A DNA stretch of 63,508 bases, the filler included, from Globobulimina sp. (taxonomy: Eukaryota), in the NCBI GenBank assembly GCA_003354225.1. It is 25 parts of 25 records of this genome, joined end to end, with 100 filler letters (N's around TTAATTAATTAA, not from the genome) between each part and the next. Parts side by side here need not be neighbours in the genome. Positions count along the whole stretch, not along the records: positions 2,548 to 4,993 come from PIVH01006647.1; 24 more parts are not named here. One strand, 5' to 3'. The notes beneath the pieces were generated by a model. That model did not search any database. It worked only from the letters and a program-made list of their open reading frames with translations, and was not told the origin of the DNA. The translations under genes were made by a program, and so were the position numbers. This document shows, piece by piece, positions 1 through 63,508 of the stretch. Every line of letters begins with the position of its first letter. The first letter of the stretch is position 1.

Positions 1-180
1 TTTGTTTGTGTTTTTGATGCAGAATGCATTGTTAATGATGGCATAGTAGAAAATAATTAATTATATACACAATTGCGACTTGTGTACAATATCTTGATTA
101 TGAGTTACAAATTTAATATATTTCTTGATTCTGAACAATTCTGAGTTTTACTGACGCATTATCAACAATATTAAAAGTAG

Positions 181-2317
181 CCAAAATTCACAAAAACTTT
201 AGAAGCTCAATCTGATGATACAGATGCAAGTCCGATTGCAGACTCACTTAAAAAAGATAACCCTTATACTTTGTACCATTATGACGGTTCACGTTTCTTT
301 GAAACGCAATGGAAATATTCGGTAAGCGTGATGGAGTTTATCTGAATTTGTTGTTAAGGTTTTCTTGAAGTGCTTCCTTTGATAGTTGCGTGCACAGTAC
401 ATAAACCTAATGAGTCATAGCAAATCACATCGTGTCGATGGCAAAGTGCAACCTTTACCTATTAATATTGCAGTTGAAATTAAAGAGATTTTACGACGGA
501 AAGCACATTTAAAATGGTATAAAGACAAAAACAAAAAATGGTATATTGTTCATTCTCAGCCGATGCAATCAAAAATCCACAAACCAGAGATTATATTGCC
601 AACGACTTGCGAAAAAATGTTTGTCCGACACAATCAATTAAATACATTGAGGAAAGGAGCAAATGATATGGTATTAAATGAAGTAATTAATACAATTGAT
701 ACGTTATATCAGTCATTGTATAACGATAAGAAAAGAAAAATAATAAATTATTTAAAAAATGAATTAGAAAAACAAAAAAACAAAGTTAAAGATTGCAAAT
801 TAGCACACACAAAAAATTTAAGATCGAAAATGGCGGAAAACGAGAAAAAATATGAGATTTTGAAGGAAGAATTAAAAAATAAAAATAATGAATTAAAAAA
901 GAAGAATAATGAATTAAAGAGAGATTATGAGAGTGTAAACAAACGATATAATGATTTAAAATTAAAATTTCAGCTTAAAACAACCCCCGGCGGAGAGCAA
1001 AGAAATGATGAAACTACAAAATATATTGAAATATTACATGAAGAAATCAAAACATTGAAGCAAGAAAAGAGTAAACTTAATGAAATTGCCAAAACCAAAG
1101 ATATTCGACATGCTCGAACCAAAACAGAATTAGATATTGAGAGACGACATGGACACGGCTGGATGAATGCGGCTGGCAATAAAAATATAAATGAGGTTGC
1201 AATGGATATTAATCAATTTGAAGAATTATCCGATTATGCTCCAGATTGGGATGAGCAGAATGAAGACCAAAACGACGTGAAAGAAGAGAAAAATACGAGT
1301 ATGGATAAGTTATATGCTATTGATTCGATATCAGAATCAAAAAGTATGTCTGCAATGTCTTCGTTGAATGAGTTTGGACATAAATATTCAACAAAGAATT
1401 TAAATAAATGTAACAAACAACAACTTATTGATATGGTGCTTTCGTTGTATGTTTCAAATGAAAACTTTAAACAAGAATTACGAGAAAATATATTAGGCGT
1501 TGGCTGTGAAAATACGTTTTTAAATATCGATGAGATTTTAACTAAATACGTTACGCTAAGAACACAGACTCATAATAATTTGCATAATAATTTATTAGAT
1601 GCTTTAGAAGAGAAATATGATGGAGATGTTAGTGATGATGTTTTAGAAAAACAAAGTTATAATGTTTTATTTCACATTTTATATTTGTCAAATTCCAAAA
1701 TATCATTGGAATTCAATAATTTATATGCGAAAATAGCAAAAATTATTAACGTTTATAAAGAAAAGAAGTCAATTCAATTAATATCAAACGTGTTACATTC
1801 CACATTGCAAACACATTATAAGTTATTAACGCATTCGGATCCAATAATGGATGAAGAGAAAGATGGAGATCTCGATTCAATGGCAACTTTTGATTTAAAT
1901 ACAATATCAAAAACAATTTATGATGAATTATTAATGGAATTTTCAGATTTGGACAAAATGTTAAATTCTGAACAAGGTGATATTAGAAATTATATTAAAT
2001 GTTGTTTAGAAATGGTAGTTATTATCCAATTAAATAAACCAAAACTCCATTTTGTGGATTTAAACGATTTTATTAATCAAACGTCTGAAAAATTTGATGA
2101 TAATAAACATGAAGAATGTAGTTATGATTATGATGAATATAACCAAAGCCAATTAAATTTAGCAGATTCAAAACAACCAAAATATATTCAATATTATTGT
2201 TTTCCTGGACTATGCATTGAAAATAATATTAATATTAAAGGAGATAAGAAAAAGAAAAAAAAGAAAAAAGGGAAAAATAAATATGTCATTATTTGTAAAG
2301 CACAAGTTGTGTGTTAA
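181..2317 (+). CDS. Coiled-coil protein with C-terminal MIEAP/GIL1-IRKI-like domain (5' partial, intron 322-385)
   Basis: 643-aa ORF plus upstream in-frame exon 181-321 joined by a GTAAG..TAG intron. Long K/E/N heptad region; C-terminal pattern YIKCCLEMVVIIQLNKP..FD..H..YYCFPGL..CKAQVVC resembles MIEAP C-terminal domains. Confidence 0.6.
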
Positions 2318-2447
2318 AAATACTTAAAATGTTATGTGTTAAAACTTATTTTAGTGTGTAATATTTGCGCAAACCCAACACAAACCCATGTACGCAATCT
2401 TCGGCCAGAAGCACTCAAATATATATTCCAAAAGATAAACCCCCCCC

Positions 2448-2547
2448 NNNNNNNNNNNNNNNNNNNNNNNNNNNNNNNNNNNNNNNNNNNNTTAATTAAT
2501 TAANNNNNNNNNNNNNNNNNNNNNNNNNNNNNNNNNNNNNNNNNNNN
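2448..2547. other. Artificial contig spacer (44 N + TTAATTAATTAA + 44 N), first of 24
   Basis: Identical 100-bp spacer also starts at 4994, 7540, 10086, 12632, 15178, 17724, 20270, 22816, 25362, 27907, 30452, 32996, 35540, 38084, 40628, 43171, 45714, 48257, 50799, 53341, 55883, 58425 and 60967. The linker has stops in all six frames, and contig lengths fall from 2447 to 2442 bp. Confidence 0.98.
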
Positions 2548-2710
2548 TAATTATACATGATCATACATGATCATACAGTGATCATAAAATCATAAAATCA
2601 TAAATTCGATAATGTAGGATCACATTTTGCCTGGGAAAGGTCGCCCAGACTTCCGTAGTCATACATTATGATCATTTGTATGATTCTTCCTCTTATAGGA
2701 GTTACCACTG

Positions 2711-2890
2711 TAGGATATATTAGGACAGGTTAGAATAGGTTAGGACGGATTAAGACAGGATAGGGTTTATGTTAGATTAGATTAGAATATGATAGGTTAG
2801 AACAGGTTAGGATAGATTGGAAAGGTAGGACATGTTTGGACAAGTTATGACAGGTTAGGATAGATTAGTATGGATTAAGACAGATAGAGT
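2711..2890 (+). repeat. Degenerate 5/10-bp satellite (about AGGTTAGGAY)
   Basis: taggacaggttagaataggttaggacggattaagacaggatagg... periodicity visible over about 180 bp. Confidence 0.8.
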
Positions 2891-3072
2891 AACTCTTTTC
2901 AACAAAAACGTAATCAATTACTACTACTATAACATCTTTTTAATAAAACCACTGTTTAAAAGTCAATTACAGGTACCCCTAGTATGTATATATATGATCA
3001 AAATTTCTATGTACAGATATATGTAGTCATGTGATCATATATAGATATGATCAAAACTCTATGTACATATAT

Positions 3073-4046
3073 ATGTCAACCAATTCATTAAAGCATGGTA
3101 TTGATTCGACAATTAAGAAAGTTGAACATAAAATTACTACCTGAGATGATGTTATTGATAGTAATCCCAATATCCGCTCAACCGAATATGTGTATACACA
3201 AAACGAAGCTCCTTTTGGCATTCATCAAATTGAAAATGGTATTTTTGGTGAGTTAAAAAAGGAAATTGAGGAAGCAACACTTCCGATGGGGCAACTCAAA
3301 GAAGAAACGACTAAAAGATATATTTTTGATACATTTAGTTGTGATATAATGTTTGATAAATTTGGTTTCGTGAAAAGAATTAAGTTTTATTTTTGTGGTG
3401 GTTACACCTATGGTTCAGCAACTGCACAAGGTTTACATGCCTCCAATTTACATGCAGTTATATTAAAATGGTTACCTAAAGTGAGAAATATTATATCAAA
3501 ATATTATGGTGATGATTTATCAAATCATAAGTGCAAATTAATTTTTATAATAAAACAAACAAACCAAGGTTGACAAAAAAACAGTTTAAAAAGTTAAGTA
3601 ATAAACAGAAAAAAGATGCTACAGACAGACAGGAACTATCACATCCACGAAAAAAAAGAAGGCTTAACAATGGTGAAGCAATGGATATAATTCCAAAAGG
3701 TGTAATTGGAATTGCCGCACATAATGATAATGCAGTGAATCCAAGCACTAAAGAATTAATAAAAGATGAATTACATTTTAAAGAGCCTTTCTATATGATA
3801 CATTTAGGGAAACCAGCAAAGATCCGTTTCAGTAATTACAGATGGGCTGAATCTTTCGATGAATCATTAGCATTTGATTTAAAAGATTGCACCATTACAA
3901 AAGTATATTCCTTTGCATTTTGGAATTATATGCATACGGTTCTTTCTACTGATATAGCTGATGACAAAATTTGTATTATTATTCGAGCTGTCCATGACCA
4001 TGTTCAAGATAAATTGAAGTGTTCTCATGAATGTAATAACATTTAA
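3073..4046 (+). pseudogene. ALKBH5: ALKBH5-like Fe(II)/2OG dioxygenase with in-frame TGA (3142-3144) and 1-nt frameshift (about 3530)
   Basis: GIHQI, RIKFYFCGGYTYG (ALKBH5: RNKYFFGEGYTYG), QINFY, GIAAHND (HxD), YMHTV (distal His) and KICIIIR (ALKBH5: RAVIILR) occur in correct order across ORFs 3190-3573 and 3531-4046. Confidence 0.75.
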
Positions 4047-4047
4047 A

Positions 4048-4865
4048 AACATGTAATAGGGGGCAACAGAGTTGCATTTTGGGGCGATAGACCCAGAGGC
4101 AAGATAGTCACAGAGGCAAGAGCCCAGGGTGCAAGAGGCACGATTACAAGATGAATGGTGATTTCATATTAAACGATATTTTTGAAAAAAATGGGAAAAA
4201 AAATCAAGAAAAAAAAATTTAGGAAAAATGTCTTAGTGAAAAATTTCTTAGTAAAAAATTTCTTAGTGAAAAACTTCTTAGTGAAAAACTTTTTAGTGAA
4301 AAATTTCTTAGTAAAAATTTCTTAGTTAAAAACTTTCTTAGTGAAAAACTTCTTTAATGAATAGTAAAAAAAAAAGTAACAAACTTTATTTTTTTAAAAA
4401 AAGTAGTATATAGTACTAGTACTTTATTTTCTTCTTTTATTTTTTTTTATTTTTTTAAAAAAAGTAGTATATAGTACTAGTACTACTACTATATTCATCA
4501 AAATTGAAATTAACATCGAATAAGGGTCTATCGCCCCAATTATCTCGCAATTCCGTAGATTAGAATACCGCAAAACCGCAGTACTAAATATTATAATTAT
4601 GCACATGTCATTGAGACGGTTATTTCATTTATTTGTAGCATCATTACGTATATTATTTATATATTTTTTAGGTATTAGGCAGCTGTTATCTATGGCCTTC
4701 GTAAATTAGTTATGGCAGTTATTTTATTTATGACATTATATATTTTTCTGCAATTTCGCAATTTAGACTCTTGCACCCTGGGCTCTTGCCTCTGTGTCTA
4801 TCCTGACTCTGGGTCTATCGTCTATCGCCCCAAAATGCAACTCTGTTGCCCCACTATTACATGTT
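4048..4865. mobile_element. Non-autonomous TIR element (MITE-like, about 820 bp) with about 90-bp inverted repeats
   Basis: 4048-4137 (aacatgtaatagggggcaacagagttgcattttggggcgatagaccc...cagggtgcaagag) is the near-perfect reverse complement of 4768-4865. AT-rich non-coding interior with tandem repeats and an internal TIR sub-motif near 4524. Confidence 0.8.
4224..4355 (+). repeat. About 15-bp tandem repeat (aaaaaYttcttagtg) inside the TIR element
   Basis: About 8 copies read directly; a separate 35-bp direct repeat lies at about 4389-4423 and 4450-4485. Confidence 0.8.
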
Positions 4866-5224
4866 ATACTAAAGAAATAATCTAATAAATACATATTCAA
4901 AATGCAATTTCATTGATATTGAAAAAGAAATTATAAAAGAGATCGAAACGAGGGAATGGAATAAAAGAGGTTTTAAAAATGAAATAGATGTTTNNNNNNN
5001 NNNNNNNNNNNNNNNNNNNNNNNNNNNNNNNNNNNNNTTAATTAATTAANNNNNNNNNNNNNNNNNNNNNNNNNNNNNNNNNNNNNNNNNNNNCCTTCTT
5101 TAACTAAACCATTCTTATTTAAAAATTTTGCTAAGGCGACACGATAAAGTGGTATTAACTGGCCATTTGAAAATATGCCTGCCGTCCGTTATCATGCCTT
5201 CCTTGCCTGGATTCTGGGAGTTGA

Positions 5225-5896
5225 GTGTGCGATTGTGATGAAATTCGGCATTGCACCGCTCAACGGATTTTTTGTTGCAATTGCCGCATACTCACTTTTG
5301 CACTTTACCTCCAATGCGGTAAAATCAGAGGTAAACAGTTTGAAATAAATTACTTTGATTGGAATATCCATCAAGCACTGGAATGGATTTTGTCCATTGA
5401 AAATTTCTATTTTTCAGCTGACAAATTTAATCATTTTACGCAAACGCTCAAAACGCATCAGTTTATAGGCAAAAATTTAAAAGAATTGCGATCAAATTTT
5501 GCTTTAAATGTGATGGGATTAAAAGAGAGCAATGACCAACAAATATTAATTAAAAACATCAATCGAATTATTAATAAATCATCCAATAATAATCATAGCC
5601 ATAAAACCAATAATAAGCACAGTTGTGTTCCACCACCAAATTATAGGAAACGCAAATCATTAAAAACTGTGAAATTGCCAGCAATATTTGATAGGATGGG
5701 CTCCAGTGCCAGCTGTTCATCAGCAAACGGCAATTTGTGTTGCATTTGCGCCGAGAATGAAATAAATACAGTGATTGTACCATGTGGCCATATGGTATAT
5801 TGTTCAAAATGTAGCAAGACCTTAACCATTAAGTCTTGTCCAACCTGCAGGGGTCAAAATGTCTCCATTATGGTCACATATAAGTCCGGCTTATGA
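5225..5896 (+). CDS. SAM-domain + C-terminal C3HC4 RING protein (putative E3 ligase; start uncertain)
   Basis: SAM-like YFDWNIHQALEWI..FIGKNL..MGL; RING CCICAENEINTVIVPCGHMVYCSKC..CPTCR. Confidence 0.8.
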   Translation: MCDCDEIRHCTAQRIFCCNCRILTFALYLQCGKIRGKQFEINYFDWNIHQALEWILSIENFYFSADKFNHFTQTLKTHQFIGKNLKELRSNFALNVMGLKESNDQQILIKNINRIINKSSNNNHSHKTNNKHSCVPPPNYRKRKSLKTVKLPAIFDRMGSSASCSSANGNLCCICAENEINTVIVPCGHMVYCSKCSKTLTIKSCPTCRGQNVSIMVTYKSGL

Positions 5897-6215
5897 ATGT
5901 ATCATTTATTATTTTTTTGAATTATTATTGGTTTTTCGATACGGTTTCACTTTTTTTTGTTGTGGTAATGTATTGTTTTTTTGCTTCTTTCGTTTATATT
6001 TTTATAAACATTTTTCGTTTTTTTTTGTATGTGATTTTGTAGAATCAAAACGCACCTCAAATATCATAGATTCATTATGACATTGTACATTGCATCAAAT
6101 AAGCGATTGATTCGATGGAATATAAACCAATGATATTTGGGGTGCGTTTGGTCACAGCCGACATTAATTTTCAAATTCTTTATAGTGGGAAGTAGGTTTT
6201 TTGTACGCAAATTGC

Positions 6216-7539
6216 ATGTCAAGTCAGCAAGCTAAGCCAAAGACAGTGAAGCTGTCAGAAGGAAATTACCGTGGGGAATTAGACACATTATATCGGTGGC
6301 TTGGCGGTACATCATCACAAATAGAGCATACACTATCAGAGCTCGAAGACAAAAAATGGATTTGTGTTTGCAAATTAGAAATGCCAAATAATAACATTGT
6401 GTTAGAAACACATTGTACACGCGCCAAGAAAAAAGGTGCAATGAAATATGCATCAAAACTGATGATAAAAGAGATATTAAGGCAACCATTACCAATAACA
6501 CTTCTTGTTATCAATGAGGATGGAACAGTCACAACAATACAGCCACAGCAAATAAACAACAATGAATCTAAATTGCACTTGGGTCCAATATACGAATTCG
6601 ATGAAACTAAGGAGGTATTACCACCAAAACCGTCACATATTCCATCATTTATTTCAACTCCTTTCCGTATTGCCTGTCTTGGAAAGGATATGTCTGATAC
6701 AAATATGCCACACTGTTATGCTGCTGCAACAAATGATAAATATGTATCTTGTTTTATATATCATATTAAATATGCATCCGATCCATATAACAGCCCGAAT
6801 GGGGTTATTTTACCAATGAAAATTGATGATAATGATTTAAAGAGCATCAAATTCTCAGTATGTGCTGCATGTGTTTATTTTAACTTGTTTGTCACATAAA
6901 AAATATATACAAACTCCAATAAGGTACAAATCAGAAAAGATGAAGAGAAGCAATTAAATCAGTTAATCACTGAGTGGGTGGAGGACGAAAAGAAATTAGC
7001 AGATATTCAGCAATTTGATGAAAAATATCTTCATGACACGCAAATATCGCTGCATTCGATCAAAGCAAAAGGTGATAAGTATGAACATAAATTGAAAGAA
7101 CACTTTTTTGATGTCATTAAACATTGCGATAAATTTATGTTTCGAACGTTGGACCAAAGATCTTCAAAAAACCCTTTGTGTGAAAATAAACATATTGCAC
7201 AAAAAAGATATTATTATATTTGTCCATTAAAAAAAGGTTTTGCTGACAATATTGAAATTGACTATGATTTTATTGATAGAATATATTTGGGTTCGGGAGC
7301 TCTGTTAAATAAAAGATTAAATGCAAAAGAATTTAGAAAGAAATTAACCGCACCATGCAGTTTGAAAAGGGAAATTGTTGAAATACAAAATCCAAAAAAG
7401 AAAAATAAACAAACACAAATTGCTAATTCATATGGTGTTGACAAAAGGAAATTTGACCAAATTCGAGCAAACAGAAACGATAACATTGATGATAAACATA
7501 ACGAGATGGACGATACAGAGACAGTAGTGTCAATTGCCT
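6216..7539 (+). CDS. Dicer-like protein N-terminal part (dsRBD/DUF283-like + platform), 3' truncated; intron 6858-6923
   Basis: dsRBD-fold pattern WICVCKL..TRAKKKGAMKYASKLMIKEI, then HIPSFI, SCFIYHI, NGVILP and YYYICPLK..IEIDYDFIDRI (human Dicer platform: YCVLPLN..DIDFKFMEDI). Phase-0 GTATGT..AAG intron joins the two ORFs. Confidence 0.55.
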
Positions 7540-7651
7540 NNNNNNNNNNNNNNNNNNNNNNNNNNNNNNNNNNNNNNNNNNNNTTAATTAATTAANNNNN
7601 NNNNNNNNNNNNNNNNNNNNNNNNNNNNNNNNNNNNNNNTCAGCTTTTTGC

Positions 7652-9362
7652 ATGGCGAATTATATGGAAGCTGAAGGCCAAACAAGCGGCTCAAATGAAG
7701 ATGGCACAACAAAATGGTTGAAACAAAACAGATTAGGCCATTTAGCACAGAAATTTGAAGAATTAAACATTGAGATTGAGGAATTGGTTGATTTTGCAAA
7801 AGAAAAGGGATTGAATGAGTTTTTAGAGACATTGGTAGAGGAAGAAACCATCAATAAATCGGATAAAATGAGGATTACTTCAAAAATAAGAAAAATGCTG
7901 AAATCAAATGATAATACAAATAAAGCAAAGGTTGTTCGGATTGTATTGAGTGCCGAGGAGGAGACAGCGATAAATAATATGCAGCAAAGACAGCAGCAAA
8001 TCACTGAAAAAATGCAGACAGCAACAAAGAGTATGGATATTTTAAGCAAATTAGGCGCAAAGAATGAGAATGAGCTGAATGTATTTCGTAAAGCTTTAAT
8101 AAAGGCCGTGGAGCAAAGGATGGATGTTTTAGTTTGTAAATCAAATCAAGAAATTAATAAAAAGAAGCAAATAATCTCAGCTCATGTGCAGAAATTGAAA
8201 ATGTACAAGAAATGTTTAAGCGCAGCAGAGGTGGCAGCCGATGCATTGTTAAATGATGCAAATGCAAATAAAGTAAAACGGAAAAGCAAAATTATTAATA
8301 TATCTGAAGGAGTGTTGCAGCAAAATATGAGAGACTTAGAGGTTGCCGTTGCCATTAAAGTGACGGTGGAGATGGACACAAAGAAAGCCATACAGTTTGT
8401 GAATGGCATTGGCAATGTTCATAGTTATGATTTTGCAGTGAGACCGGTGCCAATTATTTGTGTTAAAAATATTGAATCCACCTCAGCCACAGTTTAGTTT
8501 TAAAGCAATTGCATTTGTATTTATATTTATATGTTGTGTGGTGCTACAGATCGTGTTTACGAATATGAAGAAGAAAGAATATGAGTGTACAGTGCAAATA
8601 TGTGGTGATTATAAAAGGGATATCGATGAGAATGAGAATGAGAATGAGGATGAAAAGAAAATGGATAATGTCTGGAAACAAGTTTGTTGCGTAAAGAATA
8701 AAAATGAGTATGATGTGACCGGTTTGGAAGGCGATATTTGTTATGGAATACGTGCAAAATATAAGAGTCAATATGGAGTTGGTATGCTTTGTAAGGCCGT
8801 CACCTTTAAAACAAGTTCATTTGCCATTCCATCATCGATATTGACAAAAGCAGAGACCTCGGTTTTATTGTCGTTGTTGGCAAAATCAGGCAAAGCAGCG
8901 AGTAAAGGATGGAGTTTGTTGTATAGAGGGAGCAGAGACGGCTTTTCATCGCAAATATTTCATAATAAATGTGATGGCAAAATGAAAACATTGAGTATAA
9001 TCTGTAGTGACAGCAATAATGTATTTGGTGGATATGCGTCTGTTGCATGGAAATCAAAAGCAGGTTATGGAAGTGATGAGGATGCGTTTTTGTTTCTGAT
9101 TCGATCGTCCAAAAATTATCCACCTCAAATATTTACTCAGCAAAGAGATGGTCTCAAACAATATGCTGTGTATAATAATCCAAGTTATATGTGTACATTT
9201 GGTGGAGGAGCTGATATTTATGTGTCTGGTGATTGTAATACAAACACAAATTCATATACACAGACACCTAGCACTTATTCAGAAATACCAGGAAACCATT
9301 ATTTGAATGGAAATCAACAGAAGTTCAAAGTGAGTGAAATTGAAGTGTTTTGTGCGAAATAA
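7652..9362 (+). CDS. SAM-like/coiled-coil/FN3/TLDc domain protein; intron 8492-8549
   Basis: TLDc motifs WSLLYRGSRDGF..FHNKCD..NVFGGY..AFLF..FGGG.DI..FKVSEIEVF; FN3-like YDVTGLE..YGIRAKY; phase-0 intron joins ORFs 7652 and 8460. Confidence 0.88.
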
Positions 9363-9639
9363 TTGATTTGTTTTAAGCAGCATTTGGTGCACCTTTTTAT
9401 ATGCATTGTAAATATGTATGGTTCTTTTCAAGTCATCGTTGAGACGCAAAAATCTGTTTTTAAACAGAAAAAATCAGTTTTTTCTGTTACGAATTTTGTA
9501 CATTTTGTGCGTGAACTCAAGCACTGAAAAACATCCTTTTGACGAATTATGACTGATGATGCAGCTGAAACCGGTATTTACGGCAAATCGGAAGTTGGCG
9601 GACGTGCAATTTATTGCTTTTAAACCTTATATTTCTAAC

Positions 9640-10085
9640 AATGGATTATGTGTCAATTGTAGCAAACATTGCAGTTTTGCTGGCAATTGCGATTTCAATG
9701 GAGGATGGTTTTGATTTCGATCCAATGATTCCTGATTTGGTTGAAACAGAAAATGTGATCAAACAAAATATCGGCTTATCATACAGATCGCTGCATAAAT
9801 CAACCAGCTCTCCATATTATTTTCTTCGTTGGTCATTGCGATTACAACAACCTAAATTAATGTCGATACCTGCACAAAACCAGCAATTTTTAGATTATCC
9901 GACCAGTGCCATAACTCCATCTGCGTTGAATCAACATCACGTCAATGGAACAATGATCAGAGAATTATTTGCCCCATTTTTAGCGCGCCAAAGTGAGCAA
10001 ACCAATGCGTTAAATGATTCAATAAAAATGTTCGAATATTCTGATGATGAATTATCATTTTTTGTGCTGGAATTTAAAAATGAAA
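9640..10085 (+). CDS. Hypothetical secreted protein (3' truncated)
   Basis: ATG followed by hydrophobic signal-like VSIVANIAVLLAIAIS; open to contig end. Confidence 0.5.
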
Positions 10086-10208
10086 NNNNNNNNNNNNNNN
10101 NNNNNNNNNNNNNNNNNNNNNNNNNNNNNTTAATTAATTAANNNNNNNNNNNNNNNNNNNNNNNNNNNNNNNNNNNNNNNNNNNNACAGTCAAATTTCAC
10201 AGTATTTT

Positions 10209-11312
10209 CTATTTATACGTCTGATAATCTTCTAACATCGGTTTAGAAATATCAATTTGAAATCTTTCCAAGGACTCACCTTCCATCAAATGGACAACTT
10301 GCTCAAAATATTCACCTTTAATTGCACCACCACCTTTCACCCCAATTCTATCCAAAAAATCGCCTTCTCGTTGATCCGATGGTATCGTATATTCAAATTT
10401 CGAAGTTGCCACATATATCGAATATTTATCTTCCACCGTCCTGAACGATGCAAATCGTTGATAATCTCCCATTATTTTCCACGAAGATGGCTCAAACCAC
10501 ACATTAAAAGTGCCACTAAATTGCCTGCCAATACTAGTCACCATATCAAGCTGCGTAGTTATTTTTTCATCCCATCCCCACGCTTTCGCAAGATTTGCAG
10601 TGTACGAATCAAATACTTCTTCATCCATATCCAAGCCGGCATAGCCTTTAGATTTCACAGAAAAGCCGCCAATCCCCGCTTCGTTTAATGAAGTACGTAC
10701 TTTCTGCATCGAGCCGGACCTATTTTCCTTCTGAACTGCAATTACATGCTCAAATGCCCTCTCATTGCTTTTGTATAATTTCATATTTACATCAGGCGGT
10801 CTGTCTGCTTTTGGAACAGCACCGCAAAACACCTCAATTAAACGCACACTGCCTTTATTTAAATCGCCTGGGTTTGTCATCAAATAAATCAAATCCGCTT
10901 CATCCACAAGGTCAACGGGGCTGTGTTCCCGACCCGGAGCGGCAGTGCTGATAAATTCGTAATATATCAGATCACAGTCAGCTACATCGATTTTTTTGTT
11001 TTTTACCAATTTCGCTGCGACTTGTTGGACATCTTCGAGTGGTCCCTCTGATGCGGCGCTGTGTACTTTTGTATCAAAATGGATAAATTTGGATCGTTTT
11101 CGTGTTTTGCTTTGGTATGTGATTAATAGTCTGGTTGGCGCACTGCAAGTCTCTTCACTCTCTTCTTCTGAATAAAATATTTTGTGGAATAAGTCCCATG
11201 CTACGATTCCTGGCTTCGCTAAGCTTTGAATGTCAGTGAGGGATATTGCGCGTGGCGTGGATATGTTGAAAATTAGGATGCAGATACACATCATAACACT
11301 GATAGATCTCAT
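10209..11312 (-). CDS. Secreted hypothetical protein: signal peptide, PB1-like segment, shared unknown C-terminal domain
   Basis: Start MRSISVMMCICILIF; VDLVDEADL resembles the PB1 acidic motif; C-terminal about 160 aa nearly identical to the neighbouring gene. Confidence 0.7.
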   Translation of the reverse strand: MRSISVMMCICILIFNISTPRAISLTDIQSLAKPGIVAWDLFHKIFYSEEESEETCSAPTRLLITYQSKTRKRSKFIHFDTKVHSAASEGPLEDVQQVAAKLVKNKKIDVADCDLIYYEFISTAAPGREHSPVDLVDEADLIYLMTNPGDLNKGSVRLIEVFCGAVPKADRPPDVNMKLYKSNERAFEHVIAVQKENRSGSMQKVRTSLNEAGIGGFSVKSKGYAGLDMDEEVFDSYTANLAKAWGWDEKITTQLDMVTSIGRQFSGTFNVWFEPSSWKIMGDYQRFASFRTVEDKYSIYVATSKFEYTIPSDQREGDFLDRIGVKGGGAIKGEYFEQVVHLMEGESLERFQIDISKPMLEDYQTYK

Positions 11313-11524
11313 CGTGGCGCAATGTGTGAGGTGAGAGTAGTTTTTTTTGTTTATTGAAAACCGTTTTTTTTTTAACTTCAACATTCATGTTTATACATGT
11401 ATTTATACGAAAACACACATTATACAACCGGTCTGATTCAATGTGTGCATTTGAATATTGTTACTTATATAAAAACAATCACACAGTTGGTACATATGTG
11501 AAGTCAAATTGCACGCATACGACA

Positions 11525-12574
11525 TTAACAATACATTTGATAATCTTCTAACATCGGTTTAGAAATATCAATTTGAAATCTTTGCAAAGATTCCCCTTCC
11601 ATCAAATGGCCCACTTGCTCAAAATATTCACCTTTAATTGCACCACCACCTTTAACCCCAATTCTATCCAAAAAACCACCTTCTCGTTGATCCGATGGTA
11701 TCGTATATTCAAATTTCGAAGTTGCCACATATATCGAATACGAATATGTATCTTCCATTATTTTGCCATTATTTTCTTTGATAATCTCCATATTTCGAAA
11801 CGATGCAAATCGTTGATAATCTCCCATGATTTTCCACGAAGATGGCTCAAACCATACATTAAAAGCGCCACTAAATTGTCTGTCAATACTAGTCACCACA
11901 TCAAGTTCTGCAGTTATTTTTTCGTCCCATCCCCAAGCTTTGGCAAGATTTCCAATGTACGAATCAAATACTTCTTCATCCATATCCAAGCCGGCATAGC
12001 CTTGAGCTTTCACAGAAAAGCCACCAATTCCCGCTGCATTTAATGAATCGCGCACTTTCTGCATAGAACCAGCCCTTTTTTCTTTTGGGGCAGCAACGTA
12101 ATTGTAGCCGCGTAAAGCTTTCGCATATTTGATGTTTTGAGGATTGTAGTTGTTTGAATATATAATGTAAATTAGAACAGCAACCAAAGCGACAACAGTG
12201 ATTACCAATGCGCTTTGAACAACTCTCAGTGTGATTTCATTGCGTTTTTTGTCATCTTTTGCTTTTTTTTGATGTTTTTGACTATATTTTCGCAAGGCAG
12301 CACTTTGAGCATCAATAAATTCGACTTGATTGACTTGTTGATAACATTGGTCGTAATAAACTTGAATAGCTGTGGTGTCTGGGAATAGCTTAATCAAATT
12401 AACAATTTCTGTCCGCGTCATGTAATTCTGAAATGTTACATATAGCTCATCGATAACAATGTTACTTTTTGTTTTAGGTTTTTCATATTTTTCTACAAAT
12501 TTTTGAGATTCATCTGCTGTCAAAAAATTATCGGTCACTGATGCATCCAAATAGGGATTTGATGCGGGAGCCAT
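11525..12574 (-). CDS. Single-pass membrane hypothetical protein with the same C-terminal domain
   Basis: 349-aa ORF; TM segment VVQSALVITVVALVAVLIYIIY precedes the shared domain GSMQKVRDSLNAAGIGGFSVK..DISKPMLEDYQ. Confidence 0.75.
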   Translation of the reverse strand: MAPASNPYLDASVTDNFLTADESQKFVEKYEKPKTKSNIVIDELYVTFQNYMTRTEIVNLIKLFPDTTAIQVYYDQCYQQVNQVEFIDAQSAALRKYSQKHQKKAKDDKKRNEITLRVVQSALVITVVALVAVLIYIIYSNNYNPQNIKYAKALRGYNYVAAPKEKRAGSMQKVRDSLNAAGIGGFSVKAQGYAGLDMDEEVFDSYIGNLAKAWGWDEKITAELDVVTSIDRQFSGAFNVWFEPSSWKIMGDYQRFASFRNMEIIKENNGKIMEDTYSYSIYVATSKFEYTIPSDQREGGFLDRIGVKGGGAIKGEYFEQVGHLMEGESLQRFQIDISKPMLEDYQMYC

Positions 12575-12731
12575 TCCTTGTTTCTTTTCTTCTGTTTTAT
12601 TTTGTTCTGCCTGGTTGGATACAAATATATTNNNNNNNNNNNNNNNNNNNNNNNNNNNNNNNNNNNNNNNNNNNNTTAATTAATTAANNNNNNNNNNNNN
12701 NNNNNNNNNNNNNNNNNNNNNNNNNNNNNNN

Positions 12732-15177
12732 AATAAAAATAAGACGCATCGGTTTCCTCAATCCAATCTCAAGAAATATTTCAAAATATGCACCGCTCAC
12801 TACATCCCACGGCATAATAAATGCTGGGAAATGATCCCGAATTATTTCTTTTTTATTCTTCTTACAATCTCTAATCGCACAAAATCTATCCATTATCCGC
12901 TTTTGCACAATAATAATTTCTAATTTTGGTTGCCATGAATCCAAAATAGAACCAAATTTATCTCTGAAAAAAACAACACACAAAATAACAAAATAACAGC
13001 GGAAAAAAATGAAATCAAACCTCAAATCACGATTTCTTTTCAATTTCTCAATTCCAGATTCCATTCCAACCATTTCTTTACATACAAAAAACGGAATTTG
13101 TGAATCCGAGATTCCATCTCGAAATAAAAAAAGATTTTTTGGCAACCTTTTGGTGCTTTGCCGGCTTAATTGCTGCTGAATAACTTCATAAACCATTTCC
13201 TTCATGGCATCGATGCCAACAATTTCTTCTTTATTTGCATTTAAAAATAATGCAGATCGATGATCGGATAATTTTGGTTCGAAAATATCTCTAAACGAGC
13301 TTAACACTGCGATACTTGGCCTGTTATTTGTTGTCATTTTGGTTGGATGACAAACATCTAAGCCCAAAAACATTGAATGTTCAATATTTAATAGGTTGGA
13401 TACTGCAGTACCTACACCAGGTCGTACGTCATATAATTGATATCCTAATTTTACCACAGCATCAGCCATGGCGCCCCATATTATGTTTCTTCGTTTCTTC
13501 CAATCACAAGTACCAAGGAAATATTCTGCAGAAATAAATTGTGACTTCATTCCATGTTTGATACATAATCGATGTAATCTGCGTTTTAATTCCGATGGTT
13601 TTGATGGATTATTGTCAGTTGGAAGGATTATAATAAATAAGCCATATGCTGCAAATTCATTTAATATAAATTCTAACTCTGATTCTCTCCAAATATCAAT
13701 ACGTTTCTTACCAACTTTGCCAATAACTTTCCATTTGAACTAAATATTTTTATACTCAATATTTTGCATATTATATATCACATGAAAAACATACATTTCT
13801 TTTAATTACATATTTATTAACAAACATATCTAACTCATGTATTTGTTTTGTGTCATCTCCAACCAATAATATTTTTGCAGGTTTTGGTGGTCCATCAATT
13901 ATCCCACCGATATTCCTCCATTCTTTACTAATTGTCTTCTCATCGCATGCTTTATATTTATTATAGCGGTCTTTATATCGGATACTAATCGATGGGATTC
14001 GAAATGCAACCGTTTCGATTGGATATTCATTTATTTTTATCAACGATGCTATAGTTATCCCATTATCCGCACCTTTACATATTCTCCGCTGTTTATCTAC
14101 AATATATTTAACATACTTATGTATATTCCTTAACATGGCATCGTTATCTTTGGACAAATCAATCAAAGCTTGTTTATGCAATGATTTACTGTACTCATCG
14201 TGTGTCGTTAGTTCACGCCATAAACACTGCGGTAAGTGAGTAAAACCTTTAGTATCTTCAATCAAGCCTCGACATTCGGATTTAACTTTTTTTAGATATC
14301 CTTTTCGAATTAGATATTGCTTATGACTCTGTCCACAGCCACTGTTACTATGTTCATCATCGTCGTATTTAATATTCGCAATCTCGATATCTCGATGCGA
14401 ATATAAAACTGTACATTTAGTACCACGCAACCTATCACGATTTGCTCTTTTCATTTCTTGGTGAATAGATTCAGCACAGATTAATTTATTAACATTTGAT
14501 ATCTTGATAGATAACCTATTTGCGGTTAGGTTGACTTTGACATTGATGCCTCGAATAACACCAATATTACTTTTTGAATCATTAGGATATGCGTTCGGAT
14601 ATACTGCTTCAACCACACACATCGGGTCATTCAGATTAGTCGGGAAATGGCCTCTGATCGGAAACTGTTTGATATATTTTAATCCGCAACGTTTCAGCGT
14701 CTGATTAATGATAAATTGTAATATTTGTGTGGCTGATATTTCTTTTCCTTTTTCGTCTTTTTCAGTACTTTTTAGTATCGATTTTAATGATTTCCTGCTG
14801 TACATTTCAAATGAAAACTGTAGAAAATACAAACACAAATTATGTATAAGTACGTAATTCGCAAATATATTTATGTGTATATAATTATATGGGTACTAAA
14901 CAATGAAATCTTTACTAAAACTATCGGATAATGTAATTTGCTGCTTTTCCGAATGATTATTGACGGATTTAAAACAAATAACATCCGTATTAATGACTAC
15001 AAATTCACCAAAATGTGCTTTGAGTGTGTTTCCATTTTTTATGGATGTTAGTTGTTTAGTAATATCACTGCGTGAGATTGGGTTCTTTGTATTGTATTTA
15101 TGTGTTGCTTTCGTATGATATGCGATAATATGAATATTATTTAGATTAGGTATATGCAATGGATATGTATTGGTAAT
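12732..15177 (-). CDS. Argonaute/Piwi family protein (N-L1-PAZ-L2-MID-PIWI), both ends truncated; introns 14818-14901, 13740-13794, 12964-13020
   Basis: N-terminal ITNTYPL, PAZ end GFTHLPQC, MID ELKR..KSQFI..VVKLG, PIWI FLGLDVCH, PSIAV, KEEIV, FLFRDGISDSQ, IIVQKR. Three frame-compatible GT-AG introns. Confidence 0.9.
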
Positions 15178-15326
15178 NNNNNNNNNNNNNNNNNNNNNNN
15201 NNNNNNNNNNNNNNNNNNNNNTTAATTAATTAANNNNNNNNNNNNNNNNNNNNNNNNNNNNNNNNNNNNNNNNNNNNCTAAGCTAGTAAATCAAGTTTTT
15301 TTTTTGATTTTTGACACGGCAATAAA

Positions 15327-17087
15327 ATGGCAATGATGTACTGTTCATTGCAAACCGTTGTATTTGCATTGACGTTACTTACCACCGCAAGTAAATCATC
15401 GATCCCTCAATCTCAACTAAACAGTCTAATTGATTTCTACGAGGCAACACACGGCGACTCTTGGACCTATCCATTACTGTGCATCAGAAAATATCCATGG
15501 AATATCACAGAGTGGAAATCAAATGGCTTTGATTGCAACAAAAATTGGTGTGGGTTAACGACGAGTCATCCTTTCCATAACAAATCATTTTGTCAAATCA
15601 GTGGATTCGGGATACAAAATTTCAACGCATCCGGCTCTATTCCAGCATCCATTGGTAACCTAACCGCAGTCTCAACCATCGCCATTAGAAACAATCCATT
15701 ATTAATTGGAAACATTCCGCCTACAATTTCCAAACTGAGCTCTTTGACCGGCATCACAGTGACAGACAATGGCTGGATGAAAATGCCAAATCCAAATTTT
15801 TTATGCAATTTATCCAAATTATATCAGTTGACTTTATCTCAAATCACATTCGCAGACAAGACTACATTTGCAGATTTCGACTGCATTTTCAGTCATGACA
15901 ACTACAGGTTTTTCGCGTTGAGAGATATCAAAGGATTAACAGGTACACTCACTGCTGGTTTATGCAATGTGACGCAGGATATTCAGTTGTATAACATTTA
16001 TGATATGAGCACCTCGCACATTCCCCAATGTTTATTATTAAAAGACCCAGACCGAAACAACAAAGCTTTGCAGTTTTCAAACATCAAACTTGTTGGAACA
16101 ATACCTGACCAGTTCTGTAACATTACTTATTTGAATGGACTTTCACTGACAAATATTTCCCTCACTGGCACTGTGCCCCAATGTATATTTGGTATGCAAT
16201 CACTAGGCACATTGTCATTGTATCACACACAGTTATCGGGCACCATACATTCCATCACTTTGTCAAATGTCGTTGCTTTGAATTTGTTTAACAATGATTT
16301 TGAGGGTTCTGTGACAAATATATTCAACAATTCTCAGTTCAAATCGAATACTGCCGTTATTCAGATAAATATTGCAAACAATAAGTTTGAGGATGACGAC
16401 ATTACTGAGCTGTTACGTGTGTTTATGACGCAGTTCCCCGGTTTGCTGCAGTTACATTTTGGAGGCAATGAGAGAATCAGTGGGCGGTTACCTGACATTG
16501 AAAGCAGTCCATTACAGATATTAACGGCACAAAATTCTGATCTTTATGGCTCAATATCGCTTTGGTATTTTGAGCATTTAAAGCAATTCATTGCATATAG
16601 GAATAGGTTAAGCTGTCAATTGCCATACACTACGATGCCATATTCAAATGATAGCAGATTTAATGCATCAAAATTCAAAATAATTGTTTTGCCACAAAAT
16701 TTATTTTGTACCGCCTCAGAGGGCTTATCTCAACAAATAAAAAGGACCTCACCGTTTGAATCCGCATCTAATTTATATGTGACATACTTTGAATCCATTG
16801 GCAGCTTTGTTGTTGGTATCGGTGCGTTTATAGTGTTGTTCGTAGTGATTCTCATTCATTTTATTAGATTGTATCAAGAGAAAAAACAGTTGGCTCTCAA
16901 TGTACAATTAAGTGTTAATTTGAATGAAGCTGATTTGAGCGCAAATGGTGGAGTGAGGGCAGCTGACCAAGTTTTAAAGAATTTAAATGATTTGCAACAG
17001 CCATTTATGAGTGTTGCAGTATTTTGTGTCATCGTCGCTTTATTGATATTTTATCCGCTTTGTTCTAAATATTACCAACAACCCTAA
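15327..17087 (+). CDS. Leucine-rich-repeat receptor-like membrane protein (ends abruptly)
   Basis: Signal peptide; N-cap LIDFYEAT.G..W..W..C..WCG; repeats such as SGSIPASIGNLT, GNIPPTISKLSSL, LTGTVP; TM helices near the C-terminus. Confidence 0.88.
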   Translation: MAMMYCSLQTVVFALTLLTTASKSSIPQSQLNSLIDFYEATHGDSWTYPLLCIRKYPWNITEWKSNGFDCNKNWCGLTTSHPFHNKSFCQISGFGIQNFNASGSIPASIGNLTAVSTIAIRNNPLLIGNIPPTISKLSSLTGITVTDNGWMKMPNPNFLCNLSKLYQLTLSQITFADKTTFADFDCIFSHDNYRFFALRDIKGLTGTLTAGLCNVTQDIQLYNIYDMSTSHIPQCLLLKDPDRNNKALQFSNIKLVGTIPDQFCNITYLNGLSLTNISLTGTVPQCIFGMQSLGTLSLYHTQLSGTIHSITLSNVVALNLFNNDFEGSVTNIFNNSQFKSNTAVIQINIANNKFEDDDITELLRVFMTQFPGLLQLHFGGNERISGRLPDIESSPLQILTAQNSDLYGSISLWYFEHLKQFIAYRNRLSCQLPYTTMPYSNDSRFNASKFKIIVLPQNLFCTASEGLSQQIKRTSPFESASNLYVTYFESIGSFVVGIGAFIVLFVVILIHFIRLYQEKKQLALNVQLSVNLNEADLSANGGVRAADQVLKNLNDLQQPFMSVAVFCVIVALLIFYPLCSKYYQQP

Positions 17088-17091
17088 TGAC

Positions 17092-17723
17092 TTGAGTGAG
17101 GTAGGCCAGTTCGAATCAAGCATTAGAATGATGAACTACAGGAATCAAAACAACATAAGCTTGGAATATGCCTATCAGCGTTTGACTGCCGCATCCGGCA
17201 TGGATAATCTCTTAACCGGTAAATCAAGCCTGTCCAATGACATCTTTTATATATACATCTCCCCGCTTTACTGCCTGATCAGATCTTTGACGATGAAATT
17301 ACCGTTTCACACGGTGACATCCTGGAACTTATTGAACCTAGTTATCGCCTCTCTGTTTTTTTACAGTTCGTATTTATTAATCCGACAACTTTTCGGGAAT
17401 AACCGGGCGATAAAGACCTTGGTGATTATGCTCTCTTTTTATGGGACATACACGGTATCAAGATTCTCAGGAAGAGGTTACTTGGTCGCTGTTTTCGCAT
17501 TTATTCTTTTCGGCTGCTACTACATTTGGAGGGCCGCATTAGAAGAGAAGAGCCGCTTTCTTATCCTGGGCGGAATTTTCATGGGGCTTTCTTGGTCCAC
17601 AGGGAGCTATGCATATAAATTTACCCCCATCCTTTCGTTGATTACCTTGTCATTTTATCTGTTTCACCTTTACAAGAAAGAAAATTCTACTATCAGCTTA
17701 GCTGTTTTAAAAAAAGCGTTTTA
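17092..17723 (+). CDS. Bacterial-type ArnT/PMT-like (GT39) membrane glycosyltransferase fragment
   Basis: Multi-TM pattern YLLIRQLFG.., RFLILGGIFMGLSW..Y; visibly higher GC and different codon usage from the LRR gene; no introns. Confidence 0.5.
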
Positions 17724-17823
17724 NNNNNNNNNNNNNNNNNNNNNNNNNNNNNNNNNNNNNNNNNNNNTTAATTAATTAANNNNNNNNNNNNNNNNNNNNN
17801 NNNNNNNNNNNNNNNNNNNNNNN

Positions 17824-18579
17824 AAAACCATTGGTTTGGAAATGAAATGGGAAGAAATAATGACAAAAGCCATTAAATCGACTGAGTGCATTGGAAGGGA
17901 TTTGTTTGCTGCTAAACATTTTAAAGAGTTTGCAAAAGCATTAAATATTAAACAACCAATGTTAGCAAATAAGGTATTTAGAGAATTTAAAAAAGTAAAA
18001 CAAAAACAGGCAAATTATAATGATAATGACAATGATATAGCTCCAGTACCAACGACACCATTGCTGACAGAAGAAAAATCAAAACAAACTAAAATTGTGT
18101 TTGTGTGGCAAAGTAAACATATAAATGAATGGACATGCAATGAATTGCAAGAATGGATATGCAGTTTAAATGAAAGTAAATCGATTGAAAGAAAAGTTGT
18201 TAACGCCATATCAGAACAGGGGATAACTGGACAGGATTTTAACTCAATGGAGGATATGTCAGAAGTTATCGATTCATTTGAAATTAAAGAAATGTCAGCA
18301 AGGTTAATATATGCGGCATTGCTCCATGTTCGAATAAATATAAATGAGAATGCATTAAAGAAGTTGTATAGTAATCAAAACCAGTTTCGATCTCATCAAT
18401 TTGAAGGTGGTCAGAAAATAAAATGTATTGATACAAGATATAAAGTATATAAATGGTATAATGCCACAATAGAAACTGTGGAAGAAAATAGAGTGTATAT
18501 ATTGTATGATGGTTACAATGAATCAGAAGGTCAATGGATTGCAAAATATGAATGGCCAAAAAGAATTAAAAGTGTGTGA
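17824..18579 (+). CDS. SAM + Tudor/chromo-barrel domain protein (5' partial)
   Basis: SAM INEWTCNELQEWI..ISEQGITGQDF; barrel KWYNATIETVEENRVYILYDGYNESEGQWI. Confidence 0.7.
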   Translation, partial: KTIGLEMKWEEIMTKAIKSTECIGRDLFAAKHFKEFAKALNIKQPMLANKVFREFKKVKQKQANYNDNDNDIAPVPTTPLLTEEKSKQTKIVFVWQSKHINEWTCNELQEWICSLNESKSIERKVVNAISEQGITGQDFNSMEDMSEVIDSFEIKEMSARLIYAALLHVRININENALKKLYSNQNQFRSHQFEGGQKIKCIDTRYKVYKWYNATIETVEENRVYILYDGYNESEGQWIAKYEWPKRIKSV

Positions 18580-18799
18580 CAAAAACCATGACAAATATTG
18601 TGGCGATGGTGTCTGTGAAAACCTTTCAAGTAAAATCAAGTTTGCATTTGTTAATTTTCTAATGACTGATGCATAGCAAAATCATTTGTTTTCTAGCAGG
18701 AAAAGTGTGGTAGTGTGCAATTTTACATTAATAGCAACTAATATGTACATTTTTTTTTCAAAATAAATAGAGCTCCAACAAATCGTTAATCGTGATAAT

Positions 18800-20212
18800 T
18801 TATTGATTTTTTAAATGAAACAATTGAGATTCAATGCTATCAATTTGTGATTGTAACCGAGCAATTTGATTTTCATACTTTTGTTGTTTTTGATAACATT
18901 CAAATAATTTACAATAAGTTTGTTTATCAGATTTGATTACATTTTTATATGATTCTATATATTTTTCAATTCCAGATCTCCATAATTTGGACAGATTGCT
19001 ATCATTTAAAAACATGGCATTGCATTTCTCCTTCATTTTAATTTCATATTTGTCAATGGCCGAGGATATATCATCCAATTTATTGTGGATCCTCGCTCTT
19101 CTTTGACGTATAATTAGTTCGTCATCACTCTCTATTTTTATTTTTATTCCCTTCTCTCTGTCCCTATCCCTTTCCCGCTCCCTCTCCCGCGACCTATCTC
19201 TATCTCTGTCCCTATCTCTCTTTCTATCCCTATCCCGGTCTCTGTCTCGCTCTCTGTCTCTGTCTCTATGCCGATCTCTCTCCCTTTCTTTTGTTTGCTG
19301 CCTCTTCTTAAACTGGACAGCAACGCTGTGATAAATCTGTCTCATTTCAGTGGTGATGGTCAATTCCTTATTTACAATCCTTAGCGACAACTTATTGCCA
19401 TCGATACACAATTCATTCTTCCTTAAAATAGCATCATTTGCATCTTCCTTTGTTGCGAAATCAGCAAATGCAAAATTCTTATACTTGACGTTATGGCTAT
19501 GATCCGTGACTCGGTTCTCTTTGCCCCATCGTATGCCAATGAAGCCATTGCAATCAGTGAACCATGAATACAATTCATAGTCATTTAATTTACCGTCCGT
19601 CGGCAATCCACGTTGAATTATTATTTGATGACAGCTTTTTATATCATTATGGACCAAATCACATTCATTATCGTCAATATTCAATGCGTCATTGTTGTCG
19701 TTATTATTGTGAGTGATATTATTCTCATTATTGTTGTTGTTATTTATGTTTTGATTATGTGAGGTATGATAATAGGAATTATATTTATTATTGTTTGATA
19801 GTGTGGATTTATATGAATATTGATAACGATTTGATGTTTCATTGGAATTATTATGGAGTGAGCCGGACTGATTTAATGCCAATGAATTATTGTTGTTGTT
19901 ATTCATATTATTTTCAATATTTGAGGCATTTTGATCCATTGGATACGGATAATGATATCGGCTGTTATTGTTTGAATTATTTAAATTATTAATCATATTA
20001 TTTTGAGCATTATTATATCCGCGTGGTGGTTGTGAGTGTGAATTAGAATATGATCCGATTTGATTGATTATTTGCGATTTATTTGGTGAATGTGAATGCG
20101 TAAATGATGATTGATGGAAATGGGAGTGATGGTATCTACCACGGCCACGACCTCTTCCACGCCCATAACCTCTGCCTCTTCCTCGCCCGCGGAATGGTGT
20201 TCGATGACTCAT
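18800..20212 (-). CDS. RRM RNA-binding protein with RG repeats, Asn-rich region, RD/RE repeats and coiled coil
   Basis: N-terminal GRGRGRG; RNP2-like IIIQRGLP; RNP1 KNFAFADF; (RD/RE)n tract. Confidence 0.85.
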   Translation of the reverse strand: MSHRTPFRGRGRGRGYGRGRGRGRGRYHHSHFHQSSFTHSHSPNKSQIINQIGSYSNSHSQPPRGYNNAQNNMINNLNNSNNNSRYHYPYPMDQNASNIENNMNNNNNNSLALNQSGSLHNNSNETSNRYQYSYKSTLSNNNKYNSYYHTSHNQNINNNNNNENNITHNNNDNNDALNIDDNECDLVHNDIKSCHQIIIQRGLPTDGKLNDYELYSWFTDCNGFIGIRWGKENRVTDHSHNVKYKNFAFADFATKEDANDAILRKNELCIDGNKLSLRIVNKELTITTEMRQIYHSVAVQFKKRQQTKERERDRHRDRDRERDRDRDRDRKRDRDRDRDRSRERERERDRDREKGIKIKIESDDELIIRQRRARIHNKLDDISSAIDKYEIKMKEKCNAMFLNDSNLSKLWRSGIEKYIESYKNVIKSDKQTYCKLFECYQKQQKYENQIARLQSQIDSIESQLFHLKNQ

Positions 20213-20369
20213 GTCGGTTCCATGCTGTTCGTTCAGTATAGATAGAAAAAGCTGACTAAGAAACTTTACNNNNNNNNNNNNNNNNNNNNNNNNNNNNNNN
20301 NNNNNNNNNNNNNTTAATTAATTAANNNNNNNNNNNNNNNNNNNNNNNNNNNNNNNNNNNNNNNNNNNN

Positions 20370-22815
20370 GGACGTGGACCGATCTTCCAAAGATGGCCAC
20401 AATCCAATAGGATATGATGGATGGTCCTCTGAGTCCCAAGTTATTGGCGAAACGCAAACTCAATATCATGGATTTTGGGCTATCGAAGGAAATTCAAATT
20501 TATACAGGTTTTTTGAAATCCCAACATCCGGTAAAATTATTATATCATTCGTCTATATTTGGGGTTGTGATCCAGAACCTAACACTGAACCGGGCGGCGA
20601 TTACGCACATTTAATTTATGGCGACCAACAATCTGATGATTGGACTTGGAATGAGCCCACAGACAGTAATGGCATACAAATTGTGCACGACAGTGCGATC
20701 ACAGCTGATTGTGCCGTATGGAGCAAACGTATGTCATTTAACTCTATAATACCAGCAACAGAGACATATGAAATAACTTTCGAAACCTATCAATCTTCGC
20801 ATGATGAATTTTGGGGCATCACGGATGTGAGCATTGCATTATGTATTACTGAGCAACAATTATCAACATTTGATACTGAGGTTTGTCGGCAATGTTATAT
20901 TGTTTCCAATAACGAACATCTTGAAACTAAAACATTATTTGCATTCAGATGTTGGATGCGTATTTGACAGACATTCAAGGCACTGTTTGCGAAGAAGATA
21001 TTGAGGATAAAATCAAAGAAATAACCATATTATCGTTGGAGGAGAAATATGACATTGCCATAACAACAGAAACATCCAATGATGACATTGATTATCTTAG
21101 TATGGCGCCATTAGCACCACAGGAGGTGTCTGATTTTGTTGGTGATGATATCGAACAAGACATTGAAACCATTGCAGAGATTTTTGATCAAGAATTAGCA
21201 GACGTTTTAGTGGCATATACCACAGATATGACAAGTGATGAATTGGCAGACTTTTGTCCCAAATTAAAGGATATTTATGCAAATATTGTTGGTTTACAAA
21301 GGCGATTATTAGTTGGAATAAATCCGAGTTAAGCCTGTATTCATTATGATATTTAATTGACTATTTTTTGTAAAACATTATATTGTAGTTACAAGTGAAG
21401 ATAATGGCGTATTGATTGAAAAGGACAATTTTTGTTCATATACTAACCGAATCAAACCCGATTATAATAATGATGGCGAATTTGAAATAAATCTGCAAGG
21501 ATCGGTGATAAAAATACCATACAGCTCTATTAACGAAGGAAGAGCAAACTGGAGAGACGAAAATATGGACTCCATTGATGTCGCTGCCTTGTGTGTTGAT
21601 AATATTTTAGTTGAGGATTGTAACTCGTTTATGAACAACGACGAAACCCAAACCACGGAGGAAAGTGAAGCACCTCTCATTTATGGTGACTTTTCGTTGA
21701 ATTTTGATATTTACGGTGATGGCTCTGGCGCTCCATTTACATTTACGTTACCATTTTCGGGTTAATTTGTTTTTATATATTTTTGTTTTCCAATTCATTT
21801 TATTTTGTAAATACAAGGTTTGGGAGGCAAGAAAGCCTGCGGTTGGAAGGAAAATGCAGCGGATGATTGGTCTTATGATGGATGTAAAACCACTGTCAAT
21901 GAGAATGTAATCCAATGCGAATGTACGTATCTGTTATTTTTTTGCATATTTACTTGTATAATATATCTGAAAACGTATAATGTTATTAATGTAGGTACTC
22001 ATCAAACTGTTTTCAATCTCATCCAAGATTTAAGAACAGAAAGAACAGAGATCAACGAGGCCAAAGCACTGCAGACTGCCAACATTTACTTAGCTTTTTT
22101 GATTGTTTATTCTGTGTTGGCATTGGCTGCCACATATTTGGTAGTGACATTATACCGAATCAAAGATATCAAGAAATTGGCGTCGATTATTATTTGTGTG
22201 ATTACACTGCAAATATATTTAAATGTCATTCAATACGCATATTTATCATTTTCTCCGTTAGACACTGTGCCGCTTGGCATTACATATTGCATCATTTCAT
22301 TGCCATTGTTGTGCCATTTTTGGGTCTGCAGCTTATTGATTCTACATTGGCTGCAAATATTTGAATGTGCGAAAACCTGTTAAGTACATTTATATATTAC
22401 ACATTTCTATGTACAGTACATATACATTTGCTATTAATTTGAACCAAAATACATATATTTCACAGTCAATTCAAGCAACAAGTCCTTGGACTATGCAGTC
22501 ATTATCATGAATGTCATCATATCCATTTTGTTTATTATGTTCGAGATTTCAGCCATGTTGGTGCCCGATGACAAATTGTCGTCGATTGTGTCGGCTTCAA
22601 ATGGCGTGCTTGGCATCGTGGGCATATCCATATGCATCGCCTGGTTTTATTTTGGCTACAAAACCGCTACAATTTTGATGAAATCCGCCAACGCCGTAAA
22701 AGATTCATGCGAGGACGCACTGACTGACGCATTGAAGCTTCGGCGACGGTTATTACGATTGACATTTATTATCGGTTTGTGCTTTTTCACGCAATCAATA
22801 CTCGCGATTTTATCC
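20370..22815 (+). CDS. Adhesion-GPCR-like protein (GPS motif + 7TM), both ends truncated; introns 20881-20948, 21328-21388, 21761-21817, 21923-21994, 22379-22465
   Basis: Five frame-compatible GT-AG introns join all plus-strand ORFs; spliced GPS motif CGW..WSYDGC..CECTHQTVF followed by at least 6 TM helices. Confidence 0.82.
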
Positions 22816-23039
22816 NNNNNNNNNNNNNNNNNNNNNNNNNNNNNNNNNNNNNNNNNNNNTTAATTAATTAANNNNNNNNNNNNNNNNNNNNNNNNNNNNN
22901 NNNNNNNNNNNNNNNAAAAATCGCCATCAAAACGTTAAGATACATATCATACAAACTATATATTAATATTACTACGAATAAAGATAAAAATATTGGTATC
23001 GGACAAGTTAATTTCACACATTCCCATTCACAGAACAGA

Positions 23040-25204
23040 GTGGATAAGTTTTTAAGTGATGATGACTCGGACATTGAAGTGGAGGCAGAAACTGCTGATG
23101 AGATAAAAGCAGAAAATCAGTTCAGATGCATGGAGTGTACGTGTTATCTCATATTCTTGATACTATTTACTGGAATGGCTATATTTTCCATCGGTTCTGG
23201 CGACTCAAATTACACCGCAACTACAGCCATCAGGAAACCTGCCATCAACGTCGGTGAGTTCATTGGGTGGAATGATATCAGCGAGAAGACGTTCGATGAT
23301 ATTTCTACTGCGGAGGACATTTACCACTACTTAAGGTACATTATATTGCCACACTATGACAATAATAACGAAAAACAACTAATTTGTACACTTTCAGACA
23401 AATTTTGGTACCGTTTTTAATGTCAGATGGTAAATATGTGAATGGTTCGAACATTTATTACATACAGCATCATGCAGTGTTATTAGGCGGCATTAGAATG
23501 AGACAAATCAGACAAAAAGCATTGCAGTGTAATGATGTGAGTCACTTTAATGACTCAGATTGTTATGAACAGGATGAAATTGATAGGGATGTTGTGCATT
23601 TTTATAATGCGTTGGATGATAATATAACATATGAATATGTTGATAGCTCCGTGTTATTAGATCAGCGATATCAGGGAAAATTCAATAGTTATCCAGGCGG
23701 CGGGTATATACACGACTTGCCATTAGATTTGAGTGAGAGCTTGGATATCATAGACATGTTAGAGGAGTTTGACTGGATTGATGCTGCTACGTTATGTTTG
23801 ACAGTCGATTTCACGATGTATAATCCCTCAAAGTCATTGCACACCGTCGCGCGGCTAATATTTGAGATGCCCACTTCCGGCATATTCGCCATGGATGAAA
23901 TAAAGACGTGGAAATTTGATAGGTATTCAGGCGAAACTACGGGATTTGTGTTGTTTGTGATACATGTTATTTTTATGATGTTTGTGTGTGTGATCAGCGG
24001 TATTTTTATCATTGATATTTATAGGAATTACTGTGATGAACGGAAAGCAAAAAGCTTTTGGACGCAATGGAGAATAATGGATATTATGATTTTATTCATA
24101 TTTTATGTTACAATCGCTTTGTTTATACATAATGAAAGTTATCAGAAAGCATTGATTGATATATATAGATATCAAGAGCCATATCAATCGTTTCGTAGAT
24201 TGCAAGCGTTGAGGTATTGTGTATTATGATCTGTGACATTTTTGTGTGTTGATATGTGAACATAATATATTTAGTTTGATGGAAGCATATTGTTTTGCGA
24301 TAAATGGGTTTCTTTTATGGGTCAAATTATTTAAATACTTAGCATTTCATCCAAAATTTAAATTTTTATTTTATATGTTACAGCGTGGATTGCAGGACAT
24401 TGTCATGTTTATTGTGATATTATTTGTGTTTTATTTGGCCTTTGCTCTAAGTGGTTTTCTCATATTTTCCAGTGACGTGGCTGCGTATCGATCGTATGGA
24501 TTATCTGTGGTCTCTATGAATTTATACATGTTGACAGAAATGAATTATTCTGATTTGATGGCTTCTTCTCGAATGTTTGGTTCCTTTTATTACTTTTCAT
24601 GGCTAATCTGGATGACATTTATTTTGATGAATGTATTCATTGCTATTTTAATTGATTCTTACTCCAAAACACAGGTTGAAATCGAGTTAGACGGCGCAAA
24701 TGCGATACGTTTCAGTTATGTAACATTTGCAATGTTGTATTTCTCCAAAATCAGAAAATATAAACGTTTTTTGTGTGAAATCCAAATATAAATGTTTTTG
24801 TGTTCCATATAGACGTATTTGAGAAAGGCAGAGAATATGCGAAAAAATTAAAATTTGCTCAGTTAATGTCTCGGTTTGAAGCAATTGATGAAGATGGTGA
24901 TGACAATGTGGATGTGGGTGAAATTGCAAAAGCATTGAAAATTAGTCACGAAGATGCAAAGAGAGTAATGATTAAATATGATAATGATGGAAATGGTGTT
25001 TTAGATCGTAAAGAATTTGAAAAATTAAAACAGAAATTAGTGAGAGATCAAATGGAACAGAAACCGGAGTATCGACAGTTAAAAAAACATGAAAATTTAA
25101 AAGAACAATTTGATGATATGAAAGATTTAATGAATGCGATGTTACAAATTGATCCTTCTGGGAGAAGAGCATTGAAAGCAACTCAAGGTTTAAAACGAAA
25201 TTAA
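23040..25204 (+). CDS. PKD2: Polycystin-2 (PKD2/TRPP)-like cation channel with C-terminal EF-hands; introns 23336-23397, 24214-24274, 24715-24812
   Basis: LLGGIRMRQIR, YPGGGY, WIDAAT..DFTMYNP, LWVKLFKYL, FILMNVFIAILIDSY; EF-hands DEDGDDNVDVGE and DNDGNGVLDRKE. Confidence 0.88.
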
Positions 25205-25461
25205 ATCGTTGTATAAAGTTTTAATTTTTGACTAATTAAATGTTTTCTGTGTTTTTTGTTGTGTTGGAGTTTTATATTTTTTGTTGTTGTGACGAACTTT
25301 CACATTCAGTCTACCATTGGACAAATAGTTAGAATGAGCTAGTATATGATGTGAGGACTGGNNNNNNNNNNNNNNNNNNNNNNNNNNNNNNNNNNNNNNN
25401 NNNNNTTAATTAATTAANNNNNNNNNNNNNNNNNNNNNNNNNNNNNNNNNNNNNNNNNNNN

Positions 25462-25870
25462 ATTTTTTCCGAGCAAAATCTTCATTTTGTAAAATATGAG
25501 AAAACGTTGCTGCTGAATTACATTGTGGATAATCGGACGCTTTTCTCCATCCTTCGTAATTTAATTGAGATGATTGAAATTTATCATGAATTCCATTTAA
25601 TATAACATCGAAAAATTGTCTGTTAATTTTTTATTTCATATTGTTTTGGTTTTATTAAAATGAATAAATGCTTTTGTTTAACTTTACTGTGCATATTAAA
25701 CGACATGAAACATACACATGATTAATATGTTTCTCTTTCAATACATGATTTAAAATAAGTGATTTTCCCGATGATGCTGGACCATGAATAACAATTAAAT
25801 CAAAATTAATTGCGTTATCAACAATATTTCTCAATGTTTTTAATTGCTTTTCTCGCCCAATAAACTGCAT
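25462..25870 (-). CDS. ORC5: AAA+ ATPase N-terminus, ORC5-like (3' truncated, probable intron from about 25687)
   Basis: MQFIGREKQL..LIVIHGPASSGKS (Walker A)..HVYVSC matches the ORC5/Cdc6-type N-terminus. Confidence 0.55.
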
Positions 25871-25999
25871 CTTAGCAAACAGTGATGATTTAGTAAACAA
25901 GCTAAGCCTAAAAAAGATAAAATTTAAAAAAACACACGTCACCAAAGCTTAAATAAATCCGAAAAAAGATTAAGTTTAAATGGAAGTAATTTTTCATTT

Positions 26000-27234
26000 T
26001 CATATATTTCGCTTCAAAACAGTTGATTTATGATCATCAATGTTCTTATTTTTTATGTCAAATTTCAACACTTTCCCAACACAAAATGTAACAATCTCTT
26101 CAATACAGTTATGATCCAATATATCCATTAACAAATCAGCAAGAAATGGTTTCATTTCATTATATTGCATAACAATTGAATGAACACAGGAAACACAAAA
26201 AACTTGTTCGTCAACATCAGCACATGAAAATATAAAATCATATCTACATATTTCACATCTACATATATCACAGGTATAACCTTCACATTTACCATCCAAT
26301 ACATCCTCTAAATCTGTCACAGTGTATGTCTCCGAATCAAAATCATATCCAAAATGTGTAGCAACATAATCTTTCCATGCATTCCCATAATACAAATCAC
26401 CTCCATCCAAAATGCAATGTAACCGATAATTATATTCTGGACAATATAAAAACTCATAAATATGTGTTGCTATTAAGTGACTTAAATAGAAAAAATCATT
26501 TGTTACATGTTCCTCTTCAATGAGATCCAATATATTATAATAAAAACGTGCCAAATAATGTGCCAATTCAAGGAAAAAGTCAATTCTTTCTTCAACATTG
26601 GTCCGTAATATTAGTTCAATATGGGCAGGATTTCTGTTCGTAATATCAAGCAAATGTTCGCGATGAGTCGGAAATCTTAATACTTGGCATGCTGGAATTG
26701 TAACAATATCCAGTTTTTCATCCATTTTAATTTTAATCATTTCTGTACTTTCATTCACTTCCAATATATACTGCCATTTGTAAGTGGTTTATTGCCCAAT
26801 TTATATTGAATATGGTCACCGATTTTATACTGTGTTTCCATTAAAATCGAAGGGATATTTGTTGTATAATTTTTAGAAGTATTATTGGAACATTCTGTAT
26901 ATTCGTTATCATCATCTTGGTCGAAAACGAACGTTTTCATTTCTAACTTATATTCCATTGAATATGGAAATAAAAATAATGGAACTTTAACAGAAAATGT
27001 TCTGTGTTGATTGATAAATCCAATATTGAATGGGATTGCTTTCCATGCATCAATTGAACAACAGTCATAATAAATGTATACATATGCGTTATTATTTTGT
27101 AATTGGAATTTGAATGAGAAAATAAAGCCAAATTCTAGCTCACCATCATCAACGTCATCCAAGTTTACAATTTCAATTTCCATAATTCCATTAACTGCAT
27201 CAGAATTTTGCAAAATTGGTTGTGGTAAAGACAT
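26000..27234 (-). pseudogene. Hypothetical protein (FN3-like, barrel, Cys-rich ZZ-like C-terminus) split by a frameshift at about 26765
   Basis: ORFs 26755-27234 and 26000-26764 fuse (NGSI-LEVNEST) if one TA is removed from a TATATAT run; C-terminal CDICRC..FSC..FCVSC. Confidence 0.55.
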
Positions 27235-27292
27235 CCTTTTATCCTTGTTTGAAATCCAAAATATTTATTCTGTCAAAAAAACTTTTTATACC

Positions 27293-27906
27293 ATGACACA
27301 AAGAAACTGGAGCCAATTTAAAGTGGGTGATTACGTGTTATTAACTGGTAAAGAAGGCTATATTCGCTACATTGGAGAGGTAAATAAATATCCACAAAAC
27401 CCACCCATAAATTGATAGCAAAACAAATAACCACAACACAAGCGGACGCATCACCACGGTACCTGGTACGGCATTGAATTAATAATCGGCAACGGTAGGC
27501 ATAGTGGTTCAGAATATGGTAAAAAATATTTTCCTTGCAAACATAAAAGAGGCATATTCGTTCAATCCTCTTCAATTAAATGTAAACTGTCCAAACTAAT
27601 TAAACAAAACAACAAAAAAAACACTGTAAAAAACCATACAAACCACAAACAAAAACGCAAATCAAAGAGAACCAATTCCTCCCTCAAAGCTCCAAAGTCA
27701 AGTCGAAAACCTCCAAAACAAAAACATAAAATGTCACGCTCAATCTCTCCAATGTCACGCACACAAAAAAACAACACTAAATCCCGTGCCAAGTCCAAAG
27801 TGAATACCATACAAATCCCCAGAACAACTTCTATCCGTTCAAAATCGCATGCAAATATCGGCGACAAACCCCCTAAACCCAGACCAAAGCGGGCCAAACC
27901 CAAACC
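27293..27906 (+). CDS. CAP-Gly domain protein with basic tail (3' truncated); intron 27380-27442
   Basis: Spliced KVGDYV..GYIRYIGE/..GTWYGIEL..GRHSGSEYGKKYFPC..RGIFV is a classic CAP-Gly motif. Confidence 0.88.
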
Positions 27907-28782
27907 NNNNNNNNNNNNNNNNNNNNNNNNNNNNNNNNNNNNNNNNNNNNTTAATTAATTAANNNNNNNNNNNNNNNNNNNNNNNNNNNNNNNNNNNNNN
28001 NNNNNNTATATTTCAAATCAAACAATATAAAAGTGTAAATAAATTATATATAATAATTATATAAACACTTATTTCTTTTTATTCTTTTTATCCTTTTAAA
28101 TGTTTTATTTTTAATACATTAAACCCCCTTTTTTTACCAATCATTAACAATTAATCAACAATAATAACTTTTTAATACATAAACATTTTTACGTATCTTC
28201 TCAAATTCCACTTTACTTTATCTCCTCTCTTTATTTTTTACTGTCTTTTATTTTAAAACAACAAAATAAGAATAACCCCATTATTATATTTCTTTTTATT
28301 CCATTAGTAAATATATCTAATTTGGTTCCCTTTTATATGTTAACCAATCAATGTTTTAGTATATGATGATGAGATAAAACATATACTCAATATTTAATTA
28401 ATATGTAAACAATTATTTAAATAAAAATTTGGGCAATTAAATTAATTTTAGTCTATTTTTCTTTGAATTATCCCTGTTTTGTTGACCCTATTACCTTATT
28501 TTTCTTTTTTTTCTGTATCTGTAAAATATATTTGATTATCTATATGTCAATTATGTGTTATTATATATGGCATAAAAACCATATATTTAATAAATCCCTT
28601 GTGTGATTAGTAGTAACGTGAATTCTGTGATGTATATAATTAAATTCAATATCAGTTACAGTCCCTCATAGGCTTGGTTCATCTAAAAAAAAATTGTTCT
28701 GTGAACGTTGAATTGATTATAAAACGACTCGTGAAGAAATCCAGCTGCAATTATACTTTACTTGAAAGGTTTTCACAGCTAC

Positions 28783-28813
28783 AATAGGGGTCTCCGATAA
28801 GTACTGATTTTTT
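28783..28813 (+). repeat. 31-bp repeat copy 1, putative DNA-transposon end
   Basis: aataggggtctccgataagtactgatttttt is identical to 30321-30351. Confidence 0.75.
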
Positions 28814-28947
28814 TAAAAAGCTGTCAAACAGCTTCTAAATTTCCAATCAGTTTCCAAAAGGTCGCGTAAATCCCTTTTAAATCATGCCAAAAAGAAAAGA
28901 CATCTACAAAAAATTTTGTATGGCGTAAATTAATTAAAGAAAAAAAA

Positions 28948-29012
28948 TGTGGATGCTTGGGATTTGAACCCGAATCTTATTTAATAAGATGCTCTCAATG
29001 AGCTATCATCAC
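28948..29012 (-). ncRNA. tRNA-like cloverleaf element, copy A (non-canonical; tRNA pseudogene or SINE head)
   Basis: GTGATGA-TA-GCTC ATTGA GAGC-ATCTTAT TAA ATAAGAT-TCGGG TTCAAAT CCCAA-GCATCCAC-A followed by T8. Confidence 0.6.
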
Positions 29013-29777
29013 AATAAATTCCTTAACCATCGATGAAGAGACTCCGTCTCCGCTATATATACCATAATAAAATAAATAAATTCTATAATGCGTTGTTTAA
29101 ATAATGCGTTAATCGCGGAGTAGCAAATAAAAATATTTTGCGATAAGTGTTGAATTTTGCTCTCGATCTCATCCAATTGTTTGTCGCTCAAATCAATGCA
29201 TTTTGTTTCTGAAACTGTAAAATATTTATCAGTCTCCCCGCTGCGTCCACCCAATGCTTTTTCATACGTTTCAGAACCCGCTAAATCTGCAAAATTCAAC
29301 TTGGATTTCTTGACCGTGCCATTGGTCAATGTCTGCTCTATGGTCAGCGTCATAATCATATGCGACCGCGACGACTCTGCGTTCATCGGTGACGCGCCAG
29401 ACGCGGTTCCTATTTGCCACAGATAACAATTTAATGACTTGCTTCAGTTTGGTCACATTGAATTGTTTAACCTCCTCACTATTTTCATTAAAATCCGCAA
29501 TGTTCATGTTATCATCCACCGACAACTTCTTTTTCTTGTCATCACTGTCTTGCGTCACACTGATCGCAAGTTTCTCATTCACCGATTCCAACGTAGTCAA
29601 CGCACTCGACCTAAACGTCAAATTAGTAATACACTCCTCCCTCAACGTCGACAGCCGCAACTTATGTGCAACGATATCAGTTTCCGAGTCAATCTCTGAT
29701 AACATGGCGAAATCCGGCACAGATTTCCGTTTTTCCATTGCATTTTCATGCGTCTGTTTCCGTTTATATTGTGCCAT
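29009..29777 (-). pseudogene. Chimeric kinesin pseudogene fragment (switch I/II only, frameshift at about 29402)
   Basis: LLSVANRNR / SGASPMNAESSRSH..SKLNFADLAGSE split across two frames; no P-loop upstream and the motor is not completed downstream. Confidence 0.7.
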
Positions 29778-29914
29778 TTGTTCCTGTTTCCGTTTATATG
29801 AAACACGAATAATAATTTGTAAAATTTAAATGAAGATGAAAAAAAAAAGTGACATTTGACTTTTGGTTTTTTTCTCAACTGCTTTAGAATAAAATAAAAA
29901 TAAAAATAATAAAA

Positions 29915-29980
29915 GTGATGATTGGGATTTGAACCCAAATCTTGTTCATAAGCTGCTTTCTTTAATTAAGCTATCATCGC
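29915..29980 (-). ncRNA. tRNA-like cloverleaf element, copy B
   Basis: GCGATGA-TA-GCTT AATTAAAGA AAGC-16 nt arm-TTGGG TTCAAAT CCCAA-TCATCAC followed by TTTT; acceptor stem 6 of 7 paired, D and T stems perfect. Confidence 0.65.
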
Positions 29981-30013
29981 ATTCAGTTAACGCTTAATAT
30001 TCTGCCAATTGAT

Positions 30014-30325
30014 GTGATTGACACTTTATATTTATTTTACTTTGATGTGTGGTGGTCGATGGTTTGTGATGCGAAGAGAGCAGGTTTTGACAGAGCGACA
30101 ATTGTCTGCAGAACATCATTTGCGACGTTAGAAGCTTCGTCCAATGAGCATGTTGCCACAGCCTGGAAAGATGGGGATAAAGTTATTAATGAAAATCAAG
30201 AATTATTGGATGATTGGCGTGGTAAATCCTCATTTTGTTTCTATGGGAAACGATATAAGATACATAAATATGATGAAGATGAGGATGAAATATGCTGTGC
30301 AAACGTTCACGAGGTGGAGGAATAG
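30014..30325 (+). pseudogene. Profilin-like gene fragment truncated by the 31-bp repeat
   Basis: W..MV..GFDRATIV..AWKDGDKVINENQELL..FCFYGKRYKI resembles protist profilins; the stop codon is supplied by the repeat at 30323-30325. Confidence 0.5.
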
Positions 30326-30351
30326 GGGTCTCCGATAAGTACTGATTTTTT
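30321..30351 (+). repeat. 31-bp repeat copy 2, putative DNA-transposon end
   Basis: Identical to 28783-28813; flanks are unrelated on both sides. Confidence 0.75.
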
Positions 30352-30705
30352 GGTTTTTAGCTATTTGGAATTTGCAGCAGCCCAATTAGTGGGAGAAGAA
30401 AACCGCAACGTACCACCGCAGAAAAAAAAATTATCAGAATGCTTGGGGTAGNNNNNNNNNNNNNNNNNNNNNNNNNNNNNNNNNNNNNNNNNNNNTTAAT
30501 TAATTAANNNNNNNNNNNNNNNNNNNNNNNNNNNNNNNNNNNNNNNNNNNNTGATTATGATGAATATGATCAATATGCACAAATTGAAGGTAGCAATAAT
30601 AAGCATGTCGTTGCTCCAAATCTTAAAGACACTGCTAAATAATAAGTGTAATTTTTTTAATTTTACTTAAATTTTACCAAAAAAAATTTACAAAACATAT
30701 AAAAC

Positions 30706-30875
30706 GATGACTTGCTCACTTCCTGGAAATCTTAAAATCACTGTTATCACCTCACAAACGACAAATGTTCAGAAATATTTTTCTAGATCTCATAATATAG
30801 AAAGAAAACTAAAAATTTGTCGTTTGTGAGATGACAACATTGATTTTAAGATTTTCCCGAAGTAAGCTAGTCATC
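30706..30875. mobile_element. MITE, 170 bp, about 60-bp imperfect TIRs, 7-bp target-site duplication ATAAAAC
   Basis: gatgacttgctcacttc..ctcacaaacgacaaat pairs with atttgtcgtttgtgag..gaagtaagctagtcatc; ATAAAAC at 30699-30705 and 30876-30882. Confidence 0.8.
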
Positions 30876-30971
30876 ATAAAACATATAAAACCAACAAAAA
30901 AAAAAGCAGCAAATAAACAAATGCAAAATAAAACATTAATATGTTAACCACCCCCAAAAAAAACCATTATC

Positions 30972-32756
30972 TCATTTACTCCCAGGTGGTGGCGGTGCAT
31001 TATATCCTTTATAACCACCATACGCTCCGCCTCCGCCCGGTTGTCCCTGCTGCCCATATCCCCGTTGTTGTTGATTATACGCGCCCGACCCCGGTTGCTG
31101 TTGCTGTTGCCCATATCCCCCCGGCTGCCCTTGATATGCTTGATATTGTTGATATTGATACCCATTTTGCTGTTGTTGCTGCACTGACTGTCCATAACCA
31201 CCGGGCTGCTGCGGCACACTCTGCTGCTGTTGCTGTGGCACATTCTGCTGATTTTTCTTCTGTTGATCCAGTTTCATATTCGCCATATTGACTTTCTGAT
31301 AATATTCCCGCGCTTCCTGCTGTTTTTTGTGTGCTTGCTGGTATTGCATATATGGCGCCATTGCCTGCTTCGGTTTATCGTCTTTCTTATTCAAGAACGG
31401 ATTGACAACTTCGTCCTTCTTGTCGTCCAAAAACGGGTTCTCTGCAATAACCACTTTCTTCTTTGGCTGCTTTATCCCTACAACAAAAAAACAAACACTA
31501 TAAACCGGGCAAAGCGACGCAAACTGCGCTTAACCTGTAAACCATTCACATTTTCGCACTTCCTGCGCCGTTAACCGCTCTATCGGCCGTTTCTTCAACA
31601 AATCAGAGATCAACTCCTTGAGCGCTGGATGGCATTGATCGAAATACATTTTAATGAAGCTGAATTTCGCGCGTTTGATCAGAAGGTATAGCTTCTGTTC
31701 GTTGCCTTGGTTGTCAAAGAAAGGAGGAAAGCCACAGATCAACAAATAAATAATCACGCCCAACGACCACATGTCGGCCGCTATGGTGTAGTCGTAAGAG
31801 GACAGCACTTCCGGTGCTGTGAAATGGATGGTACCGCACGGCGTATTTAGAGCGCCGTTGGTGCAGTCCCCGGCGAGCCCAAAGTCAATGATTTTGAGCA
31901 CCCCGTTACTGAACATTAAATTGTCTAATTTCAAGTCGCGATGAACGATGTTGAATTCGTGGAAATAGCACAAACCGGCCACGATTTGCTTGCAGACGTG
32001 TTTGGCCTCGGCCTCCGAGAACATTTTGACCAATTCCATGCGCTGCATTACGTCGCCGCCATTGCAAAATTCCAACACCATGTATAAGCCTGTTTTTTTT
32101 TTAATTTTGGCAGTTTTTGAGTCACTAAAAAAGTGTATACCTTGTGCCGAATCACAGAAATCGTACATTTTGATGATATTGGGATGGTTTGTTAATTTGG
32201 ATAAGTATAATATTTCTTTTTTAAATGCTTCAATATCAGCTCTGGATTTCCCTTTTTTTTTTACCATTTTAAGTGCGTATTTGGTGTTATCTGCGATGTT
32301 TTTGATGACTTTAATTCTGGCGAATGCGCCTTGGCCTATTTTGGCATTGGATTCGATTCTATATTTTTCGAATAATTGTTTCTCGGTCAGTCCGGTGGCG
32401 GGTAATTGTACGTATTTGCTGGATTTCTTTGGTTGAGCAGAAGTGTTTGCGCCTTGCGAGGATTGCGCTTTTTTGGCATTCTCGATTTTGGCATTTTGTA
32501 AGAAGTTGCCACCAAATAAACTTATTTTGGGAGGTTCTTCGAATTGGTGCGATGATACATTTGTGCCAAGTGGGCCTGGCGGGTTAAATGAGGCTCTTTG
32601 TTTTTGTTTAGCGCGCATCTTGGCTAAATATGCTGCGTTTTTATTTGACATGTGTTGAGACGGAGGTGGTGCGTTGTTTGATGGCCCACTTGGAGGTGGC
32701 CCTGGCGGAGGAGGTGGGGGTGGCGCATCCCAATTTGATTGTGGAGATGCTGCCAT
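30972..32756 (-). CDS. CAMK-group Ser/Thr kinase with Pro-rich N-terminus and Q/G/Y-rich C-terminus; introns 32090-32140, 31478-31534
   Basis: GQGAFA, YALK, HRDLKLDN, DFG, CGTIHFTAPE, DMWSLGV, GFPPF; the second intron joins ORF 30972-31454 in frame. Confidence 0.9.
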
Positions 32757-33350
32757 GATGTATTTGATGATTTGTACTCAAACCTTTTTTTTTCGGATTT
32801 TTATGAACATATTTTTGGTAAAATAAGGAAGGAAAATAGGTTAATAATAAAATGTTAATGGTTACCGATGAAACACCACCTTTAAGAATTCAATTTTGAC
32901 TTTCAATGTTTTTATTTTGAATAATCTGTAAAAAACTGTAAATTCAAAGAGTTTACAGTAAAAACAGTAATTTCAAACTGAAAAGCAAAAAGTTANNNNN
33001 NNNNNNNNNNNNNNNNNNNNNNNNNNNNNNNNNNNNNNNTTAATTAATTAANNNNNNNNNNNNNNNNNNNNNNNNNNNNNNNNNNNNNNNNNNNNGAGAG
33101 CAAAAAGAAGAACAATGCAAATAATGAAAAAAAGAGAAACTGTGTTGTGTTATAATAGGCTTTTTTTGTGATCAGTCATCAACTCAATGTGTAGCAGTTG
33201 AAATTTGTTAATCCGATGAATGTAATTGTTTGTAATTGTATCGACCTGTTTCGATGTCGTTGGTTTTTTATAAAAAAGTAAAAACACACTTGACTTTGCA
33301 CTTTCAGCACATTTTGCATTACCATTTTGTTGCATAGACCAGTACCAAGT

Positions 33351-34780
33351 ATGGGCGACGCAATTTCAAGAGACGAAAAGAAAGAAACGGAAACAGAACC
33401 AGAAACCTATGAAGAGTTCAAATATAATATACCGAAATTGTCAGAAGATGAGTTAAAAGAGTTTCGCAAAGAAGTTGTTGATGTTTACAAACATGAATGC
33501 AAATTTGAATTAAATGCTGATGGCAATTCAGTAAGTTTTTATCCAGCACCTCATGTAAAAGAAAGTGAATATGGTAAAGATACATTTGATGCTGAATTAT
33601 TATGTGAATCACAATTAATTAAAGGCAATGTAGATAAATTAGAAGGGATAAATGATTGGAATGAAAAAATAATATTAGAAGATGGCATATGTAGTTTCAT
33701 CACTGTTTGTTGTAAAGCATGGACTCAACATTATCCATTACGTATATCCCCTGCAAATATATTATTATTAATATTACAAAATGTTGCCATTCACGTTGAT
33801 AAAAACAGTGAAAAATTAAGGTAACGTGTTATCTCTTAAAAGTTGATGTTAATCACAATATTAATATTTGTGTTTTTTTTATGTATATTTATGCAGAAAT
33901 AAATATGTTACACATGAGAAAAAACAGAAATTAAAAGTAACGCGAATCGATGTTGGATGGGTGATGGGTTCGCGTGATAATGATTGGAGCGGTGTGATAG
34001 AAGAATTTTGTCAGCAAATTGACAAAAATACTGTAAATGATACAGTTAAATTGATGGAATCCGACTTTACGTGTTCAACCATTGTGGATCGAATAAGTAA
34101 TAAAATTACAATTATGGATATTTGCAAGAATTATTTTGAATATTATGGATATTCTGGCTTTGCATGCGGTTTTCCAAAAGTTACGTTTCTGTATACTGTA
34201 CGCAATTAAATATTGCAATATTATGTTTTTAAAGATTACGTTGGATGGAACCAAATCTGATTGGATAAAATTAAGAAAAAAATGTGAAAAAATATTGACC
34301 ACAAAAGTAGATAAACGTTTTGGACAAAAATGGAGTTTATCGTTGTTACCAATTTTAGACAGATTTATTGCTGTTTATGACGGTGATATTGACTGTGTAT
34401 TTTGGAATGCAATGATTAAAAAAACAGAGAGGCAATTCATGGGAAGTGGGCCATCGACACCTGAGAAATATTGGGGTTGGATCAATGTATTTTTTCCGTA
34501 TATTCAAGGGTATAAAGGTGTATTTGAAGAGAATTCAGATTGTTTTGCAGTGTATAAAATGTGTGATAGTTTAACACGGTTTGGTTTGGGTGGTAATAAA
34601 TGCGATGTATATCCAACGGGTTTATCATCAGCTCCTGTAATATGGAAAGATATTAATTCAGGAAAAGAATATGACTTAAAATTTTATTCTGGATTTATGG
34701 GTTATAAACAATGTACAAAATCGTTTGAATTATCGCCTGCTGTTTCGTGGTTTATCGGCTATTCTGAAGATAAAAAATGA
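33351..34780 (+). CDS. DUF4419 family protein; introns 33821-33896, 34180-34234
   Basis: AWTQHYPLRISP, HVDKNSEKLR/KYVTHE, DFTCST, MDICKNYFEY..CGFPK/ITLDGTKSDW, GWINVFFPY, PTGLSSAPV, SGFMG. Confidence 0.85.
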
Positions 34781-35003
34781 TTTCACAAATTACCGTATCG
34801 CGAGCAGATAAAAACGCGTTGTTGTAATTATCAGCTTTTTATGTGTCATCTATTTATAATCATTATTTTGACATTACTTATTTTTTCATGTCACAACTAT
34901 TGACCTAATTTTCATTGTGGTGATCGGCTTTCAACTTTTGCTGCACATCTCCAGTCAATCCACAGTTTTTTTATCAAAGTTTTATCATTTCTACGTTAAA
35001 AAT

Positions 35004-35539
35004 ATGAATAGAGCTTTGACAAAGATTGTATTTGCACCCAATGCGTTCAAAGAGTGTTTATCAGCAACACAAGCATGCGAAGCCATGCAAATAGGCATTG
35101 ATAAAGCATTTAATAGCAACCAAATGTTCAAAACAATACCATATGAAACAGTGCATATTCCATTGGCAGATGGAGGTGATGGAACAATGAATGTATTAAT
35201 TGAAAACAACAATGGAGATATAAAAATAATCAATGTTCAAGATCCATTGGGTCGTCCAATCGATGCTAAATATGGTATATTTTGTGGAGCAAATGATACA
35301 TTCAAGACAGCTGTCATTGAAATGGCCCAATGTTCAGGAATATGGCGAATGGCCCAACATGAAACAAATCCATTATTCACACATACACTTCGTACTGGAC
35401 AATGCATATTGCACGCAATAAATAACAATACCAATATTGGTCGCATCCTGTTAATGCTTGGTGGCTCCGCCACAAATGATGCTGGCTTTGGTATTGCCAA
35501 TGCCTTTGGTATCAAATTCGAATATGATTGCAATGAAAC
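35004..35539 (+). CDS. glxK: Glycerate kinase (GlxK/GarK family), 3' truncated
   Basis: KIVFAPNAFKECLSA, PLADGGDGT, DPLGRPI, AVIEMAQCSG, LGGSATNDAGFG. Confidence 0.9.
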
Positions 35540-35639
35540 NNNNNNNNNNNNNNNNNNNNNNNNNNNNNNNNNNNNNNNNNNNNTTAATTAATTAANNNNN
35601 NNNNNNNNNNNNNNNNNNNNNNNNNNNNNNNNNNNNNNN

Positions 35640-35851
35640 AAGATTCTTCTGCATTTAACAAATCAAGCAGTGAAGATCCTGAACTGGTTTCCAGTGATCA
35701 TTTAACCATGGCTGTGCTTTTTCAGCAATCGGCAGCTGAATATCGGGCTTTATGTTATCAGGCCTTTAATGTAGCAAAATATCAACTGAATCAGAATTTA
35801 AAAGTTATGGGATTGCAGAAACAACTGGCAATAGTGTTAGACATTGATGAA
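35640..35851 (+). CDS. Fragment of bacterial class C acid phosphatase / 5'-nucleotidase lipoprotein e(P4) family
   Basis: MAVLFQQSAAEYRALCYQAFNVA..AIVLDIDE is the e(P4) N-terminal signature up to the HAD DxD motif. Confidence 0.75.
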
Positions 35852-37141
35852 AGAAATTTATTCTCTGTAGCATGTAAAAATGTTGTTGGTGAGAAAAGAG
35901 CGTCTTGGAGAACAATAGCATTTGGGTTAGATGATACAGAGAAAGAATTGAAAAACATGTTGCATTCTTATAAAATTATTACCGCAAATGAATTAGAAAA
36001 TGTCTGCAAAGAAATAGTAGCAATATATGCAAATCATTTATATGAAACAGTAAAAGGTAACAATGATGAACCAGAGACCTTTTATTTATCCAAAATAGCC
36101 GATTATTATCGATATTTGACTGAAATTACCACTGACAGTAAACATGACGAATATAAAAACAACGCATCAGCATATTATGCAAAAGCAATGGACATTGCAG
36201 AAATAAAGTTATCTCCAATTCATCGCACTCGTTTGGGTCTAACATTGAATTTCAGTGTGTTTTTATGGGAAATATTGAAAGAACCGGAGAAAGCTTGTGA
36301 TTTAGCAAAGAAATCACTTGATGTTGCAATGGAAAGCTTAGATAATATATCCGAGGAACACTATAAAGATTGCACGTTAATCATGCAATTATTAAAAGAC
36401 AATTTGGCATTATGGACATCAGCGGATGATGGCAATGAAGGCATTGATATCGGTAAATATGGCAAGAGGGTGAAAGCAACGCGACATGATGCAAATAGCG
36501 AGCAGGATATGCATGATATGAGGGCAGATATGAAGAGGTTAGGACTAATGGCACAGAATAAAGATGATGCGGATAATATAATGGATGCGGTTAGGAACAA
36601 TTTGCATGACATATTTGTTATGATTACAAGGGATAACACTGACAATGGTGCTTTATATAAAGATGTCATTGATTTGATATTACGATATGAAGCATGTATT
36701 GATTTGTCGAGGTTTAAATGTTATGGTGATCAATGTTTTGGGTATTTTGGTTGTGAAATATTTGATAATTTGTGTTCAGATTGTTATAGTAAAAAATATG
36801 GATATTCAGTAATGAAAAGGAGATGTTTGGATAATATGGAAAGCATTGTGATTCGAGTGGAGTGGGATCGGATTAATGATAATCGGAGATATTTTAGTAT
36901 GATAAGTATGGCATCATTGTGCTCTGTGAAAATATTGTTTAAAATATTAAATAGTAATTCGTATAGGTGTAATTATTTGGATTTAGTGGATCCGGAATTA
37001 AATGGAGAAACGTTAGAGAAATGTAGTAATTTAGAAATGGACGAAAATGCGGATGAGACATTAAAAGAGAAACGGTTAATAAATGATAAATGTATTACTG
37101 ATTTTGGGATTATTGACTTGGCTGCAATGTTATTGCGTTGA
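35837..37141 (+). CDS. 14-3-3 domain protein with C-terminal extension containing an A20-like zinc finger (N-terminus missing)
   Basis: ERNLFSVACKNVVG.KRASWR, DYYRYL, RLGLTLNFSVF, YKDCTLIMQLLKDNLALW; later CYGDQCFGYFG..NLCSDCY. Confidence 0.88.
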   Translation, partial: LDIDERNLFSVACKNVVGEKRASWRTIAFGLDDTEKELKNMLHSYKIITANELENVCKEIVAIYANHLYETVKGNNDEPETFYLSKIADYYRYLTEITTDSKHDEYKNNASAYYAKAMDIAEIKLSPIHRTRLGLTLNFSVFLWEILKEPEKACDLAKKSLDVAMESLDNISEEHYKDCTLIMQLLKDNLALWTSADDGNEGIDIGKYGKRVKATRHDANSEQDMHDMRADMKRLGLMAQNKDDADNIMDAVRNNLHDIFVMITRDNTDNGALYKDVIDLILRYEACIDLSRFKCYGDQCFGYFGCEIFDNLCSDCYSKKYGYSVMKRRCLDNMESIVIRVEWDRINDNRRYFSMISMASLCSVKILFKILNSNSYRCNYLDLVDPELNGETLEKCSNLEMDENADETLKEKRLINDKCITDFGIIDLAAMLLR

Positions 37142-37360
37142 TGATGCAAACATATTGCAATTGCAATAATAGATTTATGTAGTTGTTGTGGGTGGGTTTT
37201 ATACTTTGTGTCTTTGTTTTGTATAGAAGTTGGGGGGAAATAATATGAGTCAAAATGCAAGAATCCGAAAAACATCTTTTTTTTTTTTGTAGCAACTTTC
37301 CACTTTAGTTCATAATTGTACCCACGACAAAGAGAACAGTCACAATAAACACAAAATACA

Positions 37361-37909
37361 ATGCATACACTACGAATGAATAATATTAATTCAACATCTG
37401 AATCAATTGACAAACTAAACAAAAAGCGTTATAATATGCATCTGAAGACCATGCAAACCAAGAAAAGCCTAAATAGCAACAAAACCGTAAAAAGCAATAA
37501 ATTACAGCCACCATTAATGTATGAAGCACGCGTTCAAGCTCGTGTACGATCTGGATATGAATTAACGTCTCGATTAATAACAGACTTACCCGAAGGATCT
37601 GTATTAACCGTCGAAGAGATACGTAATAACAGAGTACATATAATTGGTCCCATACATGGTTGGTTGTCCATAATATCCAAATATGGAACACAAATTATAA
37701 TGCCATTAAATAAACATACCGCTAAAATTGGCGGCAAAGTCGTATTCACGACGCAAAACAGTCAGAAACAATATCAAAGCATGGAAGCAAAAATAATTGA
37801 CTACAATGCAACATATGGTCTGCATAAAGTGCAATGCAAAAATGGCACACAACAATGGATCTCATTGAAAGACTCCAATGTGCATTATATGCCTAAAAAT
37901 GTGAGTTAA
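37361..37909 (+). CDS. Hypothetical protein with SH3b-like and Tudor-like domains
   Basis: ARVRSGYELTS..LPEGSVLTVEEIRNNRVHI..GWLSI; AKIIDYN..LHKVQ..QWISL. Confidence 0.6.
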   Translation: MHTLRMNNINSTSESIDKLNKKRYNMHLKTMQTKKSLNSNKTVKSNKLQPPLMYEARVQARVRSGYELTSRLITDLPEGSVLTVEEIRNNRVHIIGPIHGWLSIISKYGTQIIMPLNKHTAKIGGKVVFTTQNSQKQYQSMEAKIIDYNATYGLHKVQCKNGTQQWISLKDSNVHYMPKNVS

Positions 37910-38269
37910 TAATCTGTTATTTGTAATAATAATACTACAGAGATAAAATATTAAAATATACAGCAAGCTATGATGAATCCGCGCGTTGTTAATCCATTAA
38001 AACATTCACAATCCTTTTTTAAGCAATTTTTTATTGCTGATTATCCACAATTTGCTGGCAACAAAAAGATAATTATCAAAAATNNNNNNNNNNNNNNNNN
38101 NNNNNNNNNNNNNNNNNNNNNNNNNNNTTAATTAATTAANNNNNNNNNNNNNNNNNNNNNNNNNNNNNNNNNNNNNNNNNNNNATCCTGACATGACAGAG
38201 TAGGGCCAGTCTCAAACAAAGTAACTCAACACTTCAAATAAGTTTTCATTATCTTCCAACATATTAAGT

Positions 38270-39238
38270 TTATGGAGGTGGCAACAGATTATGGTGTTGC
38301 GTAATTAAATCATAGCAGAGAGGACATCTTATTCTGCCACCTTGATTCAATAATGATGCGCTCAAACAATAATAACAAAATAAATGTTTTCCTGAACAAT
38401 TTCCTTTGCATGGGATTGTTATTGGCGATAAACCACAGATTGGACATTGATTATTTTGTTGCTGTGGCTGTTTAATGCTAATTTGTGATTGATTATTGCC
38501 AGCATTTGCATTGAGTGTTTTCCTCCAAAATAAGAAATATTTGATATTATTTATTTGCTGCTTAATAAACATTGATATTTTATGAAAATTAATTAATGGC
38601 AATACAAATAATAAAAAATTTGAGATATCATTCCAGACAATTTGTTGATTCATAAAATCAAATGATACAAAACGATTTAAATTATTATTAATATATTTCA
38701 GTTTTATTCCTAAAAATCTGTCAATTAATAATCGATATTTACCATCAAACAAAAATAATATTAAATGAATTAATGATATTACACGTAATAATATGCTTAA
38801 TTTATTACAAATTATATACATTTTATACTTTGCTTTATTCATTTTATTGTGGCTCCCTTCTAATTCTTGATATCCATTATCATTCATAAAACGTACCCAT
38901 TTTTTAAATAAATACGGTATGAATATTGTAAATAAAAAATAATAAATCTTTTTTTTAAACGATAAATTTTTATCAAATTTAATGTTTTGCAATTTATCAC
39001 CATTAAATCCACCATTTTTATAAATTGAGAAATAATAAATCAAGGATTGGATTAAATAATCAATTTCTATCTCATATCTCATCACAAAATCAATTGGTAA
39101 ATATTTAAAAATTCGAACAAATTGACTCTTTAATGATGAATTTAATTCATTGTCCAAAAACAGTGCATCCAATTGATTCACACGTAAACAATTTGTTGAT
39201 ATGGGTATTTTTTCCGAATTTTTAAATTCAGCCGACAT
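38270..39238 (-). CDS. PEX2: Peroxin-2 (Pex2/Pex12 domain + RING)
   Basis: LRVNQLDALFLDNEL, GDKLQN, FLFDGKYR..DRFLG, RFVSFDFMNQQIVW..FLLFVLPLI; RING CPIC..C..HLFCYYC..CPLC. Confidence 0.9.
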   Translation of the reverse strand: MSAEFKNSEKIPISTNCLRVNQLDALFLDNELNSSLKSQFVRIFKYLPIDFVMRYEIEIDYLIQSLIYYFSIYKNGGFNGDKLQNIKFDKNLSFKKKIYYFLFTIFIPYLFKKWVRFMNDNGYQELEGSHNKMNKAKYKMYIICNKLSILLRVISLIHLILFLFDGKYRLLIDRFLGIKLKYINNNLNRFVSFDFMNQQIVWNDISNFLLFVLPLINFHKISMFIKQQINNIKYFLFWRKTLNANAGNNQSQISIKQPQQQNNQCPICGLSPITIPCKGNCSGKHLFCYYCLSASLLNQGGRIRCPLCYDLITQHHNLLPPP

Positions 39239-39278
39239 GAATAAACGTTTGAGTCACTATAAAAAACACACATATGCA

Positions 39279-40007
39279 ATGGATGTTGAATTTTTGGCAA
39301 CTCATTTAATAACTATAAGTCAGCAGCCGCCATCAAATAATTCTAACAAGCGATGGATAATTGGTATTGTAGGAATTCCATGCAGCGGTAAATCTGTTTT
39401 TGCAGACAAACTGTGCAATGCAGTAAACAATATTGCACAAAAAGAAATTTGTGAATTGATTGGAATGGACGGCTTTCATTATAGCAGAAAATATTTAGAT
39501 ACAATGGAAAACCCAGAATTATCACATAGAAAAAGAGGCGCATACTGGACGTTTGATGTTTATGCATTTAGTAATTTATTAAAAAACATTTCCACAAATA
39601 TTTCGTCTGCAGTAATTTGTCCAACATTTGATCATTCCATAAAAGATCCCACCCCAAATGGCAAAGTTATTAAACCAAAACATAAAATTGTAATTATTGA
39701 AGGTTTATATTTATTTTTAAATAATATATTTCCTTGGAATAATATTGTTGCACCATATTTTAATGAAAAATGGTTTTTAAAATGTCATTTCAAATTAGCT
39801 GAAAAAAGAATTATCAAAAGACATATTGAAAGCGGTATTGTTAAAAATGAAAAAGATGCTTTATTGCGATGGACTGATTCTGATAAACCAAATGGTCGAT
39901 TAGTGGTAAAAAATTTAGATTTGACGCAAATAAATGTAATCGCTAAATCCATACACAATGGAATACAAGTTATCAATGTAAATTGGGACTATACTTCAAA
40001 ATTATAA
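39279..40007 (+). CDS. P-loop kinase, phosphoribulokinase/uridine kinase (YFH7/YggC-like) family, C-terminal SKL
   Basis: GIVGIPCSGKS, GMDGFHY, RKRGAYWTFD, PTFDHSIKDP, IVIIEGLYL, KRHIESG, D.PN; ends DYTSKL. Confidence 0.88.
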   Translation: MDVEFLATHLITISQQPPSNNSNKRWIIGIVGIPCSGKSVFADKLCNAVNNIAQKEICELIGMDGFHYSRKYLDTMENPELSHRKRGAYWTFDVYAFSNLLKNISTNISSAVICPTFDHSIKDPTPNGKVIKPKHKIVIIEGLYLFLNNIFPWNNIVAPYFNEKWFLKCHFKLAEKRIIKRHIESGIVKNEKDALLRWTDSDKPNGRLVVKNLDLTQINVIAKSIHNGIQVINVNWDYTSKL

Positions 40008-40099
40008 TATAATTATACTAGGTCATAATACAGTTCTTTTCTTTCAAAAACTCTGGAGTAGTGCGTACTGAGTACAGTCCAGCAAGCTTTATCACTAAT

Positions 40100-40600
40100 A
40101 TGTCAACTGCAACTATACTGTTATTCGTTACAATTTATTGTATAGCATATGTATTTGGAAGAAATTATAGCATTGGTATTAAAGTGAGTTCATTATGGTA
40201 TTCAGGGTCAGGCGATATAATGTATTTTCAAATCTGCAATGATAATTTAGTCACAAACGTGTCAACCGTACAAAATCAATGTTTAGAATGGTATCAAATC
40301 ACGGGCGGCATGGAAAACCGAGGCGAATGGTATTATTTTGATTATGAAAATCAGGATGATGTCGGTCCATTAACCTCAATGAAATTATTAACCAAATCCA
40401 ATGATCAATTTTGTGTTTCTAAAGTGTCAATAGATGGCGTAAAATATGATGATGAAAGAGTTGATTGTATGGAAGTGTCCGACAATAAAGCAGCTGGTTC
40501 ATGTTCTGTAATTAGTGTAGTATTTGCCACCGCAACATTTGAAAATGATTTATACGAAGGCACTGATTGCAGCTATGATATATCCAATACTTCTGCCTGA
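40100..40600 (+). CDS. Secreted PLAT/LH2-like beta-sandwich protein
   Basis: Signal peptide; YSIGIKVS..SGS.., DVGPLTSMKL..DQFCVSKV pattern. Confidence 0.5.
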   Translation: MSTATILLFVTIYCIAYVFGRNYSIGIKVSSLWYSGSGDIMYFQICNDNLVTNVSTVQNQCLEWYQITGGMENRGEWYYFDYENQDDVGPLTSMKLLTKSNDQFCVSKVSIDGVKYDDERVDCMEVSDNKAAGSCSVISVVFATATFENDLYEGTDCSYDISNTSA

Positions 40601-40727
40601 CCAGATATCAAAAACAAAAATGGCACANNNNNNNNNNNNNNNNNNNNNNNNNNNNNNNNNNNNNNNNNNNNTTAATTAATTAANNNNNNNNNNNNNNNNN
40701 NNNNNNNNNNNNNNNNNNNNNNNNNNN

Positions 40728-42390
40728 TCTCCAGCAATCAATATTGTGCAATAATTTTTCATCTCTTGCACAATCCAACACGATAACATTACCTCGTAAC
40801 ACTAACCAAGTCCAAGGATTAGCGGAATATGCATTGGATTTCCTATCCTCACCGTCAGATAAAATGAGTAAAATAGATCCGTCTGTCTTAGATCGTGTGG
40901 AAATGTTCCATACAGATTCTGTATTATGTGGCTTGTCCGCCTTATCATTAAATTGCAATGCACCAAATGTACTACGCGATGAAGCATTAAACCATTACTC
41001 CGTAAGTCATGGCAGTGGCGCCACAGTATTCGGATCGACACAGTTAGTGCACTCAGAAAAGGCCGTAGTAGCAAATTCGTGCGCAGTCAGAGAATGGGAC
41101 AGCAATGGAACCGTTTTCGGTTATAATGACAGATTAGGATTGAAATTCCAAGCAGGCGAGTTTGGCCATAACGACTATTATCCAGTTATTATCGCCGCAG
41201 CACAGTTACAGAAAGATGCCGGCGTAAAAACGATATTAGGCATGCTGTTACATGACGAGATACGGGGCAGATTATGTGAAGTATTCTCGTTAAAATCATA
41301 CAAGATTGACCATGTTGTGCATGGTGCAATCGCCACCGCAGTGGTTTACGGCACAATGATTGGAGCCACCATTGACGAGATCGAAAGTGCAGTCGGTATG
41401 CTCATAGCACATTATATCCCCTTCAGAGCCATCCGTGCTGGCCACCAACTATCAGACTCCAAAGGTGCGTCTGCCGCGATTTCGTCAGAAGTGGCTATTT
41501 TGAGTGTACATCGCAGTATGAATGGATTTGTTGGACCAAAGGATATCTTTCGAAATCCACAGAGTGTTTTTAGACTATTCGAGCCGACTGAAAATGATAA
41601 TTTCTCGCCATTTGAGATTAATTTAGGTATTGATGGCAACGATTTTAGTGTCATGGGCATGCATTTTAAATTAGGTTTATATGAGCATCAATCGGCGGGA
41701 GCTATCCAAGCGTTGATCGACGCGTTGTTGAGTGCGCCGGAAATAATTGGGAGTGGCGCTGTGGAGGACATTGCTGATATTTCAATCAAAATATACGAGC
41801 CTGCATTTGGTATTATTGGTGACCCAGCAAAGCGAAATCCGACAACGCGACAATCTGCGGACCATTCAATGGTTTATATTATTGCTTCGCATTTAAAAAA
41901 AGCATTTGATTTGGGGTACGATGCGATTGCCGCAATTGGGAATAATACGGATATGTGGAAAGCGATTATGTTATTACCATTGGACTATGATAACAATGCA
42001 TTGCATGATGCGATGACCAGGGAGTTAATGAATAAAATACAATTTGAATATGGTGGGATTGAATTCGACAATAATTATCCAAAGGGCATTCCTACGAAAT
42101 TGTCGATTAATACGAATTCCGGTGTAAATATAGAGAGTGATTTGGTTATGTTCCCATCTGGACACGCTCGGAATAGTGAGGCGGATTTAAAAGCTATATT
42201 GGCGCATAAATGGTGCAATATGGCTGCGATTGCGGTCGGTGATTATGAAAACATCTCCGGTGATATTGACGGTAATAAATCTGTGCAACACATTTTGCAG
42301 AAATTGTCAAATTTAAAAGGGAAATCTGTGCAAGAAATTCATGATTTGTATAATTTGCCGGTTAATATTACTAAGAAATACACATTATAA
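40728..42390 (+). CDS. prpD: 2-methylcitrate dehydratase (MmgE/PrpD family), 5' partial
   Basis: AVREWDSNGT, GEFGHND, IDHVVHG, AIRAGHQLSDSKG, FKLGLYEHQSAG, PTTRQSADHS, PSGHARN. Confidence 0.92.
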
Positions 42391-42421
42391 TTTTAACACT
42401 AAGCCATTTTTTATCTAAACC

Positions 42422-43170
42422 ATGACAGAGACAGACAACGTAGCAACATACGCTCGAATACGACCTTACAATCCAGCAATAAATGAAGATAAACGGCTCA
42501 CCGCGCGTGTAGTGGCAGGCTCGAAAATATTAAATCAAAACCATGATAACGAAGACACCTATAACTTTACGCGAGCCTACGACATGAAAGATTCAACAGA
42601 TGACTTATTCGAGACTGGCATGAAACCCTTGTTAGATTTTAAAATCTTGCAAGGCATTAACAGCATATTCATTGTATACGGCCAATCCGGCAGCGGTAAA
42701 TCATTCACCTTAATTGGCGAACGCGGCCATTTGGGCGTATTGCCATTGGCTTTGCAATACTTATTAAGCAAAGACAAGGTGCAACGCATTGACATTGCGT
42801 CCATAGAAGCATATGGCATAAAAGCTGCGAAAATAGGTTTTTTTGACTTGGTGGCACAGTTAGAAATGAAACAGGCATCGCCAAAAACATACGATGCGTA
42901 TACAACAAAGGACAATTCGCGATTGAATACTGACAACGCGAAGATGATTGCAATCACAAATGAGAATTGTCTACGAATCATAACCGAACTGCAAGAGGTC
43001 TCCCACATGGCGCCGACACTCAAAAACCCGCATTCCAGTCGTGGGCACACTTGCTATTTCTGCAGGGTTAAGATGGTCGGCTTGGAAGATGTGTACTTCA
43101 TCGAAGTGGATTTAGCGGGGAGTGCGGGACAAACTGCTCTCGGTACGAAGGATGAGTTTATCAGCGGGCT
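42422..43170 (+). CDS. Divergent kinesin motor protein, 3' truncated
   Basis: YARIRP, YNFTRAY, GINSIFIVYGQSGSGKSFT, NPHSSRGH, VDLAGSAG. Confidence 0.88.
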
Positions 43171-43471
43171 NNNNNNNNNNNNNNNNNNNNNNNNNNNNNN
43201 NNNNNNNNNNNNNNTTAATTAATTAANNNNNNNNNNNNNNNNNNNNNNNNNNNNNNNNNNNNNNNNNNNNACTAAACTAATTTAGTTAACAGACGAATAC
43301 TTTTTAGAAATGTTCACCGTCAGATGACAAACATAAACATATCAAAATAATATATTCAGATTAAAAACAGATTAAGTTACGATACGGTGAGGCATACAAA
43401 CAACAAAAAAATATTAATTTACGAGATAAAAATATAACTGCTTTTAACGCACATATATAATAGAAACAATA

Positions 43472-45050
43472 TTAATTATTCAATACAATTAATTTAGATT
43501 TATCAAAATCGCCTACTGCATTTTTGCTCGATGGACTTGGCGGTGTAAAAATTGATTCAGTGCTCGATGTCAGTTGAACGATTCGCGATTGATTCCAAAA
43601 TGAATAATGTTGCAATTCATCCAATGAATTTATATCTTTTTTTGAATAAAAACCATCAGCGGCCAAAATATTTAATGATGTAATTATTGTTTTATTATGT
43701 TCAGACATTTCATTTTTATGATGTTTTGATTCGATAACCCCACCATTTTCATCATCACTTTTTTCTTCATTGACGATCACCGCTAACATTTTTATTGGTT
43801 TTGGAGGAGCTGTCAGCGATGCCGATGGTACTCGTTCTGCCTCAATCGATGGCACTGATGAACCTGTATTGGAATGCAATGACATTGGCAATGACAATGG
43901 TAATGAAGGTAAGGATTCGGGTGTATTTATAGTGGGTGTTTTGCCAATGCCTAATAAATGGAATGCTTTTCCTGTCTCTGCATATTGATTGGAAGACGTC
44001 TGTTTTTGTAGTGGGTTGTTCTGGATTTTTATGGTTTTTTTGGTCGATTTTGCTTCCTTTGATACATCAATGGTGATCTTAATACGTTTGATACATTGAG
44101 TTTTAAGGCAGTTGTAAGATTAGCAAGAAAGTGGTTCAAATAAAAAAAACTGTTAGTTGAAGTTTTTTTTATTTTCAATTGTTTCTATACTTTACTAGTC
44201 TTAGAAGTACCTTAATATTTGTTTGCGAGTTCTGATTGTTTTGTTTATGACACAGTGTTTTAATATGCATGCACATACAATGCATTTTATTCAATTGGTT
44301 GGAGATAAAATTTCTATTCCGTACAAAATTAAACATATAAGATAGTATACTTAGAGACCAAAAGAAGGGATAATTACACATATAATTACTAAATGTATCC
44401 AACAGACATAATGATGCGATGAATAATGACAACAACGACGAATATCGCATGATATGTACAGCTGTGACCATTTTCTTTTCTATATTTGAAGCGGACACTT
44501 TATCCAACTCTGAGACCGTAGCATATTGTTTTAATAACAAAGTGACGAAATTGTATTGGCAAAATGCATTAAAAAATATGTATATTAGAATAATTAATGA
44601 GTACAATAAGGGACAGAATACTAAGCGTAATATGAATATAATCGCATAGAATATAACAAAAATGAGAAATATACGCAATATCGAGATTGTATCTATCTCT
44701 CTTCGCCGTTTCATATAATATTTAAGTTTATAATATCTATGAAATGAGAATAATGATTCCCAGGAAGACGATATAATAATGCTATATGATATTATTCTGT
44801 GTTCGTTATTGATAGGACTTAAATTAAACTCTGCTAAAACAACGATTGATGATAAAATTAATACAAATATTACGTATAACATCCAAAATGATGGGTAAAA
44901 AGCCAGCACATTGCCAACGGGTTGGATGGGGCGGAATGAGCACCGGTTTTTATGTCGACATTTCAGAGATACTGTAAAGTGACAAAAAAAATGGATCAGT
45001 CCACATATCAATAATAGAACTGATGAAGAAGTCGCCATTATCACAGACAT
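43472..45050 (-). CDS. Multi-pass (7TM-like) membrane protein with long cytoplasmic tail; probable intron 44078-44210
   Basis: About 7 hydrophobic helices with HRY after TM3; phase-0 GTACTT..AAG intron joins an open frame that runs into ORF 43472-43897. Confidence 0.55.
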
Positions 45051-45265
45051 GTTTTCGTGAGAGGAAGTATAGTGAACTTTAGATCAAAATACATTATAAC
45101 TTTGTCTTGGGTTTGCAAATTTACTATGTACAATTTTAAGTAATGAATCCTGACATAAACAAATTAATCAATATTATAATTACATATTATCCTTCGGATA
45201 TGGAACAGAAAAAAACAAACGAACAAACAAATTTAATTATAAATAGCATATATTTGCTGCATCCA

Positions 45266-45713
45266 TCAAACATTTTGTTTCAATTTAATCGGAGTTGTCG
45301 GTAACTGTTTAGATGGCATTTTTTTATTACTCTGATTGTTATCAATTATTCCACCAAATAAGTCATCAACATTTGCGTATGATTTCTTTCCAATCGGTGT
45401 TAATTTCGAAAAACTCGATAATAATAAACCAACTTTTTTCTTATTTTTCTCTGTTTTTGGTGTGTTTGGAAGAGATTTTCTTCGAACACGAATCGGATTT
45501 AATTTATTTACGATATTAAGTTTTGGCGCAATTCTCTTTGGTTTTGTTTTCTTTCCGCTGTTATTAACTTTATCTAAATTTTCGTAAGTTTTTGAACGTT
45601 GCAATTTTAACATTGGAATTGCTTTTTTCTTCTTTGGTCTTATAACAAAATTTCTTTTCTTTCTGTCTGTATAATTATAATTATTTTCTTTCATTTCCAT
45701 TGTTTGTGATTGT
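45266..45713 (-). CDS. 3' end of a basic low-complexity hypothetical protein
   Basis: Lys-rich open frame running from the contig edge to a stop at 45266. Confidence 0.45.
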
Positions 45714-46077
45714 NNNNNNNNNNNNNNNNNNNNNNNNNNNNNNNNNNNNNNNNNNNNTTAATTAATTAANNNNNNNNNNNNNNNNNNNNNNNNNNNNNNN
45801 NNNNNNNNNNNNNGAACCTATAGCAAATCGTTTCTGGATTTGCAAGCGTTTCTCAGATAATTTAACTTTGGTAATACATCGTTTAACGATATCCCATTAG
45901 ATACCCCCACCCCTTTGTATACAGAAAACTACACTGTATTGTATGCAGATAACTTCTTATCGTGTCCACTTTTTGACAATAATCACAATATACTTATCAC
46001 TTATGGGTTGGGTGTAGAATATATTTTTTTTCAAAAATCTTGTTAACAGCAAAAAACTTGTTAGAAAGTTTTTTCTT

Positions 46078-46899
46078 TTGTTTTTAATGAAAACGTCTCG
46101 TGCAGCAACGGGTAGTTTTGAGAATAATTTAAGATGCTATGGTTGTAAATGTATCTCAATAAAATCAGGCATTTTGATAATAGCAATATTGGAATTATTA
46201 AGAGCTAGTTTCTTGTTATCAAAAATTGTGCCTCGATCGAAATTAATTGGAGATTTGCCAAGAGATTCATTAATTGGAGAAGGAACATTCATGTTTTATA
46301 CAGCATTAATACAAAGCATTGCATTTCATATCTCATGTATTCTTGGCATTGTTGCCGGATGCAGATCTAACACACATTCACAAAACAACATTATGGCATC
46401 AATTTTCTTTATTTCTTATGTCTGTATAACTGCGCTTTGGAGTATTCGTACATTGGGTTCAGTGTGTGCTTTAATAGAATGCACAGTTACAGGAATCGAA
46501 AATACTAAGCTATGGGGTATGACAATTGCAGGGACCATTTTTACAACCTTTAGGATTTATTGCTGTTTTAATATTTACAAATTCAAGAATCGTACAACTA
46601 TCAAAGTTAGGGCACAATCACAATCTATCAATTTGGCAAAAACATCGCCAGAACTTAAAGTTACAATTGGTCGAAATACAACAAAACATAAAAGTATCAC
46701 AATGACGGAAGGTAAAGATTTTATGCCACGGAAGGGAAAGATCACAATTACTGATAATTTAAATAGTTTATGCCATGAGCTGTTCAGCGAAGGAGCGCAG
46801 AAAACAACAACACCCACAACCTTCACAACAAGAAACAAAAGGAATGCAACACTTTACAAACCAACGTTGCTAAATAAACTAGCATTCAACAAAAAATGA
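46078..46899 (+). CDS. Four-TM hypothetical membrane protein
   Basis: CYGCKCISIKSGILIIAI N-terminal motif, four hydrophobic helices and a basic tail. Confidence 0.6.
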   Translation: MFLMKTSRAATGSFENNLRCYGCKCISIKSGILIIAILELLRASFLLSKIVPRSKLIGDLPRDSLIGEGTFMFYTALIQSIAFHISCILGIVAGCRSNTHSQNNIMASIFFISYVCITALWSIRTLGSVCALIECTVTGIENTKLWGMTIAGTIFTTFRIYCCFNIYKFKNRTTIKVRAQSQSINLAKTSPELKVTIGRNTTKHKSITMTEGKDFMPRKGKITITDNLNSLCHELFSEGAQKTTTPTTFTTRNKRNATLYKPTLLNKLAFNKK

Positions 46900-47055
46900 A
46901 TGAGAAAACATTTTAAATTTTAATTGTGGTTGACAAGTGTTTCTTGTTTTAATTTATTATTTTGTCAATCTCCATAATTAATAAAATAAACAATCCCTCT
47001 AACTCGGAGTTGGATCGCAGTGTTTTTTTTAAGAACCTGTTATATTATATAAACA

Positions 47056-47706
47056 ATGATGTTCATTTTTGTTTGCTTCGTCTGTGTGTCTGTCTTATTA
47101 CAAGTGTCAGTATCGTCTGATGATAATTGTACGTATCCATCATGGGAATCGCCAATTACGATGACAGGTAATTACGTAATAAAAGAAGATTTTGGTACAT
47201 TTAAATGGTGCTATGATGGAATTAATAACAGAATGAGTAAACATACTGCATCACAAAAGAATAATTCTCAATTAGGCAATGCATCATTGGTTTATTTAAA
47301 TTTGGATTATTATTTTATGTGCAACAATGGTCCCTGTCTTCACAATACCAGCACTGGCGATTGTTTTCATTACAAAATGCCACGGTTTCCATTCAGCTTG
47401 AATCAATTTGAAAATTTTACAAATGTGGGGCCAGAATATGTAAATAATCGACATGTTTATCACTGGGTTGGTACAAACAGCGGATATGGATATGGTACAT
47501 TTGCAATGGATCAGTATTTTGATTACAATAATCCATGTACAATACCCACGGGCAGCATATATATTGATCAACCAAATCCAAACAGTACCACCACAAAAAC
47601 AGAAGTATTCTGGGTCACAAATATTGAACAAGGAGTTTCTGAAAATTGTTTCAATTTACTGCCAAAGTGCACTAATACCACCTTTGCAAATACTGTACTC
47701 TTTTAA
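47056..47706 (+). CDS. Secreted Cys-containing protein, ependymin-related-like
   Basis: Signal peptide, C.YP..W, YDGINNR, VGPEYVN..VYHW, CTIP, FNLLPKC layout. Confidence 0.5.
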   Translation: MMFIFVCFVCVSVLLQVSVSSDDNCTYPSWESPITMTGNYVIKEDFGTFKWCYDGINNRMSKHTASQKNNSQLGNASLVYLNLDYYFMCNNGPCLHNTSTGDCFHYKMPRFPFSLNQFENFTNVGPEYVNNRHVYHWVGTNSGYGYGTFAMDQYFDYNNPCTIPTGSIYIDQPNPNSTTTKTEVFWVTNIEQGVSENCFNLLPKCTNTTFANTVLF

Positions 47707-48356
47707 TTTAATTCAATTTAAATTTAAAATTAGGTTAATTTTGTGCTTTCATTTAAATAAAAAACTGAGATCTGTGAAATCTGGTTTTCCTAACTTTTCC
47801 TTCTGCCATCGATCCTTATTTTCACTGTTATTAAAGCTGATTAAAAAATTAATTTTATTATGTCTCACACTCAAAAAAAAACTATACAAAATAATTTTAA
47901 GTTACATAGATACAGCACAATATATCTTGAAAAAAAGGAGACAAAATATAATTTGCTAAAAAATATAGTAATAGAATCTAATACACAAACACACAAAATG
48001 CTATCTATTGATATATAAGTGAGGTAAGTAGTAATTTCAGTTATTGTGGAGTTATATCACCATCCAATCCATCCCCTTCCTGATATATATAATCATATCC
48101 ATCCATAGTATTGCTACTGTTACTATCGTCACTGTCAATATCCCCGCATGGTGTACCCCCCTACACTGTATTCCCTTTGGTCCCATTTGCATGTTGTTCA
48201 AAACTAATATTATCATACATTCCATCATCATCGTCATCGTCATCCTCATCCTCATTNNNNNNNNNNNNNNNNNNNNNNNNNNNNNNNNNNNNNNNNNNNN
48301 TTAATTAATTAANNNNNNNNNNNNNNNNNNNNNNNNNNNNNNNNNNNNNNNNNNNN

Positions 48357-49620
48357 AAAGACCGGCGGCTTGTCGAATCTCTCCCGCTGCTCTACCATTA
48401 ACATTCCAGGCCACAGGACGTGTCGTATTAAACTGTCTTTGTCCACTCCACCCCAACGCCAATGACCATGCTTCATTTCCCAACCAATTACAAATGAAAT
48501 CTAACTCGCCCGCATATATTAAGCCTCTCACGCTCGTTTCAATGGGTTCTATTAATAATTGATCATAAGTCAACATCCAATCATCTTGCAAGCCGACGTT
48601 GTTGCATGTATTCCATTTCATATTCACACCAAGTTGTTTCTGCACCGTTTTATTATTTAACCACGTTGTCTCTGCACTAAAATCATAACATAAGCCTCCC
48701 ACCGCACATTTTATATTTAAATTGTACGGATTCACACCGGTCGCTTCAACGGGAGACACCTGACTGCTCATACAATAGGAATATGCCGTATTACACGCTG
48801 AGGAGCCACCGCCATTGTTACATCTCGCGATATCCTGCGTACATTGAGGAATGTGCGAGGTCATTGTATTAAATGTCGAGCTCGACACTGGAATGCCATG
48901 ATACGGCGAATGGATGGCTACACTCGAATTATATGCCATTTTAGCATACCAATTAAATTGAATATACGCATCAGTCAAACCATTGCCAATTCCAAACCCT
49001 TTCAATGGGATCGCAGTGCCCGCCCCGGCATTGTTTTGACGCCAGATATAATTCATTATGTTTGGTACATAGTGGCCACCGTAGGACTCGCCAATAACAT
49101 AAAAGCCATTGCGGAAATACTGAGGATATGCGGTGATAAAATTTTGTAAAAATGCCCACATATCTTGCGATATAATATTTTCATTGGTTGCTCGGGTGCC
49201 GGTTGAAAATCCAGTGCCTGGCGGTTGGTCCACCCACATAATGTTAGCTGCACTATTCCAAGAATATGGATTTAATTTTGTATCACGACCTGGTTTAACA
49301 ACGGTACATGGACCGTTTTCTGCCAATAGGGCTAATTGCGAAGAACAACCGGGGCCGCCGGTTAACCACATAATAAATGGATCAGTGGATGGCGCTTTTC
49401 TGGATTCAAAAAACCAATAAAAATAATTATTATTTGTACCGCCTGCTCTTAAATAACCACTGTATTGTTTAACGTTGGGATCGCATATTGTTGGTTCGTT
49501 CGCTTCTAAAATCGTATTAATTGTGACTCCCTCTGCATCTACGGATCGATGACGATATTCAGCATATTTACTTAATGTAACACCAATGAGTGCTGACAAG
49601 AGCAAGGAAAACGCACCCAT
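48357..49620 (-). CDS. Serine carboxypeptidase (S10), 3' truncated
   Basis: QYSGYL, FYWFFES, WLTGGPGCSS, ENGP, VDQPPGTGFS, GESYGGHY, IGNG, YAGELDFICN. Confidence 0.96.
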
Positions 49621-49965
49621 GGAAACTAAAGCTAGTTTTTCAAAATTTAGGTTTATATCACAATCAAAATCAAAGAATCATTTACTACAATAATAATTTA
49701 TACGCAATATGCAACATTCCGCTTTCGATAAATGTGAGTTTCACAAAAAGATAACCCCTGGAATATATCGTTAAGCTGATTTTCAGAAATCTTGAAGCAT
49801 GTTATCGCGTCTTATTTTACAGTTTATTTTGTTTGCCAAATGTTTGGTGCATGGCAACTGGCAAGATAACAAAATATAAAATGAATGAGTGATGTTTTTT
49901 TACAGTTCATTGGAATACATTTTGCAATTTGCACGAACTCATCTTCTACAAATATTCAGATGGTG

Positions 49966-50798
49966 TTATAAATTATCATTCCATTCTTGTTTTAATTTCT
50001 CTCTGTTTGGGCATATTATACATAGTAACAAACAAATCACACAAAAACCAATGGAACCACTAATAAGCGTATAATATGTAAATACAACTTCATATGTATT
50101 GGTAGTTTGAGATATATAGAAACAACATAAAATAAAGGTGAATATCCAATTAATAATACCGAAGATTAAAACAATTACCACAAAATAGCCCTGTTTCTTG
50201 TCTAATTTTCCGTTATTCTCAAATAACGCAGCTGCATAGAATGAATTATGGATTGTAGCTAACCAAAACATAAAAGTTATCCATGTGTCAAACCATATAG
50301 TACGAAAATATGAATTTTCCTCATAATACATAAAAGGTAACAAATAAAGACCGATGATCAATGAATTGCAGCAATTGGAGCATATGCCAATACATTGAGA
50401 TTTTGTCGAATCTATATGAATTATTGTATTGTATTCAATCTGTATGAATATTACAAACAGTACATACCATCATTTGTGTCATTGTAAGTTAAATAAATTT
50501 CAATTCCGATTTGTATGCAAAGCAATAGAATCATTGTTATGATGGCGGCTGAGATCCAATCACAAATGGACATGAACAACACAGTTTGGCTGATTTCTAA
50601 TAAAATTAAAAGTATTAAAGAAGCATATTTATTGATCATTGAACAAAATCCAAAGAATCCAGAAATACATCCAAATGCAAACATAATCCAAAACACATTG
50701 CGATCATCAAATTTATCAGATTGCAAATATAATGCCAACAAATCTTCGACTAACAGTGAAAGAATTGATAATATCCGCAATACGGTAATGTAAATTTG
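49966..50798 (-). CDS. Multi-pass membrane protein fragments (splice junction not resolved)
   Basis: Two hydrophobic ORFs separated by an intron-like gap; I found no phase-compatible GT-AG pair, so a frameshift is possible. Confidence 0.4.
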
Positions 50799-50898
50799 NN
50801 NNNNNNNNNNNNNNNNNNNNNNNNNNNNNNNNNNNNNNNNNNTTAATTAATTAANNNNNNNNNNNNNNNNNNNNNNNNNNNNNNNNNNNNNNNNNNNN

Positions 50899-53340
50899 CT
50901 CCGACTTCTCCGCCGTCGCAACCGCCAACTTCCCCGCCATCACAACCCCCAACTTCGCCACCTTCGCAACCTCCATCACAGCCTCCAACCGAACCTCCAT
51001 CACAGCCACCATCACGGCCTCCAACTTCTCCGCCATCTCAACCTCCGACGTCTCCGCCAAGTGCACGGCCATTTAAACCAAAAGGATGTATGGTGAATTG
51101 GTATATTGATTTAATATTATCTGTGGATATAAGTTGTGCTATGACACGCGATGAATGTGTACAGCAACAGTTATTGGTGGCGGATACGTTCATAAGTTTA
51201 CGAACCAATACAACTCGCGTCATTAATGGCGTGGAGTGGGTACAGACGCGGGTATCATACATCGAGATGGGTAGTGACAGTGTGGTGGATATTTTAATTG
51301 ATTTCCCCAATGCGCTTAATGAGGTTGATCGCAGTTTGATGAGTATTGCGCAACAAAATGAAGCGTATTATGATTATATTGTGTCGCGAGGTGATGTGAT
51401 TTGTGCAGCTGCTGCCTTATCGGCACGCGTTGGGAATCCATCATTGCGTAAAATTGCCAAAAATATCGAAAGTTTATTCGATTGGAGCGATAACCTGAAT
51501 GATAAAGAAGTGGCTGTATTTAGTAATTGCGGCGTAGCCGATCGTGCGTATACATGTGAGGCGTATTTAGATTCACGGAAAGCTATCATCCATAATAACC
51601 CCGGGGATGGCATCAATGTGCAAATGGCGAATTACGTACCACAAGGTTAAAAAACATGTGTTTCGAAAAAGATTTTTTCAAATTATCCATATATTTTCGA
51701 ACACACAGTTCCAAACATTTAATGACATCAATATACAAACAACAAACTGCACACAGGCGACACCAGCGACAGTATGGGTGACCCCGCCACATATATGGCG
51801 TGTATGGTGGAATACGATACAAGCGGACGAATATTTGTGTACAATGGGACGAACGATATGCAAGTAGTCGGCGGATTGCGTGATTCTATCTGCCAACGAC
51901 AGCCAACCCCCGCACCCACAAGCGACCCTACCATGGACCCAACCCGTGATCCCACCACAGAACCGCCCACTCCTTCGCCACTGTTCTGTGCCTGCGGACA
52001 GGGCGAAAATATGGATTTAATATTCTTGATCAACACTGCCTGCATCACCACCGGCGTTGAATGCGAGAACGTAATGGAAGGCATTGCCGAGTTATGGAGT
52101 TTGGTCAAAGGGTTTGTGGCCACGCCACGTATCGGAGTTATCACGTTCGATGGCCTCGGCTCCGAAATCGTAACGTTTCTAAATGATTCGGTCTACAATG
52201 ATATCACTATCCGGGACACGTTCGATGAGGACGCACGCAAAGCATTTTACGATGGCATCCGTGCCATTGCCTGTGATGGAAATGGCGGCGATATAACCGA
52301 CGCGCGCACGGATACATTATCAGCGATACGGGCTGCATTTGAGATGTTTAGCTATGCAGAACAAGTATATTTGCCCTCGATATCAGCCACCCGTCCCCGC
52401 ACTGGTCGCGATAAGAAAATTGTGCTAATATCGGCGTGTGCCAATACCAACGGCAATGTGCAAAGTGTATGCGATGCGTACGGGAGCACTGCGCAGCGGA
52501 TCATCCCCATTGTGGATGGCAGTGAGCGTGAGGTGGAGTTCATAGTCGTTAATTTATTAACGCAGCGTGCCACTGTGTTCGATGACACATATTATTCGCC
52601 GGCGTGTGATATTACAGATGGAGATTATAACCGTGGCTACACTTTGGGCACAGCAGAGACGGTATTGGAGGAACATGAATTCACGGATGAGATACGTGCG
52701 ATTAAGACGGAAATATGCCAGGAACCTACACCGGCACCGGTATCGACACCGTCACCAGTCGGTGGTGTCTGCGGCAACGACCAATATATTGATTTGATTA
52801 TATCTGTGGATATCTCTTGTCCTATGACACGCGATGAATGTGTACAGCAGCAGTTATTAGTGGCAGATACCTTTGCCAATTTACGTGTGAATAGCACGCG
52901 GCTGATCAATGGCGTGGAGTGGGTACAGACGCGGGTGTCGTATATCGAGATGGGCAGTGACAGTGTGGTGGATATTTTAATTGATTTCCCCAATGCGCGT
53001 AATGAGGTTGATCGGAGTGTGATGAGTATTGAGCAGCAGAATGAAGCGTATTATGATTATATTGTGTCGCGAGGTGATGTGATTTGTGCAGCTGATGCGT
53101 TGGCAGCACGCGTTGGGAATCCCTCCTTGCGTAAAATCGCCAAATATATCGAAATTTTATTCGATTGGAGCGATAACCTGAATGATAAAGAAGTGGCTGT
53201 ATGTAGTAATTGTGGCGTAGCCAATCGTACGGATACATGTAAGGCGTATTTAGATTCACGGAAAGCGATAATCCATAATAACCCCGGGGATGGCATTAAT
53301 ACACAAATGGCGAATTATGTACCATTGGCACCCAATACAT
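50899..53340 (+). CDS. Large extracellular protein with vWA-like repeats and PT/PS-rich linkers, both ends truncated; intron 51646-51756
   Basis: PPTSPPSQ and PTSDPTMDPTRDPTTE linkers; vWA-like DLIFLINTAC..RIGVITF..TDTLSAI..KKIVLIS; two DL..SVDISC domains. Confidence 0.78.
51102..53324 (+). repeat. 540-bp intragenic duplication (51102-51641 and 52785-53324)
   Basis: Colinear copies of equal length, highly similar, with many synonymous differences. Confidence 0.92.
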
Positions 53341-53488
53341 NNNNNNNNNNNNNNNNNNNNNNNNNNNNNNNNNNNNNNNNNNNNTTAATTAATTAANNNN
53401 NNNNNNNNNNNNNNNNNNNNNNNNNNNNNNNNNNNNNNNNGGAATATTATTTTTTATTATCATGTCTTTTTTTGGGAAAAATATTGTA

Positions 53489-53635
53489 CCCATATTCAGT
53501 TGGTATCTTGACTGTGTAACGTGTTTCCAAAAACAAAGTTTTTCACGTCTCGGGGCGCCAAGGGCGCGCCCCCTCGACGTGAAAAACTTTGTTTTTGGAA
53601 ACACGTTACCCAGTCTCGATATTACTGAATATGGT
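53489..53635. mobile_element. 147-bp palindromic MITE-like element flanked by TA
   Basis: About 60-bp arms with a perfect 34-bp core gtaacgtgtttccaaaaacaaagtttttcacgtc; GC-rich inner hairpin ggggcgc/gcgcccc; TA at 53487-53488 and 53636-53637. Confidence 0.78.
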
Positions 53636-53801
53636 TAAAATACTATTGTAAACCCGAGTTTTTTTTTGATTATCAATATGAATTCGTGTATATTCTGTAT
53701 CCATGGAACCTCTGATACCGTTACCACAGAGTTTGGCAAAAAGTACAACAGGTTCTTTAATCATTCACTTTTTGTGTCACTACAAGCTCTAACACAAAAG
53801 C

Positions 53802-55590
53802 ATGGCCTCTAAACATGCCGTGGACTTACAAGGAGTCAAACCAGCAAGTTTATCATTTTCCGATGTTGTATCACGAGTGTCGTCCAGCATTGTAAACATC
53901 GAAACAAAAGTAACAGTGGAAACAAATCCGGCTGAGATATTTGGGCCATTTATGTTTCAAGAACCACGAAGAGTACAACGCAAAGCATTGGGTTCTGGTG
54001 TTATTCTTACAAAACGTGGTTATATTGTTACAAACGATCATGTTGTTGAAAAAGCTGATAAAATCAAGGTATACCTATAACATACATAAATTTCTGAAAA
54101 ATTCTCTATATTTAATGCAGATTATCACTGCTGATGAAAAACAATATGACGGCGATGTTGTTCTTCGTGATGGCTTGCATGATTTGGCCATCATTCGTAT
54201 ATTAACGGGTGAGGAGGACGACGATGACGATGACTACGATGATGAGGACGATGATGACGAGGACGAGGAAGATGAGGATGTTGACGAAGAAGAAAGACAG
54301 AGAAAAAAAAATAAAAATGCAGACGCTAAAAATAAGCAAATATTACTGGATGATGAGAATTATTCAGGTATAATATTTCCAAATATCAAGATGGGACTAG
54401 CTGAGTTGGTCTCTGTTGGTGATTTAGTATTGGCCATAGGGAATAATTTAGGCTTTCATGGCACAGTGACAGATGGCATAATATCTGCCATTGGTCGAAC
54501 CGATGATGCTCGATTACCCATCGCCTATCCACAATTTCCATTATTTCAAACCAATGCGTCTATAAATCCCGGCTCATCCGGTGGCGCCTTGGTGAATATG
54601 CGTGGTGAATTAATTGGTGTCAATGAATCCATTGCGACCTCGACCGGCGGCAATGTTGGTTTAGGCTTTGCTGTTCCCGTTAACTTTATTCGTCCGTTAT
54701 TGCGCGCCGCATTGAAAAGGTCAATGGACATTGAACGCGTATGGGACGGTATCAGTGCCATTTCGTGTGCCTTATCCTATAATAATAATAATTTGGTCAA
54801 CAAAAAGCAAGATTTAGATAATAATATGAGATTTGGTCGTGTGTATCCTCGTGGTATTGAGGTAAGATCAATACATAAAAAATCCCCTGCCTACAGGGCT
54901 GGCATTAAAAAAGGCGATATTCTGTTAAGTGTGGATAATGTACAAATTGATGATGTCAACATTTATTATTTATTAATTGCCGGTGTTGATCCAAATAAGA
55001 AATTAAAATACCGCATAATACGGGAAGTTGATGGTGTCCATCATAGGAAACAACGAAAACGGAAACAAATATTAAAGAAAAGAGCGACTATACGAAGCAG
55101 AAAAGGGAAAACTAAGAATGATGACAATAATGAGAATGATAATATGTATGCTAACCGGGATAGGTATGATATTTCATGGATAGATTTTAATAAATATGAA
55201 GATATTTTGATTGTGGTGGAACCAGAATTGATTCCACCACCAAAGAAAAAACCATTTGAAATAAAAGATCGAATGAATCCATTTTACGGAGCGGAAATTG
55301 TGGAATTATGCCCCGCAATAAATAGTGATTTTGGTTTAGATTTTGCAGAACAAGGCGTAGCAATTTGGGATATTGAAATTGGTTCACAATCATTTAAATT
55401 AGGATTTAGAATCGGTGATATAATCATATCCATTGATAATCAAAGGTGTAGAAGTTTGAAAGATGTCGAAAAAATTGGTGATAAAATGCAATTAAGGAAA
55501 AATTGTAGAATTAAATTTAAACGAAACGGTAAAATAAATCATGTTGATGTATACTTAAGAACAAGAAAGAGATACTATTCAAGACTTTAA
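53802..55590 (+). CDS. HtrA/DegQ-like serine protease with two PDZ domains, acidic insert and C-terminal SRL; intron 54069-54120
   Basis: LGSGVI..YIVTNDHVV (His), DLAIIRI (Asp), QTNASINPGSSGGALVN (Ser); PDZ SPAYRAGIKKGD and LGFRIGDII. Confidence 0.92.
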
Positions 55591-56369
55591 TATGTAATAT
55601 GTAACATGTATTATTTATATTTGCATGACATGGTTCTTGTTGATTTTACGGTATGCTTCCTCTTTCACAGTCACATGATTCGATAATTGAACCAAGTTTA
55701 ATATTTTCTTTAATTGTAACATTTTAGTATTAAATTCTCGTTTAGTTAACTTATTATCTCTCCATTTCTTTTCTGCATTGACAGCATTTGTTATATTGTG
55801 TGGTGGTTCCAATTGACTCAATTGAGAGACTGATGTGGATACAGATATCGATGATGTCTCAGCCTTCTCATATTTTATAATANNNNNNNNNNNNNNNNNN
55901 NNNNNNNNNNNNNNNNNNNNNNNNNNTTAATTAATTAANNNNNNNNNNNNNNNNNNNNNNNNNNNNNNNNNNNNNNNNNNNNATTTAAACAACAAATGGA
56001 TAGATATGATGCCATTACTTGATGTGTTTCTATTTATGTCATAGATTGATATGTTTGTTGAATTAACTTTTTTTTGAATTAATGACATATTTGTTTCCTG
56101 TTTGTTTTTTGTTGATGGTATTTATTATTATTAATTAATTCGAGTTTAATTTATTATTCAGTTTTTCTTTCTGTGTTTTTTCATGTTTTTGTGTTTTTTT
56201 TGTGACATTCGTGTGGTGTGGTCATTCAATTTAAATTGCTCTTTTTATTTAAGTCTGGGTTTAAACTTTATAAATCTCAACAGATACTTAAAAGTGACAG
56301 TTTCGGATCGTTTCCAATTGTGAAGTAAGAGAAAATTTAGATCAATATAATCAAAAGTAGCACCTAATA

Positions 56370-58206
56370 ATGGCGTATCCAGGACAAAAATGGAACCAAC
56401 AGCAACAGCAACCACCACCGCAACAAATACAACAGCAGATATCACAAAATGCCCAACAAATTGCAGCTAATATGCAACAACAACCTCAAGTTCGATATGT
56501 ACAACAACCACCACCGCCACAACAGCAATATGGACAACCGCAAGTACAATATGTTCAACAAGGACAACCGCAACAACCCGTTCAATACGTACAACAGGGA
56601 CAAGGACAACAACCGCAACAGGTTCGGTATGTACAACAACCACCACCCCAGCAAGTACAATATGGACAACCTCCACCGCAACAAGTACAGTATGCGCAAC
56701 AACCTCAACAACCACAATATGCGCAACAGCCACAATATGGACAGCCTCAACCAGTTCAATATCGACAGGTCTGCCATACATATATTCGACTTTCGTTTGA
56801 AGTTTGAACCAAATCCCTACGCAAAATCGCAAAAAATGCCTTGTAATTTTCCTACTCAGCCTCAACAAGTTCAATACGTGCAACAAGGACAACAGCCCCA
56901 AGTCCAATATGCGCACTCAGCCCCAAGCGCTCCAGCACAAGGCGGTGCTTATGCCCCGCAACAAGTGGTACGAAAAGCCGGTCCTCCCTCTTATGCCTCC
57001 CATCAACAACCACAAAAGAAAAATATCTATGAACAAGCTGACGAGAAATTAAATAAAAACAAAAATAACAACAATTACAAGGGTGGTGGTGGCGGTGGAG
57101 GTGACACTTGGGAACAACCTAAACGCGGTGCCAAAGGTACCTGTCATGTTCATCCCAACTTCAATGACCAAGAAGCCATAAATGCTTCCAAAGTTAAGTG
57201 TTTTGCATATATATCCTTGCACAGTTATATATAAATAATATATGACAAGGAACTACGTAAAGCAATGAAAGGAATGGGCTGTGATAAGAAGAAAGTGGCG
57301 GAAGTGACCGGTAGATACAATGCAGCCCAACGCGCCGTGATTCGTAATGCCTTTCGTACCATCGATCAGGTGATGTTTGGCAAAGGAAAGGAGCGCAATT
57401 TATTACGTGACTTGAAATCCGAATTAGGTGGATCTTACGAGAAATTAGCAGTTGCGTGTTATGAGGACTTAGCTGAGTTTGACGCGAGGCTGTGTTTGAA
57501 CGCCATGGCTGGCATGGGGTTCAATTCTGCGTTGTTGATTGAGGTGGTCTGTACGCGGACGAATGCGCAAATTAGTGCGATGAAGTCGGCCTGGACCACG
57601 TCGCTGAGGAAGCAAAAGTCGCTGATTGACTGTGTGAGGGACGAAACGAAGAAGTTAATGTCCAGCAATCATTTCCAACAGTTGATGTTGACCATATTGG
57701 AAGGCAACAGACCCCGCAATCAAACAGTCAATGATCAACAGGTTGAGACAGATGCGGAAACATTGAATAGATTTATAAAACAAGAGAAAAAATCAAATTC
57801 GAAAAGCAAGTTTATAGAGATTTATACGAATAGATCGTGGGCTCACATTGGCGCATTGTCTGAGAAATTTAGTGATGTTTCGAAGAAATATACTTTGGAG
57901 GCAGCGATAAAGAAAACATTTAGTGATGGCAGTGATACCTCGCAGGCGTTACGAGTAATGACTAAATTCTGTGCGTCGCCGTATGATTATTGGGCGGAGA
58001 AATTGAGGAAATCGATGAAAGGGGCGGGTACGAAGGATAATGATCTCATTCGCATCATTGTGACGCGCTGTGAAATTGATATGTTGCAAGTTAAGAATAT
58101 ATTTGGGCAGAGATATGGTAATGGCAAAACACTTAAGAATTGGATTGAAGATGATGTGTCTGGCTCATATTGCAGGTTATTGGTTAAATTATGTGGCTAT
58201 GATTAA
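56370..58206 (+). CDS. Annexin with long Q/P/Y/G-rich N-terminus; introns 56769-56859, 57193-57249
   Basis: Four annexin repeats: LRKAMKGMGCD..DLKSELGG, AMAGMG..LIEVVCTR, DAETL..RSWAHI, LRKSMKGAGTKD..LIRIIVTRCEID..DVSGSY. Confidence 0.93.
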
Positions 58207-58705
58207 CAAAAAACTTAATTCTATTTTTTACCCTTTCTTTTTTTATCCTTTTCTTTTTTTACCATTATTTTGGTGTCGTTAATGGGTTTGAATTTTTGTG
58301 TCACCCTTTTGGTTTTTCGTCTTTTTTTTTTGTTGTTTTTTCCTTTCCACAATTTGTATATTTGTATACTCTAAAAAAAGTGTTTAGGTCGAGCTCGTGT
58401 AATTTGTATATTCTAAAATTAGTTNNNNNNNNNNNNNNNNNNNNNNNNNNNNNNNNNNNNNNNNNNNNTTAATTAATTAANNNNNNNNNNNNNNNNNNNN
58501 NNNNNNNNNNNNNNNNNNNNNNNNCACAGTGTTATTTTTTATTTAAATTAATTTTAGTATTCCTTATTTTTCCCTATTAGTATTACATTGCAATTGCAAT
58601 AAGCATTTGGAATATATTTGCGATTTAAATAAATTATTTTATCATAATCACTTCGTAGTTCATATAGATCGTTCAGGTAAAAATAAGCACTAAAATGTTT
58701 TTTGG

Positions 58706-59374
58706 TTATTTTGACCAAATATGACCATCACATCGGTGACAGTCAATATCACCGAATGTTTGAATCACATCTTTTTTCAATGCATTTAATCTTTGACTTG
58801 TTTTTGTATCATTGATATAAGCTGCAACATTTATAAAATACTGAATTGAACAAAGTAACTTTGGATGTCTTGCTGGATGAACATACTTCGAATGTATCGG
58901 ATCATAAATACTTGCATTTTCACATTGTATTAAAGTCTCAATACTGTTTACGTATCGATCAATAAAATTCTTTGTTAAAATCAAATCAACGATATCGCCT
59001 TCAGCCAATGAGTATTTTCTTGCTGTCCATGAATCCTTTTTAGTGGCTTTCCATGGAAGCATATACCAATCGTAATGTTGATATACAAAGTATGACCATC
59101 GTTTCTTATCCTTTTCAGATTCAAATGTATAGTCACTCGGATTTGATTTGCTATTTCTTGCATTTATCACATTTTCTAAATTGATTCTATTTCTATTCCA
59201 TGTGCCAATCGTTTCTAAATTTTCCAATTGTGACATTTTTTCAGCTTCCAAGTCCCCAATATTCCCAAAAGCAGCAATATTTGCGTGCACTAATATTGGT
59301 TGCTGATTGTAAAAGTAGTATGCAATCATGCTGGCTGGAATTGATAACAAACAAATACTCGAAAGGCTAGTCAT
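58706..59374 (-). CDS. Hypothetical protein with OGFr/DUF1810-like HYDW motif and hydrophobic N-terminus
   Basis: 222-aa ORF; QHYDWYMLP..KYSL resembles the H(Y/W)xWxxFP motif of that superfamily. Confidence 0.45.
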   Translation of the reverse strand: MTSLSSICLLSIPASMIAYYFYNQQPILVHANIAAFGNIGDLEAEKMSQLENLETIGTWNRNRINLENVINARNSKSNPSDYTFESEKDKKRWSYFVYQHYDWYMLPWKATKKDSWTARKYSLAEGDIVDLILTKNFIDRYVNSIETLIQCENASIYDPIHSKYVHPARHPKLLCSIQYFINVAAYINDTKTSQRLNALKKDVIQTFGDIDCHRCDGHIWSK

Positions 59375-59450
59375 CTCTTAAAGTAGCTGCAATATCACAG
59401 TTACATCCGAAAACATTGCACGCACCGTACAATTCTCATTTTATCAAATA

Positions 59451-60538
59451 ATGATTGTTTTCATATTGGTAGCATTACACGCTATGATACCACACACAGT
59501 ATCTTCGAGACAGCTATTAACAGAGAAACAAGGTCCAATTTTAGAGAAACCAGACGCAAGCAATATTTATGAGATACAGAATGAGTTTAAAAATCAAACA
59601 ATTGGTAATGTTGATGGTTATTCATACATTGGATATCGTGACCAACTGAATGGAATAAATAGTATTTCTGCAATTCATGGAACAGAAAAAAACGTTCCAT
59701 ATACATTTAATGAGACAACAGGTTGTTTTAATATTATTGATGCTGTATTTGGCATCGCAGCATCAAAAGGACGGTCAGATGAAGACAAGATATCTTTTGA
59801 TGTTTTTGGCACTGATTTTGATATAAATCAAATTATTATGGTTGGTATTTATGATGGTCATTCAGGAAAAGCCGTAGCAAATGACGCAAGTATTCAGCTT
59901 CCCAAAGTTATCTGGAATCGATGCAATCAAATAATACAAACTAAAAACGAATCGCAAATTCAATTTTGTATACAAACAGCCATTTATGATTGGGACGCAA
60001 ATTATTGGTCACAAAATAAAAAGGTTGCGGGTGGCTCGACTTTTATTCTATTTATAACCACACCGACAATATTTATAACTGTCAAAACATTGGTGATTCC
60101 GAACTTCGCATCGTAAACAAACTAAATCCAACACAATTTATTCCAACAATAAGCACAACACCACTCAGTGGCTGCGTCTTTGGGTGATTATGATGGCAAA
60201 ATAACAGGAGGCAGAACAAGAAAAAGGTTCAGACCTTCAAATGAATGCATGGTTGGTAACATTGCAGATGTATTTATTTATCAACATGATGCCAAATATG
60301 AGCGGCAAGTGATGGTTTATGGGCTGCTGTTGACGATAAAAAATATAAAAATGGAACAAAAGCATGGATGGAAGGAATTCAAAGTTTATTAGATGAGGCA
60401 ACACTAAATATGCAATCACACGCAATCGTACAATGGGTAATTCGTCATTACCCGCAGCCATATCCAGGTTCATATATTGACGATATATCAGTGGTTGTTT
60501 GGCCTTTTTGGGAGTTGCGTACATGGCACCAATTATAA
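59451..60538 (+). pseudogene. PP2C-family phosphatase with signal peptide, broken by three frame changes
   Basis: GRSDED, GIYDGHSG, GGST / NIGDS / ASLGD / ASDGLW..DDISVVV, with shifts near 60085, 60167 and 60300 and no room for introns. Confidence 0.72.
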
Positions 60539-61066
60539 TTGATTTAATTGAATTGCATATCTTGTTGTTAATGTTGTGAATATTTGTATCTTGCAAAACG
60601 GAAAATAAAAATTGTTTGTAAAACTGCTGCAGTAACAAAGAGCGGCTCCCTTATGTTCAATGTTCTATCGGTATCTCACCATTACTGCTCAACTGCCATG
60701 CATGACATCTATGGTAATGGATAACAAATGGTTAATTTAAAAAATAATAAACAAATCCGGAAATTCCCATAAATAGAATTGAATTTTGCTAATTGAATAA
60801 CTATTTGATGAGAATGTGAATTTGAGTGTTGTTTGTTTTTCTGATTGTTTTGTTTCTTTAAGGAAATACTTGTACAGGATCATTTCTATAGGAAATATTC
60901 TTCATCACAAGTTTTGATTTGAACCGCCTAAAACTCTTGATGATGAATAAAGATATTCGTATCGTANNNNNNNNNNNNNNNNNNNNNNNNNNNNNNNNNN
61001 NNNNNNNNNNTTAATTAATTAANNNNNNNNNNNNNNNNNNNNNNNNNNNNNNNNNNNNNNNNNNNN

Positions 61067-63442
61067 GATCGAAAATAAAAAAGACTGGAACACTTTTATT
61101 CAGTACGTAAAGAACAACCAACCAAAACCATCAAACAGCAACAAACCAAATCCAATCCATGTAACCCTACATGTCATCATTGACAATGAACAAAATCACA
61201 GCTACGACCCAGAATACCCCTCATTCCAAAAATGCTACAAAAACCCCCTCACTCTCATCTATCAACGGTATCATATTTCTTTGCGAATGTGCGCCTTGCT
61301 CAAATTTCCTTATTTTTCTGTTAATCCATCCAATAACATTCAGACCGCCTCCACCGCCGTACAAACCGCAACAAGCACCCACACCGCCACAGCAATCCTA
61401 TGCCTATCCGCCACCATCTTATCCCATACATCAACCACCTTATCCACCTGCAATATACCCACCAAACCCATACACAAACCCGCCGTATTACGCCTACCCA
61501 CAATCCCATTATCCCCTGACCCCACAGACCCAAATAGCACCGCCAGCCCCTATACACACTACAAATGCAATTACAGCACATACCAGCAATGGCATTAAAA
61601 GGCGATTCGATGTCGCTGCCAATGTCAATGGGGACTGCCTGAATGAACCAGCGATTAAGAAACGGAGACTAAATGACCCAATGTCAGCACCCGTATCAGT
61701 CCCGGCACCCACACCGACCCCACTCGCTCCACTCGCACCTGTGACGGGGTACACTGTGCAACCAATGCCCTCTGCGCCGCCTCCATCGGATTTATTGGAT
61801 GCCAATCCCTATGGCATCGTGCATATGAATGGATTCGTATGGTGTGATGCATGTAATCGATGGTTTGAAATACATTGCTTTGATTCTCATCTGTTAAGTA
61901 ATACTTGTTTCGTTATTTTATGTGCTTTTTGATGATATAATGCGACCACGCGACGGTCTTATGATATATTTACTGATTAAAACCGCATTGAGCACTGATC
62001 CCACGCAATATGAGCTTATTTCTTTTTATATTTCATTGCAATGTTTGACGTATAAATTTATATAAACAGACAAGGGAAGAAACACAAGAAGAACATTGAC
62101 GCCTTTTCCTTTCGAAAAGTACTGAAACATTGGCAAAAAATCCGAACCAAAGTAGTCGATGATGTGACGAAATGCAGTTTAGTATCAAAAAATATCTTTT
62201 GACCGAGAACCAACAATCTGAACATGCCACATTTTGCATTTTATTTTTGTGTTCATATTGCAAAACGTTTCAAAAATTATAACTACAACACAGATATCCA
62301 AGAATTGTCCATGGATAATAACTTATGGTATGCTCAGATATGCCTCTCCTGTCTATCCGAAGTGCATTACTCTTCGTGGCACCAACATGTGACCGGCCAA
62401 GTGCACCAAAACAACTTCGCCAAATGTCCCCGCACCGTGACTGTCAAACGGCAAATACCGCCCGGAAACGAAGGCAGCTCTGAAATCCCCACCTTATTTT
62501 CCGAGAAATACTTCCTCCAAATCTCAAATTACGTGCCGGGCTCTAAAATATTAGTGCTCGGCGAACAAGATTTCTCCTATTCTTTAGGTACGCATTCCCC
62601 ACCTTTCCCCCTTCCAAATCCCTCCATCTTTGCCTTACTCACAAAAAGCGGTTTGCACCATCCTGCAAAGCGGAGACAACTTGGTAGGCACTTCGTATCT
62701 GGGCGCCTTTGATCCGAATTGCAAGGAACCAGAGGAGCACCCCGCAGACGACGGCGTTCGTGCCAATTATCACCGCGTCACATTGCCTTCGCACAACGGC
62801 CAATTGCAGCAAAACCTGCACTTATTAGCCCAGTATCGGGCGCGCACTGCGCACAGCATCGACGGTACCAAGTTATTGGAGTGTTTATCCGCCGCCGCGC
62901 CCAAAGTGTACTGCCGTCCCTTCGACATCATAGTGTTCCCATTCCCGCGCGCCTCGTTGAAGCGCGGTCTGGATTTCCGGAATTCGACGCTGATTCAGGG
63001 CTTTTTCAGCGAGATCCGCACGCACAGAGCGCAATTATTGTACCCTTTGTCGCAGATTCAAATGATTGTTCTGGACAATCAGTTCAAGGAATGGGACGTG
63101 GCCAACATCGCCAAGGAGAACGGATGGACCTTGAAATGGCGCTGTTGCATCAACTTTGCCTCGTTGCCGCTGTATCAGCCGCGAGAGCTAAGCGGCAAAG
63201 CATGGAATCCCAAGACGGCGCGTTTGTTGGTGTTTTTGTGGGACACTGAGTTTGAGAAACAGGTGGAGCTGAAATTGGATGCGTTGAATGAGATGAATGA
63301 CTTGGCGCTGTTGCCGGACGAAGCGATGAAAGTTACGAAACAAGCAAAGATATTGGATGCCTATCATGCGCAGGGGATTCGACAGTATCAGGATCCGAGT
63401 TTGACGCGGCTGGCTGCGCCGCCTTCCTCTCTGCAACGATGA
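61067..63442 (+). CDS. Pro-rich, zinc-finger and BMT5-like (DUF2431) rRNA methyltransferase-domain protein, 5' partial; introns 61268-61343, about 61898-62293, 62588-62648
   Basis: U1-like fingers WCDAC..HL and CLSC..WHQHVTGQVH; DUF2431 motifs ILVLGEQDFSYSL, GTSY, IDGTKL, FDIIVFPFP, LIQGFF. Confidence 0.78.
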
Positions 63443-63508
63443 TGTGTGACCTCTGACTTTTGAAGCGTGAAATGTATAATCGTTTGAATATGATTGCAAT
63501 GCTTTTGC

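Follow-up and report, generated by a model that had tools for sequence, protein, structure and literature searches.

A probably disrupted gene copy of a small, very divergent ALKBH5-like dioxygenase family in repeat-rich DNA of Globobulimina sp.

ALKBH5 and AlkB as points of comparison

The nearest described counterpart of the family reported here appears to be ALKBH5 of animals (human and zebrafish; PDB entries 4nj4, 7v4g and 4npm), which was the only PDB family matched by the profile of the family alignment and the best match in both structure searches, with identities of 13-20% in the structural alignments. The spacing R-x-K-x6-Y-x-Y-G is identical in ALKBH5 and in the family, and the NxY, HxD, His and Rx5R motifs are collinear. 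C267 of ALKBH5, which forms a pair with Cys230 in flip3, is matched by a Cys after the second His in the related proteins P0003 and P0005, by Ala in P0004 and by Thr in the gene copy under study (hereafter the window copy; the window is the whole stretch of 63,508 bases that was analysed), and R277 of ALKBH5 is Lys in the window copy. The motifs DNP, FDxPIY, D[SE]TQ and AxWN as well as the Cys/His-rich N-termini of P0001 and P0003 are particular to the family and set it apart from ALKBH5. ALKBH5 has 8 residues between NxY and HxD; this distance is 20-22 residues in P0003, P0004 and P0005 and 57 residues in the window copy, about 35 more than in these relatives.

The R130A/E, K132R and Y139A variants of ALKBH5 are reported as inactive, and Lys132 together with Tyr139 was proposed as the proton shuttle for direct demethylation, the active-site residues Arg130, Lys132 and Tyr139 serving between them this shuttle and the binding of substrate (Kaur 2022). 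According to the description of Tetrahymena DMT3 (TtALKBH5), this enzyme of the ALKBH5 clade demethylates DNA 6mA and has an Asn at the first Arg of Rx5R, yet still works genetically (Niu 2026, PMC12974511). The same account ties ALKBH5-clade enzymes to the pathway of the MT-A70 genes AMT1, AMT6 and AMT7 and describes unicellular ALKBH5 homologues as longer than those of animals, with an AlkB-like domain that is detected as two pieces (Niu 2026, PMC12974511), which would fit insertions inside the domain. As far as the published description allows the two to be likened, the window copy resembles DMT3 and the unicellular ALKBH5 subclade in that the first Arg of Rx5R is likewise replaced (Asn in DMT3, Lys in the window copy), and it differs in that the AlkB-like domain of DMT3 is recognised by InterPro, whereas the family of the window copy is unseen by Pfam.

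Bacterial AlkB (PF13532) was related to the family by three lines of comparison: its NxY and HxD were paired with those of the family in hhalign, language-model features indicated PF13532 clusters, and the AlkB chain 3khb_A matched the P0004 model at Z 6.7. When the PDB was searched by HMMER with the family profile, ALKBH5 was retrieved but no AlkB. In E. coli AlkB, GYLYS is present and the R-x-K-x6-Y arrangement is lacking.

Gene structure and lesions

The window consists of 25 contigs of 2447 down to 2442 nt, ordered by length and joined by N44-TTAATTAATTAA-N44 linkers, and the gene lies on the second of them (2548-4993, 2446 nt). Since the window is a chain of separate contigs, the true context of the gene is limited to 2548-4993, and the apparent neighbours across the window are an artefact of small contigs being chained. 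The host is an AT-rich eukaryote with few introns; its 14-3-3 protein, which scores about equally against animal and plant counterparts, suits a microbial eukaryote better than it does an animal. The features of the gene-bearing contig are listed in Table 1.

Table 1. Coordinates of the gene, its motifs, its lesions and the adjoining repeats, counted along the window
Feature	Coordinates	Strand	Basis or remark
Short tandem arrays of 10-nt and 8-nt units at the contig start	2553-2604	.	
Degenerate satellite, 10-nt unit (TTAGGACAGG-like), about 18 copies	2711-2885	.	
Copies of a 52-53-nt satellite unit, reaching into the ATG at 3073	2958-3076	.	extreme abundance in run X1
5' remnant, frame 1; ATG at 3073 within the last satellite unit	3073-3141	+	
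In-frame TGA within the P0001-aligned stretch	3142-3144	+	
N-terminal dioxygenase half, frame 1 (ORF1 listed as 3190-3573)	3145-3531	+	69% identity to P0001
RIKFYFCGGYTYG = R-x-K-x6-Y-x-Y-G, spacing as in ALKBH5 R130/K132/Y139	3376-3414	+	alignment
Frameshift site; frame 1 ends DDLSNHK, frame 3 resumes VQINFY	3529-3533	+	
C-terminal half, frame 3 (ORF2); stop 4044-4046	3531-4046	+	
NxY (NFY)	3540-3548	+	aligned with relatives
57-residue Lys/Arg-rich stretch separating NxY (from its Tyr) and HxD (to its first His)	3549-3719	+	
PRKKRRL, inside the 57-residue Lys/Arg-rich stretch	3645-3665	+	
HxD (HND), Fe(II) triad	3720-3728	+	aligned with relatives, AlkB and ALKBH5
Second His, Fe(II) triad	3933-3935	+	aligned with relatives, AlkB and ALKBH5
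K-x5-R, Lys replacing the first Arg of relatives	3966-3986	+	
MITE-like non-coding element, 818 bp, terminal inverted repeats	4048-4865	.	
Unique 3' flank up to the contig end	4866-4993	.	X1 contig depth 13.6

The two open reading frames ORF1 and ORF2, which lie in different frames, are by sequence comparison the halves of one gene, as the initial annotation had proposed. ORF1 matched P0001 (248 aa, NCBI) with 69% identity (E 4.4e-49), and ORF2 matched P0003, P0004 and P0005 (E 2.5e-7 to 1.1e-4) in an exhaustive HMMER search of 1.84 billion representative proteins; P0003 (426 aa) matched ORF1 and ORF2 in order. A weak similarity of the 5' remnant to P0001 starts at 3082. All catalytic residues are kept in the window copy, namely R-x-K-x6-Y, NxY, HxD, the second His and K-x5-R. 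The motif for 2-oxoglutarate is NxY plus R-x5-R in P0003, P0004 and P0005, and NFY plus K-x5-R in the window copy. NxY, HxD, the second His and the Lys in place of the first 2-oxoglutarate-binding Arg are situated where the initial annotation had placed them, and the basic insert that it had described between NxY and HxD is likewise present, with PRKKRRL inside it.

Contrary to what had been claimed at first, the core is not complete but is interrupted by the in-frame TGA (3142-3144) and by a frameshift, and its N-terminal part is missing. Each of the two lesions, the TGA (3142) as well as the frameshift (about 3530), falls within a stretch that aligns with P0001. P0001 reads DDLSEHNSVQINFY in a single frame and the window copy splits it over two, which places the frameshift at 3529-3533. 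Residues 1-73 of P0001 and about 170 residues of P0003 are without counterpart in the window copy, and the Cys/His-rich N-terminal region of the relatives is replaced by the 52-53-nt satellite. Among the public sequencing runs listed, the stretch occurs in one, X1, and in no RNA run; a contig of 1153 nt from X1 spans 3038-4105 with zero listed differences within 3122-4023; X1 is possibly the source data of the assembly, so this agreement is no independent confirmation of the lesions. A protein from this locus was absent in a set of 5.8 billion proteins.

Only two lesions occur in about 324 codons, and ORF2 is open over 171 codons in DNA of 29% GC, for which our own arithmetic gives a random stop expectation of about 8% of codons. 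The small number of lesions, the long ORF2 and the retention of all catalytic residues indicate that either the decay is recent or the lesions are errors.

Several ways of reading through the lesions were considered and rejected. A 38-nt GT..AG intron (3531-3568) joins the two frames, but at the cost of the conserved VQINFY; besides, the three introns observed elsewhere in the window are longer. These three are all GT..AG, measure about 57-76 nt and have the termini GTATTG...TTTAG, GTATGT...TTTAG and GTAACG...TGCAG. With a 131-nt GT..AG intron (3569-3699), frame 1 would lead into frame 3, but NxY would again be lost. The third candidate, a 93-nt in-frame GT..AG intron (3569-3661) that removes the basic insert, has the donor GTTGAC and an A-rich acceptor, unlike the window introns. 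Other contigs of the window carry frames of 643, 590, 558, 553 and 538 codons that are open under the standard code, so that TGA is no common sense codon here; TGA as a sense codon, or recoding of the ciliate type, was rejected in view of these frames. Recoding at the frameshift was rejected as well: the shift required is +2 or -1, and there is no stop codon at the site.

Assignment to the AlkB superfamily and extent of the family

Pfam, including PF13532, returned no related family for ORF1, ORF2, P0001, P0003, P0004, P0005 or P0007 at E up to 1 or 10; the only match of P0007 was an unrelated weak one to tRNA-synt_2b (E 0.12). Further comparisons were made with a seven-row family alignment (A2) and a C-terminal profile (A3). 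Among 177,635 distinct PDB sequences the A2 profile gave five matches at E <= 10, and all five were ALKBH5 (E 0.005-0.015). This match, which is marginal, consists of two collinear blocks, one around R130/K132/Y139 and one over H266...R277-x5-R283. In the first block, RIKFYFCGGYTYG of the window copy and its equivalent in P0001 align to RNKYFFGEGYTYG of ALKBH5, and P0003 has R-D-K-x6-Y at this place. The match was lost when single sequences or only one half of the family alignment were used: PDB searches with single sequences or with A3 gave nothing relevant. Comparison of A2 with 78 bacterial AlkB sequences by hhalign gave a score of 30.6-31.7 (P 0.0012-0.0014, probability 17-19%) and paired NxY with NxY and HxD with HxD. 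The 150 column-shuffled controls all stayed below this level (mean 13.0, maximum 24.1), as did the reversed alignment with 13.4.

Protein language-model features of P0004 pointed to the same superfamily, with PF13532 in 26 of the 30 nearest clusters and a top score of 0.94. For the same protein AlphaFold gave a model with a mean pLDDT of 52.7, in which 48 residues were at 70 or above. Of the first 14 rows that Foldseek listed for this model, 13 were ALKBH5 (E 2.5e-4 to 2.7e-3); ALKBH2, NMAD-1, AlkB, ALKBH1 and ALKBH7 came after them. A fold search independent of Foldseek over 48,161 chains placed human ALKBH5 (4nj4_A) on top, with Z 8.2 and an rmsd of 3.5 A over 138 residues, as the sole chain at Z of at least 8. 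NMAD-1, ALKBH6, Ofd2, ALKBH3, AlkB and FTO followed at Z 6.5-7.2, and the lead of ALKBH5 over NMAD-1 and ALKBH6 is exactly 1.0 Z, the tool's edge of a tie. Full-length P0003 was modelled from a seven-sequence alignment with a mean pLDDT of 40.0, and Foldseek with this model found nothing at E <= 0.001 and ALKBH5 chains at E 0.4-1. With models of such low mean confidence, the double-stranded beta-helix of AlkB proteins is a candidate fold for the family.

Profile, fold and language-model evidence all speak well for an AlkB-superfamily placement, ALKBH5 being the probable nearest member. Of the initial assignment as ALKBH5-type, the superfamily was thus borne out by these three kinds of evidence and the proximity to ALKBH5 is likely, and Pfam gave it no match. 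Because the spacing of R-x-K-x6-Y is shared with the functional residues of ALKBH5, the label "ALKBH5-like member of the AlkB superfamily" can be accepted, while membership of the ALKBH5 clade itself is a possibility.

The family is small. The HMMER search with ORF2 gave five matches, of which three were true relatives and two were tandem-repeat artefacts (P0002 and P0006). The profile search contributed only P0007, and its repetition at E up to 10 gave nothing more. Judged by sequence similarity, the family comprises six sequences including the window copy; searches of 1.84 billion representative proteins and of 5.8 billion clustered ones brought up only the five relatives. P0001 is diverged and paralogue-like, and the other four relatives are distant. 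DNP, FDxPIY, D[SE]TQ and AxWN are the family's own motifs, and Cys/His-rich N-termini are found in P0001 and P0003. For P0003 an N-terminal PHD finger was considered and not adopted: it is a language-model lead only (0.92; that domain family occurs in one of the ten best matches) and is unseen by Pfam. Searches of the IMG/VR viral contigs and of JGI metagenome contigs yielded no relatives, tblastn of P0004 against phage records gave a single irrelevant match, and PHROGs gave weak matches only, to families of unknown function at E >= 0.006.

Copy number, rival readings and proposed function

The satellite arrays upstream of the gene and the inverted-repeat element beginning two bases past its stop codon are present as initially described. 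Aligned over 98 columns, the two inverted repeats (4048-4137 and 4865-4768) show 88.8% identity and share a 33-nt core without mismatch; the 818-bp element which they delimit contains a 15-nt tandem array (4219-4354). No clear target-site duplication was found at this element. The other open frames of the contig 2548-4993 gave no domain match; since they match no family, the contig carries no transposase. In run X1, where contig depth is no formal copy number, the gene was covered at a likeness of at least 85% by one contig only, with a depth of 10.4, and the contigs on the unique 3' flank had depths of 11-13.6. The summed X1 depth on the inverted repeat was about 917, about 90 times that of the gene, and the summed word depth on the satellite was 276,032 in the bin 2958-3039 and 88,562 in the bin 3040-3121. 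In two further runs from this sample, X2 and X3, the gene had no cover, and no second copy of the gene was found in the other 24 contigs of the window. The gene looks single-copy between high-copy repeats.

Taken together, the locus is probably a pseudogene of recent origin, or at any rate a disrupted copy, in a small, very divergent ALKBH5-like Fe(II)/2-oxoglutarate dioxygenase family, and the lesions suggest that this copy has lost its function. It appears extremely unlikely that the AlkB/ALKBH5 similarity merely reflects short motifs that happen to be so arranged in an orphan protein family of other descent. Such a reading would account for the silence of Pfam, for the silence of the PDB towards single sequences and towards the C-terminal profile alone, for an hhalign probability of just 17-19% and for the low confidence of the AlphaFold models, but four methods converge on one family and on the same residue equivalences, and the hhalign score was beaten by 0 of the 150 shuffles. 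We consider it rather unlikely, though less so, that the gene is live, both lesions being errors of a thin, fragmented assembly and the product being a short-N-terminus ALKBH5-like dioxygenase which starts at ATG 3073 and has a nuclear-localisation-like basic loop. ORF2 and the frame of ORF1 are open over 171 and 142 codons despite the stop-rich DNA, the catalytic residues are all kept, and the basic insert keeps the frame; the loss of a single base beside a short A run could explain the frameshift, the X1 depth is only about 10, and a Lys in place of the first Rx5R Arg would not necessarily abolish activity, as judged from the Asn described for Tetrahymena DMT3 (Niu 2026, PMC12974511). A live gene nevertheless needs two separate lesions to be errors, while the X1 contig lists no difference over 3122-4023 and the N-terminal region of P0001 and P0003 is missing, with satellite in its stead. 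Moreover, the window copy deviates at 11 of the 25 columns that are invariant in P0003, P0004, P0005 and P0007, among them the DNP proline, the FD aspartate, TQ and three glycines.

The initial annotation had proposed a multicopy adenine demethylase, borne by a transposon or virus-like element and countering host silencing. Dioxygenases of mobile elements are known from the AlkB domains of plant RNA viruses and from the TET/JBP genes in fungal transposons, and the sole likeness of the present locus to them is a nucleic-acid dioxygenase near repeats; here the gene lies outside the element, no transposase is present and the depth looks single-copy. The gene does lie in repeat-rich DNA and adjoins an element with terminal inverted repeats, and the three relatives P0001, P0003 and P0007 are on record on contigs of 1428, 2046 and 1997 nt. 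Assemblies tend to break at repeats, so that these short contigs are at best a hint. The inverted repeats, for their part, bracket 4048-4865 only and leave the gene, which ends at 4046, outside; the 818-bp element has no open frame that matches a family. The gene depth of 10.4 equals that of the unique flank, the window holds no further copy, no relative turned up in IMG/VR or JGI metagenome contigs, and the entire family numbers six sequences with the window copy included. Neither the multicopy nor the element-borne part of the proposal withstood these comparisons, and we regard it as very unlikely. As far as these data tell the gene is single-copy, which the initial annotation had itself named as evidence against its proposal. 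The locus itself is probably ordinary genomic decay within repeat-rich DNA.

Returning to the preferred reading of a disrupted copy, the window copy would have lost its N-terminal region beside a satellite array, and a nonsense codon as well as a frameshift would have arisen in it; its NxY-HxD loop has a Lys-rich expansion, and a MITE-like element adjoins its stop codon. In intact relatives such as P0003, HxD...H would bind Fe(II) and NxY plus Rx5R would bind 2-oxoglutarate, and the reaction would be the oxidation of N6-methyladenine in either DNA or RNA. Present as well is the Lys/Tyr pair which ALKBH5 uses for the direct release of formaldehyde. As DMT3 is described as acting on DNA 6mA, DNA 6mA is a reasonable guess for a protist enzyme, and as the same description gives DMT3 an Asn at the first Arg of Rx5R, a Lys at this position need not be disabling. 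A wider reading, which we hold to be improbable, takes the six sequences as a Pfam-invisible lineage of ALKBH5-like enzymes of microbial eukaryotes with an enlarged NxY-HxD hairpin and, in the full-length members, a Cys/His-rich N-terminus, which would demethylate DNA 6mA in chromatin in the manner of DMT3; the window copy, which has the nuclear-localisation-like basic loop, would then still be made, the lesions being errors or bypassed, and would work in repeat-rich chromatin.

The kind of dioxygenase, the AlkB/ALKBH5 type, is already known; the family is a very divergent and rare representative of it. Ciliate enzymes of the ALKBH5 clade erase DNA 6mA (Niu 2026, PMC12974511), and this family may bear on the spread and variety of such erasers among other microbial eukaryotes. 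As the ALKBH5 catalytic signature is kept but Pfam is blind to it, standard annotation would miss the family in surveys of the 6mA machinery, and for surveys of 6mA erasers a rare, Pfam-invisible family is of modest interest. Since the window copy looks dead, it is of value as a pointer to intact relatives.

The window as a whole had no match in Rfam. The other contigs carry ordinary eukaryotic genes, among them those for Piwi, a protein kinase, a 14-3-3 protein, Pex2/12, a polycystin channel, kinesin, a serine carboxypeptidase, annexin, a TLDc protein and a RING protein. The 14-3-3 protein of the window scored similarly against animal and plant 14-3-3 proteins (161-174 bits).

Composition of the window and possible foreign genes

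The window (1-63508) is made up of 25 contigs that are unrelated to one another; each is 2442-2447 nt long, and they are arranged in length order and joined by N44-TTAATTAATTAA-N44 linkers. Arguments from "neighbourhood" that reach across a linker are therefore void. Features found on the individual contigs are listed in the table.

Features of the window contigs
Feature	Position	Strand	Remark
Satellite	2958-3121		52-53-nt unit
Non-coding element, 818 bp	4048-4865		terminal inverted repeats of 90-98 nt
Open-frame pair	6186-7538		TAA at 6897
Piwi gene intron, about 57 nt	near 13740-13800	minus	resembles the 24214-24274 intron
Polycystin-type channel gene	23369-24788		split by 61-nt GT..AG intron, 24214-24274
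Two long open frames on one contig	26003-27264	minus	different frames, ~30-nt overlap
DUF4419 gene intron, about 76 nt	near 33820-33900		resembles the 24214-24274 intron
Glycerate kinase	34872-35537		Pfam Gly_kinase
MmgE/PrpD protein	40729-42387		
Open-frame pair	56371-58203		TAA at 57232, ahead of annexin core
Open-frame pair	62203-63246		TGA at 62710

The MmgE/PrpD protein and the glycerate kinase, the latter bacterial-type, lie on contigs in an assembly that is eukaryotic in other respects. These could represent transferred genes or contaminant contigs.

Repeats on the contig of the ALKBH5-like gene

The non-coding element contains an internal 15-nt tandem array of about 9 copies. It belongs to a MITE-like family of some abundance, because in sequencing run X1 its repeats reached a summed depth of roughly 90x the unique level; no clear target-site duplication was seen at the element.

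The summed word depth of the 52-53-nt satellite, given for the two bins 2958-3039 and 3040-3121, was 276,032 and 88,562 in X1, compared with ~10 for unique DNA; the values were 650 and 223 in run X3, and about 2 and 0.75 in run X2. All three runs are filed as one sample. The share of the satellite-carrying organism or fraction seems to be very uneven among them.

Introns and interrupted reading frames

In the polycystin-type channel gene, the Pfam PKD_channel profile runs on past the intron, and similar introns were found in the Piwi and DUF4419 genes. The three open-frame pairs each consist of long frames in the same reading frame, separated by a single stop codon, and the TAA at 6897 lies within a 33-nt GT..AG stretch. 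Short in-frame introns, broken genes and chance are all possible explanations of these pairs. The overlapping frames on the minus strand, which were without Pfam match, suggest another frameshifted or intron-split gene.

In residues 228-248 of the NCBI protein P0001, which resembles the N-terminal half of the ALKBH5-like window copy, only 8 residues separate the 2-oxoglutarate motif NxY from an H-S-E triplet, and the gene model stops 3 residues past this triplet. The P0001 model may be truncated or mis-spliced, at the site where the window copy carries its long insert.
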